A stretch of 64,000 bases of DNA from Haliotis rufescens (taxonomy: Eukaryota), in contig NW_025964301.1 of NCBI RefSeq assembly GCF_023055435.1, positions 1,550,001 through 1,614,000 of the forward strand, written 5' to 3'. Numbering within the stretch: the stretch's first letter is position 1; each line of letters begins with the position of its first letter. This document shows, piece by piece, positions 1 to 64,000 of this stretch. A program made the position numbers and the translations under genes. Below the pieces are notes generated by a model. It was not told the DNA's origin, did no database searches, and worked only from the letters and a program-made list of their open reading frames with translations.

Positions 1-1168
1 CCTGGATTGTATGCGGTAGCGTTCATGGCGACAACAGAAGGACATTTGTGGTTGTATCCCCGAGGCTGATCCAGATAGGTGGGGGAAAATCCCGACCCCT
101 CCCCTTTAAAAATGCTGGATCCACCCTTGGAATACAGGAACTACATAAATAAAATAAGTACTTAAAATTTTAGGTAATACTGTCAGGAAATGAGATTCTG
201 AATGGTGGGATAATACTTTTCTGGGCACTACGACTATCACGTTACACCTGTGGAACGATTCTTCGAGCGATACGATGGTATCAGTAGGTTATACGTATCG
301 ATACAACACTAGTGCCAAATTCGCCGTATTATACGTCCTGCTCCAGTAAGTAAATCTGTCAATAATCTTTGTAAGCGCACCCTACTACGTATACTAAGAC
401 CGAAAAGGTAATAACAGTCTGTATTTCATGAGTATATTAGATATATTTACAGAACACGGAATCTTAGAAGTGCTATATAATTACCTGGTTTTGAACTTTT
501 ATAGAAACATTTTTAAGGTTTAATGACGTTTGAGCTAAGATTTTTTCAATGCCGCTCTATCCCTGAATATAAATTTAACTCGTTTTTATGGTTTTAATAA
601 GCGTCCCAGTTTGTCAAATTGTGGGCCAAGTGCTCTTATTAAGGCGAATACGACCAATATATGATGGACATGTCAAATGGTGTGAACATAAAGTATAAAA
701 TGTTATTTTCTGCTTGTAAGTAGAAGCGTCTCAAACGACGTTCTTAATTAATTGTCTCAAATTGACTGAGTATGTTTCAGTTGGTCTATAATTCATTTAA
801 TATTTCTTTAACATGTCAAGTGTCGAATTTACATGAATGGTGTTGTGTCACATATCGCGACTTTACAATTTGACTTTACACGCTAGGTGTCCTGAATAAA
901 TGTGTTGTTATCTGAGAGAGAAACAAATACACCTTCCGAAACAATAACCGAAACATTACCTTTGTCTCCAACAGTCCAAGGCTTCCATTACCGTCTACCT
1001 TGGGCCTAGGTGAGCTTATGAAAAATGAACAAAGTTTAATTTGAAAGATAAACAGATTTAATTAGCGCAAGCACAAAACCAGAAGAGCCAAATATATTGT
1101 CCAAAAAATGTCTAAAATGTAAAGAGCACTGTGATCTAAATAAGACAATGTCACAAGATGTCACTGAT

Positions 1169-2322
1169 TCAAGCGTCCATCTTGCGAGCACGGAACACAC
1201 TCCTGAAGAAGCCGGTCACACGAGATCTGATGGTTCTCACAGTGGACTGGGGCTGTGTGACTTCCTCGTGGAGGTCAATCTCTTCGAAGTGGGAGGCATC
1301 AGGGAGGGTGGGGCTGGTGAGGGACACGGAGGTGGACACGGGGGTAGGGGTGTGGGAGGCGGGCAGTTCAGACAGGGGGTCAAGGATGGTGAAGTATCGG
1401 CACGTAGCACGCTGATAGGAAGGTGGAGAAGAATTGATAGACAGAGATAGAAAGAGGTGGAAGTGTATGTTACAAGCAGCATTGGATGAGTGTTATGCTG
1501 TTAGAGAAATGTGAGAGGAAGACCCAATGAACAGAACTGCCTGTTGTCACTAGCTATCGATAGTACTTATTACCTACCATGGTGTCAAGAATACAAATCT
1601 CAGGCAAAAGTTGTGTTAAAAATACATGCACTTAGATGAAATAAAATAGTCAACAAACATGATGTTATTATTCCCGATTCAACCTACTTGGCGGGGAGGG
1701 GCCCAGATATCAAAGTTCAGGGGGAATCTGATGATCAGATCTACAGGTGCAACAGCAAAGAAGAAAGACATATAAAAAAGTTGTTTTTTTAAATATCCGA
1801 AATTTAGCTTTCAAAACATGCTGTAAATAACGCCGTGAGTGGTGATTTAGTAATGTGTAAAAAATGGCGACATTTACGATGTACCTAATTTTCAGAGGTC
1901 ATTTTCAGTACTTTTGCTTGGCCTCTGTGTGTGTGATGTATTTTGAATTTTATTCGACTTCAAAGTGGGGGTTGAAGAGGAGGGACATATATGTCCCTCT
2001 GGCATTCAGGGGGTTATTTGATCTTTTTTGTTTTCAAAATTTCGCTCGCGAATACTTCGCGGATGATCACTAGCAGTGCTATGCATGGGAACGTTCAATG
2101 CTTTCATTAAACAAAGTCTGAGAAAACCAAAACGGCAACAGCTCCAGCTAAAAAAACTACAAAACACAATCGAAATGTTTTTGAAACTAAACAAATCTGT
2201 TCGAGTTGGGCTACTATCCATTGATTAAAACAAAGAAATAAGGGTATAATGAGACGAAATGTCCGAATCAATGAGACCTAGATACCTTTATCGTACTGGT
2301 TCATATTAGCGTAGGTAGACAT
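1169..2322 (-). CDS. Orphan 110-aa protein, copy 1; exons 2322-2286, 1740-1688, 1411-1169
   Basis: ATG...AAAG|gtatct; ttctttgctgttgcacctgtag|ATCTG...CCAA|gtaggt; ttcttctccaccttcctatcag|CGTGCT...TGA. Phases 1 and 0 match; 37+53+243=333 nt. Protein MSTYANMNQYDKDLIIRFPLNFDIWAPPRQRATCRYFTILDPLSELPASHTPTPVSTSVSLTSPTLPDASHFEEIDLHEEVTQPQSTVRTIRSRVTGFFRSVFRARKMDA. ATTAAA lies ~107 nt past the stop (1062-1057). Confidence 0.78.
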
Positions 2323-3723
2323 GATCCCAATACAACGTAGACAAGTGATGAATACTGAGTGTGACAAGTTCAGTGACAGCAATGGCGATGACCGTTTAGA
2401 TCAAGAGTGAATCGTCGTCAAGGCAACGTCATGAATCTCGCGAGAAAGTAGTAGAATCTCGTAGCCGTCCAGATGAAACACTCTCAACCCTTTGAGCAGA
2501 TGGAGATATCAAACCTGACACATGTCGCATTTATGTACGAACACCAGCATTTATTACTCAAAATAAACTTTATACGACCCCCTTGTCAAAGGGGGGCTAC
2601 TCTAATCCTGTGAGATCGCCGAATGAAGTTACGCCCCCTCGATGTTTCGCAAATGTTGAAAGAGTTTCGACCCCTCCCCTTTAAAAATGCTGGATCCACC
2701 CTTGGAATACAGGAACTACATAAATAAAATTAGTACTTAAAATTTTAGGTAATACCCTCAGGAAATGAGATTCTGAATGGTAGGATAATACTTTTCTGGG
2801 CACTACGACTATCACGTTACACCTGTGGAACGATTCTTCGAGCGATACGATGGTATCAGTAGGTTATACGTATCGATACAACACTAGTGCCAAATTCGCC
2901 ATATTATACGTCCTGCTCCAGTTAGTAAATCTGTAAATAATCTTTGTAAGCGCACCCTACTAAGACCGAAAAGGTAATAACAGTCTGTATTTCATGAGTA
3001 TATTAGATATATTTACAGAACACGGAATCTTAGAAGGGCTATATAATTACTTGGTTTTAAACTATTATAGAAACATTTTTAAGGTTTAATGACGTTTGAG
3101 CTAAGATTTTTTCAATGCCGCTCTATCCCTGAATATAAATTTAACTCGTTTTTATGGTTTTAATAAGCGTCCCAGTTTGTCAAATTGCCGGCCAAGTGCT
3201 CTAATTAAGGCGAATACGGCCAATATATGGTTGACATGTCAAATGGTATGAACATAAAGTATAAAATGTTATTTTCTGCTTGTAAGTAGAAGCGTCTCAA
3301 ACGACGTTCTTAATTAATTGTCTCAAATCGACTGAGTATGTTTCAGTTGGTCTATAATTCATTTAATATTTCTTGTGTCGAATTTACATGTATGGTGTTG
3401 TGTCTTATATCGCGACTTTACAATTTGACTTTACACGCTAGGTGTCCTGAATCAATGTGTTGTTATCTGAGAGAGAAACAAATACACCTTCCGAAACAAT
3501 AACCGAAACATTACCTTTGTCTCCAACAGTCCGAGGCTTCCATTACCGTCTACCTTGGGCCTAGGTGAGCTTATGAAAAATGAACAAAGGTTAATTTGAT
3601 AGATAAACAGATTTAATTAGCGCAAGCACAAAACCAGAAGAGCCAAATATATTGTCCAAAAAATGTCTAAAATATAAAGAGCACTGTGATCTAAATAAGA
3701 CAATGTCACAAGATGTCACTGAT

Positions 3724-4936
3724 TCAAGCGTCCATCTTGCGAGCACGGAACACACTCCTGAAGAAGCCGGTCACACGAGATCTGATGGTTCTCACAGTGG
3801 ACTGGGGCTGTGTGACTTCCTCGTGGAGGTCAATCTCTTCGAAGTGGGAGGCATCAGGGAGGGTGGGGCTGGTGAGGGACACGGAGGTGGACACGGGGGT
3901 AGGGGTGTGGGAGGCGGGCAGTTCAGACAGGGGGTCAAGGATGGTGAAGTATCGGCACGTAGCACGCTGATAGGAAGGTGGAGAAGTATTTATAGACAGA
4001 GATAGAAAGTGGTGGACGTGTATATTACAAGCAGCATTGGATGAGTATTGTGCTGTTAGGGAAATGTGAGAGGAAGACACAATGAACAGAACTGCCTGGT
4101 GTCACTAGCTATCGATAGTACTTATTACGTATGTCAAGAATACAAATCTCAGGCAAACATTGTGTTAAAAATACATGCACTTAGATGAAATAAAATAGTC
4201 AACAAACATGATGTTATTATTCCCGATTCAACCTACTTGGCGGGGAGGGGCCCAGATTTCAAAGTTCAGGGGGAATCTGATGATCAGATCTACAGGTGCA
4301 ACAGCAAAGAAGAAAGACATATAAAAAAGTTATTTTTTAAATATCCGAAATTTAGCTTTCAAAACATGCTGTAAATAACGCCGTGAGTGGTGATTTAGTA
4401 ATGTGTAAAAAATGGCGACATTTACGATGTACCTATTTTCAGAGGTCATTCTCAGTACTTTTGGTGGCCTAAAATGCCAGTTAAAGGTATCACAGAAAAG
4501 GGAATTTCCTACATTATTCAAAACTGTGAAGTGTTTCTGTGTGTGTGTGATGTATTTTGAATTTTATTGGACTTCAAAGTGGGGGTTGAAGAGGAGGGAC
4601 ATATATGTCCCTCTGGCATCCAGGGGGTTATTTGATCTTTTTTGTTTTTAAAATTTCGCTCGCGAATACTTCGCGGATGATCACTAGCAGTTCTATGCAT
4701 GGGAACGTTCAATGCTTTCATGAAACAAAGTCTGAGAAAACCAAAACGGCAACATCGCCAGCTCAAAAAACTACAAAACACAATCGAAATGTTATTGAAA
4801 CTAAACAAATCTGTTCGAGTTGGGCTACTATGCATTGATTAAAACAAAGAAATAAGGGTGTATTGAGACGAAATGTCCGAACCAATGAGACCTAGATACC
4901 TTTATCGTACTGGTTCATATTAGCGTAGGTAGACAT
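3724..4936 (-). CDS. Orphan 110-aa protein, copy 2 (D23E); exons 4936-4900, 4289-4237, 3966-3724
   Basis: Same splice sites and exon lengths as copy 1; ORF intact. Confidence 0.78.
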
Positions 4937-6347
4937 GATCCCAATACAACGTAGACAAGTGATGAATACTGAGTGTGACAAGTTCAGTGACAGCAATGGC
5001 GATGACCGTTTAGATCAAGAGTGAATCGTCGTCAAGGCAACGTCATGAATCTCGCGAGAAAGTAGTAGAATCTCGTAGCCGTCCAGATGAAACCCTCTCA
5101 ACCCTCTGAGCAGATGGAGATATCAAACCTGACACATGTCGCATTTCTGTACGAACACCAGCATTTATTACTCAAAATAAACTTTATACGACCCCCTTGT
5201 CAAAGGGGGGCTACTCTAATCCTGTGAGATCGCCGAATGAAGTTACGCCCCCTCGATGTTTCGCAAATGTTGAAAGAGTTTCGACCCCTCCCCTTTAAAA
5301 ATGCTGGATCCACCCTTGGAATACAGGAACTACATAAATAAAATTAGTACTTAAAATTTTAGGTAATACTGTCAGGAAATGAGATTCTGAATGGTGGGAT
5401 AATACTTTTCTGGGCACTACGACTATCACGTTACACCTGTGGAACGATTCTTCGAGCGATACGATGGTATCAGTAGTTATACGTATCGATACAACACAAG
5501 TGCCAAATTCGCCGTATTATACGTCCTGCTCCAGTTAGTAAATCTGTAAATAATCTTTGTAAGCGCACCCTACTAAGACCGAAAAGGTAATAACAGTCTG
5601 TATTTCATGAGTATATTAGATATATTTACAGAACATGGAATCTTAGAAGGGCTATATAATTACTTGGTTTTGAACTATTATAGATACATTTTTAAGGTTT
5701 AATGACGTTTGAACTAAGATTTTTTCAAAGCCGCTCTATCCCTGAATATAAATTTAACTCGTTTTTATGGTTTTAATAAGCGTCCCACTTTGTCAAATTG
5801 CCGGCCAAGTGCTCTTATTAAGGCGAATACGGCCATTATATGGTGGACATGTCAAATGGTATGAACATAAAGTATAAAATGTTATTTTCTGCTTGTAAGT
5901 AGAAGCGTCTCAAACGACGTTCTTAATTAATTGTCTCAAATTGACTGAGTATGTTTCAGTTGGTCTATAATTCATTTAATATTTCTTTAACATGTCAAGT
6001 GTCGAATTTACATGTATGGTGTTGTGTCACATATCGCGACTTTACAATTTGACTTTACACGCTAGGTGTCCTGAATAAATGTGTTGTTATCTAAGAGAGA
6101 AACAAATACACCACCCGAAATAATAACCGAAACATTACCTTTGTCTCCAACAGTCCGAGGCTTCCATTACCGTCTACCTTGGGCCTAGGCGAGCTTATGA
6201 AAAATGAACAAAGGTTAATTTGATAGATAAACAGATTTAATTAGCGCAAGCACAAAACCAGAAGAGCCAAATATATTGTCCAAAAAATGTCTAAAATATA
6301 AAGAGCACTGTGATCTAAATAAGACAATGTCACAAGATGTCACTGAT

Positions 6348-9300
6348 TCAAGCGTCCATCTTGCGAGCACGGAACACACTCCTGAAGAAGCCGGTCACAC
6401 GAGATCTGATGGTTCTCCCAGTGGACTGGGGCTGTGTGACTTCCTCGTGGAGGTCAATCTCTTCGAAGTGGGAGGCATCAGGGAGGGTGGGGCTGGTGAG
6501 GGACACGGAGGTGGACACGGGGGTAGGGGTGTGGGAGGCGGGCAGTTCAGACAGGGGGTCAAGGATGGTGAAGTATCGGCACGTAGCACGCTGATAGGAA
6601 GGTGGAAAGTATTTATAGACAGAGATAGAAAGTGGTGGACGTGTATGTTACAAGCAGCATTGGATGAGTGTTATGCTGTTAGAGAAATGTGAGAGGAAGA
6701 CACAATGAACAGAACTGCCTGGTGTCACTAGCTATCGATAGTACTTATTACGTATGTCAAGAATACAAATCTCAGGCAAACATTGTGTTAAAAATACATG
6801 CACTTAGATGAAATAAAATAGTCAACAAACATGATGTTATTATTCCCGATTTAACCTACTTGGCGGGGAGGGGCCCAGATATCAAAGTTCAGGGGGAATC
6901 TGATGATCAGATCTACAGGTGCAACAGCAAAGAAGAAAGACATATAAAAAAGTTGTTTTTTTAAATATCCTAAATTTAGCTTTCAAAACATGCTGTAAAT
7001 AACGCCGTGAGTGGTGATTTAGTAATGTGTAAAAAATGGCGACATTTACGATTTACCTAATTTTCAGAGGTCATTTTTAGTACTTTTGCTTGGCCTAAAA
7101 TGCCAGTGAAAGGTATCACAGAATTCCTACATTATGTGTAGGATATGGTCCGAAAAGTCACGAATATTTTTGCACGTGGGGTCAGTTCGAGGCCGTCAGG
7201 CCGAGAACTTGCCCCACGTGCAAAAATAATCGTGACTTTGAGGACTATATCCTACTTAAAACAAAGTCCCATTCAAAATACATGTTAAACTAATGTCCAC
7301 CCAATATGCACGTGCATATATAATGGAGGGTCGTTCTTGTTTATGCTGAATCGATTGAAACTGCGCGCATGAACGCGCTAAAGTTCGAGCAAAACTATTG
7401 GAGGTCTCGTCTAATATGAGCGTGGAAAAGCACGTGCGATTTCTCATTTAGCTTTCAGTCTTTGTACGTGATGAACATTCATTACACGAGCTCGAACCAG
7501 GCAGCAATTAACTCAGATTTTGAAAGACTCATTTATGCTCATATTGAAATACTTGACGTGGCTGTACCAGATTTTGATGTGGGTAAAAGTGATATCTTGG
7601 AATCAGATGAGTTGTCTGGAAATGATACAGATTTGGTGGAACTCTCTCAACACGTAGAAGCAAGTATTCCCCAGGCCATACAAATTCCCGTTGCAACTCA
7701 TAACATTGATGACGCAGATAGTATTTGGAATTCCTAACCGTTTAGCAAGCCTGTGTCAGAGCAAGATCTTCAAAGTCTAAATTGTAATTCGGCTTTTTCT
7801 CAGAACACAGAAAACAAGAGTAGATAGGCCGTCGACGTCTTCCAAGCGCGGGTCAAGGAAAGACAATCCCATGGGTTACGTGATGACGTCGTGTTAAACC
7901 CCGACAGTATTGCTCTTTCGCATCGTGAAACAGATATTAATAAAAAATCTCATGCGTTTCTTGGTGGAAGTACGAAACCTAAACGGCGAAAAATATCGGG
8001 GAAATACGTTATATGAACTGATCGCGATCGCCTCATCGCAATACTATCGCCGAAGATATCCAGATTAACGTTAACGAGTCTCCTTATTTCAAGGGGATGA
8101 GAAACGTCTTGGATGCTCGAAAGAAGTCATTAGCTAAGCAGGGTATTGGCATTTAGAAAAGACAGGCAAATGTTGTTTCTGTCAGAAATCATGGTAGTTT
8201 TATAGTGTTAACACAAATACAGGACTGTTCCTGTATTTGGGGTTTAGTGCCCTTTTGGGATCTGCCGCCTCTGGTCCTGCTATCTCAACTTCGAAAACGT
8301 TGACATCCACTGCCTCTACATCGGCTGAGGCAACGTTGACAGCTACAGCGGTGACCTGTGAAGATCCGGGGTAGTATAGGTCTTCAGCAACCAATGCTTG
8401 CTGTACAAGGCGACTATGCTTGCTGTAAAAGGCGACTATGCTTGTCGTAAAAGGCGGCTAACGGGATCGAGTTGTCAGGATATCAATCACTGGATCGTCT
8501 GGTCTAGACTCGATTATTTTCAGACCGCCGTCATATAGCTGGAATATTGCTGAGTGCGGCGTAAAACAACAAACCAACCAACCAACCTACAGCGGTTCTG
8601 GATGAAACATCAACTCTCGCAGTAACTGAATCAACTACAGCCGAGAGTGCAGCACAAAAATCAATGAAACTCGTATTACCAGATTAGGCAACTTTGCCGT
8701 CGTCTTTCTGAAATAAATTTATTTCTAATTTGTCTCAGTTTCATTTGCCTCAGATGTCGGAAATCATGGTAGTTTTATAGTGTTAACACATATACAGGAC
8801 GCTTCTTGTTTTCGGAGTCAAGCGCCCTTTTTAAATACAGAATTTCAGTTATATCACGACGGCATATTACATTTCAGAAGAAAAGCCTGCAAAACCAGGT
8901 TATGTGTTGCAGGGTAACGTGCGAACGTCGACTGGTACATGCAAACCAATCGGGAGCGTAGTTCCTTAACTGATTGAGCGGGTGCGTTTCTACGTTTTGT
9001 CTATCAAAGATCACAAACACGGTTCGACTGACATGATTGGGTAATGGAGTTCAGAACTATTGGAGGTTGAACATTAGTTGATAACTATTGGAGGGTGAAC
9101 ATAAGTTGATAACTATCAGAGGGTGAACATTAGTTGTTAACTATTGGAGAGTTTATCTGCAATACACCGACTACTGGAGGATTACAGTATGAATGTGCAT
9201 GACCAAGTTCACACAAACATCCATGCGACTTTGTTTTAATCAAAACTATGAAGTGTTTCTGTGTGTGCGATGTATTTTGAATTTTATTCGACTTCAAAGT

Positions 9301-9656
9301 GGGGGTTGAAGAAGAGGGACATATATGTCCCTCTGGCATCCAGGGGGTTATTTGATTTTTTTTGTTTTCAAAATTTCGCTCGCGAATACTTCGCGGATGA
9401 TCACTAGCAGTTCTATGCATGGGAACGTTCAATGCTTTCATGAAACAAAGTCTGAGAAAACCAAAACGGCAACAGATCCAGCTCAAAAAACTACAAAACA
9501 CAATCGAAATGTTATTGAAACTAAACAAATCTGTTCGAATTGGGCTACTATGCATTGATTAAAACAAAGAAATAAGGGTGTAATGAGACGAAATGTCCGA
9601 ACCAATGAGACCTAGATACCTTTATCGTACTGGTTCATATTAGCGTAGGTAGACAT
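6348..9656 (-). CDS. Orphan 110-aa protein, copy 3 (V88G); exons 9656-9620, 6912-6860, 6590-6348; intron 1 enlarged by Crypton insertion
   Basis: Same splice sites and exon lengths; ORF intact. Confidence 0.74.
7136..9239 (+). mobile_element. Decayed, internally deleted Crypton-type (tyrosine-recombinase, DUF3504/ZMYM-QRICH1-like) DNA transposon
   Basis: Absent from other units (empty site cctacattat|tcaaaact) and has no TSD. Broken reading frame ~7470-8180 gives ...MRFLVEVRNLNGEKYRGNTLYELI...PYFKGMRNVLDARKKSLAKQGIGI*KRQANVVS, typical of the region N-terminal to the Crypton YR domain. A 118-nt terminal hairpin lies at 7138-7255. Confidence 0.8.
8353..8586 (+). mobile_element. SINE family B copy nested in the Crypton
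   Basis: gacctgtgaagatccgggg head, (AACC)n tail, 10-bp TSD ctacagcggt (8343-8352 / 8587-8596). Confidence 0.88.
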
Positions 9657-11052
9657 GATCCCAATACAACGTAGACAAGTGATGAATACTGAGTGTGACA
9701 AGTTCAGTGACAGCAATGGCGATGACCGTTTAGATCAAGAGTGAATCGTCGTCAAGGCGACGTCATGAATCTCGCGAGAAAGTAGTAGAATCTCGTAGCC
9801 GTCCAGATGAAACCCTCTCAACCCTCTGAGCAGATGGAGATATCAAACCTGACACATGTCGCATTTATGTACGAACACCAGCATTTATTACTCAAAATAA
9901 ACTTTATACGACCCCCTTGTCAAAGGGGGGCTACTCTAATCCTGTGAGATCGCCGAATGAAGTTACGCCCCCTCGATGTTTCGCAAATGTTGAAAGAGTT
10001 TCGACCTCTCTAAAAAATGCTGGATCCACCCTTGGAATACAGGAACTACATAAATAAAATTAGTACTTAAAATTTTAGGTAATACTGTCAGGAAATGAGA
10101 TTCTGAATGGTGGGATAATACTTTTCTGGGCACTACGACTATCACGTTACACCTGTGGAACGATTCTTCGAGCGATACGATGGTATCAGTAGTTATACGT
10201 ATCGATACAACACAAGTGCCAAATTCGCCATATTATACGTCCTGCTCCAGTTAGTAAATCTGTAAATAATCTTTGCAAGCGCACCCTACTAAGACCGAAA
10301 AGGTAATAACAGTCTGTATTTCATGAGTATATTAGATATATTTACAGAACACGGAATCTTAGAAGGGCTATATAATTATTTGGTTTTGAACTATTATAGA
10401 AACATTTTTAAGGTTTAATGACGTTTGAGCTAAGATTTTTTCAAAGCCGCTCTATCCCTGAATATAAATTTAACTCGTTTTTATGGTTTTAATAAGCGTC
10501 CCACTTTGTCAAATTGCGGGCCAAGTGCTCTTATTAAGGCGAATACGACCAATATATGATGGACATGTCAAATGGTGTGAACATAAAGTATAAAATGTTA
10601 TTTTCTGCTTGTAAGTAGAAGCGTCTCAAACGACGTTCTTAATTAATTGTCTCAAATCGACTGAGTATGTTTCAGTTGGTCTATAATTCATTTAATATTT
10701 CTTGTGTCGAATTTACATGTATGGTGTTGTGTCTTATATCGCGACTTTACAATTTGACTTAACACGCTAGGTGTCCTGAATCAATGTGTTGTTATCTGAG
10801 AGAGAAACAAATACACCTTCCGAAACAATAACCGAAACATTACCTTTGTCTCCAACAGTCCGAGGCTTCCATTACCGTCTACCTTGGGCCTAGGCGAGCT
10901 TATGAAAAATGAACAAAGGTTTAATTTGAAAGATAAACAGATTTAATTAGCGCTCAAACAAAACCAGAAGAGCCAAATATATTGTCCAAAAATGTCTAAA
11001 ATGTAAAGAGCACTGTGATCTAAATAAGACAATGTCACAAGATGTCACTGAT

Positions 11053-12264
11053 TCAAGCGTCCATCTTGCGAGCACGGAACACACCCCTGAAGAAGCCGGT
11101 CACACGAGATCTGATGGTTCTCACAGTGGACTGGGGCTGTGTGACTTCCTCGTGGAGGTCAATCTCTTCGAAGTGGGAGGCATCAGGGAGGGTGGGGCTG
11201 GTGAGGGACACGGAGGTGGACACGGGGGTAGGGGTGTGGGAGGCGGGCAGTTCAGACAGGGGGTCAAGGATGGTGAAGTATCGGCACGTAGCACGCTGAT
11301 AGGAAGGTGGAGAAGAATTTATAGACAGAGATAGAAAGAGGTGGACGTGTATGTTACAAGCAGCATTGGATGTGTGTTATGCTGTTAGAGAAATATGAGA
11401 GGAAGACACAATGAACAGAAGTGCCTGGTGGCACTAGCTATCGATAGTACTTATTACATATGTCAAGAATACAAATCTCAGGCAAAAGTTGTGTTAAAAA
11501 TACATGCACTTAGATGAAATAAAATAGTCAACAAACATGATGTTATTATTCCCGATTCAACCTACTTGGCGGGGAGGGGCCCAGATATCAAAGTTCAGGG
11601 GGAATCTGATGATCAGATCTACAGGTGCAACAGCAAAGAAGAAAGACATATAAAAAAGTTGGTTTTTTTAATATCCTAAATTTAGCTTTCAAAACATGCT
11701 GTAAATAACGCCGTGAGTGGTGATTTAGTAATGTGTAAAAAATGGCGACATTTACGATGTACCTAATTTTCAGGTCATTTTTAGTACTTTTGCTTGGCCT
11801 AAAATGCGAGTGAACGTTATCACAGAAAAGGGAATTTCCTACATTATTCAAAACTGTGAAGTGTTTCTGTGTGTGTGATGTATTTTGAATTTTATTCGAC
11901 TTCAAAGTTGGGGTTGAAGAGGAGGGACATATATGTCCCTCTGGCATCCAGGGGGTTATTTGATCTTTTTTGTTTTCAAAATTTCGCTCGCGAATACTTC
12001 GCGGATGATCACTAGCAATTCTATGCATGGGAACGTTCAATGCTTTCATGCAACAAAGTCTGAGAAAACCAAAACGGCAACATCGCCAGCTCAAAAAACT
12101 ACAAAACACAATCGAACTGTTATTGAAATTAAACATATCTGTTCGAGTTGGGCTCCTATGCATCGATTAAAACAAAGAAATAAGGGTGTAATGAGACGAA
12201 ATGTCCGAACCAATGAGACCTAGATACCTTTATCGTACTGGTTCATATTAGCGTAGGTAGACAT
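11053..12264 (-). CDS. Orphan 110-aa protein, copy 4 (S101G); exons 12264-12228, 11618-11566, 11295-11053
   Basis: Same splice sites and exon lengths; ORF intact. Confidence 0.78.
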
Positions 12265-12643
12265 GATCCCAATACAACGTAGACAAGTGATGAATACTGA
12301 GTGTGACAAGTTCAGTGACAGCAATGGCGATGACCGTTTAGATCAAGAGTGAATCGTCGTCAAGGCAACGTCATGAATCTCGCGAGAAAGTAGTAGAATC
12401 TCGTAGCCGTCCAGATGAAACACTCTCAACCCTCTGAGCAGATGGAGATATCAAACCTGACACATGTCGCATTTATGTACGAACACCAGCATTTATTACT
12501 CAAAATAAACTTTATACGACCCCCTTGTCAAAGGGGGGCTACTCTAATCCTGTGAGATCGCCAAATGGAGTTACGCCCCCTCGATGTTTTCGCAAATGTT
12601 GAAAGAGTTTCGTTGAAAGTCATTGAAATCGAATAGGTCTGTG
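12265..12643. promoter_or_regulatory. Probable bidirectional promoter between orphan copy 4 and tRNase Z
   Basis: 379 bp between divergent ATGs. Contains the palindrome TCTCGCGAGA (BANP/Kaiso-type promoter motif) at 12378-12387 next to a CRE half-site ACGTCA. The motif is repeated at 2436, 5050 and 9770. Confidence 0.65.
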
Positions 12644-15600
12644 ATGCAATCATGTTACAAGGGTTTGTTCATTTCAACCTCCCGAACGGTAAGGTTGTCA
12701 TGGTTTCCAGTGTGCCGGAGACACTTCATTAGAAGGAGAATGGATGACATTCAGAAATGGATCCAGTGTGGACGATACCGGGTTTTCGCCTGGTCCATAG
12801 CAGGCATGGAGACGAGCGTGGTGGTGAAATCCAACGATCTGGAGGTGGCCTTTGACATGGGTTACTCATCTAGAGAGAGCATCAGATGCAGAGATGTATT
12901 CATCAGGTAATCCGGTAGTCAACTTTAGAGCGTCAGTTACAGGGATGTATTCATCAGGTAGTCAACTTGAGAGCATCAGTTACAGGGATGTATTCATCAG
13001 GTAGTCAACTTGAGAGCATCAGGTGCAGAGATGTATTCATCAGGTAGTCAACTTGAGAGCATCAGGTGCAGAGATGTATTCATCAGGTAATCACCTTGGA
13101 AGTGACAGTTACAGGGATCTGTTAATCCGGTAGTCAAATTGAGAGCATCAGTTACAGGGATGTATTCATCAGGTACTCAAATTGAGAGTGTCAGTTACAG
13201 GGATGTATTCATCAGGTAGTCAACTTGAGAGCCAACTTCAGTTACAGGGATGTATTCATCAAGTAGTCAAATTGAGAGCATCAGTTACAGGGATGTATTA
13301 ATTCGGTAGTCAAATTGAGAGCATCAGTTACAGGGATGTATTCATCAGGTATTTAGCTTGTTGAGAGCTTCAGTTACAGGGATGTATTAATCCGGAAGTC
13401 AACTTGAGAGCATCAGTTTCAGGGATGTATTCATCAGGTAATTAGCTTGTTGAGAGCGTCAGTTTACAGGGATGTATTCATCCGGTAGTCAGCTTGAGAG
13501 CATCAGTTTCAGGGATGTATTCATCAGGTAATTAGCTTGTTGAGAGCGTCAGTTACAGGGATGTATTAATCCGGAAGTCAACTTGAGAGCATCAGTTTCA
13601 GGGATGTATTCATCAGGTAATTAGCTTGTTGAGAGCGTCAGTTTACAGGGATGTATTCATCCGGTAGTCAACTTGAGAGAGTTATTATTGGTAGTTTGCA
13701 AGTGACCATGTGAGTTTGATTTAATTGATTTCCGTACCATGGTAAAATAAAAATAAGGTGCCGTTTTTGCCAGGCAATAGTAGCTGTTTTCCCTTTTGGC
13801 AAGGAGACGTTTTCGCAAATCGGTGTCATTTTCACTTGGTGATGTTATGCTGAGATGCTGTATTAGCTGTAAGCCAGATATAATACCCTACACTAATGAG
13901 GATGTCATAACTGACCCGGGGATGTTTGTGTTCAGCCACGGCCACATGGACCACATCGCGGCATTGCCTCACCACGCCGCCAAGCGAAGTCTGTTCAGTC
14001 TTCCCCGCCCTAACTACTACGTCCCCGCACATCTCCCCGACCTCATCCAATCTGTTGCCCAGGGATACAAGAGTATAGATGAGACGACCACAGCACTGAC
14101 CAACATGAGCATTGTGCCGCTCGGTCCAGATGATGTCGCCAAGGTGAGAGTGTTCTACTGAAACCTATGGTTATATTACTTATATTTCTTTCCATATTAT
14201 AACTGTATGTCTACGTGTAACTGTTATATTTGAAATAACACTTTCTTAATAAAGTACAGATTCGTGTACTTTTTTGGCATGAGTCCCGTCCAGGATTCGA
14301 ACCCACACTGCCAGAGTGAGGCACCTAATCGCCAGCACACAAAGTCAGCGATCTAACCCACTCAGCCACCGAGGCTTCCACAAAAATGAAGTCTGACAAC
14401 TGGTAGTCTAGATAACATACTTTGTGTACCCCTCTGACAAGTGTAAATTGGCATAGCCAAAAGCTATGAACACACAATGCCATTTAGAAAGTGGTCAAAT
14501 GTAACAAATGTTATATTTGGGATAACACTTTCTTAGTAAAGTACAGATTCTCGTACTTTTCCTATATGTCTACATGTCTATATACTGGTGGGAAACAGTT
14601 CCTGTATGTCTACATGTCTATATACTAGTGGGATCAGTTCCTGTATGTCTACATGTCCATATACTGGTGGGAAACAGTTCCTGTATGTCTACATGTCTCT
14701 ATACTAGTGGGATCAGTTCCTGTGTGCCATCATAACTCAAAGTAAATTAAAATTACCATGGATTTTTCAGATTCATGCATGATAATCACATGTACAAACA
14801 CTTTGTTTTGATTACTATGATTACCCGGTGGTTGTCATGGTTATTGTGATTATCAAGAACCATGAATTAAGCCATGACATGACAAAGGCACGGTACAGAC
14901 ATCAGAAACTAGATTGATACCTGTCATAGATGCCAGAATTTGATCAGGAGCCATCTTTGTTTCTTTTTTATGTTAATCCTGATAATCACTTTATCAGTTA
15001 ATCCTAACCAGGGATTTACAAAAACTAGACCTGCTCAGAGGCCGATACTTTGCCACACATCTGCAGCAATTGTCAGTTGGGCTGGCTATCGATGCAGATC
15101 ATAGAGATCGATAACTGTTAACTAAATATCGATCAATTATTGATTAATATCAGAGAAGTAACTTTAAGCAAATATGCTAAAAAGTCTGAACGAAATCAAG
15201 ACACTTCATGCCACTGATAAGTGGTGACACATTTATGACATTTGTAGACAAAAATGGGGGGCACGGGTGGCCCAGTCGTCTAAGGCGCCGTGATTCGCTG
15301 TGCAGAGTTGTGTCCCTTGGGCATGCCAGAAACCTATGATTGTGGGTTTGTATCCCGGTTCGCCCCAATTATGTTTCTAGGTTTGTCAGCACCATACCCG
15401 TGCTCGTTGGTTTCACCGAAGTGGTCAACGTCTGAGACATGCAACACTTCGGGCTTTCCTCCCACATTAAGCTGACACGCCGTGATATAACTGGAATACT
15501 GTTAAAAGAGGCGTTAAACCCAACTCACTCACTCACTAAAACAAAAAGAGTTGCTTTCCATCTCTGTCAATTGACATGATTGACAATAACAAGTCTGTTT

Positions 15601-17809
15601 AGGTAAGTTTAAATTTTATTTCGTCACAATTGTTCTTGTAAGATATTATCAATGACACAATTTTCATATTGATTATCGTTGATATTTCTTCTCATGGACG
15701 ATACCGGTAATGCCAATTATCGATCTTTTTAGCCAGCCCTAATTCTCAGTAAAAAATTCCAGATGGGAATTAAAAAGTTTCCATTTCTTTTAGATTTAGT
15801 TGTAACAAATATGACGGTTTGGTCGGGGTGACTTGTAGTCCACTGGTAACAGGACCAAACACATGGCGGAGACTTAAATTGACATTATTGCATTGAATAC
15901 AATGTTGCAATGCAATGTTAAATTACCTCTGAAAATCAGAAAAACTGAATTTTCAAAGACTTTAAATTTTGAACAAAATAATACTTTTTCTCAATTTTCC
16001 TGCCAAGGGCTCTTAGTTTGGATAATCTATGCCCTACCATTTCCCCTACAGCTGCCTAAAGGGTACACTGTGAAGTCGTTCCCCACGGTCCACCGCATCC
16101 CTAGCCAGGGCTACATCGTGTACAAGACGAGCCAGCAGCTGAAGCCAGAGTTCCAGGACCAGCCCGGCACCGACCTGGGCGCCCTACACCGGAGTGGTGT
16201 CCAGATACACGACACCATTACCACACCAGAGATAGCCTACCTGGGTGAGACAGTTCACTTCTACTATGCTGCACAGTTGTGTCCCTTTGTTTGCCAGGAT
16301 CTGCTGATAGGGTTCGAATCCTATTTTGAGCCTTGGTCTGCACCAGTGTCGCTATCATTCCTCTGTGAACTGCCCCATTTTTGGGTACCACCCACATTAA
16401 TTGATTGTTTGTTGTTTAACACCGCACTCAACAATATTTCAGCTATATGATGGCGGTCTGTAAATAATCAATTTTGGACCAGACAAACCAGTGATTGACA
16501 CCATGAATATAGATCTATGCAACTGGGATACAATGAAACACATCAACCAAGTCAGCAAGCCTGACTACCCGATCCCTCGTAGGGCAAGCTTGGGTTGCTA
16601 AAGACCAATTCTAACCTGCACTGGTTCCACTTTAATTAAATGGTCCTTCATGATAGAACTGAAATACTGTTTCAGGTGAGGTGAAATGTGGTTTAACATC
16701 GCGTTCAAGGTTATTGTATTTACAGGGGTTTACCTTGAATTACAAAACTGTAAAATGTTTTTCTGCGTCCGTTCTATACATTTGTGTGTTGTGGAAAGCC
16801 CTGATTTATAAAGCAACATGCATGCATGTGTGTTTGTATGTGTGTATGTGTCTGCTTGTACTAGTCCGGACTAATACCACATGTGACAGTGAAGCTGTAG
16901 CGAGAATTAAGCTGTAAACATTTCAGTGTATAGTCTGGAAGGTAATTTAAGGTACCTACATTTACTACAATATTTGAAAAACTATTGGACCTACTCCAGT
17001 CAAAGTTGGTATGAGATTATTAAACAGTCATACATAACTGGATATTACATTTAAAGACAATCGGTGCATGAATAAAAAATCTCTATTTAGCTATCACTAT
17101 ATTTCATCAACAACCAGACCTGTTCGTCACGGGTGGAACGAGCATGCATTAAAACAGCCATCTACTTAATGCTACCCCTGCGTCACAGGGCCATATGACA
17201 CAGTTGAACCAATCAACTCAACTCGAAAGGGTGCACGGGAATCACGCACATTGAGACGCCCAACGCTAACACCGTATTCGTGCGTGCGTGATTCCCATGC
17301 AACCTTTGTATGACTGTTTTATAATCTCATACCAACTTTGACTGGAGTAGGTCCGATAGTTTTTCAGATATTGTAGTAAACGTCGGTACCTTAAATTACC
17401 TTCCAGACTTTAGCACCAATGTAAGCTAGTCGTGAGTGAGATTATCAGGATGCTCATTCAATCTTCTTGACTCATATTCTCTCTTTCAGGTGACACGACC
17501 TTCGAAGTGTTTCTTTCACCTCCAACCCCTGACCTGTTGAAGGTCAAGGTCATAATAACAGAGGCCACATACATTGAAGAGACGGCTGGCAAGGATTATG
17601 TTGAACAGGCTCGGAAACGGGGCCACACGCATTTGTCCGAAATTGTGTCCAACTCGCATTTATTTGATGAGGTGGATAGTGTTGTGATCATGCATTTGTC
17701 AGACAAATACTCCGTTGACTTTATCAAGGACAGGTGTACCGAAATGATTCCGCTGCCATTTAGGAGAAAAGTCAGAATTGCGACTCTAGCAAAGGAGAAG
17801 ACGTCATGA
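12644..17809 (+). CDS. Short-form tRNase Z, TM-type / plant TRZ1-like (metallo-beta-lactamase fold); exons 12644(or 12740)-12906, 13936-14143, 16052-16244, 17490-17809; 327 or 295 aa
   Basis: GT-AG introns with consistent phases (2,0,1). Motifs WSIAGMETS, AFDMG, FIS-HGHMDH, TVHRIPSQGY, QLKPEF, PEIAYLGDT, TEAT, GHTH, MHLSDKY occur in the order of Arabidopsis TRZ1. Confidence 0.93.
12875..13679 (+). repeat. 43-bp minisatellite (~18-19 copies) derived from the exon1/intron1 junction of tRNase Z
   Basis: Unit gagagcatcagttacagggatgtattcatcag|gtagtcaactt; the first copy is the coding end of exon 1. Confidence 0.93.
14222..14561 (-). repeat. tRNA-like segment (14375-14280) bracketed by ~53-bp direct repeats
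   Basis: Minus strand A box TGGCTGAGTGG and B box GGTTCGAATCC. tgttatatttg..ataacactttctta.taaagtacagattc..gtactttt occurs at ~14222 and ~14509. Confidence 0.6.
14562..14722. repeat. 39-40-bp minisatellite, ~4 copies
   Basis: ctgtatgtctacatgtctatatactggtgggaaacagttc repeated. Confidence 0.9.
15256..15537 (+). mobile_element. SINE family A (tRNA-derived head, (ACTC)n tail), inside a probable hAT-like MITE (~15078-15740)
   Basis: A box TGGCCCAGTCG, B-box-like GGTTTGTATCC; near-identical copies elsewhere in the window. Confidence 0.9.
16931..17410. mobile_element. MITE with ~105-bp terminal inverted repeats (TAGTCTGG... ends) in tRNase Z intron 3
   Basis: tagtctggaaggtaatttaaggtacc... / ...ggtaccttaaattaccttccagact. 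Confidence 0.85.
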
Positions 17810-17865
17810 TGATATTTTTGAATATTGAGTCGTTTCCTACAACTGCCATTGTGTCATTGTCATCA

Positions 17866-18267
17866 CAGAGCTGCGTATTTGCATAAATACGCATTAAATA
17901 CACTGACATACACAGACAAATCAAATCCTATCATATCAAATATGCAAAAAAAACTATAAATAAGCTATTGAAATAAAATTAATGCGTATATTACAACTGT
18001 TAGATAAAACATTTGCGTATATTACAACTGTTAGATAAAATAATTGTGTATCAGGCGATCGCCAAATTCACTTACCGACAGTTACATTCGGAAAAGCAGA
18101 CAGGTATATAGTTATTAAATGATTTACAGAGATTGTTACGCAACAGGTTTTCAACTTAAAATACCAAGATGTCAAGAACCAGGTGGGTAAAAAAAAATTG
18201 AATACCCAATCCAAATCAAACTCCTGGGTAAAATACACAAATAACCAAAAAATTATCTATAGCTCTG
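17866..18267. mobile_element. CAGAGCT-ended MITE in the tRNase Z 3' region, related to 50209-51146
   Basis: cagagct...agctctg ends; internal similarity (gcgtatt, aatacccaat, gggtaaaatac) to the 50.2-kb element. Confidence 0.65.
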
Positions 18268-18469
18268 TCATCATGTCATGTCATTGTAGGTGTCATGACG
18301 TCAGTGTCATTGTGTCGGTGTCACTGTCAGTGTGTCGGCAGAGATCTGTCCATGAATCAGTGTGCAATGTTCACAGCAAACCCACACAGATAAGTCTTAT
18401 AGCATGTAAATGAAAATATTTCACAAAACTAGGTGTCAGGTTTCAAATGATACACAAACATGTTGAGAG

Positions 18470-18810
18470 GTGTGAGGTGAAATTGGGTTTAACGTTGCGT
18501 CCAAGATTATTGCACTTACATAGCGACGTGCATGTACGTGTATGTGTTTGTGTGGCTGCTTGTACTAGTCCGGACTGATGCCGATTTATAGTGCTAGCTC
18601 ACTGAGATACCATGCCGCAGTTTAACATGAATACCCCACTCAGACACAGTATACTGACTCCGAGCCGACCAGTCCTTGATTTAGCCCCTTAATGCCGAGC
18701 GCCAGACAGGGTAACAACAAGTACCATCTTTTAACGTTTTTTGGTATGACGCGGCCCTGGACCTTCCGCTCTCCGGGCGGACGCTCTACCACTAGACCAC
18801 GGAGGTGGTT
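18470..18810 (-). mobile_element. SINE family C (tRNA-derived head, cacct tail)
   Basis: 12-bp TSD acatgttgagag. Other copies or fragments at ~16675, 29177, 36810-37380, 53800-54090, 55165-55770, 62445. Confidence 0.88.
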
Positions 18811-20594
18811 ACATGTTGAGAGATTCTGCTCATCTCCCAACAACACAAATACTACTGCATTCATATTGTCATCATATATTCGCAAGTGACCACTCTCTTG
18901 GACTCACAGAGTAAATCCCGATTCCTTTCACATCTCCATCTCTAGGTACAGCAAGGCTTGTTACATGAAGAGGTTCTGAAAAACTGGACCCGTGAAGATC
19001 CGTGTAGAGAATAGGTCTTCAGCAACCCATGCTTGCCATAAAAGGCGACTATGCTTGTCGTAAGAGGCGACTAACGGGTTCAGGTGGTCAGACTCAAGTG
19101 ATTTGTGATGGAGAAATCCTGAGGATCTGTTATTTCTTCTTACAGAATCAAGTTTCTGTCTTACCATATACGACGTAATAAGCGGTTTATGCTGACAGCC
19201 TGAAATGATATAAAAGAAGAATCTGTGTGTATTATACACGATAGATATATTTTCGAGCATTTAATTGCCTATAATTAAGGGTGCACATAACACACGAGTG
19301 CGTATTATACACAAATAAATAAGTCTTGTGTACATTGATCAATCGGAAAGGGTGCTAATTGGGATTGTTCACTAGACAATATATTAGCAAATATCACCAT
19401 GGGCGCTTATTAGAGGGGGGCGCTTATTACGTCGAATACGGTAAACCATGTTATGGTTGATGGTTCTCTGTAGATTTGAATGATAACTTATAGTTGCATC
19501 AGTTTTACTTGTTAAAATGCACGTTCAGAATTTCATGTGAATTCTGGTTCAGAACCAACGACAAGAACAATGACGTCATCGTCATGGTTTAAGTGTGATC
19601 ACTTACATTTTACATGTTCTATATGTTTGTAGAAAACATATTTGAAAATGTATTTAAACTTATGGATGGGAAGATATTCATTAGGTCACCATCTTAGATC
19701 TTTGAAAGAAATACAACCCTAATTAAAACTTCACTTGTGATTTGATAGGATATATTTAGAGAGCTATTCACATAAGGTACTTTACAGGCATAAGGAGTCT
19801 TATATTGTTATTGTTAAAAAACACCAGATACTTAAATACTTTATGTTTTTTTAACCTTGGCCTCAATTTTTTGGGCTCCATGTTATTTTATAAACTATTC
19901 ATAATTATTTTTTTAAATAGAAAAGGTGTATGTGTGCCGTGAAACCCTTCTTTTGTTTACTGGTTAAATACTATCTGTACTGCAAAACCTATGTTATGTG
20001 TAGAAACACATTCTGTGTGAATCTATTTTTAGCCAGTAACCCTGCTGAGATTGCTCTGTTTATCCTTAAATAATTTTTGGTATTAGATGTCATATTGTGG
20101 GATTAGCTCATCCATTTGAAATAGCACTCCGATAAAAAATTAACTAACACTACTAGAGAGTGAGTGAGTGAGTGAACGAGTGTTGTACGTTACTTTTGGC
20201 ATTATTCCAGCAATATTCTGGCAGTCTTCACAGTGTACCATGTGGGGAACTGATGACTGAACACTTAAACCACAGTTAAAGTGCCTCAGGGTGAGACCCA
20301 GTCCATGTTCTAGTTACCTCAGCTGCAGTTATTTTCATTCTTTTGAAATAAACAGTTTTTATATTCTGACAGTGCTGTGTTTTTCATACTCTGTCCAAGA
20401 TTCTGATTTTGTCCTGCTTGCTGTTTCATCCCACCAGAACAGTAAATTTCACCTCATGGACAGGGATGGGAGAAGATGAAATAGTATCCATTTATTTAAG
20501 AATCTGGTTTACAAATCTGCTGACTCGAAAATATTGAAATTTGAGAAGAAGCAAGACAAAAAAAAGTCAATTCTTTTATTCCTTTGACCTGAAA

Positions 20595-22490
20595 TCCACC
20601 ACTGCCCAGTGAGATGCACCACACACCCCTGCAGTCCCTGGATCAACCACTGCCCAGTGAGATGCACCACACACCCCTGCAATCCTGGATCCACCACTGC
20701 CCAGTGAGATGCACCACACATCCCTGCAATCCCTGGATCCACCACTGCCCAGTGAGATCCACCACACACCCCTGCAATCCCTGGATCTACCACTGCCCAG
20801 TGAGATGCACCACACATCCCTTCAATCCCTGGATCTACCACTGCCCAGTGAGATGCACCACACATCCCTGCAATCCCTGGATCCAACAATGTCCAGTGAG
20901 ATGCACCACACACCCCTGCAAACCCTGGATCTACCACTGCCCAGTGAGATGGACCACACACCCCTGCAATCCCTGGATCCACCACTGCCCAGTGAGATGC
21001 ACCACACACCCCTGCAATCCCTGGATCCACCACTGCCCAGTGAGATGCACCACACACCCCTGCAATCCCTGGATCCACCACTACCCAGTGAGATGCACCA
21101 CATATCCCTGCAATCCCTGGATCCACCACTGCCCAGTGAGATGCACCACACAACCCTGCAATCCCTGGATCCACCACTACCCAGTGAGATGCACCACACA
21201 CCCCTGCAATCCCTGGATCCACCACTGCCCAGTGAGATGCACCACACACCCCTGCAATCCCTGGATCCACCACTACCCAGTGAGATGCACCACATATCCC
21301 TGCAATCCCTGGATCCACCACTGCCCAGTGAGATGCACCACACAACCCTGCAAACCCTGGATCTACCACTGCCCAGTGAGATGCACCACACACCCCTGCA
21401 ATCCCTGGATCCACCACTGCCCAGTGAGATGCACCACACACCCCTGCAATCCCTGGATCCACCACTGCCCAGTGAGATGCACCACACACCCCTGCAATCC
21501 CTGGATCCACCACTGCCCAGTGAGATGCACCACACATCCCTTCAATCCCTGGATCCACCACTGCCCAGTGAGATGCACCACACACCCCTCCAGTCCCTTG
21601 ATCCACCACTGCCCAGTCAGATGCACCACACACCTCTGCAATCCCTGGATCCACCACTGCCCAGTCAGATGCACCACACAACCCTGCAATCCCTGGATCC
21701 ACCACTGCCCAGTGAGATGCACCACACGCACCTGCAATCCCTGGATCAACCACTGCCCAGTGAGATGCACCACACACAACTGCAGTCCCTTGATCTACCA
21801 CTGCCCAGTGAGATGCACCACACGCACCTGCAATCCCTGGATCAACCACTGCCCAGTGAGATGCACCACACATCCCTTCAATCCCTGGATCCACCACTGC
21901 CCAGTGAGATGCACCACACGCACCTGCAATCCTGGATCTACCACTGCCCAGTGAGATGCACCACACGCACCTGCAATCCCTGGATCTACCACTGCCCAGT
22001 GAGATGCACCACACATCCCTTCAATTCCTGGATCCACCACTGCCCAGTGAGATGCACCACACACCCCTCCAGTCCCTTGATCCACCACTGCCCAGTCAGA
22101 TGCACCACACACCTCTGCAATCCCTGGATCCACCACTGCCCAGTGAGATGCACCACACAACCCTGCAGTCCCTGGATCCACCACTGCCCAGTGAGATGCA
22201 CCACACACCACTGCAGTCCCTGGATCTACCACTGCCCAGTGAGATGCACCACACATCCCTTCAATCCCTGGATCCACCACTGCCCAGTGAGATGCACCAC
22301 ACACAACTGCAATCCCTGGATCCACCACTGCCCAGTGAGATGCACCACACACCCCAGCAATCCCTGGATCCACCACTACCCAGTGAGATGCACCACACAC
22401 CCCAGCAATCCCTGGATCCACCACTGCCCAGTGAGATGCACCACACAACCCTGCAATCCCTGGATCTATCCCTGCCATCCCTGGATCAAC
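20595..22490. repeat. 48-bp minisatellite, ~39 copies
   Basis: ccactgcccagtgagatgcaccacacacccctgcaatccctggatcca; 16-aa periodic ORFs in several frames. Confidence 0.97.
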
Positions 22491-23163
22491 CAAGGCCATC
22501 CCTTTTTGTTTTTGATAAAACAATCTTTTGTTCTGAAGTAAATTAGATTCTATAAATTTTATGGATGATTTCCGCTTCACACACAAATACAAATACATGT
22601 ACAAAGAAGCTCGAAATTAATATTCCGAACACCAAACCTTTCAGCAACACAAGGGAGCTAACTCATCTGACCTTATTTTAGCTGGTGACTCTGAAACGGG
22701 AAATGCATGCCACAGGGCAACGATAACCTTCTTGTTATTTCTGGCATAATTAATATGCCATTTATCATATGTCAGCTTGACTTGTCACGGAGTCCCCAGA
22801 GAAGGAAACATTTCTACGCATGTTGTTCAGCTCGATATTCTTATAACACGTAGTTATGCGTCCTCTCTTCATGCTGTTTTGACGAGCAAAGCATTAGTAT
22901 TTCCAGTTACAACATTCTCTAAAACAAACCAACATTCAAAGATTCTCACAGAAGAAGAACTTAATTCATTTTCTATATATTCAATACACATTGGTTGTAT
23001 TCATATAATGTTACGATGTGTATCGGTTTCCAAAGAAATGATATTTCCAACAAATAATTATTTTGCGATTTGTGATTTAACAGAAACATCTGGTTTCAAA
23101 CACATATGAATATAATCAAGATTTAATCAGATTTCTTTCATGTCGAGAGGGTGAACTACTATG

Positions 23164-26100
23164 GTGACGTCACTGTGGTGGGAAGGGGCTAGTGGGGTGA
23201 TGTCACTTTGGTGGGAAGGGGGCTAGTCGGGTGATGTCACTGTGGTGGGAAGGTTGGTGTCACTGTGGTGGGAAGGGGGCTAGTGGGGTGATGTCACTGT
23301 GGTGGGAAGGTTGGTGTCACTGTGGTGTGAAGGAGGATAGTGGGGTGATGTTACTGTGGTGGGAAGGAGGTTAGTGGGGTGATGTCACTGTGGTGGGAAG
23401 GGGGCTAGTAGGGTGATGTCACTGTGGTGGGAAGGTTGGTGTCACTGTGGTGGGAAGGGGGCTAGTGGGGTGATGTTACTGTGGTGTGAAGGAGGTTAGT
23501 GGGGTGATGTTACTGTGGTGGGAAGGGGGCTAGTGGGGTGATGTCACTGTGTAGGAAGGGGTCTAGTGGAGTGATGTCACTGTGGTGGGAATTGGGCTAG
23601 TGGGGTGATGTCACTGTGGTGGGAAAGTTGGTGTCACTGTGGTGTGAAGGAGGATAGTGGGGTGATGTTACTGTGTAGGAAGGGGTCTAGTGGGGTGATG
23701 TCACTGTGTAGGAAGGGGGCTAGTGGGGTGATGTCACTGTGGTGGGTAGGAGGCTAGTGGGGTGATGCCACTGTGTAGGAAGGGGTCTAGTGGGGTGATG
23801 TCACTGTGGTGGGAATTGGGCTAGTGGGGTGATGTCACTGTGGTGGGAAGGTTGGTGTCACTGTGGTGGGAAGGAGGATAGTGGGGTGATGTTACTGTGG
23901 TGGGAAGGAGGTTAGTGGGGTGATGTCAGTGTGGTGGGAAGGGGGCTAGTAGGGTGATGTCACTGTGGTGGGAAGGTTGGTGTCACTGCGGTGGGAAGGG
24001 GGCTAGTGGGGTGATGTTACTGTGGTGTGAAGGAGGTTAGTGGGGTGATGTCACTGTGTAGGAAGGGATCTAGTGGGGTGATGTCACTGTGGTGGGAATT
24101 GGGCTAGTGGGGTGATGTCACTGTGGTGGGAAAGTTGGTGTCACTGTGGTGTGAAGGAGGATAGTGGGGTGAAGTCACTGTGTAGGAAGGGGTCTAGTGG
24201 GGTGATGTCACTGTTGTTGGAATTGGGCTAGTGGGATGATGTCAGTGTGGTGGGAAGGGGCCTTGTGGTGTGATGTCACTGTGGTGGGAAGGGGGCTTGT
24301 GGGTTGATGTCACTGTGGTGGGAAGGGTGATGTCAGTGTGGTGGGAAGGGGGCTTGTGGGGTGATATCAGTGTGGTGGGAAGGAGGCTAGTGGGGTGATG
24401 TCAGTGTGGTGGGAAGGGGGCTAGTGGGGTTATGGCAGTGTGGTGGGAAGGAGGCTAGTATGACGATGTCAGTGTGGTGGGAAGGAGGCTAGTTGGGTGA
24501 TGTCACTGTGGTGGGAAGGAGGCTAGTAAGATGATGTCAGTGTGGTGGGAAGGGTGATGTCACTGTGGTGGGAAGGGTGATGTCACTGTGGTGGGAAGGG
24601 GGCTTGTGGGGTGATATCAGTGTGGTGGGAAGGAGGCTAGTGGGGTGATGTCAGTGTGGTGGGAAGGGGGCTAGTGGGGTTATGGCAGTGTGGTGGGAAG
24701 GAGGCTAGTATGACGATGTCAGTGTGGTGGGAAGGAGGCTAGTGGGGTGATGTCACCATGGTGGGAAGGAGGCTAGTAGGATGATGTCAGTGTGGTGGGA
24801 AGGGGGCTTGTGGTGTGATGTCACTGTGGTGGGAAGGGGCTAGTTGGGTGATGTCACTGTGGTGGGAAGGAGGCTAGTAGGATGATGTCAGTGTGGTGGG
24901 AAGGGGGCTAGTGGGATGATGTCAGTGCGGTTGGAAGGGGGCTAGTTGGGTGATGTCAGTGTGGTGGGAAGGGTGATGTCACTGTGGTGGGAAGGGGGCT
25001 ATCGGGGTGATGTCACTGTGGTGGGAAGGGTGATGTCACTGTGGTGGGAAGGGTGATGTCAGTGCGGTGGGAAGGGGGCTTGTGGGGTGATGTCAGTGTG
25101 GTGGGAAGGAGGCTAGTGGGGTGATGTCACTGTGGTGGGAAGGGGGCTTGTGGGGTGATGTCACTGTGGTGGGAAGGAGGCTAGTAGGATGATGTCAGTG
25201 TGGTAGGAAGGGGCTTGTGGGGTGATGTCAGTGTGTTGGGAAGGAGGCTAGTGGGGTGATGTCACTGTGGTGGGAAGGGGCCTTGTGGTGTGATGTCACT
25301 GTGGTGGGAAGGGGGCTTGTGGGGTGATGTCACTGTGGTGGGAAGGAGGCTAGTAGGATGATGTCAGTGTGGTGGGAAGGAGGCTTGTGGGGTGATGTCA
25401 GTGTGGTGGGAACGAGGCTATTGGGGTTATGTCAGTGTAGTGGGAAGGGGGCTTGTGGGGTGATGTCACTGTGGTGGGAAGGAGGCTAGTAGGATGATGT
25501 CAGTGTGGTGGGAAGGGGCTTGTGGGGTGATGTCAGTGTGGTGGGAACGAGGCTAGTGGGGTGATGTCAGTGTGGTTGGAAGGGGGCTTGTGGGGTGATG
25601 TCAGTGTGGTGGGAACGAGGCTAGTGGGGTGATGTCACTGTGGTGGGAAGGGGGCTTGTGGGGTGATATCAGTGTGGTGGGAATGCGGCTAGTGGGGTGA
25701 TGTCAGTGTGGTGGGAAGGGGGCTAGTGTGGTTATGTCAGTGTGGTGGGAAGGAGGCTAGTATGACGATGTCAGTGTGGTGGGAAGGAGGCTAGTGGGGT
25801 GATGTCACTGTGGAGGGAAGGGTGATGTCACTGGTGGGAAGGGGGCTTGTGGTGTGATGTCACTGTGGTGGGAAGGGGCTAGTTGGGTGATGTCACTGTG
25901 GTGGGAAGGAGGCTAGTAGGACGATGTCAGTGTGGTGGGAAGGAGGCTAGTGGGGTGATGTCAGTGTGGTGGGAAGGGTGATGTCACTGTGGTGGGAAGG
26001 GGGCTTGTGGTGTGATGTCACTGTGGTGGGAAGGAGGCTAGTGGGGTGATGTCAGTGTGGTGGGAAGGGGGCTAGTGGGGTTATGTCAGTGTGGTGGGAA

Positions 26101-27966
26101 GGAGGCTAGTATGACGATGTCAGTGTGGTGGGAAGGAGGCTAGTGGCGTGATGTCACTGTGGAGGGAAGGGTGATGTCACTGTGGTGGGAAGGGGGCTTG
26201 TGGTGTGATGTCACTGTGGTGGGAAGGGGGTTTGTGGTGTGATGTCACTGTGGTGGGAGGGAGGCTAGTTGGACGATGTCAGTGTGGTGGGAAGGAGGCT
26301 AGTAGGATGATGTCAGTGTGGTGGGAAGGGGGCTAGTAGGATAATGTCACTGTGGTGGGAAGGAGGCTAGTGGGGTGATGTCAGTGTAGTGGGAAGGGGG
26401 CTAGTGGGGTTATGTCACTGTGGTGGGAAGGAGGCTAGTATGACGATGTCAGTGTGGTGGGAAGGAGGCTAGTAGGACGATGTCAGTGTGGTGGGAAGGA
26501 GGCTAGTGGGGTGATGTCACTGTGGAGGGAAGGGTGATGTCACTGTGGTGGGAAGGGGCTAGTTGGGTGATGTCACTGTGGTGGGAAGGAGGCTAGTAGG
26601 ATGATGTCAGTGTGGTGGGAAGGGGGCTAGTAGGATGATGTCAGTGTGGTGGGAAGGAGGCTAGTGGGGTGATGTCAGTGTGGTGGGAAGGGGGCTAGTG
26701 GGGTTATGTCAGTGTGGTGGGAAGGAGGCTAGTATGACGATGTCAGTGTGGTGGGAAGGAGGCTAGTAGGACGATGTCAGTGTGGTGGGAAGGAGGCTAG
26801 TGGGGTGATGTCAGTGTGGTGGGAAGGGTGATGTCACTGTGGTGGGAAGGGGGCTTGTGGTGTGATGTCACTGTGGTGGGAAGGAGGCTAGTGGGGTGAT
26901 ATCAGTGTGGTGGGAAGGAGGCTAGTGGGGTGATGTCAGTGTGGTGGGAAGGGGGCTAGTGGGGTTATGTCAGTGTGGTGGGAAGGAGGCTAGTATGACG
27001 ATGTCAGTGTGGTGGGAAGGAGGCTAGTGGGGTGATGTCACTGTGGAGGGAAGGGTGATGTCACTGTGGTGGGAAGGGGGCTTGTGGTGTGATGTAACTG
27101 TGGTGGGAAGGGGCTAGTGGGGTGATATCACTGTGGTGGGAAGGAGGCTAGTTGGACGATGTCAGTGTGGTGGGAAGGAGGCTAGTGGGGTGATGTCACT
27201 GTGGTGGGAAGGGTGATGTCACTGTGGTGGGAAGGGGGCTAGCGGGGTGATGTCACTGTGGTGGGAAGGGGGGCTAGTGTGGTGATGTCACTGTTGTGGG
27301 AAGGGAGCTAGCAGGGTGATGTCACTGTGGTGGGAAGGGGCTAGTTGGGTGATGTCACTGTGGTGGGAAGGAGGCTAGTAGGATGATGTCAGTGTGGTGG
27401 GAAGGGGGCTAGTAGGATGATGTCACTGTGGTGGGAAGGAGGCTAGTGGGGTGATGTCAGTGTGGTGGGAAGGGGGCTAGTGGGGTTATGTCAGTGTAGT
27501 GGGAAGGAGGCTAGTATGACGATGTCACTGTGGTGGGAAGGGGGCTTGTGGTGTGATGTCACTGTGGTGGGAAGGGGCTAGTTGGGTGATGTCACTGTGG
27601 TGGGAAGGAGGCTAGTAGGACGATGTCAGTGTGGTGGGAAGGAGGCTAGTGGGGTGATGTCACTGTGGAGGGAAGGGTGATGTCACTGTGGTGGGAAGGG
27701 GCTAGTTGGGTGATGTCACTGTGGTGGGAAGGAGGCTAGTAGGATGATGTCAGTGTGGTGGGAAGGGGGCTAGTAGGATGATGTCAGTGCGGTGGGAAGG
27801 GGGCTAGTTGGGTGATGTCACTGTGGTGGGAAGGGTGATGTCACTGTGGTGGGAAGGGGGCTAGCGGGGTGATGTCACTGTGGTGGGAAGGGGGGCTAGT
27901 GTGGTGATGTCACTGTTGTGGGAAGGGAGCTAGCAGGGTGATGTCACTGTGGTGGGAAGGGGGCTT
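23164..27966. repeat. G-rich minisatellite (33-34-bp unit plus 23-bp short variant), ~4.8 kb
   Basis: tgatgtca(c/g)tgtggtgggaagg(a/g)ggctagtgggg repeated. Confidence 0.97.
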
Positions 27967-28599
27967 ATGGATGTTTAGCCGTCGCATTGAACTGTCAGAT
28001 GTATATAAAGGTTGACAAGTCAAAACTGTAAATTGCCATACTCTTTCAGAATTTGTAGAGGTGGATTTGTTGGAATCGCCATTTGGTATTTTTTCTCTCA
28101 AGAGTCGTTCATCACTGCAGTGAATTAATAAAGACTTCCCCGAGTAGCTGCCAGCTCCACCAGCAAGAGTTATAATCTGCACAGGTGGTGGGATTATCGA
28201 TATCCATTGTATCGCAGTTTCTGAACAACGCCAAGTCCAGCGAGACTAATTACATGGCCCTTTACGTCATACATAACCGGTAACAACGCGCTAGCCTGTC
28301 ATGGCAGCTGTAGAGTTATGTCCCTTGGTCGATAGTGTGTGTATCAATCCATGCCACCAGGGGGCAGTGACAGCCATGTTCGGATTAACACAAAACACTT
28401 GAATAGTAAGGCCATTTACGAGGATTGATTGATGAGGTTTACGCTTCACGTGAGAATTAGACACTACAAGATGTCATAGAGGCATAGCCAAAAAACCTGA
28501 GTCATTTGAACAAATTGTTTCGCTGTGACAAATCAGTGAAAGAAGCAGATAAATTGACAAACTTGGTGAACGTGCAGGGGTCAAGTACTTGTAGACTGT

Positions 28600-29490
28600 G
28601 GTAGTTGCAAGAACCTCCTGTGTCACCTTCAAACAGAGCTTGATTATCACGAGACATGTTTCTGGAGCGTTTTTGAACTGTGAGTGAGTGAGTTGGGTTT
28701 AACGCCGCTTTTAACAGTATTACAGTTATATCGCGGCGTGTCAGCTTAATGTGGGAGGAGAGCCCGAAGTGATGCAGGTCTCAGACGTTTACCACTTCGG
28801 TGAAACCCACGAGCACGGGTATGGTGCTGACAAGCCTAGAAACATAATCGGGGCGAATCGGGATACGAACCCACAATCATAGGTTTCTGGCGCGTCCCAA
28901 GGGACGCAACTCTGCACAGCGAATCGCGGCGCCTTAGACGACTGGGCCACCCGTGCCCCCGTTTTTGAACTGATGTCAGAAGCTTTCGGAATGGAACCCA
29001 AAGAGCTGATACCTTCTGTGCCAATGTTTCTGTGTGATGCAATGAACTCTCTCCAGGGAAATTCCTACCGAACTAGTAATATGACGCTCAGTCATTCGCC
29101 GGTCGGCCATCACAAAATCGTGGGGTCTCTGGATCTTTTCTAGTATTGCCGACGTCACATGTTTACCTTCCAGGCGGGGACTGGTCGGCTCGGAGTCAGT
29201 ATACTGTGTCTGAGTGCGGTATTCATGTTAAACTGCGGCATGGTATCTCAGTAGGCTAGCACTATAAATCGGCATCAGTCCGGACTAGTACAAGCAGCCA
29301 CACAAACACACACACGTACATGCACGTCGCTATATAAGTGCAATAATCTTGGACCCAATTTCACCTCACATCTTTACGGTGGCATAGAAAGGGGCATGCT
29401 TCCCTGTATTGTATCCATCTTCATGGGTGGATTTTGGTGTAAAACCCTTTTTCTGAAAGTACTTGATCACTGCACGTTTCTCAAGTTTGA
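28600..29490 (-). mobile_element. Degenerate mariner transposase remnant interrupted by SINE A (28681-28960) and a SINE C fragment (~29177-29370)
   Basis: Minus-strand frames give KLEKRAVIKYFQK..APFYATVKM, HDFVMADRRMTERHITSSVGISLERVH, KVSALWVPFRKLLTSVQKR (WVP motif), with frameshifts. Confidence 0.82.
28681..28960 (-). mobile_element. SINE family A
   Basis: Full length, 12-bp TSD gtttttgaactg. Confidence 0.92.
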
Positions 29491-30124
29491 TCATTTTTCA
29501 AAGGTCCCATACCCCGGCTAGTTTGTCTTGTCACAGCGATACAAATGATTCTAATGAAACACATGGCTTTCGTTGGTGTATTAATTCTCCATTCAATTGT
29601 GAAGCACGGCACCACATACCTCTGTGAGAATGACAAGACTCTAATGATAGACTTCAAATAGACTTCTCTCCTCCGCCTTAGCACTCAGGAAACAAAATTT
29701 CCAGCTTAAAGTTCATTTCTAGCAGTCTTCTGGTTAAAGTATTTGATAAACATTTAGAAGTTGGGAGAACATGACTACATGACACTTTTTTTTATAGATG
29801 GCAACTCCTTTTATTCTTTGTCACCAGTGACACCAGTGACCAAGGAATAAAGAAGTTGCTTTCCATAAAAAGTGTCATGCATTCGTCTTAGTTAGATTAA
29901 ATATCAGGGTCACTCGGATGAGGCGGCGATTTTGAATTAGGTCTATGCCGAACTCGCGTCCAGGAGAGGATTTGATTGTCTGTTTGATTGTTGATTTCAC
30001 GAGCAAGGTTTTCTATGCCAAGTCAGTGATAAGAGAAATGGAGTTGGTGACGTCACTTCCGGAGCGAAGCTGTGTTGGCGAATGGGTCCGGGCTATAGCA
30101 TAATACATCTGAGATACGCCACTT

Positions 30125-30817
30125 GATAATGGAGGATGGACAGTGATAATGGAGGTTGGACATTGATAAACGAGGATAGACATTGATAATCGAGGATAGA
30201 CATTGGATAATCGAGGATGGATATTGGATAACGGAGGATGGACATTAGATAATGGAGGTTGGACATTAGATAATGGAGAATGAACATTGGATAATCGAGG
30301 ATGGATATTGGTTAACGGAGGATGGACATTGGATAATCGAGGATGGACACTGGTAATCGAGGATGGACACTGATAATCGAGGATGGACACTGATAATCGA
30401 GGATGGACATTGATAATCGAGGATGAACATTGGATAATCGAGGATGGACACTGATAATCGAGGATGGACACTGATAATCGAGGATGGACACTGATAATGG
30501 AGGATGGACACTGATAATCGAGGATGGACATTGGATAATCGAGGATGGACACTGACAATCGAGGATGGACATTGGATAATCGAGGATGGATATTGGATAA
30601 TCGAGGATGGACACTGATAATCGAGGATGGACACTGATAATCGAGGATGGACATTGGATAATCGAGGATGGACACTGATAATCGAGGATGGACACTGATA
30701 ATCGAGGATGGACATTGGATAATCGAGGATGGACATTGGATAATCGAGGATGGACACTGATAATCGAGGATGGACACTGATAATCGAGGATGGACATTGG
30801 ATAATCGAGGATGGACA
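30125..30817. repeat. 20/21-bp minisatellite, ~33 copies
   Basis: gataatcgaggatggacact / gataatcgaggatggacattg. Confidence 0.95.
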
Positions 30818-30908
30818 GCCAACATGTAACTCCATAATTGCAGCCTCGTTCAGCAAGGGTGGAAACTGGACTTTTATAGTCAGTTAACTCCCTTGCCTAG
30901 GGGAGATG
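30818..30908 (-). mobile_element. Single end of the Mutator-like MITE family seen at 49203
   Basis: gcaagggtggaaactggacttttatagtcagttaactcccttgcctaggggagatg matches the 49.2-kb TIR. Confidence 0.75.
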
Positions 30909-31215
30909 CTCCATCTACCACACAACGAAGGTGATGTTGCAATAACTTACAATAGTCGTAGTGTTAATTTCACTTACTTAAACGGGGATAATGAATTTTC
31001 ATGGGACATGTTTCTGTATTATCATGATTATCATTAAGAGGTGTCGTCTGTAGCTCGAGTACAAAATAATTATTAAATATAAATTATTTGGAATAATTTG
31101 GAAATATATTGCAAGACATAGTAAAGGATACTTCAGTAAAAGCCTGATAAAAAGCTCAACTACGTCCTTTGTAACTTTGGTTACCACGATGGCGTTGTTC
31201 GTGTTTTCTGTTACA

Positions 31216-31498
31216 GGGGGCACGGGTGGCCCAGTCGTCTAAGGCGCCGTGACTCGCTGTGCAGAGTTGCGTCCCTTGGGCACGCCAGAAACCTATGATT
31301 GTGGGTTCGAATCCCGGTTCCCCCGATTATATTTCTAGGTTTGTCAGCACCATACCCGTGCTCGTGGGTTTCACCGCAGTGGTGAACGTCTGAGACCTGC
31401 ATCACTTCGGGCTTTCCTCCCACATTAAGCTAGCACGCCGTGATATAACTGGAATAATGTTAAAAGCGGCGTTACACTCAACTCACTCACTCACTCAC
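31216..31498 (+). mobile_element. SINE family A
   Basis: Full length; TSD tttc(t/a)gttaca. Confidence 0.92.
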
Positions 31499-32440
31499 TT
31501 TCAGTTACATATTTGCCTGGTCCTGACTCAATTATTTACATGCAGTTGTGATCATGGTTACATGGGAACATGTCTGCTTGCAGCGTGAAACAACAGTCAG
31601 TCACCCCAGAGAAGTGCTGACTGGACCCATACCCCGTCAAGATCAGAGGTCACAGATGATCATTTCATCAAAACGTGTAATTTGATATATAGTTGAAGTA
31701 AGAAGTTGATGGACTGCTTCAATGCAATATGAACCCTGTATAGAAATAAAGAAAGGGTTCATTGATGGAAGTTTCGGACCATTTCAACAAACTTTACAGC
31801 ATGGAACTTAGAAATGAGATATTCTTTGAAAATATGGTTTTACTCCAAATCCTGTGCTTAAAACTCCCAGTGGAATCTGCCATAGCTATATATGAGTATT
31901 AATTCTGATAAATGTCTGGTTCCAAGACGTGAACAATCCTCTCGTGGTTACTTCTATTGAAAATCAAGGAGTCTGGATAGCATAGAACATCAATGGTGGT
32001 TCATTACTAACGTGAGAATGCGATAAATTACAACGATGGCCTGAGGTCACATTTATCAAATCACTCAAGATTAAAGAGGTATAGTCTAAATCCTGTGGGA
32101 GGGGGGAAGCTGTGTGTGTATGTGGGGTGGGGTAGGAAGGTCAGTGCAAAGTACTGGGGCGTCCCAGAAGACGGGGTGTCGCCCCGGGTTCCTGTTAGGG
32201 TGGCTGACAAAGCCTGACCCTACAAGCGCTTGTATTCCGATCTGAGCTTTTTGATGAACTTAAGATGTCTTTCATGGTGCCGTGTTGTCTAAGTTGTCTA
32301 AGGCGCCGCAATTCGCTGTGCAGAGTTGCGTCCCTTGGGCACGCTAGAAACCTATGATTGTGGGTTCGAATCCCGGTTCGCCTCGATTATGTTTCTAGGT
32401 TTGTCAGCACCATACCCATGCTTGTGGGTATGATGGAGGA

Positions 32441-35400
32441 TCATCAGAGTTGCCCCTTATTGTATAGCCGGCGTCAAAGTTGCCCCATGTTGTATAGCCA
32501 GCATCAGAGTTGCCCCATGTTGTATAGCCAGCATCAGAGTTGCCCCATGTTGTATAGCCGGCGTCAAAGTTGCCACATGTTGCAAAGTCAGCATCAGAGT
32601 TGCCCCATGTTGTATAGCCAGCATCAGAGTTGCCCATGTTGTATAACCGGCATCAGAGTTGCCCCATGTTGTATATCCAGCATCAGAGTTGCCCCATGTT
32701 GTGTAGCCAGCATCAGAGTTGCCCCATGTTGTATAGCCAGCATCAGAGTTCCCCTATGTTGTATAGCAGGCGTCAAAGTTGCCCCATGTTGTTTAGCCAG
32801 CATCAGAGTTGCCCCACGTTGTATAGCCAGCATCAGAGTTGCCCCATGTTGTATAGCCGGCGTCAAAGTTGCCCCATGTTGTGTAGCCAGCATCAGAGTT
32901 GCACCATGTTGTGTAGCCAGCATCAGAGTTGCCCCATGTTGTATAGCCGGCATCAGAGTTGCCCCATGTTGTATAGCCAGCATCAGAGTTGCCCCATGTT
33001 GTAAAGCCAGCATCAGAGTTGCACCATGTTGTGTAGCCAGCATCAGAGTTGCCCCATGTTGTATAGCCGGCATCAGAGTTGCCCTGTGTTGTATAGCCAG
33101 CATCAGAGTTGCCCCATGTTGTACAGCCGTCATCAGAGTTGTCCCATGTTGTATAGCCAGCATCAGAGTTGCCCCATGTTGTATAGCCAGCATCAGAGTT
33201 ACCCCATGTTGTACAGCCGGCATCAGAGTTGCCCCATGTTGTATAGCCGGCATCAGAGTTGCCCCATGTTGTATAGCCAGCATCAGAGTTGCCCCATGTT
33301 GTATAGCCAGCATCAGAGTTGCCCCACGTTGTACAGCCAGCATCAGAGTTGCCCCATGTTGTACAGCCAGCATCAGAGTTGCCCCATGTTGTATAGCCAG
33401 CATCAGAGTTGCCCCATGTTGTATAGCCGGCATCAGAGTTGCCCCATGTTGTACAGCCAGCATCAGAGTTGCCCCATGTTGTATAGCCAGCATCAGAGTT
33501 GCCCCATGTTGTATAGCCAGCATCAGAGTTGTCCCATGTTGTATAGCCAGCATCAGAGTTGCCCCATGTTGTATAGCCAGCATCAGAGTTGCCCCATGTT
33601 GTATAGCCAGCATCAGAGTTGCCCCATGTTGTATAGCCGGCGTCAAAGTTGCCACATGTTGCAAAGTCAGCATCAGAGTTGCCCCATGTTGTATAGCCAG
33701 CATCAGAGTTGCCCATGTTGTATAACCGGCATCAGAGTTGCCCCATGTTGTATATCCAGCATCAGAGTTGCCCCATGTTGTGTAGCCAGCATCAGAGTTG
33801 CCCCATGTTGTATAGCCAGCATCAGAGTTCCCCTATGTTGTATAGCAGGCGTCAAAGTTGCCCCATGTTGTTTAGCCAGCATCAGAGTTGCCCCACGTTG
33901 TATAGCCAGCATCAGAGTTGCCCCATGTTGTATAGCAGGCGTCAAAGTTGCCCCATGTTGTGTAGCCAGCATCAGAGTTGCACCATGTTGTGTAGCCAGC
34001 ATCAGAGTTGCCCCATGTTGTATAGCCAGCATCAGAGTTGCCCCATATTGTATAGCCAGCATCAGAGTTGCCCCATGTTGTATAGCCGGCATCAGAGTTG
34101 CCCCATGTTGTATAGCCAGCATCAGAGTTCCCCTTTGTTGTATAGCCGGCATCAGAGTTGCCCCATGTTGTACAGCCGTCATCAGAGTTGTCCCATGTTG
34201 TATAGCCAGCATCAGAGTTGCCCCATGTTGTATAGCCAGCATCAGAGTTACCCCATGTTGTACAGCCAGCATCAGAGTTGCCCTGTGTTGTATAGCCAGC
34301 ATCAGAGTTGCCCCATGTTGTATAGCCGGCATCAGAGTTTCCCTGTGTTGTATAGCCAGCATCAGAGTTGCCCCATGTTGTACAGCCGTCATCAGAGTTG
34401 TCCCATGTTGTATAGCCAGCATCAGAGTTGCCCCATGTTGTATAGCCAGCATCAGAGTTACCCCATGTTGTACAGCCAGCATCAGAGTTGCCCCATGTTG
34501 TATAGCCAGCATCAGAGTTGCCCCATGTTGTATAGCCAGCATCAGAGTTGCCCCATGTTGTATAGCCAGCATCAGAGTTGCCCCATGTTGTACAGCCAGC
34601 ATCAGAGTTGCCCCATGTTGTATAGCCGGCATCAGAGTTGCCCCATGTTGTATAGCCAGCATCAGAGTTGCCCCATGTTGTATAGCCAGCATCAGAGTTA
34701 CCCCATGTTGTACAGCCAGCATCAGAGTTGCCCCATGTTGTATAGCCGGCATCAGAGTTGCCCCATGTTGTATAGCCGGCATCAGAGTTGCCCCATGTTG
34801 TATAGCCAGCATCAGAGTTGCCCCATGTTGTATAGCCAGCATCAGAGTTGTCCCATGTTGTATAGCCAGCATCAGAGTTGCCCCATGTTGTATAGCCAGC
34901 ATCAGAGTTACCCCATGTTGTACAGCCAGCATCAGAGTTGCCCCATGTTGTATAGCCGGCATCAGAGTTGCCCCATGTTGTATAGCCAGCATCAGAGTTG
35001 CCCCATGTTGTATAGCCAGCATCAGAGTTGCCCCATGTTGTATAGCCAGCATCAGAGTTGCCCCATGTTGTACAGCCGGCATCAGAGTTGCCCCATGTTG
35101 TATAGCCAGCATCAGAGTTGCCCCATGTTGTATAGCCAGCATCAGAGTTGCCCCATGTTGTATAGCCAGCATCAGAGTTGCCCATGTTGTATAGCCAGCA
35201 TCAGAGTTGCCCCATGTTGTATAGCCAGCATCAGAGTTGCCCCATGTTGTATAGCCAGCATCAGAGTTGCCCCATGTTGTATAGCCGGCATCAGAGTTGC
35301 CCCATGTTGTACAGCCGGCATCAGAGTTGCCCCATGTTGTATAGCCAGCATCAGAGTTGCCCCATGTTGTATAGCCAACATCAGAGTTGCCCCATGTTGT

Positions 35401-35722
35401 ATAGCCAGCATCAGAGTTGCCCATGTTGTATAGCCAGTATCAGAGTTGTCCCATGTTGTATAGCCAGCATCAGAGTTGCCCATGTTGTAAAGCCAACATC
35501 AGAGTTGCCCCATGTTGTATAGACGGTATCAGAGTTGCCCCATGTTGTATAGCCAACATCAGAGTTGCCCATGTTGTATAGCCAGCATCAGAGTTGCCCC
35601 ATGTTGTATAGCCAGCATCAGAGTTGCCCCATGTTGTATAGCCGGCATCAGAGTTGCCCATGTTGTATAGCCAACATCAGAGTTGCCCCATGTTGTATAG
35701 CCGGCATCAGAGTTGTCCCATG
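32441..35722. repeat. 30-bp minisatellite, ~109 copies
   Basis: catcagagttgccccatgttgtatagccag; occasional 29-bp units shift the spurious ORFs. Confidence 0.97.
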
Positions 35723-36315
35723 CATGGTTGTTGTATCTGGCCTTGGCACTATGTTGTACAACCAGGTTCTCGCTATCGATTTGCCCTACAACTGATTTGA
35801 TCATATGGCCCTTTAACTGCTTCACAATGACTTGGTCACACAAAGCCGAGTGTCAGTCCCCAGCAGGTGCTTGTTCCACTGCAAACAATTCCATTGGTGG
35901 ACTGCCATTCAAAGTCAGTGTGTGATGGGGGAGGGTGAAGAAGCGGAGATTGGGGAACGACCATTTGATATTAATTTTCTCTATGTATGTGTGTGGTGTG
36001 TGGTGTGGCATGGCGTGTGTCTAAATGCTTCATCAGCGATCTATTGTCTAAATACTGCATCGGAGGTCTCTCAGACAAGAAAAATACTGCATCAGCGATC
36101 TAAATGCATATATCTAAATACTACATCAGAAATATAACAGCGAGTATAAATTCTGAAACAACGATCCACCAGTATAGACCAGTCTCTCAGACAGTCTAAA
36201 CACTGCATCAACAAGCATAGGTCACTGGGGATCTATTCTGCCCTGGAATCTCCACAGGGAGACAAGTATAAGGTACTGGGGACATCTCTGCCCCAGAATC
36301 CTTCAGGTGTTTCAA

Positions 36316-36592
36316 GGGGGCATGGGTGGCCCAGTCGTCTAAGGCGCCGTGATTCGCTGTGCAGAGTTGCGTTCCTTGGGCACGCCAGAAACCTATGATT
36401 GTGGGTTCGAATCCTGGTTCGCCCCAATTATGTTTCTAGGTTTGTCAGCACGATACCCGTGCTCGTGGGTTTCACCGAAGTAGTAAATGTCTGAGACCTG
36501 CATCACTTCGGTCTTTCCTCCCACATTAAGCTGACACGCCGTGATATAACTGGAATACTGTTAAAAGTGGCGTTAAACCCAACTCACTCACT
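36316..36592 (+). mobile_element. SINE family A
   Basis: Full length; TSD tcaggtgtttcaa. Confidence 0.92.
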
Positions 36593-37020
36593 CAGGTGTT
36601 TCAAGTAAGAGATGTCAACACAATCACTAAATCAGCCTTCTCTCGATCCATGAGCTCCAGTCCAAGTTTATTTCCACTGTGCCGGTGTGTTACCTGGGTT
36701 AATGCCACTTCAGTACGACACTTCAGTTACATCAGGGCAGGTCAGGCTGATACAGGAGGAAGCCTGAGTGAGACAGGTCGTTGATGCTTACCATTTTTGT
36801 AAAGATGGTGGTAAGGTGAAATTGTGTTTAACATTGTGTGTGTGTTAGTGTACGTGTGTGTGTGCATGTACATGTGTGTGTGTGCTGTGTAATTCTAATA
36901 CCAGTTATGCTGGTTTTATAGTGCTAGCCCCCTCAGATACAATGCCACAGTTTAACATAGATACCCAAAGTACACTAACTCCGAGCAGACCAATCCTTGT
37001 TTTATCCCCTTAATCCCAAG

Positions 37021-37258
37021 ACCCATGCTTGCCGTAAAAGGCGACTAAGCTTGTCGTGAAAGGCGACTAACGGGATTGGGTGGTCAGGCTCGCTGACTTG
37101 GTTGATGCATGTCATCGATCCCAATTGCGTGGATCAATGTTCATGATGTAAATCAGGATTGTCTGGTCCAGACTCGATTATTTACAGACCGCCGTCATAT
37201 AGCTGGAATATTGATGGGTGCGGCGTTAAACAACAAACAAACAAACAAACAAACAAAC
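37021..37258 (+). mobile_element. SINE family B (5'-truncated) nested in a SINE C copy
   Basis: (AAAC)n tail; TSD cttaatcccaag. Confidence 0.85.
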
Positions 37259-37633
37259 TTAATCCCAAGTGCCAGTCAGGATAACAACAAGTACCATCGT
37301 TTTTACATCTTTTGGTACAACACAGCCAGGGGATCGAACTACCAGCCTTCCACCCTTCGGGCAGATCCACTAGATATCCACCTCCTGAAACCAATGAGCA
37401 GAGGACCGGTGCCGTCAAACCAAGGACAATCCTGCATTCAAACCCATGACAAGCAGATCCTGCGAGCCATGCGACTCAACTTAAGTACTTCAGACAAAAC
37501 AAACACAGGCATGTTATGCTGGTATTTATTGTACCGCAATTAAGCGTACATTGTTATATATAAATTAATGACTGATGGTAGACAGACATATACAACATCA
37601 TGTTGAAAGGAGCTGAGTCAACTCCCCTTCGGG

Positions 37634-37745
37634 TAGAGAGAGAGTGAGAGAGAGAGAGAGAGGGAGAGAGAGAGAGTGTGAACGTGATGAGAAAGGAGCC
37701 AGAGAGAGAGAGAGAGAGAGATAGAGAGATAGAGAGATAGAGATA
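37634..37745. repeat. (GA)n/(GAGATA)n microsatellite
   Basis: Direct inspection. Confidence 0.92.
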
Positions 37746-38357
37746 GTGTGATGAAGGTTGTGGAACCACAGGAGTAAGAGTTTAAAGGATGTAGGCAGTT
37801 TTTGCATGGAAAAGGTCCATGATTATAACCATGGCAAGCCACACATATCTTGATTTAGTTAATTTCAACAATGGTAACAAAGGTTAGTTTAAACATTCTC
37901 TAACTTTGAATTAATTTTAAATGTAGGCATAGCATACAATGAAATTTCCATATGAATACATGGCTGTAACTTTTACTTTTGATTATTGCCCCGAAGACAT
38001 ACAATATTGATGTTATCCCATAGTGATGAAGTGATTGACTTCATAGAGGGACCATCTCAATAGCCGAGTTGCTGAATGATTGATGTCACAATATTTCCAT
38101 GTCTTTCATTTCAAATCATGGCCTCAATGATTTAGTTGCTAACAAAAACATTTGAGACGGTCCCTTTAGTTGACCGAGAAATGACCTCTATCTACACATG
38201 TAATTCCCATTACCAATAGCTGGTAGATTTGTTATTAGTCGTCCAGTTAGCTTCTGTTTTGCACAACTGTCCACAACAGAATTAATGTGTTTACATCAAC
38301 AGATTGGTTAGCTGCACATACAGGATGCTCCATCCAAGGATAGTTTAATTTCAATTA

Positions 38358-38699
38358 CCGTATTCGACGTAATAAGCGCCCCGCTCTAATAAGCGCCATG
38401 GCGATATTTGCTAATATATTGGCTAGTGAGAAATCCCAATTAGCACCCCTTCCGATTGATCAATGTATACAAGACTTAATTATTGGTGTATAATACACAC
38501 TCGTGTGTTTTATGCACCCTTAATTATTGGGAATTAAATTCTGGAAAAATATATCTGTCGTACATAAACATTTCAGGCTGTCAGCATAAGCCACGAAATA
38601 TATCTTTCAACTGTTTTTTGTCACCAAAATAATATTCTAATAAGAGCCCCCTATTCCTAATTTTGAGAGCGCCCTGGGCGCTTATTACGTCGAATACGG
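38358..38699. mobile_element. Tc1/pogo-type MITE, TA TSD; further copies at 58709-59057 and ~19170-19441, and a degenerate relative in each 2.6-kb unit
   Basis: ta-CCGTATTCGACGTAATAAGCGCCC ... GGGCGCTTATTACGTCGAATACGG-ta. Confidence 0.9.
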
Positions 38700-41600
38700 T
38701 AACTCCTTATTTTGCAATGTTTCAAAAATAAATGCAATGAAATGTAAAATGAAATTTAATTTTTCTTGTGCATCAATGACATTGGTTGATTTTGTTTTTC
38801 AAAATATAAACTCAACAGAAATTTGTCTTCTGATTCATGATTTGAAAAGATGTCTTATGGTATAAAAGCTTGTGATGCAACACAACTAGAATAACTATTA
38901 GAATATACTACTCAACATTTGCTAAGGAACACACCTTTGACTAAAGATAACAATTTTGGTCCTAAGAAATGTTGAGTGGTACATTTGAATGTCAGTATGG
39001 TGTAGTAGTCTATATTTTCAACTGGCGTAAACCAATTATTTCAAATTTTATTATATTGACACCTTGAGATGTGAAATTGATGAAGAATTTGAAATAATGG
39101 TTTACTTTGGTAGAGTGAGTGAGTAAGTGAGAGGGGCCGTGTCAGCAATGTTTCAGCTATATATGACAGTGGGTTCTATACAGGTGATGGCACCGTTGTG
39201 CAGTATTGTTCCAGAAGCAGTGACTCAAATGCTGGGTGTGTGACCAATGATTGTATCAGCTACAAAATGCCAACTAGGAACCGCAACAAAAATAGTTCAA
39301 GTCTCCAAAAATATAAAAAAAAAGAAAAGGAGCTAAGATAAATATAAGCAAGAAAACAAAGAAACAAAATACCAATTGTTACGAAATCTGAAAACCTGCT
39401 GTGTAAGTTTACCTCATTACCATGGTAACAACCAATCAGGAAACAAGTCCAAACTTAATAACATGCATTGTAAAATATAACCTCAAAAAGTCCTGCTGGA
39501 AAACTCATACCTTTAGAAAGGAAACAAATCTTTGAGAACTGATCAATATAAAACAAAACAAATTTGCAGTTATTATTTACAGTTAACGAGGTCAAGCATC
39601 TTCCTGACTATTGGTTAGTAGATTCCCTGTAACCATGGCAACACACTAGATGCACTGATACTTGTAGCCAATCACAAAGAGAAAAGGACAAAGCCTTATA
39701 TGTGGTTGGTCAGTTTAAGAAGTTGGGAAATAATATTGGTTTGACAGAGGGTTCTAAGCAATTTGACAGGCTGACAATAAGGTTAGTCATTGTGTAGTGA
39801 GTAAGGTTGGTTTTAAGCTGCTTTGAGTGAGTGAGTGAGTGAGTGAGTGAGTGAGTGAGTGAGTGAGTGAGTAAGTTGGGTTTAATGCTGCTTTTAAGTT
39901 ATATCACAGCCTGTCAGCTTAATGTGGGAGGAAAGCCCGAAGTGATGCAGGTCTCAGACGTTTACCACATCGGTGTAAGCTGCTTTGAACAGTATTCCAG
40001 TTATACCAGAGGACCTCAGCCAAAAATGAGAGGACAGTCCAAAATAAAGCAGCTCAGACTTTTACCACTTTGGTGAAACCAACGAGCATGGGAATATGCT
40101 GACATCCTAGATACAAAGTCACTTGCAATGTGGCTTTTAACCCATGATCATAAGATTCTGGCACAGTAAAGGGAGGCAACTGTGCACAATGAACTGCAGC
40201 GAATGATCTGACTGAGCCACATGTGGATGGAAAGATTGGTTGGTTTGTTGTTTAACGCCGCACTCAGCAATATTCCAGCTATATGACGGCGGTCTGTAAA
40301 TAATCGAGTCTGGACCAGACAATCGAATGATTGATATCATGAGCATCGATCCACCCATTTGGAGGATGGAAAGAGGTTATGTCAGTGAAAGTGGTTGACT
40401 TGCAAGGTACAAGGCCCCGTTCCACAAAGTGATCTTAACACTAAGGTCTTTGTACTCCATCCTCTCACATATACTACGAGAATCCTAGCGTAATATCACC
40501 TTGTGAAACGAGGCCCAGGGGCCCATTCCAGGGAGCTATTTTAGCACTAAAGTGGTCTAACTCCCATCCTGTAACATAGGCTAATGACAATTGTGGAGCT
40601 AAGGTCACTTTGTGAAACGGGGCCAGGTCAACTGGCATTTCCAGCTAATTTGACATCAAAGGGAGACAACTGTTCAAAATACCAAGATAATAGCATTATT
40701 TTTCATTACGCAACTGACAAGCAACTGGTTCGTAACTGGATCTAGTGTGCAACCATGGCAACAGGTAATTAGTCCTTGCGTGCCAAGGATGGGAAGTTAA
40801 AGATTTCAGTAACTGTGTACTCAAAAGGAAGGTGTAAGGAAACAAAGAGAAATGCCTCAGAAGAATATAAAGGGTTAATATGATCACACACAACACTACC
40901 CATACATATACATGCACACAACTTCAACCAGAACCTCCACAGTGTTAAGGAAAACAGTACATTCTCTACAGGTACATCACAAAAAAACATATACCCCACC
41001 TAAAATACAACATAGACTAGTTCAGTTGACCAAGGTGAGAGCTATCACATGAGTATAATTAACACAGCAGCACTAGAGCTAGACATCGAGTGTAAGGCTA
41101 TACTGACCAACCAGTAGCTAAATACCGTATTCCTCTATTAAACACCGGGTCTCCAATACATGCCTGCCTCTACATGATGCTGGCTCATAGGCTCTGCCTT
41201 GGAAGCCGGGTCTGATATGTTGATGATTATTAAGTTTCCTGCAAATGGACCCTTTGTTAGACTGCAGAATTTGGGATTCGGTAAGGTGGGGAGTAGCCAC
41301 TGTGTCAGCACTAAACAGAGGAGCGTCCAGGCCTCTGATAGAGTCCGGTCAACGGCTTGTGAGAAATTAATAGACACCTGGGCGTCTAACTGAGGAAATA
41401 CAGTACATGTGTGATGCTTGCCTATTGATAGGAGGATTGAAGAGATATGAATCGTTGTAATAGTTTCTTTGGTCATGTGGACGAGGCAGATCTCAGATCT
41501 TGGATGTGCGCTCAGATCAGAAGGTCCATGGTTTGAATCCCATCATGTGACTTGAAAATTTTATGGCTGCAACATTAGCTACCATTTGTTATGGAAAAAA

Positions 41601-42549
41601 GGAATGCAGTCACTAAAACATTACTTGTCCAAAATAAAATTTGGCACTTCTATTCAATGCTTTACATTAATGTCACCTCGGACAAACAAAGCAAGGTGGC
41701 TAACATTCAGACCTGTTGTCAAGCGTAGACTTTGTCGCAATAAGGCAAGTCATCACACATGTACTACCAGATATCACACTGAGGCTACTCCAAATCAACA
41801 AAAGCCTGTTACTAAGACCACCCCTGCCTTAATGAACACAACACAGATATATATATATATATATATATACAGTGTTTTACCTGACTGTATATGGCCAGAT
41901 TTCGTTACGTTCTTTATATCAAAGTTCATTTTTTTAAATAATGATGCTAATTTCTTTTTTAAAAACATCAAGCAATAACTTTTGTTCTGTTGCCACTTTG
42001 AAAAATGTTGATATTTTGAAACGGACTATCAGTGCCTTTTTGCTACTAGCTAATGTGATCACAGAAATTAAAATGCTACTTCAACAGGTAAACATATTAC
42101 TGTTTAAGACAAACATTTTCAATAAATTAAGAAGTGTTTCCATGGAAACATCAGCAGTTTGGGGGAAATTTGTAACTGTAAAATACATAATATCACACGG
42201 TTAGTCACTACCATAAACATCTTCATTATCAAGAGAAGCCCAAGGAAAGTCACAGACAGTTGTAAGGAAACTATTCTCACGACTTTGATCTAAACGAAAG
42301 CCATGTCTGCTTATGATAGAATGTTTGGGTATGATTTGGAATGTCCGCGATGCCTTGAGATACAGCTATGTTGATAACTGCTGGAGTTTACATGCCTGAT
42401 GCTGAATATCATCATCAATACTTCACCAGTCCGAATTCGGAGCCAAATATTTCTCAATATAAAACTGGTTCTCAGACAACTGCAATTACATGATCATTGC
42501 CATAGGCTCCTTAAACAAGAACAGTTAGCACTCAAGGTCATAATAAGAA

Positions 42550-42809
42550 TGAGTGAGTGAGTGAGTTTGGTTTAACGCCGCTTTTAACAGTATGCAAGTT
42601 ATCTCATGGAAAACCCGAAGTGATGCAGGTCTCAGACATTTACCACTTCGGTGAAACCAACGAGCACAGGTATGGTGCTGACAAACCCAGAAACATAATC
42701 AGGGTGAACCGGGATTCGAACCCACAATCATGGTTTTCTGGTGTGCCCAAGGGACGCAACTCTGCATAGCGAATTGCGGAGCCTTAGACGACTGGGCCAC
42801 CCGTGCCCC
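42550..42809 (-). mobile_element. SINE family A (internal deletion)
   Basis: Similarity to the other copies. Confidence 0.85.
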
Positions 42810-44201
42810 TGCATAATAAAAAATTATTAGATTTTTATTCAAATCTTTAAAATAATGTTGGAGGTGAGTCACATGATGCATGAAAGTTTGGTGGGACTGT
42901 GTCCATGCTGTGCTTCATCAAATGTTTGTGTTTGTTTGTTGTTCAACATGTTTGTTTGGTGGAATCAGTCTGTGTTTGTGTGAGTGAGTGAATGCTGTTA
43001 CAAGCCACTGAGCACTATTCCAGCTGTATGATTGCGGTCTGTAATTAATCAAGTCTGGACCAGACAATCCAGTGATTGATGTAATGAGCACCGATCCACG
43101 TCATCTGGGTACGATGACATGCATCAACCAAGTCACAAACAGTGACCACCTATCCATTTGGTCGCCTCTTACAACCAGCATAGGTTGCTGGGGACCAGTT
43201 CTAACCCGGCATCACCACAAGCACTTCAACAAAGGAAAGGGACCACATTTGGCAGTGGCAGCTTCGGTTGTATACTCCCCAGGGAGCTGAGAATGAAAAT
43301 CGAGTGCTCACTGATCCACTGACCGGGGTAATAACAGTGTAGCGCTATGAGCATCCACTTGGTGAATGGAATGTGGCGCATTATAAATGCACTTAATATT
43401 ATCATTATTATTATTTAGAAAGTTTCATCTGTAGGTACTGTAGGTTTAACAGGAGGTGATAGGGTTGTTTGGTAGTGAGGTGTGTTGGGTTAAAAATCTA
43501 ATAATTCTTTCATTACGGCCTGAGGTGTTTTTGTTCATAAAAAACAAAACATTAAACCATAAACATGCTTGATTTTGATGTTAGCTTGAAAATTGTTAAA
43601 TATTTTCTCATTTTAATTAGAAGTAAATTGAGCCAGAAGACACATTCTCAACACTTCACAAGCTTAAGGTATCCAGTTAAGGAGCAGAAATTCCTAAAAT
43701 ACCAAAAACATTTTGTAAACTACTTTAAAATGATAAGCACCACCTGATTCTTAGTTAATCTGTCATGGCATACATTAGTATATAGTCACTACCATATAAA
43801 CTAGCGATCTTAATGAGCCCTATCACTGCTAATGTATCAATTATTTTCACGGATGACGAAATATTGACAATATATACAACACATATACCCTTTCTCCATA
43901 GTGGTAGGTGCAGTCGTACTACTGTACTTCCCGGTCTATAATGAACACTTCAATAAGATACAGTGTAGGGGCAAGTATTATACCCAAGTGTGTATTACCG
44001 TAAATCCGAAAAGTTTTGCGCCAATAAATTATTGCGAGCGGGTAACAATAGCCATAACTGCGTCACCATGACGATGAGATTACCAAAGATGAGGGTTGCT
44101 TTTGCATGTGTTATTGTTCTTGAGTGGAACTAGCGGGATGAAAAGTGTCGGTCAGCGTTTGTTTTAACTACAGATACATGCATTGTTGTTGTTGACAAGG
44201 A

Positions 44202-44363
44202 GTGAGTGAGTATGGCTTTACGCCGCTTTTAGCAATGTTCCAGCAATATCATGGCGGGGGACACCAGAAATGGGCTTCACACATTGTACCCATGTCGGGA
44301 ATCGAACCCGGGTTTTCGGCATGACGAGCGAACGCTTTAACCACTAGGCTACCCGACCGCCCC
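44202..44363 (-). mobile_element. SINE family D (short, tRNA-derived head)
   Basis: A box TAGCCTAGTGG, B box GGTTCGATTCC; 12-bp TSD tgttgacaagga; second full copy at 49719-49887. Confidence 0.9.
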
Positions 44364-47297
44364 TGTTGACAAGGAAGGTTGAAGTAGCATGTTTATCTAA
44401 CAAAAGGATAGTGATGTCTGGACTACAGTGTTACGTAAGGAAATTGACAAGGTGTGTCAGGTTAGTGAACTTTCCTGAGCGTGACAATGGATAATAAGTT
44501 AACAAGATGTTAGGGATTATTGATATAATCATGTTCTGGCTTGTTTGACAATGTGAAGTGAATAAGCGAAATATGCATCCTTATGTTTTTTGTTAGGTGT
44601 TGGTCTGCAAATATAACTGCGTCATGAAGCTATTGCGAGTGTGTGTTACACATAGTTTTCGACGTACCATCCTGCTTGCAAAACTTTCCAGATTTACAGT
44701 ACACCGTGAGCAATACGTCACAGTTTTGTACGCACTTCATTTCACCATCTGTGAATACATACAACCAGTGAAGTACTGACGAAAGCATCCTCCACAAACT
44801 ACGACAGGGTGACTAATGAAACGACTCCCAATCACCTAGCACGTTACCAAGGCATATCACAAAGAAAACCTCCATTAGCACGATTAGTATTGTCAAGCTT
44901 CAAAGGAACTCAAAGTACAAACAAATTAAATCCTATTCTAGCATACTGACTTGGCTGGAAGTTATTAATTACATTACTCATAGTGGTGTTTTATGACATT
45001 TCTGTTGCTTGTCTGCGATGAAGGATTGAATATGATTGCGAGTGAAATGAGATAAAATTTGGATATCGTATTATAATGAGAATGGCAAACATGTGATGAT
45101 GACTGTTATGATGAAATAAAGATGAGTCTGGATTCGGAAACTGATGAAAATGGTGGTCATGACAAGTGATGATTATGATGATGATAATGATTATGGCATG
45201 AAGAGTCAGTTTTGTGAATGCTGTCCAACAGACCCATATGATTCACGTGTACAAAGATGCACAAGCGTTGGCTTGTGTAACGATGAAGTGATGTAGCTTA
45301 GAACACAGATCTTACCGGTGTAAAACCTGCTCACGCTAATTGAGAAATACTACAGTCAGCCCTGCACGACACGGATGTATCCAACAAGGATGGAAATCAA
45401 CCAAGAACGTCTACCTGCCCCAATAGTGACAATATATAGCAATACCCCCAAAAATGTTTGCAGTTCTGCTTGCTCTTAAGATACCTCTTACATTAACAAA
45501 ACTGGGGTAGGGTTGGAGGGGGCTAGAGACATGGACCCTAAATATATATATTACGTGTCCATGCTCGAGCTAATTTCCATCCCTGACCAATAATGGATCA
45601 TGGTCTGTAAGTGTGTAACCTTTCACCTTGAAGATGAAACTTTTGAAAATATTACTACAAAATATCTTATAATAGAGTATAACATGGTACTCAAATAATG
45701 CTAAACTTCATAGTCTATGACCATTAATAAATTTCAATATTTGGCAGATTAATAATTTTTTTGTATATGTCAGTTATGGAAAACTGTCATCAGTCAGTAA
45801 ATAAACTTATTTACACTGAGAAATATGCATAATTGTTTTGGTACTTCATTTTCTAAATGAAAAACAATATTCATATTCATATCGACACTAAATTTGTCAC
45901 CAAATAAAACTTGCTCTATGACATAATGGCCAAGCTGTTAAACTGAAAGCACCCATGACAAACAAAATGGCCGACCATGCACCGTGCAGACTGACTAACA
46001 ATACGACTGTTACCGTGGCAACTGACACTGCACTGACAGCTGTAGACTATTGATGACAAGAATAGCACTGAGTTGCTACTATAGATATGTACAACATTTG
46101 TCAAGAAAAAAATCACAGATAATTGAAACGTTTAGCACAATGGAACTCCCTAGGGTCTCCCACTGGGGTTGTCGAGGAATAAGTTAACGAGCTGATCCGA
46201 GTTTGTGAGTCCAGAGTGAAGTTTTCTCCGCCAAGGCCAACATAGTTTCACGTACCAGGCCTCTTGCTTAATCTGCATCGTTGAAACCGTTGAACTTCTT
46301 CGTATATCAACCTTTTCAGCTGAACTGTACGAAATCCTTCATGTAAAGATAAATGATTCTGTTTTGTGAATCTATTTGGGGTGTCATACTTCACCAATGT
46401 ATTACATTGTGAATTTATATCCGATGATACGATACATGATACGCCTACCCATAGATTGATTCATTCAATAATTCTATATAAATCTTAAAGTAATATTTAC
46501 AAATTTTGCAACAACTCATCCTGGTAATTAACAGGGCTAGCCTTAAATTTATATCTATAACAAGACAAAGCGTTAATCTGATAACATAATTAACATACTT
46601 TCAGAACACGCCTGAAGTAACTAAATGTGAATTACACACAACCTCGTTGCTAGCAACAACATATTGTTAAACAGGCCACGTGGAAAACTTCACAAAAAAA
46701 CAGCGGAACTTGAGTATCACGATATTCGTCATATTGTGACTCGATTATCTTGATTTGATTCAACGTGAGGTAGACGTATCATGACACCCCTAGAACCTAT
46801 GAACATAAGGAGGTTCCAATGAAAATCAGACTGAAAAGGTCAAGTTCTGCAGATTTAGGAACTGGATGACAAATCTTAAAACGCACTGTAAGCCTGTCGA
46901 AAGTACATTCACAAAGATTTGTCTACAAGTGAGGATTAAAAAGTACTTCACAATATGCAGACGACAAAAAGGTCTGAAGGTAATCTTGACATTTCCTCCG
47001 AAAGCCGACACTGCTCACGTGACATCCAGACAGTACAAAGATGTCTGCCATGTTAAAAACGGGTCTCAAACTCGGGATCTGGTCTCTTCCAGAATCAGCT
47101 CTACGTGGATTCAGTTCGAGTTGCGGACACATGCCACCATTGACTCACAATAAACCGTCTTGTGTTCCTCCCAATCAAGACAGTCCAATCATGTGGAGGG
47201 TCACACGATCATACTTGACACGGGTACACCGATACACTGTAACCATGGTAACAGATCACATGACCTATGATGAGGGGGTGTGTGAGGGGGGGGAGAG

Positions 47298-50200
47298 TCA
47301 GTCCCATCCGTTGTCTTTGATCATGTGTGCCAGTTCGATGATAAACTTCCCTTCCTTGTACTTCTGACTAGATTCAAATGCATGTTCCTGAAACCACAAA
47401 GAACCGCATCAAGTCATATTTTCTAAGTTCCATAACAGTTGTTTTGTTTAACGCCGCAACCAGCAGTATTCCAGCTATATGACGGCAGCCTGTATATATA
47501 TCTAGTCTGAACCAGACAACCCAGTGATTGATAAGAGCAACGATCCAATTGTCAGCCTATGAGGACATTCAATCAAAGTTACGAGTCAGTGAGTGAGTGA
47601 GTATTGTTTTACGCCGCTTTTAGCAATATTCCAGCAATACCACAGCGGGGGACACTAGAAATGGGCTTCATCAAAATTACGAAGTCTTACGAACTGATCT
47701 TTAAAGTTGCTCATAACCGACAATGTAAGACTAAATAATTACCCTCCCTTCATCTTGTTTATGAAAAATTAGTCCTTATGATTTTGATCATTCATTGTCA
47801 TATAATTCGTATGAATTAAGGAAGAAATTGAATTTTCGTAAGTCAGTTGTAAATTCGAAAAAAAACACCAAAAATTCGGAACAGTTTGCAGCTATGTGAT
47901 GGGTTGAAACAGTCAGAGGCAACTCACGTATTTCCAGCCCAGTGTGGTTTTGCAGCACTCGCAGTAGATGTCCGCAACGGCATGCAACCCCGTCAGCAAC
48001 ACCCTCTCCTCCGCTGGTCCGCAGCCGACGTTAACACTGGAGAAAAGGGCCACATTCAGTATCCAGGGACAGTAGGGGGGATAACTCTTGTTGTACACAG
48101 ATGAATCAGAACACAAGTTGGTTAGTTTGTTTGTTTGTTGTTTAACGCCGCACTCAGCAATATTCCAGCTATAAGAAGGCAGTCTCTAATTATTCAAGTC
48201 TGAACTGGACAATCCAGTGATTTAAATCATGAGCATCGATCCTAATAATTGGGATACAATGACACGTATCAACCAAGACAGCAAGCTTTACTACCCGATC
48301 CTGTAAGTTGCCTCTAACGACAAGCATAGTCACCTCTTACGACAAGCATAGCTGCCTTTTACGACAAGCATGGGATGCTGAAGACCTATTCTACCCCGGA
48401 TCTTCACGGGTGTAGAACACAAGTACGCACAGACACAGTGAAGGATGAGATACTGTAAATCATGAAATTAATGCATAGAATAGGAGTGTCCCTTACACAA
48501 AGTGACATATTTTTATCTGGAGGGTATTGTTATGTCCGGTTCACTGCACGCGGACATGCTTGCCCATTTCACGAACACTTAGTGCCCTTACTAACTTCCA
48601 GTGATCATTCACATAAATTTCACTACTATTTTGCTTTTGAAGCGTAACGGAATCCGTTATGGCTGGAATACGAGTCTGTTCTCTTGCCTTGACGTTTCAC
48701 ATATATAACGACCCGTGAAGATCTGGGGTAGAATAGGTCTTCAGCAACCCATGCTTGCCGTAAGAGGCGACTTACGGGATCGGGTGGTCAGGCTCGCTGA
48801 CTTGGTTGAAGCATGTCATTGATCCCAAGTGCGTGGATCGATGCTCATGATATCAATCACTGGATTGTCTGGTCCAGACTCGATTATTTACAGACTGCCG
48901 TCATATAGCTTGAATATCGCCGAGTGCGGCGTAAAACAACAAACAAAACAAAAACAAACGAATCATATATATAACAAAACTCACACTACACAATGTACTA
49001 GAGAGCTACATTTAGACAAGTGTGGTCAGTTGTTTACGCAAGTTGATGAAGCTGTTGTGACAGTCGTCAACCATGTGTATAACGGCATCTTTGTTTTTGG
49101 TAAGATTTGTCAAATAATCTAATTATGACTAACAAAACACCCACCACAAAGTGAAAATGTTCAGTTCAGCAACAACAGTCATGTTGAATACATAACACTG
49201 CTCATCTTCCCGAGGCAAGCGAATTAACTGGCTATAAAAGTCCAGTTTCCACCCTTGCCGAACTAGGCTGGTATTATGGAGTTACTTTTTGGCTGGACTT
49301 ACGTGTCTATGCATAGTCCAATCAAAATCTCGTTAAAAACTGTCGTGCAGATTTCGGTCGATTGCAGAATTTGCAAAGCATGTGCACCAACAACTCGTTG
49401 TCAACAGATATTTTCCAAACCTTTCATGTTTTTAATCAATGTGCTCGTGTGATTTGATGCTCTTCACAATGTAAGACCCGTTTTATCACAATATAGATCT
49501 TGATTATCGATCAGATGGTCTTGACTTGGCGCCGCCATTTTGTTTGAAACAAATATAAGTGATAGAATCGGATTGGTCCATAGGATCGGCTCAGAAGGGA
49601 CATAACTCATAATAACCACTGGTTGCGCTACGATGGAGCCCAGTAATTCCAGCCTAGTTCGGCAAGGGTCGAAACTGGACTTTTAAAGTCAGATAACTCC
49701 CTTGCCTCGGGAAGATGAGTGAGTGAGTCAGTGAGTTTGATTTTACGCCGCTTTTAGCAATATTCCAGCAATATCACAGCGGGGGACACAAGAAATGGGC
49801 TTCACACATTGTACCCATGTCAGGAATCGAACCCGGGTCTTCGGCGTGACGAGCGAACGCTTTAACCACTAGGCTACCCGACCGCCCCTCGGGAAGATGA
49901 ACACTGCTCAGTTACATTCAAAGGATTATGCTAACTTGTGAAACAACACTTTAAACCTGTACAATCTTTACTGGTCACCTGACCTGTATCATTTGATTTG
50001 TATGTTTGTTTGTTGTTTAACGCCACACTCAGCTATATTCCAGCTATATAAGGGCAGTCTGTAAATAATCGATCCAGTGATTGACGTCATGCACATCGAT
50101 CCACGCAATTGGGATTGATGACATGCATCAACCAAGACAGCAAGCCTGACTACCAGATCTTGTTAGTCACCTCTTACGACAAGCAGAGTCGCCTTTTACA

Positions 50201-53200
50201 GCAAGCATCAGAGCTCCAGATAAGCTGCGTATCTGCGTAAAATACACATCAGAAATGCAGAAATACGCAGTAAAATAAAATCCAAGCGTATCAAATATGC
50301 AACAAACATTACAGATACGCTACAGTGCAACCTACTCCACTAGGAGCCCCTAATGTGCTTCAGCTTGACCACAGTGCAACCTGCACCTATTCGCCCCCCA
50401 CTGCTAAATGAATGGGCACATGGCTTGTGTGTACTGTAACCAGCAGGCTGACATTTACACAACACATGCACTAGAATAGCCCATTAAAAAGCAGATGCTT
50501 TCAAATGTCAGACTGGGTGAAAGGTTACCTGTTCTGAAATTACCTCAAGGGGTAGCTCAGTTTAAAGGTACGACCTACACATGTGCCAAACAATTCACTC
50601 AGTGATTGTGGATTTTGGCTCAGCTTCAATGTTTGTTTGTTGTTTAACGTCGCACTCAGCAATTTTCAAACTATATAACGGCAGTCTTTAAATAATCTGG
50701 ACCAGACAATCCAGTGATTGATATCATGAGCATTGATCCATTACAGATACGCTACAAAAATAAAACTTGTGCGTATCATCAAAATATTGTGAAGTAACCC
50801 TGCGTATTCGATTAGCAAATCAGCAACTTATTTTGAAATTATAAACTGGCATTCCGTCAACCTTGCCAAACTCCACGATGACACTTACATCATGATCATT
50901 TGCCATCACACTTTCTTGTGGAAGTATCGTGGTATTTTTGAGTCCTATAAAGCTCTCGAACCCACACGACACCAGTTTGCATGGACTAGATGAATAGAGT
51001 TTTTAAATATTTAACTTAAATACCCACATGTGTAAAAACTAATGGGTAACAGAAATTTGAATACCCAGATAGAATTACTGATACCCAATGATTTTAAAAT
51101 GCATGGGTAAAATACCCACAACACCAAAAGCTTATCTGGAGCTCTGAGATTACTTCCGGATCACATACACTTGATTGCTATGTGCACCCCTCTCCCACGA
51201 GACACTGAGATACTTACACTGAGTTGAACAGATACGCCCGGCCTTGGCTGCCTTGGAACGACTGAAACAAACCAAATATTAAAGGTCAACCTTTGGTGCC
51301 AAGATGAACATCAACATTTTCGTATGATCTTTTACTGTTATCTTTTGTAAGTGAGTGAGTGAGTTGGGTTTAACGCCGCTTTTAACAGTATTCCAGTTAT
51401 ATCACGGCGTGTCAGCTTAATGTGGGAGGAAAGCCCGAAGTGATGCAGGTCTCAGACGTTTACCACTTCGGTGAAACCCACGAGCACGGGTATGGTGCTG
51501 ACAAACCTAGAAACATAATTGGGGCGAACCGGGATTCGAACCCACAATCATAGGTTTCTGGCATGCCCAAGGGACGCAACTCTGCACAGCGCCTTAAACG
51601 ACTGGGCCACCTGTGCCCCCAATCTTTTGTAAGCCTCATGACAATAGGACAAATAAGGTCTTGATGATATACATAACAATATTACTTAAAAACTGGTTTG
51701 CGAACATAACAAATCTCAGACTACTAGTTACCAACATGTTATACAATTGTTTAAAATTATCCGATTTCCTATAAAAAGCTAATTGATAAATCAAAATTTC
51801 GTGTGCGAAATACGCATCGGTCGGAAAGCGCACGTTAAATCTCCGAAGTAAGTAAGTAAGTATCAAAATGAACATTATGAAAAAGATCCATAATTGATCA
51901 CGCTGAAATATATACCGGGGTATATCCCTTTTGATGGAAAATGCTTGACTTGTTTGTTTGGTTGTTGTTTAACACCACCCTCAGCATTATTCCAGCTATA
52001 TGAAGGTGGTCTGTAAATAAACGAGTCTGGACCAGGCAATCCAGTGATTGACATCATGGGCATTGATCCATGCAATTGGGATTCGATGACATGCATCAAG
52101 TCAGCGAGCCTGACCACCGAATCCCGTTATTCGCCTCTTATGACATGCGACAAGCATGGGTTGCTAAAGACCAATTCTGTACTAAGCTACACTGGTGTTG
52201 GGCAAAGGTTACTTTAAGATCCTGACTGGGAACCCACAATCATTTTGAGAGAAAAATATCATTTAATATTCCTGAAATCAGATTGTTGTTAATCAGTGAT
52301 ATAGAGAGCTTACAGCAAGCACATGGTGAGTGGGTGAATATATGGTTGAACACCTCTTTCAGATAGATCATGACAGGGGACACCAGAATCACCCATTGCA
52401 GAAGTGGGGATTCGAACCCGGGTCTTCGATGTGATAATCCAACATTTTAACCACTACACTACACTACCCAAGTAGATAGTGGGTGGACATAAGTCTGGTG
52501 GATAATAGAACATAGCGGTTTCAACAACATTAACATAAGCCAGTATGCAATATCTGCAAGATGGTATGCAATATGTGCAAGCCAGTATGCAATATGAGCA
52601 AGCCAGTATGCAATATGAGCAAGCCAGTATGCAATATGTGCAAGCCAGTATGCAATATGAGCAAGCCAGTATGCAATATCTGCAAGCCAGTATGCAATAT
52701 GAGCAAGCCAGTATGCAATATCTGAAAGCCAGTACGCAATATGAGCAAGCCAGTATGCAATATGAGCAAGCCAGTATGCAATATCTGCAAGCCAGTATGC
52801 AATATGAGCAAGCCAGTATGCAATATGAGCAAGCCAGTATGCAATATGAGCAAGCCAGTATGCAATATGTGCAAGCCAGTATGCAATATGAGCAAGTCAG
52901 TATGCAATATCTGCAAGCCAGTATGTAATATGAGCAAGCCAGTATGCAATATGAGCAAGCCAGTATGCAATATCTGCAAGCCAGTATGCAATATGTGCAA
53001 GCCAGTATGCAATATGAGCAAGCCAGTATGCAATATCTGCAAGCCAGTATGCAATATGAGCAAGCCAGTATGCAATATCTGCAAGCCAGTATGCAATATG
53101 AGCAAGCCAGTATGCAATATGAGCAAGCCAGTATGCAATATCTGCAAGCCAGTATGCAGTATTTGCAAGCCAGTATGCAGTATTTGCAAGCCAGTATTTA

Positions 53201-56200
53201 TACACCAGGAAACACCAGCCAGGAACATTGGTAAACAGATCAGGGGGTGAGGGACACTGCTTCAGGCAACTATATCAGACATGGCTACTTAGCTGACTAA
53301 GCTTTCTCCTATAATCAAAGAAATTCATCCAGCTGACAAGAAAAGCAAGCTAAGGGTTTTATTTGACCATTACTCTAGATCCGCACAAAGCATACCTCAA
53401 AGCCAGGGCAAACACTAATCTCATTAATCATTTATTGTGAAGCTTGTCCTCCAGGTTCTGAGACCGGTCAGAAAACACAGTGGGAACCCACATCACAAGG
53501 TCACACCTCTGCATTACTTCTCCAGATCACTGACTGACGTGTTCCAAAACTATGTCCCTTGGCATCAGGGTAATATTTATGTGGTTCATTCTCCTGTTGG
53601 CCATCGTCCAGGCTGCAGTTGACCTTTAGTACATTGGTCAAGTGGGCATTGCTCCACAGTCCTACAAACATGCTGTTGCTGTCATTAAGCCCAAAGTCCT
53701 TGCACAACACACCATACTGAATGAATGAGTGAGTATGGTTTTACGCCGCTTTTGCAATATTCTAGCACCATAACGGCAGGGACGACATGCTTATGGTGAG
53801 TTAAAGCGAAATGGGGTTTAACGTGTTAAAGATAATTAATCTTATATAGCAAGGTGCATGGGTGTGTGTCCATGTACTAGTCCGGACTAATGCCAGTCTC
53901 ATAGTGCCTGTCCACTGAGATACCATGCCACAGTTTAACATGGATACCCCACTCAGACCTGGTATACTGACACCGCGCTGACCAGTCCTTTTGTTTTAGC
54001 CCCTTAATGCCAGGGCAACATCAAGTACAATTTTTAAGCGTTTATTGGTATTATGGAGATGGGTATCAAACCGCCGACCTTCTCTCTGGAGAGGCTGTAT
54101 TTATCCAACCATGACGTTGGTGATACCACCCTGCACAAGTGGACAAATCCCAGCTTGCCTCTGCAGGGCTTGATGTGTTCATAGAACGTACTAGTCAAGT
54201 GTGAACACCACTAGTGCACTACACGAAGCACTAACACTGTCAGACAGGGTGTAACTAATTGGCATTGCATTATTGAAAGTGTATTGTCATGTTTCGATAT
54301 TATTTCCAGAACGTTCATTAAAAATATGACAGAAGTAAGTAATCAACATCACTAATTTACAGTCAACTTACTAATTATCCAGTGCTTGACTGTGTTTTCA
54401 CCATTAAAATTAACCAATATATTTGTCAGGGTTATTTAGGTACGCACTTAAAGCTCCAGAAATGTTTTGGATTAATCATTCACATTAGGTATTGAGAGTT
54501 TCGTTGCGACCTCAGTGTTTTTACTTCCTTGGGTCCTGCTTAATGGGTATTTCTAGTTTTAAATAATTCAAAATGCTGTTTCTAATTTGTATCTGTCATG
54601 TGTACACGTTACATAAAGTGACAACAGCAATATACAGTAAACTACGTTTACAACGAACACGCTTATACGAACAGATGGATATAACAGACTTAATTTTGGG
54701 TCCCGGCCATTTGCTGTATATATGCTGTACACGTGCTTATAATGAACTACGATCATAACAAACTAAAATTAGTGATCCCTTTGGGTACGTTATAACCACA
54801 GTTTACTGTAAATGTCTAATCAACAATAAGTGAGTTCATGTACGTGTGGTGCCTGCATTTGATCAGATAGATTTGTACACAAATACAAGTAAGATGAAAA
54901 GGATAAACTGGGAAAATATGCGCTGTGTTTTCCTACCACAGGATTTAAAAAAAATTAATGCATATTTGTATGTATGAAACGAATTATTAGGGTAATGGTG
55001 ATTTATTTTGCATATTTTATACAAACACACAAATTATCTGGTGCTCTGAGTAAGAGTATAGTCCTCATGTATCACCCTAGGTGGGCCAGTAGAAGCTTAG
55101 AAGAGGAATCCAGCATTCAGTTTGTCTAGCATTTATCTAGTTGGTCTGCAACTTGTAATCTCTGTGACCGCCTCTGTGTTCCAGTTGTAGAACGCCCACC
55201 CGGAGAGCAGAAGGTCAGGAGTCAGATCCCAGGGCGCATCATACCAAAGATTAGGGCTGGGACGGGTAACTCGGGTACCAAGGTACCCACAGGACTACCC
55301 GGACCCGTGGTATATTGTTTCATGACCATAATTCACTACATAACTACATGGTTACACGACAATTTTAAGTCTCTTATGTTCGCATTTCTTTATGACTATG
55401 AACACGTTCCTTCTGACTTAAATATGTTTGAACAAAGCTCAAACTTCAGTCAACTTCAGTGTATGCATGACCACATCGTTTTAAAAGTGTATCTAAAATC
55501 ATTCTGCCAGGGCTACAGTCAAACTATTCCCAATCGGACATTTTGTATCTCTTGACACCAACAGCGGGTACCCGGGCAGGGTCGGGTAATAGGGGTGTTG
55601 GTATCCGGGTAGTAAATTTGGGCTCGTCCCAGGCCTACCAAAGATGTTAAAAGATGGTACTTGTTATTACCCTGTCTGGCGCTTGGCATTAAGGGGCTTA
55701 AACAAGGACTATAAGTGCAATAATCTTGGACGCGACGTTAAACCCCATTTCACCTCACCTCACCTCACCTGTAATCTCTGTATTGTAAAAATCTAGATAA
55801 GGCCGCAAAACTAATTTTTTGTATTTAAGGCAACAAGCAAATAAAGGACCGCTGGGATGTACAGATAACTTGAATTTCAAGAAAAAGGATAAGTTTATGT
55901 TGTTGTCTTTTGCCAATTTCTTGAAGTCACTTCAGGACTGATCAGTGGACGCTGTATGCCACAAAATGGTGTTTAGTGCCACAAAAACTATTTCACTTGA
56001 AATACATTTTTGTAACTTGTAATCACCATTGTCAATAGCAGTATTCTGCTATATACGGTTGTCATAAGAGACCCCACAATACCGTCTGTTGTTGAAAGAG
56101 ACCCAACAATACCGACTGTTGTCATAAGAGACACCACAATACCTTCTGTTGTTGAAAGAGACACCACAATATCTTCTGTTGTTGAAAGAGACCCAACAAT

Positions 56201-59200
56201 ACCTACTGTTGTTGAAAGAGACCCCACAATACCGACTGTTGTCATAAGAGACCCCACAATACCTACTGTTGTCATACGAGACCCCACAATACCTACTGTT
56301 GTTGAAAGAGACCCCACACTACCTACTGTTGTTGAAAGAGACCCCACAATACCTACTGTTGTCATAAGAGACCCCACAATACCTACTGTTGTTGAAAGAG
56401 ACCCCACAATACCTACTGTTGTCATAAGAGACCCCACAATACCTACTGTTGTTGAAAGAGACACCACAATACCTTCTGTTGTTGAAAGAGACCCCACAAT
56501 ACCTACTGTTGTCATAAGAGACCCCACAATACCTTCTGTTGTCATAAGAGACCCCACAATACCTACTGTTGTCATAAGAGACCCCACAATACCGTCTGTT
56601 GTTGAAAGAGACCCAACAATACCGACTGTTGTCATAAGAGACACCACAATACCTACTGTTGTTGAAAGAGACCCCACAATATCTTCTGTTGTTGAAAGAG
56701 ACCCCACAATACCTACTGTTGTCATAAGAGACCCCACAATACCTACTGTTGTTGAAAGAGACCCCACAATACCTACTGTTGTCATAAGAGACCCCACAAT
56801 ACCTACTGTTGTTGAAAGAGACACCACAATACCTTCTGTTGTTGAAAGAGACCCCACAATACCTACTGTTGTCATAAGAGACCCCACAATACCTTCTGTT
56901 GTCATAAGAGACCCCACAATACCTACTGTTGTCATAAGAGACCCCACAATACCGTCTGTTGTTGAAAGAGACCCAACAATACCGACTGTTGTCATAAGAG
57001 ACACCACAATACCGTCTGTTGTTGAAAGAGACCCAACAATACCTACTGTTGTTGAAAGAGACACCACAATACCTTCTGTTGTTGAAAGAGACCCAACAAT
57101 ACCGACTGTTGTCATAAGAGACCCCACAATACCTTCTGTTGTCATAAGAGACCCCACAATACCTACTGTTGTTGAAAGAGACCCAACAATACCGACTGTT
57201 GTCATAAGAGACACCACAATACCGTCTGTTGTTGAAAGAGACCCAACAATACCGACTGTTGTCATAAGAGACACCACAATACCGTCTGTTGTCATAAGAG
57301 ACCCCACAATACCGTCTGTTGTTGAAAGAGACCCCACAATACCGACTGTTGTTGAAAGAGACCCCACAATACCGACTGTTGTCATAAGAGACCCCACAAT
57401 ACCGTCTGTTGTTGAAAGAGACCCCACAATACCTACTGTTGTCATAAGAGACCCCACAATAAGAGGTTTCAAGTATCATGTCTCACTGTAAGAGGACTCC
57501 TGTATGCTAATTGGGCGTATTCAATACGGTCCACTGCATCGCTCACGATCACATAAACCCCAATAGGTAATATTTGTACGAGTGGTGTGAGGTCAGGAAT
57601 CAAGAGAGTAGGTCGGCTGTCTGAGCAGTTATTCCACTGATCCCATTACACCGAGTACATCCGTTAATATAATGTAATACCCGCCACTAGCATTCACTCA
57701 ACTCTCAGTCAAGTACAAGTGCTAAATCCTTCAAGCAACAGACATTTTCTACTCTTGTGACAACTCCATCTCTGAACAAGTGCTTAAATGGGGATTTGAA
57801 TATAACCTTAGGGATTCAGGGACTGACACACATACAAAGTCAGTCAAGTAGATGTAAATTCAGGATCTTCAGCAAAATGACCACGTTAACATGAAAGCTT
57901 CATTAGCAATGATTAGCCTCGGGGACTTAGCCACGATTCAACCAAGTGCCCTTAGCGGGGAAATTGGGAAAAAAATGTTATTTAGTTCAAAACTGTTATT
58001 TTTTCTTGATTTCATATTTTCTTCATTTCAGAGGTAGACTAATGTTGTAATCAATGCAATAATGTAATATTAATCCACTTCCTCTTTAATGGTCCTGTTT
58101 TCAGTGTAGGTCATCTTGACCAAGCCATCACATAAGATATAAATTGAGAACTGTTTTTTTATTCCCAATGGGGAACTGACATTTGCTGCAGACATGGATC
58201 CGAATATGTTCCACTGATGAATTGATTGATTGATGGTTTGTTGTTTACGGCCGCACTCAGCAATATTACAGCTATATGACGGCGGTCTGTAAATAATCGA
58301 GTCTGGACCAGACAATTCAGTGATTGACATCATGAGCATCCATCCACGTAATTGAGATACGATGACATGCATCAACCAAGTCAGCGAGCCTGACCACCTG
58401 ATCACGTTAGTCGCCTCTTAAGACAAGCATAGTCGCCTTTATGACAAGCATGGGTTGCTGAAGACCAATTTTAAGCCCGATCCTCATGGGTCTGACTCTC
58501 GTGAACAAACAGCCTATTTTAAACTGACTCATGACTCATGAGCCTACTAATTTTCCATCAGGCCAGTAACCTTCTGTACTTGGACAAAGTTCTGGCAATA
58601 ACTTCTCATTATGTAATACATAAATATCTGGCTTCATGTTAACTGGAAATAACCAACGTATCGGCACGTAGGCTGATAATGCATGTGGAAAACATCAGAT
58701 ATGACATACCATACTCGAAGTAATAAGCACCCAGGGTGCTCACAAAATTTGAAATAGGGGGCTCTTATTAGAATATAATTTTGAGTTAAAAGATTGTAAA
58801 TTTTGTGGTTTATGCTGACCGGCTGAATTGATACAAAAGAAGAATCTATTATACACACGGATATGTTTTCCAGAATTTAATTGCCCATAATTAAGGGTAC
58901 ACATAACACACAAGTGCGTCTTATACATGAATAAATAAGTCTTGTGTACATTGATCAATTGGAAGGGGTGCTAAAAGGGATTGTTCACTAGCCAATATAT
59001 CAGCAAATATCGCCGTGGGTGTTTATTAGAGCAGAGCGCTTATTACGTCGAATATGGTAAGTGATGAGGTGAATAATGGGGAAGGTGAGTAGTAACCAAG
59101 GTAACATCACAGTGACGGTCAGCTACCTTGACCTGGGGTGTGAACTGCTGTGTAGCGTGAAGTGATACATGGCCTGGAGTTGATAAACCATTGCACAGCC

Positions 59201-61466
59201 AGTGAATGCAATAACCTCATCAGAACCAGGGGACCTCTTACGTCCACATGGGACACAGGGGGCCTTTTACAATCACACAGATACAGGGGGCATTGTACAA
59301 CATAGCATACAGGGGATCTCTTACGTCCACATGGGACACAGGGGCCCGTTTACAATCACACAGATACAGGGGGCATTGTACAACATAGCATACAGGGGAC
59401 CTCTTATGATTACATAACATACTGGGACCTTGTAGGTCAGTCGGACCTATTATGATTACATACGACAAAGGGGATGTCTTACGATCACATGGGATACAGG
59501 GTACATCCAGTGTTCGAAATACCTGCCTGCCCGACCGTCCGAGACGGGTTGATTTCAACTCGGGCTGCCAGATTTTCAAATCCCCCTGCCCGACGGTCGG
59601 GTTATATTTCATATGTGAAAATATTCTAAATATTTCCCAATGATAAGCATTAATTCACATGTAAAGATGAATGATAAAATGTAACCAAAAAGAAACCCCG
59701 TTAGCTTATCCTGAGAAACATATGATTATAGTGGGCAGGCAGGTTTTGGTCAGGGCTGGCAAGTATTTCAGCTAGCCAGTCCTGTGGTCTGGCTGAAATT
59801 TTGGGTAGTTTCATACCCTGGTACATCGTACGATCACATAGGAGAAAAGGGACCTCTTACGATCACATAGGAGACAGGTGACGTCATAGGATCACATGGG
59901 AGACAGGGGACATCCTACGATCACATAGGAGACAGGGACCTCTTACGATCACATCGGAGACAGGGAACATATTACGATCACATCAGAGACAGGGGACGTC
60001 TTAGGATCACATCGGAGACAGGGGACGTCTTACGATCACATAGGAGACAAGGGACCCCTAACGATCACATAGGAGACAGGTGACATCTTACGACCACATC
60101 GGAGATAGGGGACATCTTATGATCACATAGGTGACAGGTGACGGTGCAGGATCACATGGGTGACAGGGGACGTCTTACGATCACATAGGAGACAAGGGAC
60201 CTCTAACGATCACATAGGAGACAGGTGACATCTTACGATCACATAGGAGACAGGGACCTCTTACGATCACATCGGAGACAGGGAACATATTACGATCACA
60301 TCAGAGACAGGGGACGTCTTAGGATCACATCGGAGACAGGTGACATCTTACGACCACATCGGAGATAGGGGACATCTTATGATCACATAGGTGACAGGTG
60401 ACGGTGCAGGATCACATGGGAGACAGGGGTCCTCTTACGATCACATAGGAGACAGATGATGTCGTAGGATCACATGGGAGACAGGGGACGTCTTATGATT
60501 ACTGAGGACTGCTTAAGTAAAACATTTCGAGGAATATCACGTCAGTCTTTAATTATTTGAGTCTGGGGTAGGTAAACCACAGGTTCACTATATGAGCAAC
60601 ATTCCATACGACCAAGTTATGATGACACACAAAACAGGCAGGAACCTGTCTACCTGACCTCTTACAACGAAAGAGTTACTTTTGTTTGTTTGTTTGTTGT
60701 TTAAAACCGCACTGAGCAAAATTCCAGCTACATGACAGCATTATGTAACTAATCAAGTTTGGACCAGACTATCCAGTGATTGACATCATGAGCATCAATC
60801 TACGCAAATTGGGATACGATGACAAGCATCAACCAAGTCAGCGAGCCTGACCACACTGATCCCGTTAGTCGCCTCGTACGACAAGCATAGTCGCCTTTAT
60901 GACAAGCATGGGTTGCTGAAGACCTATTCTAACCTGGATCTTCACTAGCGTGAAGGGTTGGGATTCTTACAACCACACGAGAAACTTGGGATCCCTTCCG
61001 ATCATCACATGACAATATTGGGGCAAACACAATGGTTGTCATAAGACTTGAGAATCAAGGTTGGTTGGTTGGTTGGTTGGTTTATTGTTTAACATCGCAC
61101 TCAGCAATATTCCAGCTATATGACGGCGGTCTGTAAATAATCGAGTCTGGACCAGACAATCCAGTGATTAATATCACGAGCATCGATCCACACAATTGGG
61201 ATCGATGACATGCATCAACCAAGTCAGGGAGCCTGACCACCCGATCCCGTTAGTCGCCTCTTACGACAAGCATAGTCACCTTTTACGGCAAGCATGGGTT
61301 GCTGAAGACCTATTCTACCCCGGAATCTTCACGGGTCTGAGAATCAAGCAGCAGTGCTCACCTTTGATATGAGTTCATCATGGTTTGCTAGGTGCGCCCT
61401 GCAGTGGACACAGCTGTATGTGCGGTGACACTTGCTGGGAAGATAGGCTTGGAACGTCTTCACCAT
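47298..61466 (-). CDS. YPEL: Protein yippee-like (YPEL1/2/3 type), 115 aa; exons 61466-61362, 51261-51218, 48036-47928, 47387-47298
   Basis: [35 protein letters not shown]|[15 protein letters not shown]|[36 protein letters not shown]|[33 protein letters not shown] sites, two CxxC zinc pairs. The first coding exon probably starts at the acceptor at 61857, so further 5' exon(s) lie upstream and were not located. Confidence 0.97.
48710..48960 (+). mobile_element. SINE family B full-length copy (others ~16400, 18987, 40234, 42980, 48118-48411, 49995, 51950, 58222, 60681, 61058-61337)
   Basis: GACCCGTGAAGATC head, GTAAGAGGCGAC hairpin, (AAAC)n tail, TSD atatataac. Confidence 0.9.
49203..49899. 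mobile_element. Mutator-like MITE, ~70-bp TIRs, 9-bp TSD, with SINE D inserted in the right TIR
   Basis: aacactgct|catcttcccgaggcaag ... ctcgggaagatg|aacactgct. Confidence 0.85.
50209..51146. mobile_element. Non-autonomous DNA transposon (hAT-like ends)
   Basis: 18-bp TIR cagagctccagataagct / agcttatctggagctctg. Confidence 0.8.
51351..51620 (-). mobile_element. SINE family A
   Basis: TSD atcttttgtaag. Confidence 0.9.
52537..53197. repeat. 21-bp minisatellite, ~31 copies (YPEL intron)
   Basis: gcaagccagtatgcaatat(ga/ct/gt). Confidence 0.96.
55252..55637. mobile_element. hAT-type MITE inserted into a SINE C copy
   Basis: tagggctgggacg...cgtcccaggccta with 8-bp TSD ccaaagat. Confidence 0.88.
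56058..57461. repeat. 30-bp minisatellite, ~46 copies (YPEL intron)
   Basis: gttgt(cat/tga)aagagaccccacaatacctact. Confidence 0.96.
59230..60500. repeat. Degenerate ~28-29-bp minisatellite interrupted by a CAG..CTG-ended MITE (59508-59820)
   Basis: tacgatcacataggagacaggggacgtct units; gtacatc duplicated around the MITE. Confidence 0.85.
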
Positions 61467-62444
61467 CCTGCCTCGAGCTGACAGACATGGACCCTGGCTG
61501 TGCAGCAGGGGAGTTAGGAGGAGGGCCAGTCTGCTAGTCGTGGGGGGGCAGGGGGGCCAGTCTGATTGTCAGCGCAACCACTCACACCACAGGGAGGCAG
61601 ATTCACCAAGACAGAGGGAAGAAATTCGGAACCGATGGATGAGGTTCTTCTGTCTCTAGACCTATGCTGGTGATGCTGGATTTGGGCCTCACGATGGTGA
61701 GCTTGATCCTGGAGATGTATCTTGCTGCGGACTAGGCCACTGACGACTCTGTTTGGGCTGTGAATTCACAGTCACTGGGATTGTTAGATGGACAATTGTT
61801 GGTCTCTTGTACACATCAGAAGAATGTTTTCAGTTTGGAATCATTGGGCAGCCGTACCTGAAAGACAAAAAAACATCCCTTGTTAGAATGTTTGAAGTAG
61901 GGATGAAAATATGAAGTTAACATCATGGACATTGTATAATAACATCAATAAACAATGCATCAGCCATAGCTTTGAAAATAACGGGTTTAGATCTGGCACA
62001 AACAAACCAAACAAAACAGAAAAAACTCATTTCGACAAAGGGCAAGGAAGAATTTATCAAAACAAGATTTTAAACCCCAAACTGGCTTTTCCAGCTTGTC
62101 ATAATATAGCCATCACCCAAGGACCCACCCTTCCACCCCGATGTAACCATGGTAACATGGGTTACAGGGGGGACTGTCAGCCCAGTTGTATAAGTTCCTG
62201 CAATTTCGCTCTGCAGAGTTGTGTCCCTTTGGCATGTCAGAAACTTGGTGTTTCTTGGTATGGTACTTTTCGGTTTGTTGGCAACAAAGGTTTCAGTGAA
62301 GTGATAAACTTCAACCTGTGTCATGAGAGGCCTTCCTCCCACATCAACTTGATAAAGCTAATAAATTGTATGAAACCATTCCAAGCCACTTTAAACCAAG
62401 CTCACTGGTGTTACATGTATCAATACAGGTCTATGGGACTTAGT

Positions 62445-62788
62445 GACCGCCTCCGTGGTCTAGTGGTAAAGCATCCGCCCGGAGAGTGGAAGGTCCAGTG
62501 TTCGATCCCCGTCAGCGTCATACCAAAAGACGTTAAAAGATGGTACTTATTGATACCCTGTCTGGCAATCAGCATAAAGGGGCTAAAACAAGGACTGGTC
62601 GGCTCGGAGACAGTATACTGTGTCTGAGTGGGGTATCATGCTTTACTGCGGCATGGTATCTCAGTGTGCTAGCTGTATAAATCGGCATTAGTCCGGACTA
62701 GTACAAGCAGCCACACACACACGTGCATGCTCGTCGCTATATAAGTGCAATAACCTTGGACGCGACTTTCAACCCAATTTCACCTCAC
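62445..62788 (+). mobile_element. SINE family C full-length copy
   Basis: A box TGGTCTAGTGG, B box GTTCGATCC; imperfect 14-bp TSD ctatg(g/t)gactt(a/t)gt. Confidence 0.88.
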
Positions 62789-63189
62789 CTATGTGACTTT
62801 GTGAGCTGAAAGGTCCCCTAAGTATGCTAAGAGTATGCACTGCTATTGACACATCAATGGCCGACTTGCCGGACTCTTAATGTGAGATCACTGGACAAAC
62901 AAAACAAACCGCTTCAGTTGCCAGTCCTTATAACAAGAATTAAATATAACTTTGAAAAAGTGTAAACATCAATCAATGACCAATCAAACGGACAGCAATA
63001 GTGTTTACTTCCTTGTTATGATTTGGATCACACTTTAGAACCGCTCTCTGATTGGTTGACCAGAGTACCATGTAGCCAATAGTGCACCATCCAGAAGGAA
63101 GTCATGGCAGGTTGCACTGGTTGCCCCAAAGGTATGGGTTCCTTTCATTACGGATCAATAGTCAAAGTCAAAAATAGTTAACTTGTGTG

Positions 63190-64000
63190 TAGGCCATTGG
63201 CCCACATACAAGAAATGCAATGCCAATAATACAATGTCAAGCGCATTACATGGATTTTACGACTTCATGTCTTTTTTTGTATGCATAATATACATAATAT
63301 TGCAGACGTTTTAATAACTTATCCGGAGTTGTACACAATAAACTTTTGAATTTATATATAGTTGGAAATTTCCAATACAATTCTGGCAAATAAACTTTAC
63401 GCAGCTCAGCATAATGTTTACCGATCAATACGAAATGATTTTCATCTTCAACAGACATATTGCAAACAGGACACATGCGTAAACATGATTCAATAGATTG
63501 CCACGTTCTGTCGTAAAGGTAAAACATTACATCTTAATTTAATAAAACACTGCGTACATGTTAGCTATATATGTTTTGTATATCTTTCAGGTTCAAACAG
63601 TGTCTTATATTCTTTATACATTACATATCGGGTACTACTTGAGTGTTGACATCCAGTTTTCATCTACAATTGTCCCCAACAGACTGGTTTAACCATACAA
63701 ATCCCAAACCATGCGAAAATAAAATGTTACGAACAGATGCTACCCAGGTATTATGACCCATGTTGTAGAAATACATCAACATGTTATATACTTTTCTTGG
63801 GATACGCCCTTCATGCATTCTGGTTATTTATAACCAATACTTTATAATGTCGTTACATCAAATTTAGTTACTCGATCCCAATATCTTGATGGGCCGGTCA
63901 GCCAATCTGTATGGGTTTTACAAAGACCGTGATTAACCAGTCAGAGAGTAGGATTTTATGACAAGAAATAATATCATGTATTCCCGGGATTCCAAATTTC
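63190..64000 (-). mobile_element. 3' end of a decayed non-LTR retrotransposon (RTEX-like) running off the window
   Basis: IKYWL*ITRMHEGRIPRKVY...WVASVRNILFSHGLGFVW and C-terminal knuckle RMCPVCNMSVEDENHFVL...YAELR; stops and frameshifts. Confidence 0.8.

What the first reader, a model, noticed from the sequence alone, without database searches (positions are those of the whole stretch)
1169..12264. Hidden four-copy array of an intact 3-exon gene encoding an unrecognised 110-aa protein
Seen: each 2.6-kb unit has a 37-nt ATG exon, a 53-nt exon open in only one frame, and a 243-nt last exon. They are joined by GT-AG introns with polypyrimidine tracts, and the phases (1, 0) fit exactly. There is a promoter-type TCTCGCGAGA ~115 nt upstream and ATTAAA downstream. 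All four copies keep the ORF and every splice site. Exons differ by only 3 substitutions across the four copies, while adjacent intron sequence carries many SNPs and indels. Inference: a recently amplified, dosage-selected lineage-specific gene. I recognise no family, and the ORF track shows only fragments or antisense shadows of it.
Basis: partly seen in the sequence, partly recalled or inferred. Interest (0 to 1): 0.85.

Follow-up and report, generated by a model that had tools for sequence, protein, structure and literature searches.

The report
Abalone tandem array, small disordered protein
The window holds four intact tandem copies of a real three-exon red-abalone gene for a 110-residue, largely unstructured protein; public annotation already lists all four as "uncharacterized protein", and they belong to an unstudied abalone-only family of about 80 genes, so this is a real gene array with unknown function, not a hidden or new kind of gene.

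Summary
Observation confirmed. Four minus-strand copies each have exons of 37, 53 and 243 nt, GT-AG introns in phases 1 and 0, TCTCGCGAGA 123 nt before the ATG and ATTAAA 107 nt after the stop. The exons differ by three substitutions.

Interpretation partly supported. The window is Haliotis rufescens. The four spliced translations are letter-identical to RefSeq XP_048241312, XP_048241313, XP_048241311 and XP_046360221 ("uncharacterized protein LOC..."), so the genes are not hidden.

They are one branch of an abalone-restricted family:
- About 79 last-exon copies lie in tandem arrays on at least 17 contigs of this genome.
- 24 protein clusters were found, all from Haliotis species.
- The exon plan, a roughly 45-bp promoter block and several short motifs are shared.

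Coding selection is supported. The coding sequence (CDS) has 3/333 variable sites against 52/809 in introns (p=1e-5). Only the sense frame is open in all paralogues. Codon position 3 varies more than 1, and 1 more than 2. dN/dS (omega) is about 0.55.

AlphaFold predicts disorder plus one C-terminal basic amphipathic helix. The most conserved motif is an acidic F-x-[DE]-[IV]-x-L, which resembles an LIR/FIR motif.

No Pfam, PDB or literature match was found. No RNA evidence was obtained: the four runs laid were DNA. Function and dosage selection remain untested. The scan had not noted this family before.

The parts
93..12612 (-). Whole tandem array: spacer, gene A, spacer, gene B, spacer, gene C, spacer, gene D with 348 bp of its upstream region
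   Evidence: Self-BLAST of the unit. Four spacer copies in the genome, all here.
2436..2445 (-). Copy A promoter CGCG element TCTCGCGAGA (palindrome), part of the conserved block that runs to about 2375
2286..2322 (-). Copy A exon 1 (ATG, 37 nt, ends in phase 1)
1688..1740 (-). Copy A exon 2 (53 nt)
1169..1411 (-). Copy A exon 3 (243 nt including the TGA). The product is identical to XP_048241312 (P0003).
1057..1062 (-). Copy A ATTAAA, 107 nt after the stop
5050..5059 (-). Copy B CGCG element
4900..4936 (-). Copy B exon 1
4237..4289 (-). Copy B exon 2 (one substitution, D23E)
3724..3966 (-). Copy B exon 3. The product is identical to XP_048241313 (P0005).
3612..3617 (-). Copy B ATTAAA
9770..9779 (-). 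Copy C CGCG element
9620..9656 (-). Copy C exon 1
7097..9257 (.). 2161-bp insertion in intron 1 of copy C. The splice sites are untouched.
   Evidence: Break in the unit alignment. Intron 1 is 2707 nt against 545-610 nt in the other copies.
6860..6912 (-). Copy C exon 2
6348..6590 (-). Copy C exon 3 (one substitution, V87G). The product is identical to XP_048241311 (P0007).
6236..6241 (-). Copy C ATTAAA
12378..12387 (-). Copy D CGCG element. It lies about 260 bp from the start of the plus-strand neighbouring gene (12644).
12228..12264 (-). Copy D exon 1
11566..11618 (-). Copy D exon 2
11053..11295 (-). Copy D exon 3 (one substitution, S100G). The product is identical to XP_046360221 (P0004).
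10942..10947 (-). Copy D ATTAAA

Best explanation
This is a four-copy local tandem duplication (unit about 2.56 kb) of a genuine three-exon protein-coding gene of the red abalone, Haliotis rufescens. RefSeq already lists the copies as LOC125371587, LOC125371599, LOC125374441 and LOC124137811. That reading has odds of about 0.9.

The gene is the 110-aa branch of an abalone-restricted family of roughly 80 genes for 95-118-aa proteins. Family members share:
- the same exon plan;
- a conserved TATA-less promoter block: the CGCG element TCTCGCGAGA, then TGACG-type sites, then ATCGCCATTG;
- the motifs DL-x-IRFPLNFDIWAPP, PLS-x-LP and an acidic D-x3-F-x-[DE]-[IV]-x-L;
- a C-terminal basic amphipathic helix that ends in KMDA in this branch.

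How it most likely works is inference, not shown. The protein has no fold of its own. It probably acts as a small cytosolic or nuclear adaptor or regulator (odds about 0.5). In that reading it docks on a partner through the invariant acidic F-x-x-[IV]-x-L strand motif and holds on to a membrane or an acidic surface with its helix. The motif has the form of an LIR/FIR motif, as in optineurin's DS-FVEI. ATG8-family proteins or FIP200 are therefore the first partners to test (odds about 0.2). SUMO or exportin are alternatives.

The four copies are kept intact by purifying selection on the protein. There is an extra, unexplained lack of synonymous change.
For: Identity:
- The spliced translations of A, B, C and D equal P0003, P0005, P0007 and P0004 letter for letter.

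Coding constraint:
- CDS 3/333 variable sites against 52/809 in introns, p=1.2e-5. Three nonsynonymous changes against 16 expected, p=6e-5.
- 5'UTR plus core promoter: 1/128 variable.
- Of 20 fetched paralogous loci, 18 yielded a last exon with an open frame ending at the shared stop position. One more ends differently (L009), and the dispersed C523 fragment has lost its stop. For one locus the script found no acceptor.
- Only the sense frame is open in every paralogue.
- Mean pairwise difference by codon position is 0.204, 0.149 and 0.257 (p=3.5e-5).
- Median dN/dS is 0.55.

Family:
- 122 exon matches in the genome, of which I counted about 79 last exons on at least 17 contigs.
- 24 protein clusters, all from Haliotis.
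- F18, D68, F72, L77 and S93 are invariant across 29 proteins.

Promoter:
- The block is conserved between the C523, C490 and C57 arrays, with exon 1 about 137 nt downstream of it.
- The motif is the published CGCG or BANP element of housekeeping promoters (PMC6192621, PMC2920758).

Structure:
- Two AlphaFold2 runs gave pLDDT 58 and only a helix at 85-107.
- The helix has muH 0.63-0.76 and net charge +4 to +6.

Motif:
- The LIR and FIR consensus and optineurin's DS-FVEI are given in PMC7615515.
Against: - No RNA evidence was obtained. The four runs laid carry contigs that cross exon-intron borders and show no splice joints, so they are DNA.
- The promoter motif and ATTAAA are consensus matches only. 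The transcription start site is unknown.
- The partner motif is short and degenerate. The same letters also fit SIM-like or NES-like readings, and no binding test could be run.
- In the 110-aa branch the residues before the aromatic are A-S-H, less acidic than in a strong LIR.
- dN/dS of about 0.55 is only moderate constraint.
- All three exon differences are nonsynonymous and none is synonymous. Simple protein-level selection does not predict that.
Confidence: 0.75

Rival explanations
1. The exon uniformity is mainly produced by concerted evolution, that is, gene conversion between copies, possibly GC-biased, and not by purifying selection on a needed protein. The copies may be of little individual importance.
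For: - No synonymous change in about 80 synonymous sites, where 5.1 are expected from the intron rate (P=0.005).
- GC3 is 0.70 against an intron GC of 0.37.
- The few parsimony-informative sites conflict: 5, 2 and 2 for the three groupings.
- A 65-bp intron-1 indel is shared by A/C against B/D.
Against: - Conversion tracts would not stop at the borders of three separate exons of 37, 53 and 243 nt while leaving both introns 3-4% diverged and the 3'UTR variable.
- 52 of 61 variable sites are private to one copy, so the pattern is star-like divergence.
- Across old paralogues (dS about 0.55) the frame, the stop position and the motifs are still kept.
Confidence: 0.2
2. These are young duplicates that simply have not had time to decay. 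The extra copies are neutral by-products of unequal crossing-over, and there is no selection for dosage.
For: - The copies differ by only 2-4%.
- Within other arrays of the family, recent copies show pN about equal to pS.
- A truncated copy 160 kb away has lost its stop and its promoter.
- Expression is unmeasured.
Against: - At the intron rate, about 16 nonsynonymous and some disabling changes are expected over the four copies. Three were seen, and none is disabling.
- Promoter and splice sites are intact in all four copies, including copy C with a 2.2-kb intron insertion.
- At least six genes of the same branch are kept in H. cracherodii, three of them with the identical protein.
Confidence: 0.12
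3. The ORF is not translated. The conserved unit is a non-coding transcript or a promoter element, or the true gene is the antisense ORF over exon 3.
For: - Two plus-strand ORFs of 85 and 117 aa overlap exon 3 in each copy.
- The product is disordered and matches no known family.
Against: - The antisense frames carry 1-9 stops in nearly all paralogues, while the sense frame has none in any.
- Codon-position periodicity is present.
- Splice phases, the stop position and residue-level motifs are conserved over dS of about 0.55.
- NCBI's pipeline built the same models in four species.
Confidence: 0.03
4. The array is a mobile-element or macrosatellite product, with the small ORF as a passenger carried around the genome.
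For: - Family arrays sit on at least 17 contigs.
- A 697-bp genomic fragment of this gene lies 160 kb away in the opposite orientation.
- The spacer holds a roughly 290-bp interspersed repeat.
Against: - Apart from that short repeat, the spacer is unique to this array.
- The unit has no terminal inverted or long direct repeats, no long ORF and no Rfam match.
- Units in different arrays differ in size (2.6 kb against about 7 kb) and share only the gene and its promoter.
Confidence: 0.03

Closest known systems
RefSeq models XP_048241312.1, XP_048241313.1, XP_048241311.1 and XP_046360221.2 (H. rufescens 'uncharacterized protein' LOC125371587, LOC125371599, LOC125374441, LOC124137811), with XP_071115956-62 of H. 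cracherodii
   Same: The H. rufescens models are letter-identical to the four spliced translations. Three H. cracherodii proteins are identical to copy A.
   Different: Nothing differs; they are the same genes. The records give no function, and no paper cites the locus names.
Paralogous Haliotis branches of 101-104 aa (P0009, P0031, P0035, P0037), 112 aa (P0012) and 95-118 aa (P0038-P0049)
   Same: - Three exons in phases 1 and 0.
- The promoter block with TCTCGCGAGA.
- The FPL motif, the PLS-x-LP motif and the acidic F-x-[DE]-[IV]-x-L motif.
- A C-terminal amphipathic helix.
   Different: - Identity to the 110-aa branch is 32-64%.
- The 110-aa branch has a new in-frame ATG 18 nt upstream, adding 6 residues.
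- Its unit is 2.6 kb instead of about 7 kb.
- It has F-E-E-I where the others have F-V-[DE]-[IV].
LIR/AIM and FIR short linear motifs of selective-autophagy receptors, for example optineurin DS-FVEI (PMC7615515)
   Same: An aromatic-x-x-[I/V] core sits in a disordered, acidic and Ser/Thr-rich setting. Distant family members read D-T-D-F-V-E-[IV], almost the optineurin core.
   Different: The resemblance is at motif level only. There is no homology to any receptor, no ubiquitin-binding or cargo domain, and binding is untested. The 110-aa branch has a weaker acidic flank.
CGCG element (BANP, ZBED1 or Kaiso motif) promoters of vertebrate housekeeping and ribosomal-protein genes (PMC6192621, PMC2920758)
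   Same: An exact 10-bp palindrome lies close upstream of the first exon in a TATA-less context. At copy D it sits between two divergent genes, as in the bidirectional promoters described.
   Different: The element was described in vertebrates. Its use in molluscs, the binding factor and the transcription start site here are not known.
Repeat protein of the jellyfish Rhopilema esculentum (XP_065069079, P0011) and an unnamed ENA protein (P0010)
   Same: A roughly 20-residue stretch, repeated 7-16 times, resembles the C-terminal helix.
   Different: Each repeat scores only 5-11 bits. The low E-value comes from adding up the repeats. The rest of the protein does not match, so I treat this as chance or convergence.

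Membership tests
Abalone 95-118-aa disordered-protein family (unnamed; RefSeq 'uncharacterized protein') | Three coding exons, with intron phases 1 then 0 | tested here: met
   All four copies. The same donor and acceptor positions occur in the C490 and C57 units.
Abalone 95-118-aa disordered-protein family (unnamed; RefSeq 'uncharacterized protein') | Significant full-length sequence similarity to the other members | tested here: met
   E-values of 1e-15 to 1e-50 to 24 Haliotis clusters. Identity is 32-64%.
Abalone 95-118-aa disordered-protein family (unnamed; RefSeq 'uncharacterized protein') | Invariant residues F18, D68, F72, L77 and S93, and a C-terminal amphipathic helix | tested here: met
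   Alignment A5, AF2 helix at 85-107, muH.
Abalone 95-118-aa disordered-protein family (unnamed; RefSeq 'uncharacterized protein') | Shared promoter block: TCTCGCGAGA, TGACG sites and ATCGCCATTG | tested here: met
   Alignment A4 of the C523, C490 and C57 promoters.
LIR/AIM-containing ATG8 interactors | Core [W/F/Y]-x-x-[L/I/V] | tested here: met
   F72-E-E-I75. F72 is invariant, and I or V occupies the +3 position in all 29 proteins. Consensus from PMC7615515.
LIR/AIM-containing ATG8 interactors | Acidic, Ser or Thr residues at positions -1 to -3 | tested here: inconclusive
   The 110-aa branch has A-S-H before F72, with D68 at -4. Distant branches have D-T-D or D-S-D.
LIR/AIM-containing ATG8 interactors | Motif lies in an accessible disordered region | tested here: met
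   AF2 gives no regular structure at 60-84 and pLDDT of 55-60.
LIR/AIM-containing ATG8 interactors | Physical binding to the LIR docking site of an ATG8-family protein | not testable with these tools
   The abalone ATG8 genes are multi-exon. A joined model may not be sent to the tools, so no complex prediction was run.
CGCG-element (BANP-motif) promoters | Exact TCTCGCGAGA close to the gene start | tested here: met
   Four matches, all 123 nt before an ATG, against 0.01 expected.
CGCG-element (BANP-motif) promoters | Position within a few tens of bp of the transcription start, and occupancy by BANP, ZBED1 or Kaiso | not testable with these tools
   No RNA 5' ends or ChIP data were available.
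Any Pfam family or solved structure | Profile match | tested here: not met
   No Pfam hit at E<=10 for exon 3, nor at E<=1 for 25 members. No PDB hit at E<=10. ESM Atlas best score was 0.80, which is chance level.

The most novel reading that the evidence does not exclude
The roughly 80-gene abalone family is a lineage-specific invention of small disordered adaptors. Their invariant acidic F-x-[DE]-[IV]-x-L motif would dock on ATG8-family proteins or FIP200, and their basic amphipathic helix on membranes. That would make them a genus-restricted, massively amplified set of autophagy or trafficking regulators driven by a housekeeping-type CGCG promoter. The complete lack of synonymous change in this array would then reflect selection on the mRNA or on codon use for very high output.
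Probability: 0.1. Interest if true: 0.6.

Novelty: already known. Interest (0 to 1): 0.3.

Why it matters
For the scan, the case shows that a reader working from raw sequence can reconstruct a correct spliced gene model. It also shows that 'hidden' has to be checked against public annotation.

For biology, the modest point of interest is the family and not this array. About 80 intact genes for about 100-residue unstructured proteins are confined, as far as these searches see, to abalones. They are arranged in tandem arrays on many chromosomes. They keep a promoter block and a few short motifs, and they have no paper, name or function.

Such taxonomically restricted, amplified families are candidates for lineage-specific physiology, such as stress response, development or reproduction. 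They are also useful material for studying how orphan genes are born, amplified and kept. The family gives testable handles: one invariant docking motif, one helix and one promoter element.

Tried and rejected
1. RNA evidence. The look-up of sequencing runs listed no holder on record as RNA. I laid four 'RNA?' runs from four studies on window:3700-9690 (5991 letters). Their contigs run straight across exon-intron borders and intergenic DNA, and none of the 15 joints listed (12 more not shown) lies at an exon border, so they are DNA. This says nothing about expression.

Exon-versus-intron comparison between species was therefore not possible.

3. Intron gain. tblastn seemed to show exons 1 and 2 fused in other branches. 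This was read-through of the pyrimidine tract. Exon 1 was then found about 1.8 kb upstream in the C490 and C57 units, behind the same promoter. Rejected.

4. Jellyfish, oomycete and ENA hits of the all-library phmmer search. They are sums of many 5-13-bit repeat matches. Rejected as homologues.

5. The antisense ORF as the real gene. Rejected.

6. cDNA-templated conversion as the cause of exon-only uniformity. The 3'UTR is not uniform. Not supported.

7. Mobile-element or satellite origin. Rejected.

8. A two-unit (A-B to C-D) duplication history. The indel pattern suggests it, but the substitutions do not. Unresolved.

9. ESM Atlas. The best score was 0.80, at chance level.

10. Fold search was not run, because both models are low-confidence (pLDDT 58) and the matches would be meaningless.

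11. Complex prediction was not run. The only partner worth testing is an abalone ATG8-family protein, which exists here only as separate exons.

12. Joined spliced model. Exon 3 was searched by reference, and full-length searches used the database proteins by id. The exons were joined only inside local scripts, for translation, identity checks and codon counts.

13. Locus names and general terms in the paper library. Nothing was found on this family.

Full report
**What is there**

The window is G000:C523:1550001-1614000 of a 1.33-Gb, 615-contig genome and contains no N. Reading the minus strand of 1100-2500 and joining 2286-2322, 1688-1740 and 1169-1411 in a local script gives a 333-nt frame for 110 residues plus a stop. 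Both introns have GT..AG ends and pyrimidine tracts.

BLAST of the three exons against the window finds exactly four sets:
- A: 2286-2322, 1688-1740, 1169-1411.
- B: 4900-4936, 4237-4289, 3724-3966.
- C: 9620-9656, 6860-6912, 6348-6590.
- D: 12228-12264, 11566-11618, 11053-11295.

All four keep the frame and the splice sites. All have TCTCGCGAGA 123 nt before the ATG and ATTAAA 106-107 nt after the stop. The 10-mer occurs only at these four places in 64 kb, where 0.01 are expected.

The units are 2555, 2624, 4705 and 2555 bp long. Unit C is long because of a 2161-bp insertion (7097-9257) in intron 1. The array runs from 93 to 12612.

**It is not hidden**

Exon 3, searched by reference, hits 110-aa and 109-aa "uncharacterized proteins" of Haliotis cracherodii and H. 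asinina. The 90%-identity cluster holds four H. rufescens RefSeq proteins: XP_048241312, XP_048241313, XP_048241311 and XP_046360221. These are letter-identical to my translations of copies A, B, C and D respectively.

The window is therefore red abalone, and NCBI's pipeline has already built the same four models. From my knowledge of that pipeline, models of orphan proteins are kept only with transcript or protein support. I could not check that here.

H. cracherodii has at least six genes of this branch with consecutive accessions on one contig, three of them with the protein of copy A. H. asinina has one annotated 109-aa orthologue, 82% identical.

**Is it coding and constrained?**

Within the array:
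- The CDS has 3 variable sites in 333. The two introns have 52 in 809, plus indels.
- The 128 bp of 5'UTR and core promoter have 1 variable site.
- Spacers differ by about 2% and introns by 3-4%. Fisher's test for CDS against introns gives p=1.2e-5.
- At the intron rate, 16 nonsynonymous changes are expected and 3 are seen (p=6e-5).
- Oddly, all three exon changes are nonsynonymous (D23E, V87G, S100G). No synonymous change is seen where 5.1 are expected (P=0.005).
- GC3 is 0.70 against an intron GC of 0.37.
- 52 of the 61 variable sites in the region shared by all four copies are private to one copy. This is a star-like pattern, and the few informative sites conflict.

Across the family:
- I fetched 20 paralogous loci. 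For 18 of them the script recovered an open last exon that ends at the shared stop position. L009 ends differently, the dispersed C523 fragment has lost its stop, and for L004 the script found no acceptor.
- Only the sense frame is free of stops in every paralogue.
- Mean pairwise difference by codon position is 0.204, 0.149 and 0.257, and variable columns are enriched at position 3 (p=3.5e-5).
- Nei-Gojobori dN/dS between branches is 0.4-0.75, with a median of 0.55 at dS about 0.55.

This is what a real but partly unconstrained coding sequence looks like. The linker is free to vary and the motifs are fixed.

**The family**

A six-frame search of the genome with a paralogue gives 122 exon matches. 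I counted about 79 last exons on at least 17 contigs, mostly in tandem arrays with spacing of about 7 kb on C490, C57, C66, C112, C312, C390 and C13.

Profile searches of 5.8 billion proteins return 24 clusters, all from H. rufescens, H. cracherodii, H. asinina or H. rubra, and all named "uncharacterized protein". A full phmmer pass over 1.84 billion representatives adds only repeat-inflated chance hits.

Pfam, PDB sequences and the ESM Atlas give nothing. No paper holds the locus names. The scan's own notes do not hold this family.

Exon 1 of the C490 and C57 branches lies about 1.8 kb upstream of exon 2, behind the same promoter block: TCTCGCGAGA, TGACG-type sites, then ATCGCCATTG. The three-exon plan and the promoter therefore predate the split of the branches.

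The 110-aa branch differs in having a new in-frame ATG 18 nt upstream of the family's start.

A 697-bp piece (exon 2 to exon 3) lies 160 kb away at C523:1390266-1390960. It has no exon 1, no promoter and a lost stop, so it is a dead fragment.

**What the protein looks like**

Two AlphaFold2 runs, with 25 and 29 family members as the alignment, give pLDDT 58 and pTM 0.16-0.20. The only regular element is a helix at about 85-107. That helix is amphipathic (muH 0.63-0.76) with net charge +4 to +6 in every branch.

There is no signal peptide or hydrophobic segment by inspection.

Invariant in all 29 aligned proteins are F18, D68, F72, L77 and S93. D68, F72 and L77 belong to D-x3-F-x-[DE]-[IV]-x-L, followed by an acidic run. 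Distant branches read D-T-D-F-V-E-[IV]-D-L. This has the form of an LIR or FIR motif, and the optineurin motif is DS-FVEI (PMC7615515). The same letters could also serve as a SUMO-interaction or export motif.

**Most likely mechanism (inference)**

The protein is probably a small disordered adaptor or regulator. It would dock by strand addition through the F-x-x-[IV]-x-L motif and use the basic helix for a membrane or an acidic partner. It would be expressed from a TATA-less promoter built on the CGCG element, which is known from vertebrate housekeeping and bidirectional promoters (PMC6192621, PMC2920758).

I put about 0.9 on 'real protein-coding array of this family', about 0.5 on 'motif-and-helix adaptor' and about 0.2 on ATG8 or FIP200 as the partner.

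The abalone ATG8 genes are split into exons. Because a joined model may not be sent to the tools, no complex was predicted.

**What could not be done**

- The look-up of sequencing runs listed no holder on record as RNA, and the four runs laid proved to be DNA.
- Expression, dosage selection and the array's history relative to H. cracherodii therefore remain open.
- The joined spliced model was never sent to a search tool. Exon 3 went by reference, and full-length searches used database proteins by id.

**Verdict**

The genes are real and constrained, but they are already annotated and belong to a large, unstudied abalone-only family. Interest is modest.

Noticed in passing
window 7097-9257: A 2161-bp insertion in intron 1 of copy C. 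Its 8300-8700 part has contig depths of about 1e5 in all four DNA runs, so it is a very abundant repeat. It also holds 22-bp and 28-bp tandem repeats at 8394-8460 and 9048-9149.
   Followed up: partly
This may be a bidirectional promoter. The array unit copied this whole region up to about 32 bp before the neighbour's ATG. In copies A-C the other side of the promoter therefore points into spacer DNA.
   Followed up: partly
G000:C523:1390266-1390960 (L001:1666-2360): A 697-bp inverted fragment of the gene (exon 2, intron 2, exon 3) lies 160 kb from the array. It has no exon 1 or promoter, and a 1-bp deletion removes the stop.
   Followed up: yes
window 2298-2322 and equivalents: The 110-aa branch has two in-frame ATGs 18 nt apart. 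The downstream one aligns with the start codon of the other branches, so the first six residues are a branch-specific addition.
   Followed up: partly
window 2928-3220 (spacer): A roughly 290-bp interspersed repeat sits inside each spacer. It gave 104 first-look candidates in the genome, and the scored matches are 68-93% identical. The rest of the spacer is unique to this array.
   Followed up: partly
window 1741-2285, 4290-4899, 6913-9619, 11619-12227: Apart from the transposon, intron 1 is 545-546 nt in copies A and C but 609-610 nt in B and D. This alternating indel hints at duplication of a two-unit block or at conversion. The substitutions do not back either reading.
   Followed up: partly
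window 1169-2322 and equivalents: There is no synonymous difference among the four CDS copies (5.1 expected, P=0.005), although all three differences seen change the protein. GC3 is 0.70 in a genome region of 37-40% GC. Unexplained.
   Followed up: partly
window 12875-13679: A tandem array of a 43-bp unit (17.5 copies, with a higher-order period of 179 bp) lies just beyond the gene array.
   Followed up: no
window 24001-28000: A block with GC 0.57 and a very strong GC skew (+0.7), unlike the rest of the window.
   Followed up: no

Follow-up and report, generated by a model that had tools for sequence, protein, structure and literature searches.

Besides ELAC1 and ELAC2, the abalone Haliotis rufescens has a plant-type short RNase Z with predicted mitochondrial and cytosolic forms

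The window analyzed here, a stretch of 64,000 nucleotides from Haliotis rufescens, carries on its forward strand a gene at positions 12644–17809 whose four exons encode an intact short RNase Z of 327 amino acids, with no internal stop codons. All three introns are of the GT..AG type, and their phases are 2, 0, and 1. The coding part of exon 1 (12644–12906) holds the first ATG, an N-terminal extension, a second ATG, the sequence SIAGMET, and the motif I residue Asp71. After intron 1 (12907–13935), exon 2 (13936–14143) supplies the HxHxDH metal-binding motif (13937–13954) and the predicted dimer helices. Intron 2 (14144–16051) is followed by exon 3 (16052–16244), which encodes His171 of motif III (16091–16093) and a short TM-type flexible arm with a variant KL motif (16136–16192). 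Beyond intron 3 (16245–17489), the coding part of exon 4 (17490–17809) provides Asp223, the xExT motif as TEAT (17558–17569), the HxH motif as HTH (17624–17632), His290, and the stop codon. The 3′ untranslated region spans 17810–17982, with contigs extending to 17959 and 17982 and candidate polyadenylation hexamers at 17893 and 17972. At the start of intron 1 is a 43-bp minisatellite composed of copies of the end of exon 1 and its splice donor, and high-copy host repeats lie inside the introns.

A transcript-like contig of 1,076 nucleotides from sequencing run X2 consists of exactly these four exons, in order. Later exons are joined in contigs of runs X1 and X9, and the junction between exons 1 and 2, which skips 1,029 nucleotides bounded by GT and AG, is present in three of four further runs. 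Contigs covering exon 1 start at 12588–12617, upstream of the first ATG. The runs were labeled as RNA by guess only, so the case for expression rests on these spliced joints, and the joints, being spliced, imply that the runs contain RNA. Contig depths are low (about 3–8), depth being a poor gauge of expression. The gene is single-copy, as a genome-wide search returned four matches, all of them its own exons. The same genome has separate loci for ELAC1 (C334) and ELAC2 (C13). An orthologue in Haliotis asinina, also of 327 amino acids, is 90–93% identical and resides on a 106-Mb contig.

The metal-site motifs I–V are complete (D71, HGHMDH at 89–94, H171, D223, and H290). Further motifs are SIAGMET at 51, LKPEF at 187, TEAT at 245–248, and HTH at 267–269. 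In all 50 relatives aligned, residues H89, H91, D93, H94, H171, D223, E246, H267, H269, and H290 are unchanged. TEAT and HTH stand where enzymes of the ELAC1/ELAC2 type have HEAT and HST, and the 327-residue translation contains no PxKxRN, HEAT, HST, or C-terminal AxDx. The features that identify ELAC1 (PxPxRG, a GP arm, HEAT, HST, and AxDx), although all present at the abalone ELAC1 locus, are absent here; the two enzymes share the short form, the metal ligands, and possibly overlapping tRNA-repair chemistry. At 327 residues, the protein is also shorter than the long tandem form of ELAC2 (700–800 residues). A sequence-only reading of this locus had described an intron-containing gene for a third animal tRNase Z with intact metal-binding residues, the signatures SIAGxET, LKPEF arm, xExT, and HxH, and none of PxKxRN, HEAT, or HST. 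These observations are confirmed, and its interpretation of the gene is supported.

Plant TM-type tRNase ZS proteins have been defined by a short arm, the lack of a GP motif, and a KL motif of the form KLKxxYxxLxGxxIxxLK, with EGxSxxG preceding motif I and variants allowed (Fan et al. 2011). Further hallmarks of the plant group are the lack of PxKxRN and of a C-terminal AxDx and the use of xExT and HxH instead of HEAT and HST, all of which the abalone protein shares, and a cleavage that CCA does not block. The arm of the abalone protein spans 45 residues from GY to GD, as in plants, and 47 of 55 animal rows, the abalone among them, have an arm region of 45–48 residues, the length found in plant TRZ1/2. 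Its KL motif variant retains L, K, G, and L exactly and has conservative F and L. At the position aligned with EGxSxxG, SxxG alone is kept, within a conserved W-S-x-x-G. Family models perform poorly on these proteins. Pfam searches of single exons gave nothing useful, and a search with a whole orthologue produced Lactamase_B_2, below cut-off, as its sole Pfam match and 46 of 293 bits for TIGR02651. Because such scores fall below the cut-off, surveys may miss orthologues. We conclude that the protein is a plant-type short RNase Z and a third paralog beside ELAC1 and ELAC2.

Structural comparisons were made with a model of the H. asinina orthologue. This model (pLDDT 93.9) has the RNase Z fold with a flexible arm, and its four best matches are all RNase Z structures. 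The best of them is rice RNase ZS1/TMS5 (Z 36.5, rmsd 2.1, 275 residues aligned), compared with Z values of 23.8 for Thermotoga maritima tRNase Z, 21.2 for ELAC1, and 19.4 for Apyc1. A model of a tardigrade orthologue reaches a pLDDT of 91.9. By sequence, the rice enzyme is 35% identical (E 1e-50), and with plant TRZ1 (PDB 7XGT) it shares the short form, an arm of equal length, xExT and HxH, and the lack of PxKxRN. The abalone enzyme differs from these plant proteins in its animal host, its W-S-x-x-G in place of EGxSxxG, its predicted mitochondrial presequence and second start codon, the presence of ELAC1 alongside, and its separate clade in trees. The sequence-only reading had named the type after both plants and Thermotoga, of which the plant half has the stronger likeness behind it. 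The T. maritima enzyme (1WW1, 2E7Y) likewise has a short arm without a GP motif and no PxKxRN, but it is only weakly alike (17% identity, E 0.045), and the strict Thermotoga-type model TIGR02650 gives 13 bits against a cut-off of 507.05. The name “plant-type” fits better than “Thermotoga-type.” A homodimer is predicted with a score of 0.83 against 0.00 for the best control (contacts agreeing at ≥94%, pLDDT ≥90), possibly through memory of solved dimers. Of solved pairs, 21 of 30 from microbes and 17 of 29 from eukaryotes attain the mark used, as do 0 of 23 and 0 of 30 monomers.

In trees built without Thermotoga and ELAC2 rows, the animal orthologues form one clade (support 99/98) drawn from seven phyla: molluscs, annelids, nemerteans, a brachiopod, flatworms, tardigrades, and a hemichordate. 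The AU test rejects a grouping with ELAC1, represented by one row assembled from exon pieces (p-AU 6.75e-5). The sequence-only reading had named such a grouping, or a lack of expression, as what would speak against it, and both the tree and the spliced joints came out in its favor. The hemichordate, the sole deuterostome among the matches listed, nests with Lingula in the careful tree (99/88), and a protostome clade excluding it is not rejected (p-AU 0.56). Among the matches listed (the best 120 of 269, 120 of 302, and 150 of 1,918, with 30 unnamed rows looked up), no chordate, echinoderm, arthropod, nematode, cnidarian, sponge, choanoflagellate, or fungus is named. Automated annotations of invertebrate homologues exist, as had been anticipated: Aplysia, Lingula, and Schistosoma proteins are called “tRNase Z TRZ1” and an Octopus protein “TRZ2, chloroplastic.” A 2012 survey of 81 metazoans leaves animal plant-type orthologues unreported and gives the short form as absent in Capitella and all ecdysozoans; contrary to that absence, Capitella and two tardigrades carry the plant-type short form. 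Our literature search found no paper on animal plant-type orthologues. The gene goes back at least to the ancestor of protostomes and probably to that of bilaterians, and many lineages would have lost it since.

The protein begins with a basic, acid-free extension of 32 codons (12644–12739) that is a predicted mitochondrial presequence. The first ATG has a weak context (G at −3, C at +4), and the second in-frame ATG (12740–12742; Met33), a predicted start for a cytosolic isoform, has a strong one (A at −3, G at +4). Both features are additions to the sequence-only reading, which missed them. Extensions are present in 26 of 51 animal orthologues, the other 25 being annotated without one, and recur in molluscs, Owenia, Lineus, Lingula, and one tardigrade. 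An in-frame upstream ATG at ≥26 codons occurs by chance at 364 of 4,946 positions. With composition thresholds and Met windows that were set after a first look at the extensions, and rows that are related and mostly from molluscs, all 26 long forms are basic and acid-poor, whereas the same holds for 59 of 232 windows from the protein core and for 51% of 837 ATG frames drawn at random from the abalone, and a second, internal Met is found in 22 of the 26 against 12.0 expected (it is missing from three Octopus-like rows and Ylistrum). Mean D+E is 0.81 in extensions versus 1.82 in random frames, and net charge is +3.8 versus +1.0 (0 of 20,000 resamples). Related abalone contigs show 10 substituted sites in the extension, with no listed indel or stop; that 5 of the 10 are synonymous is only suggestive. 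The extension and the second Met predict mitochondrial and cytosolic isoforms produced by leaky scanning. Metazoan ELAC2, a long tandem protein whose abalone gene lies at another locus, offers a published precedent: it has two in-frame AUGs, the first of them in a weak context, and a targeting sequence at the N-terminus (PMC3433465). The chloroplast enzyme TRZ2/RNase ZS2, of the same subfamily, also has an organelle-targeting extension (PMC3161902); set against three TRZ2 transit peptides, the abalone extension is the more basic. Whereas plants serve the cytosol and plastid with two genes, the abalone is predicted to serve the cytosol and mitochondrion with one gene and two AUGs.

The reading we favor, at slightly better than even confidence, is that of an intact, spliced, single-copy plant-type RNase Z that likely acts on the 3′ ends of tRNAs as a two-zinc homodimer, in predicted mitochondrial and cytosolic forms. 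By analogy with the family, the short flexible arm would clamp the tRNA elbow, His89/91/94/171/290 and Asp93/223 would hold the two metal ions, and a proton would be relayed by Glu246–His267. CCA would probably be ignored as a block because PxKxRN is missing. Ribosomes that initiate at the weak first AUG would make a form whose mitochondrial presequence can be cleaved off, and those that pass it by leaky scanning and start at Met33 would make the cytosolic form. The least certain step is the niche, which is not obvious because the mammalian pair ELAC1 and ELAC2 already takes care of repair in the cytosol and of trailer removal in mitochondria. One possibility is that the enzyme trims or repairs tRNA 3′ ends (trailers, partial CCA, or 2′,3′-cyclic phosphate) ahead of CCA re-addition, much as rice TMS5 repairs cyclic-phosphate tRNAs (PMC11897441). 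The mitochondrial pool would then be the role that ELAC1 leaves uncovered.

Alternative explanations concern both the origin of the gene and its function. We see close to an even chance that the gene arrived by old horizontal transfer, from a stramenopile-like eukaryote, a large virus, or a bacterium into the stem bilaterian or protostome, rather than being retained since the last eukaryotic ancestor. The group closest to the animal clade is the oomycetes (support 85 in one tree and 86/73 in another), there are relatives among Planctomycetota, Bdellovibrionota, and viral contigs, and the sponge, cnidarian, choanoflagellate, and fungal names missing from the matches listed fit a transfer as well. 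However, the oomycete sisterhood is unsupported and dissolves in a third tree, a grouping of animals with green plants is not rejected (p-AU 0.155), and the distribution of the family, which takes in green plants, a red alga, ochrophytes, and oomycetes, fits an ancient eukaryotic presence followed by losses. By these tree tests, a direct plant donor is neither supported nor excluded. It is highly improbable that the gene is a diverged ELAC1 copy, a pseudogene, or algal or plant contamination. The low contig depths would suit such explanations, but the AU test rejects a grouping with ELAC1, the frame is intact and its joints are spliced in several studies, the H. asinina orthologue is on a contig of 106 Mb, and the introns hold high-copy host repeats.

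With regard to function, the enzyme might act in the cytosol only, in TMS5-like repair of tRNAs cut in ribosome quality control that overlaps with ELAC1, the extension being unused or non-targeting. Its nearest characterized relative, rice TMS5, is cytosolic, the second ATG has the stronger context, and about half of the orthologues are annotated from the second Met. We nevertheless consider this unlikely, given that extensions recur across phyla far above chance and are more basic and acid-poor than random frames, and that a full-motif ELAC1 exists in the same genome. Equally doubtful, in our view, is a substrate other than tRNA, such as structured mRNAs, small cyclic nucleotides, or mitochondrial junctions that lack tRNA punctuation. 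Plant relatives do cut mRNAs, with rice ZS1 acting on UbL40 and ZS2 on ndh transcripts (PMC13477058), and many matches carry the precomputed label PF23023 Anti-Pycsar_Apyc1. In all eight neodermatan (fluke and tapeworm) rows, about 25 residues of the arm are gone while the catalytic residues remain, and therefore tRNA may not be the sole substrate. Against this possibility, most animal rows keep the plant-length arm region, the structural match to Apyc1 is much poorer than that to RNase ZS1, and each of the five bacterial genomes tested has the relative as its best RNase Z match and no canonical RNase Z over the cut-off.

To our knowledge, the standing picture is that animals have ELAC1 and ELAC2 only. 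We tentatively propose a broader account, which as a whole is possible rather than probable. Many invertebrates would have an unrecognized third RNase Z that stem bilaterians acquired or retained and that vertebrates, insects, and nematodes later lost. It would be imported into mitochondria when made from the upstream AUG and would perform CCA-blind processing or repair of tRNA 3′ ends. Flukes and tapeworms, whose vertebrate hosts gave no match among those listed in these searches, would have shed the tRNA clamp and changed substrate. If true, mitochondrial RNA maturation would include a tRNA 3′-end route that is missing from the human-based model. With a plant-type enzyme present in seven phyla, Aplysia and Schistosoma among its bearers, three questions become testable: how invertebrate mitochondria finish and repair the ends of their tRNAs, whether mitochondria can house a short RNase Z, and what role an armless RNase Z has in parasitic flatworms.

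The gene is real. It is present as a single copy in the assembly and, based on translation of the joined exons, its coding sequence occupies four exons on the forward strand at 12644-12906, 13936-14143, 16052-16244, and 17490-17809. Each of the three introns is bounded by GT-AG, and the joined frame comprises 327 codons with no stop. Among the sequencing runs with assembled contigs, X2 yields a 1,076-nt contig containing all four exons back to back, and contigs from X9 and X1 join exons 2-4 and exons 3-4, respectively (four runs from three studies were examined). The joint between exons 1 and 2, with GT..AG ends, is present in three of four further runs, and contig starts lie at 12588-12617, 5′ of the first ATG. 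Because the introns are skipped precisely, we conclude that these runs, which are RNA by guess only, hold transcripts of the gene. Thus, the intact, intron-containing gene proposed by the sequence-only reading is upheld, as is its expression.

Intron 1 begins with a 43-bp minisatellite (12910-13679, 17.5 copies) that repeats the end of exon 1, including the GT donor. This array supplies 10 additional donor-like copies, and the contigs nonetheless use the first donor. In intron 2, ARAGORN calls a tRNA-Thr(TGT) on the reverse strand (14281-14375), which is probably a tRNA-derived repeat because contig depth there is very high. Sharply bounded interspersed repeats of very high copy number are located at 15257-15537 (intron 2) and 16405-16576 (intron 3), and intron 3 also carries a MITE-like, 106-bp inverted repeat (16929-17412; 94% complementary, 272 bp apart). 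Upstream of the gene, at approximately 1000-11400, a multi-kilobase unit occurs four times, with near-identical open frames at 1052, 3607, 6231, and 10951.

The same abalone genome carries an ELAC1-type gene on a separate contig (C334), with PTPSRG, GIPPGP, HEAT, HST, and a C-terminal AxDx, as well as ELAC2-like exons on contig C13. Therefore, the window gene is a third RNase Z gene in this animal, as had been suspected. The closest protein is the 327-amino-acid Haliotis asinina orthologue P0001, which is 90% identical in exon 4 and 92-93% identical over the tree columns. Analyses requiring a complete protein sequence were run on P0001.

Membership of the protein in this RNase Z family is very nearly certain. 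In sequence comparison, the best-matching solved structure is that of rice RNase ZS1 (7XGT; E 1.3e-50), compared to E 0.045 for the Thermotoga maritima tRNase Z. An AlphaFold model of P0001 (pLDDT 93.9) matches 7XGT with a Z score of 36.5 (rmsd 2.1, 275 aligned), compared to 23.9 for Escherichia coli ZipD, 23.8 for the T. maritima enzyme, and 21.2 for human ELAC1, and Foldseek agrees with this ranking. Thus, the plant half of the original “plant/Thermotoga-type” label holds, and the Thermotoga half is weaker. The metal ligands, said at the outset to be intact, and the Glu246-His267 pair are unchanged in all 50 aligned relatives. The translation contains the motifs that the sequence-only reading listed and lacks PxKxRN, HEAT, and HST. 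Relative to the criteria for plant TM-type tRNase ZS in the available portion of Fan et al. 2011 (PMC3161902), the abalone protein combines a short arm, whose KL motif is a variant, with xExT and HxH; it lacks PxKxRN, and of EGxSxxG it retains SxxG alone. A fold of two copies scored 0.83 versus 0.00 for the best control, which indicates likeness rather than binding given that RNase ZS dimers are already solved.

The best 38 among 120 matches listed include 25 named animals, followed by plants at ~38% identity. Orthologues occur in at least seven phyla: Mollusca, Annelida, Nemertea, Brachiopoda, Platyhelminthes, Tardigrada (Paramacrobiotus, Ramazzottius), and Hemichordata (Glandiceps). Outside animals, relatives are found in oomycetes, ochrophytes, a red alga, green plants, Planctomycetota, Bdellovibrionota, and viral contigs. 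Seventeen of the latter (L005-L021, IMG/VR), some from giant-virus MAGs and some >400 kb, encode subfamily relatives. In five of five bacterial genomes tested (G001-G005; Planctomycetota, Bdellovibrionota, and Aegiribacteria; loci L046, L061, L093, L048, and L102), the strongest RNase Z match is the plant-type protein, and none of the five has a canonical Rnz above the cut-off.

In the main tree (IQ-TREE, LG+C20; 67 rows, from an earlier set of 70 minus three long-branch rows), the window protein, 21 named animals, and one further row form a clade with support of 99/98. ELAC1 groups with E. coli RBN (100/100) on a long branch. Forcing the animals to group with ELAC1 was rejected (p-AU 6.75e-5, 70 rows), which places the window protein apart from ELAC1. 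A protostome clade excluding the hemichordate is not rejected (p-AU 0.56), and therefore vertical descent from a bilaterian ancestor is compatible with the data. Counting against such descent, there is a single deuterostome among the matches, and it pairs with Lingula in the 67-row tree. Because oomycetes are the sister of animals at only 86/73, and a grouping of animals with green plants is not rejected (p-AU 0.155), no donor can be named.

The first 32 codons, which precede a second in-frame ATG (Met33), encode a basic segment with no Asp or Glu. The first ATG has G at -3 and C at +4, and Met33 has a strong context (A at -3, G at +4). After removal of four of 55 animal rows (two lacking a start Met, one aberrant, and one near-duplicate), a long extension is present in 26 of 51, including Owenia, Lineus, Lingula, and Ramazzottius, and the remaining 25 start near the second-Met position. 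Every one of the 26 long forms has a basic, acid-poor composition, which is less common in core windows (59 of 232) and random abalone ATG frames (51% of 837). Long forms average 0.81 D+E versus 1.82, with a net charge of +3.8 versus +1.0, which was matched in 0 of 20,000 resamples. In 22 of 26 long forms, an internal Met lies 13-45 residues ahead of the SxxG serine (12.0 expected), and in 16 it lies 13-28 residues ahead (6.9 expected). The p-values for the extension and this Met are optimistic because the rows are related and the cut-offs were chosen with the data in view. Across related abalone contigs, 10 sites of the extension carry substitutions, five of them synonymous, with no indel listed.

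A basic, acid-poor N-terminus is a mark of mitochondrial import, and from this anatomy a mitochondrial isoform is predicted with moderate confidence. Leaky scanning would then yield mitochondrial and cytosolic isoforms. The two-AUG design itself has been described for metazoan ELAC2, according to the accessible part of Wang et al. 2012 (PMC3433465). An out-of-frame upstream ORF (12652-12732) could tune start-codon choice; it opens 8 bases past the first ATG and ends 7 bases short of Met33.

By analogy with its family, the protein would act as a two-metal homodimer whose flexible arm clamps the tRNA elbow, with cutting or hydrolysis at the tRNA 3′ end. It is quite probable that tRNA is a main substrate. 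Plant and Thermotoga relatives are reportedly unblocked by CCA (PMC3161902, in part), and rice TMS5 is described in the available text of PMC11897441 as taking 2′,3′-cyclic phosphate off CCA-less tRNAs, making CCA re-addition possible. We tentatively consider a comparable role in repair, rather than primary trailer removal, to be somewhat short of an even prospect. The role may also not be purely tRNA-directed. Cutting of mRNAs is reported for rice ZS1 and ZS2 (PMC13477058, in the portion available), and the GY-to-GD span is only 20-21 residues in eight of eight fluke and tapeworm rows, compared to 45-48 in the other 47 animal rows. These trematode and cestode proteins (P0135, P0137, P0309, P0310, P0312, P0318, P0344, and P0365) have lost ~25 residues of the arm and keep the catalytic motifs. 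A further row, P0154, is likewise armless with these motifs kept, and the arm is present in free-living Macrostomum.

Automated names are already carried by several orthologues, as had been anticipated. Literature searches, which had little coverage of subscription journals, found no published work on an animal TM-type enzyme. In its accessible text, the metazoan survey by Wang et al. 2012 (PMC3433465) describes only ELAC1-like and ELAC2-like genes, mentions the TM-type only as a contrast, and states that the short form is absent from Capitella and ecdysozoans; an orthologue could be among the entries in its Table S1. The Schistosoma short form surveyed there has 35% identity to human ELAC1, and is therefore probably another gene than the TM-type one. 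Overall, the abalone gene belongs to a known subfamily, within an animal branch that has been overlooked, and its N-terminal anatomy predicts a new targeting arrangement.
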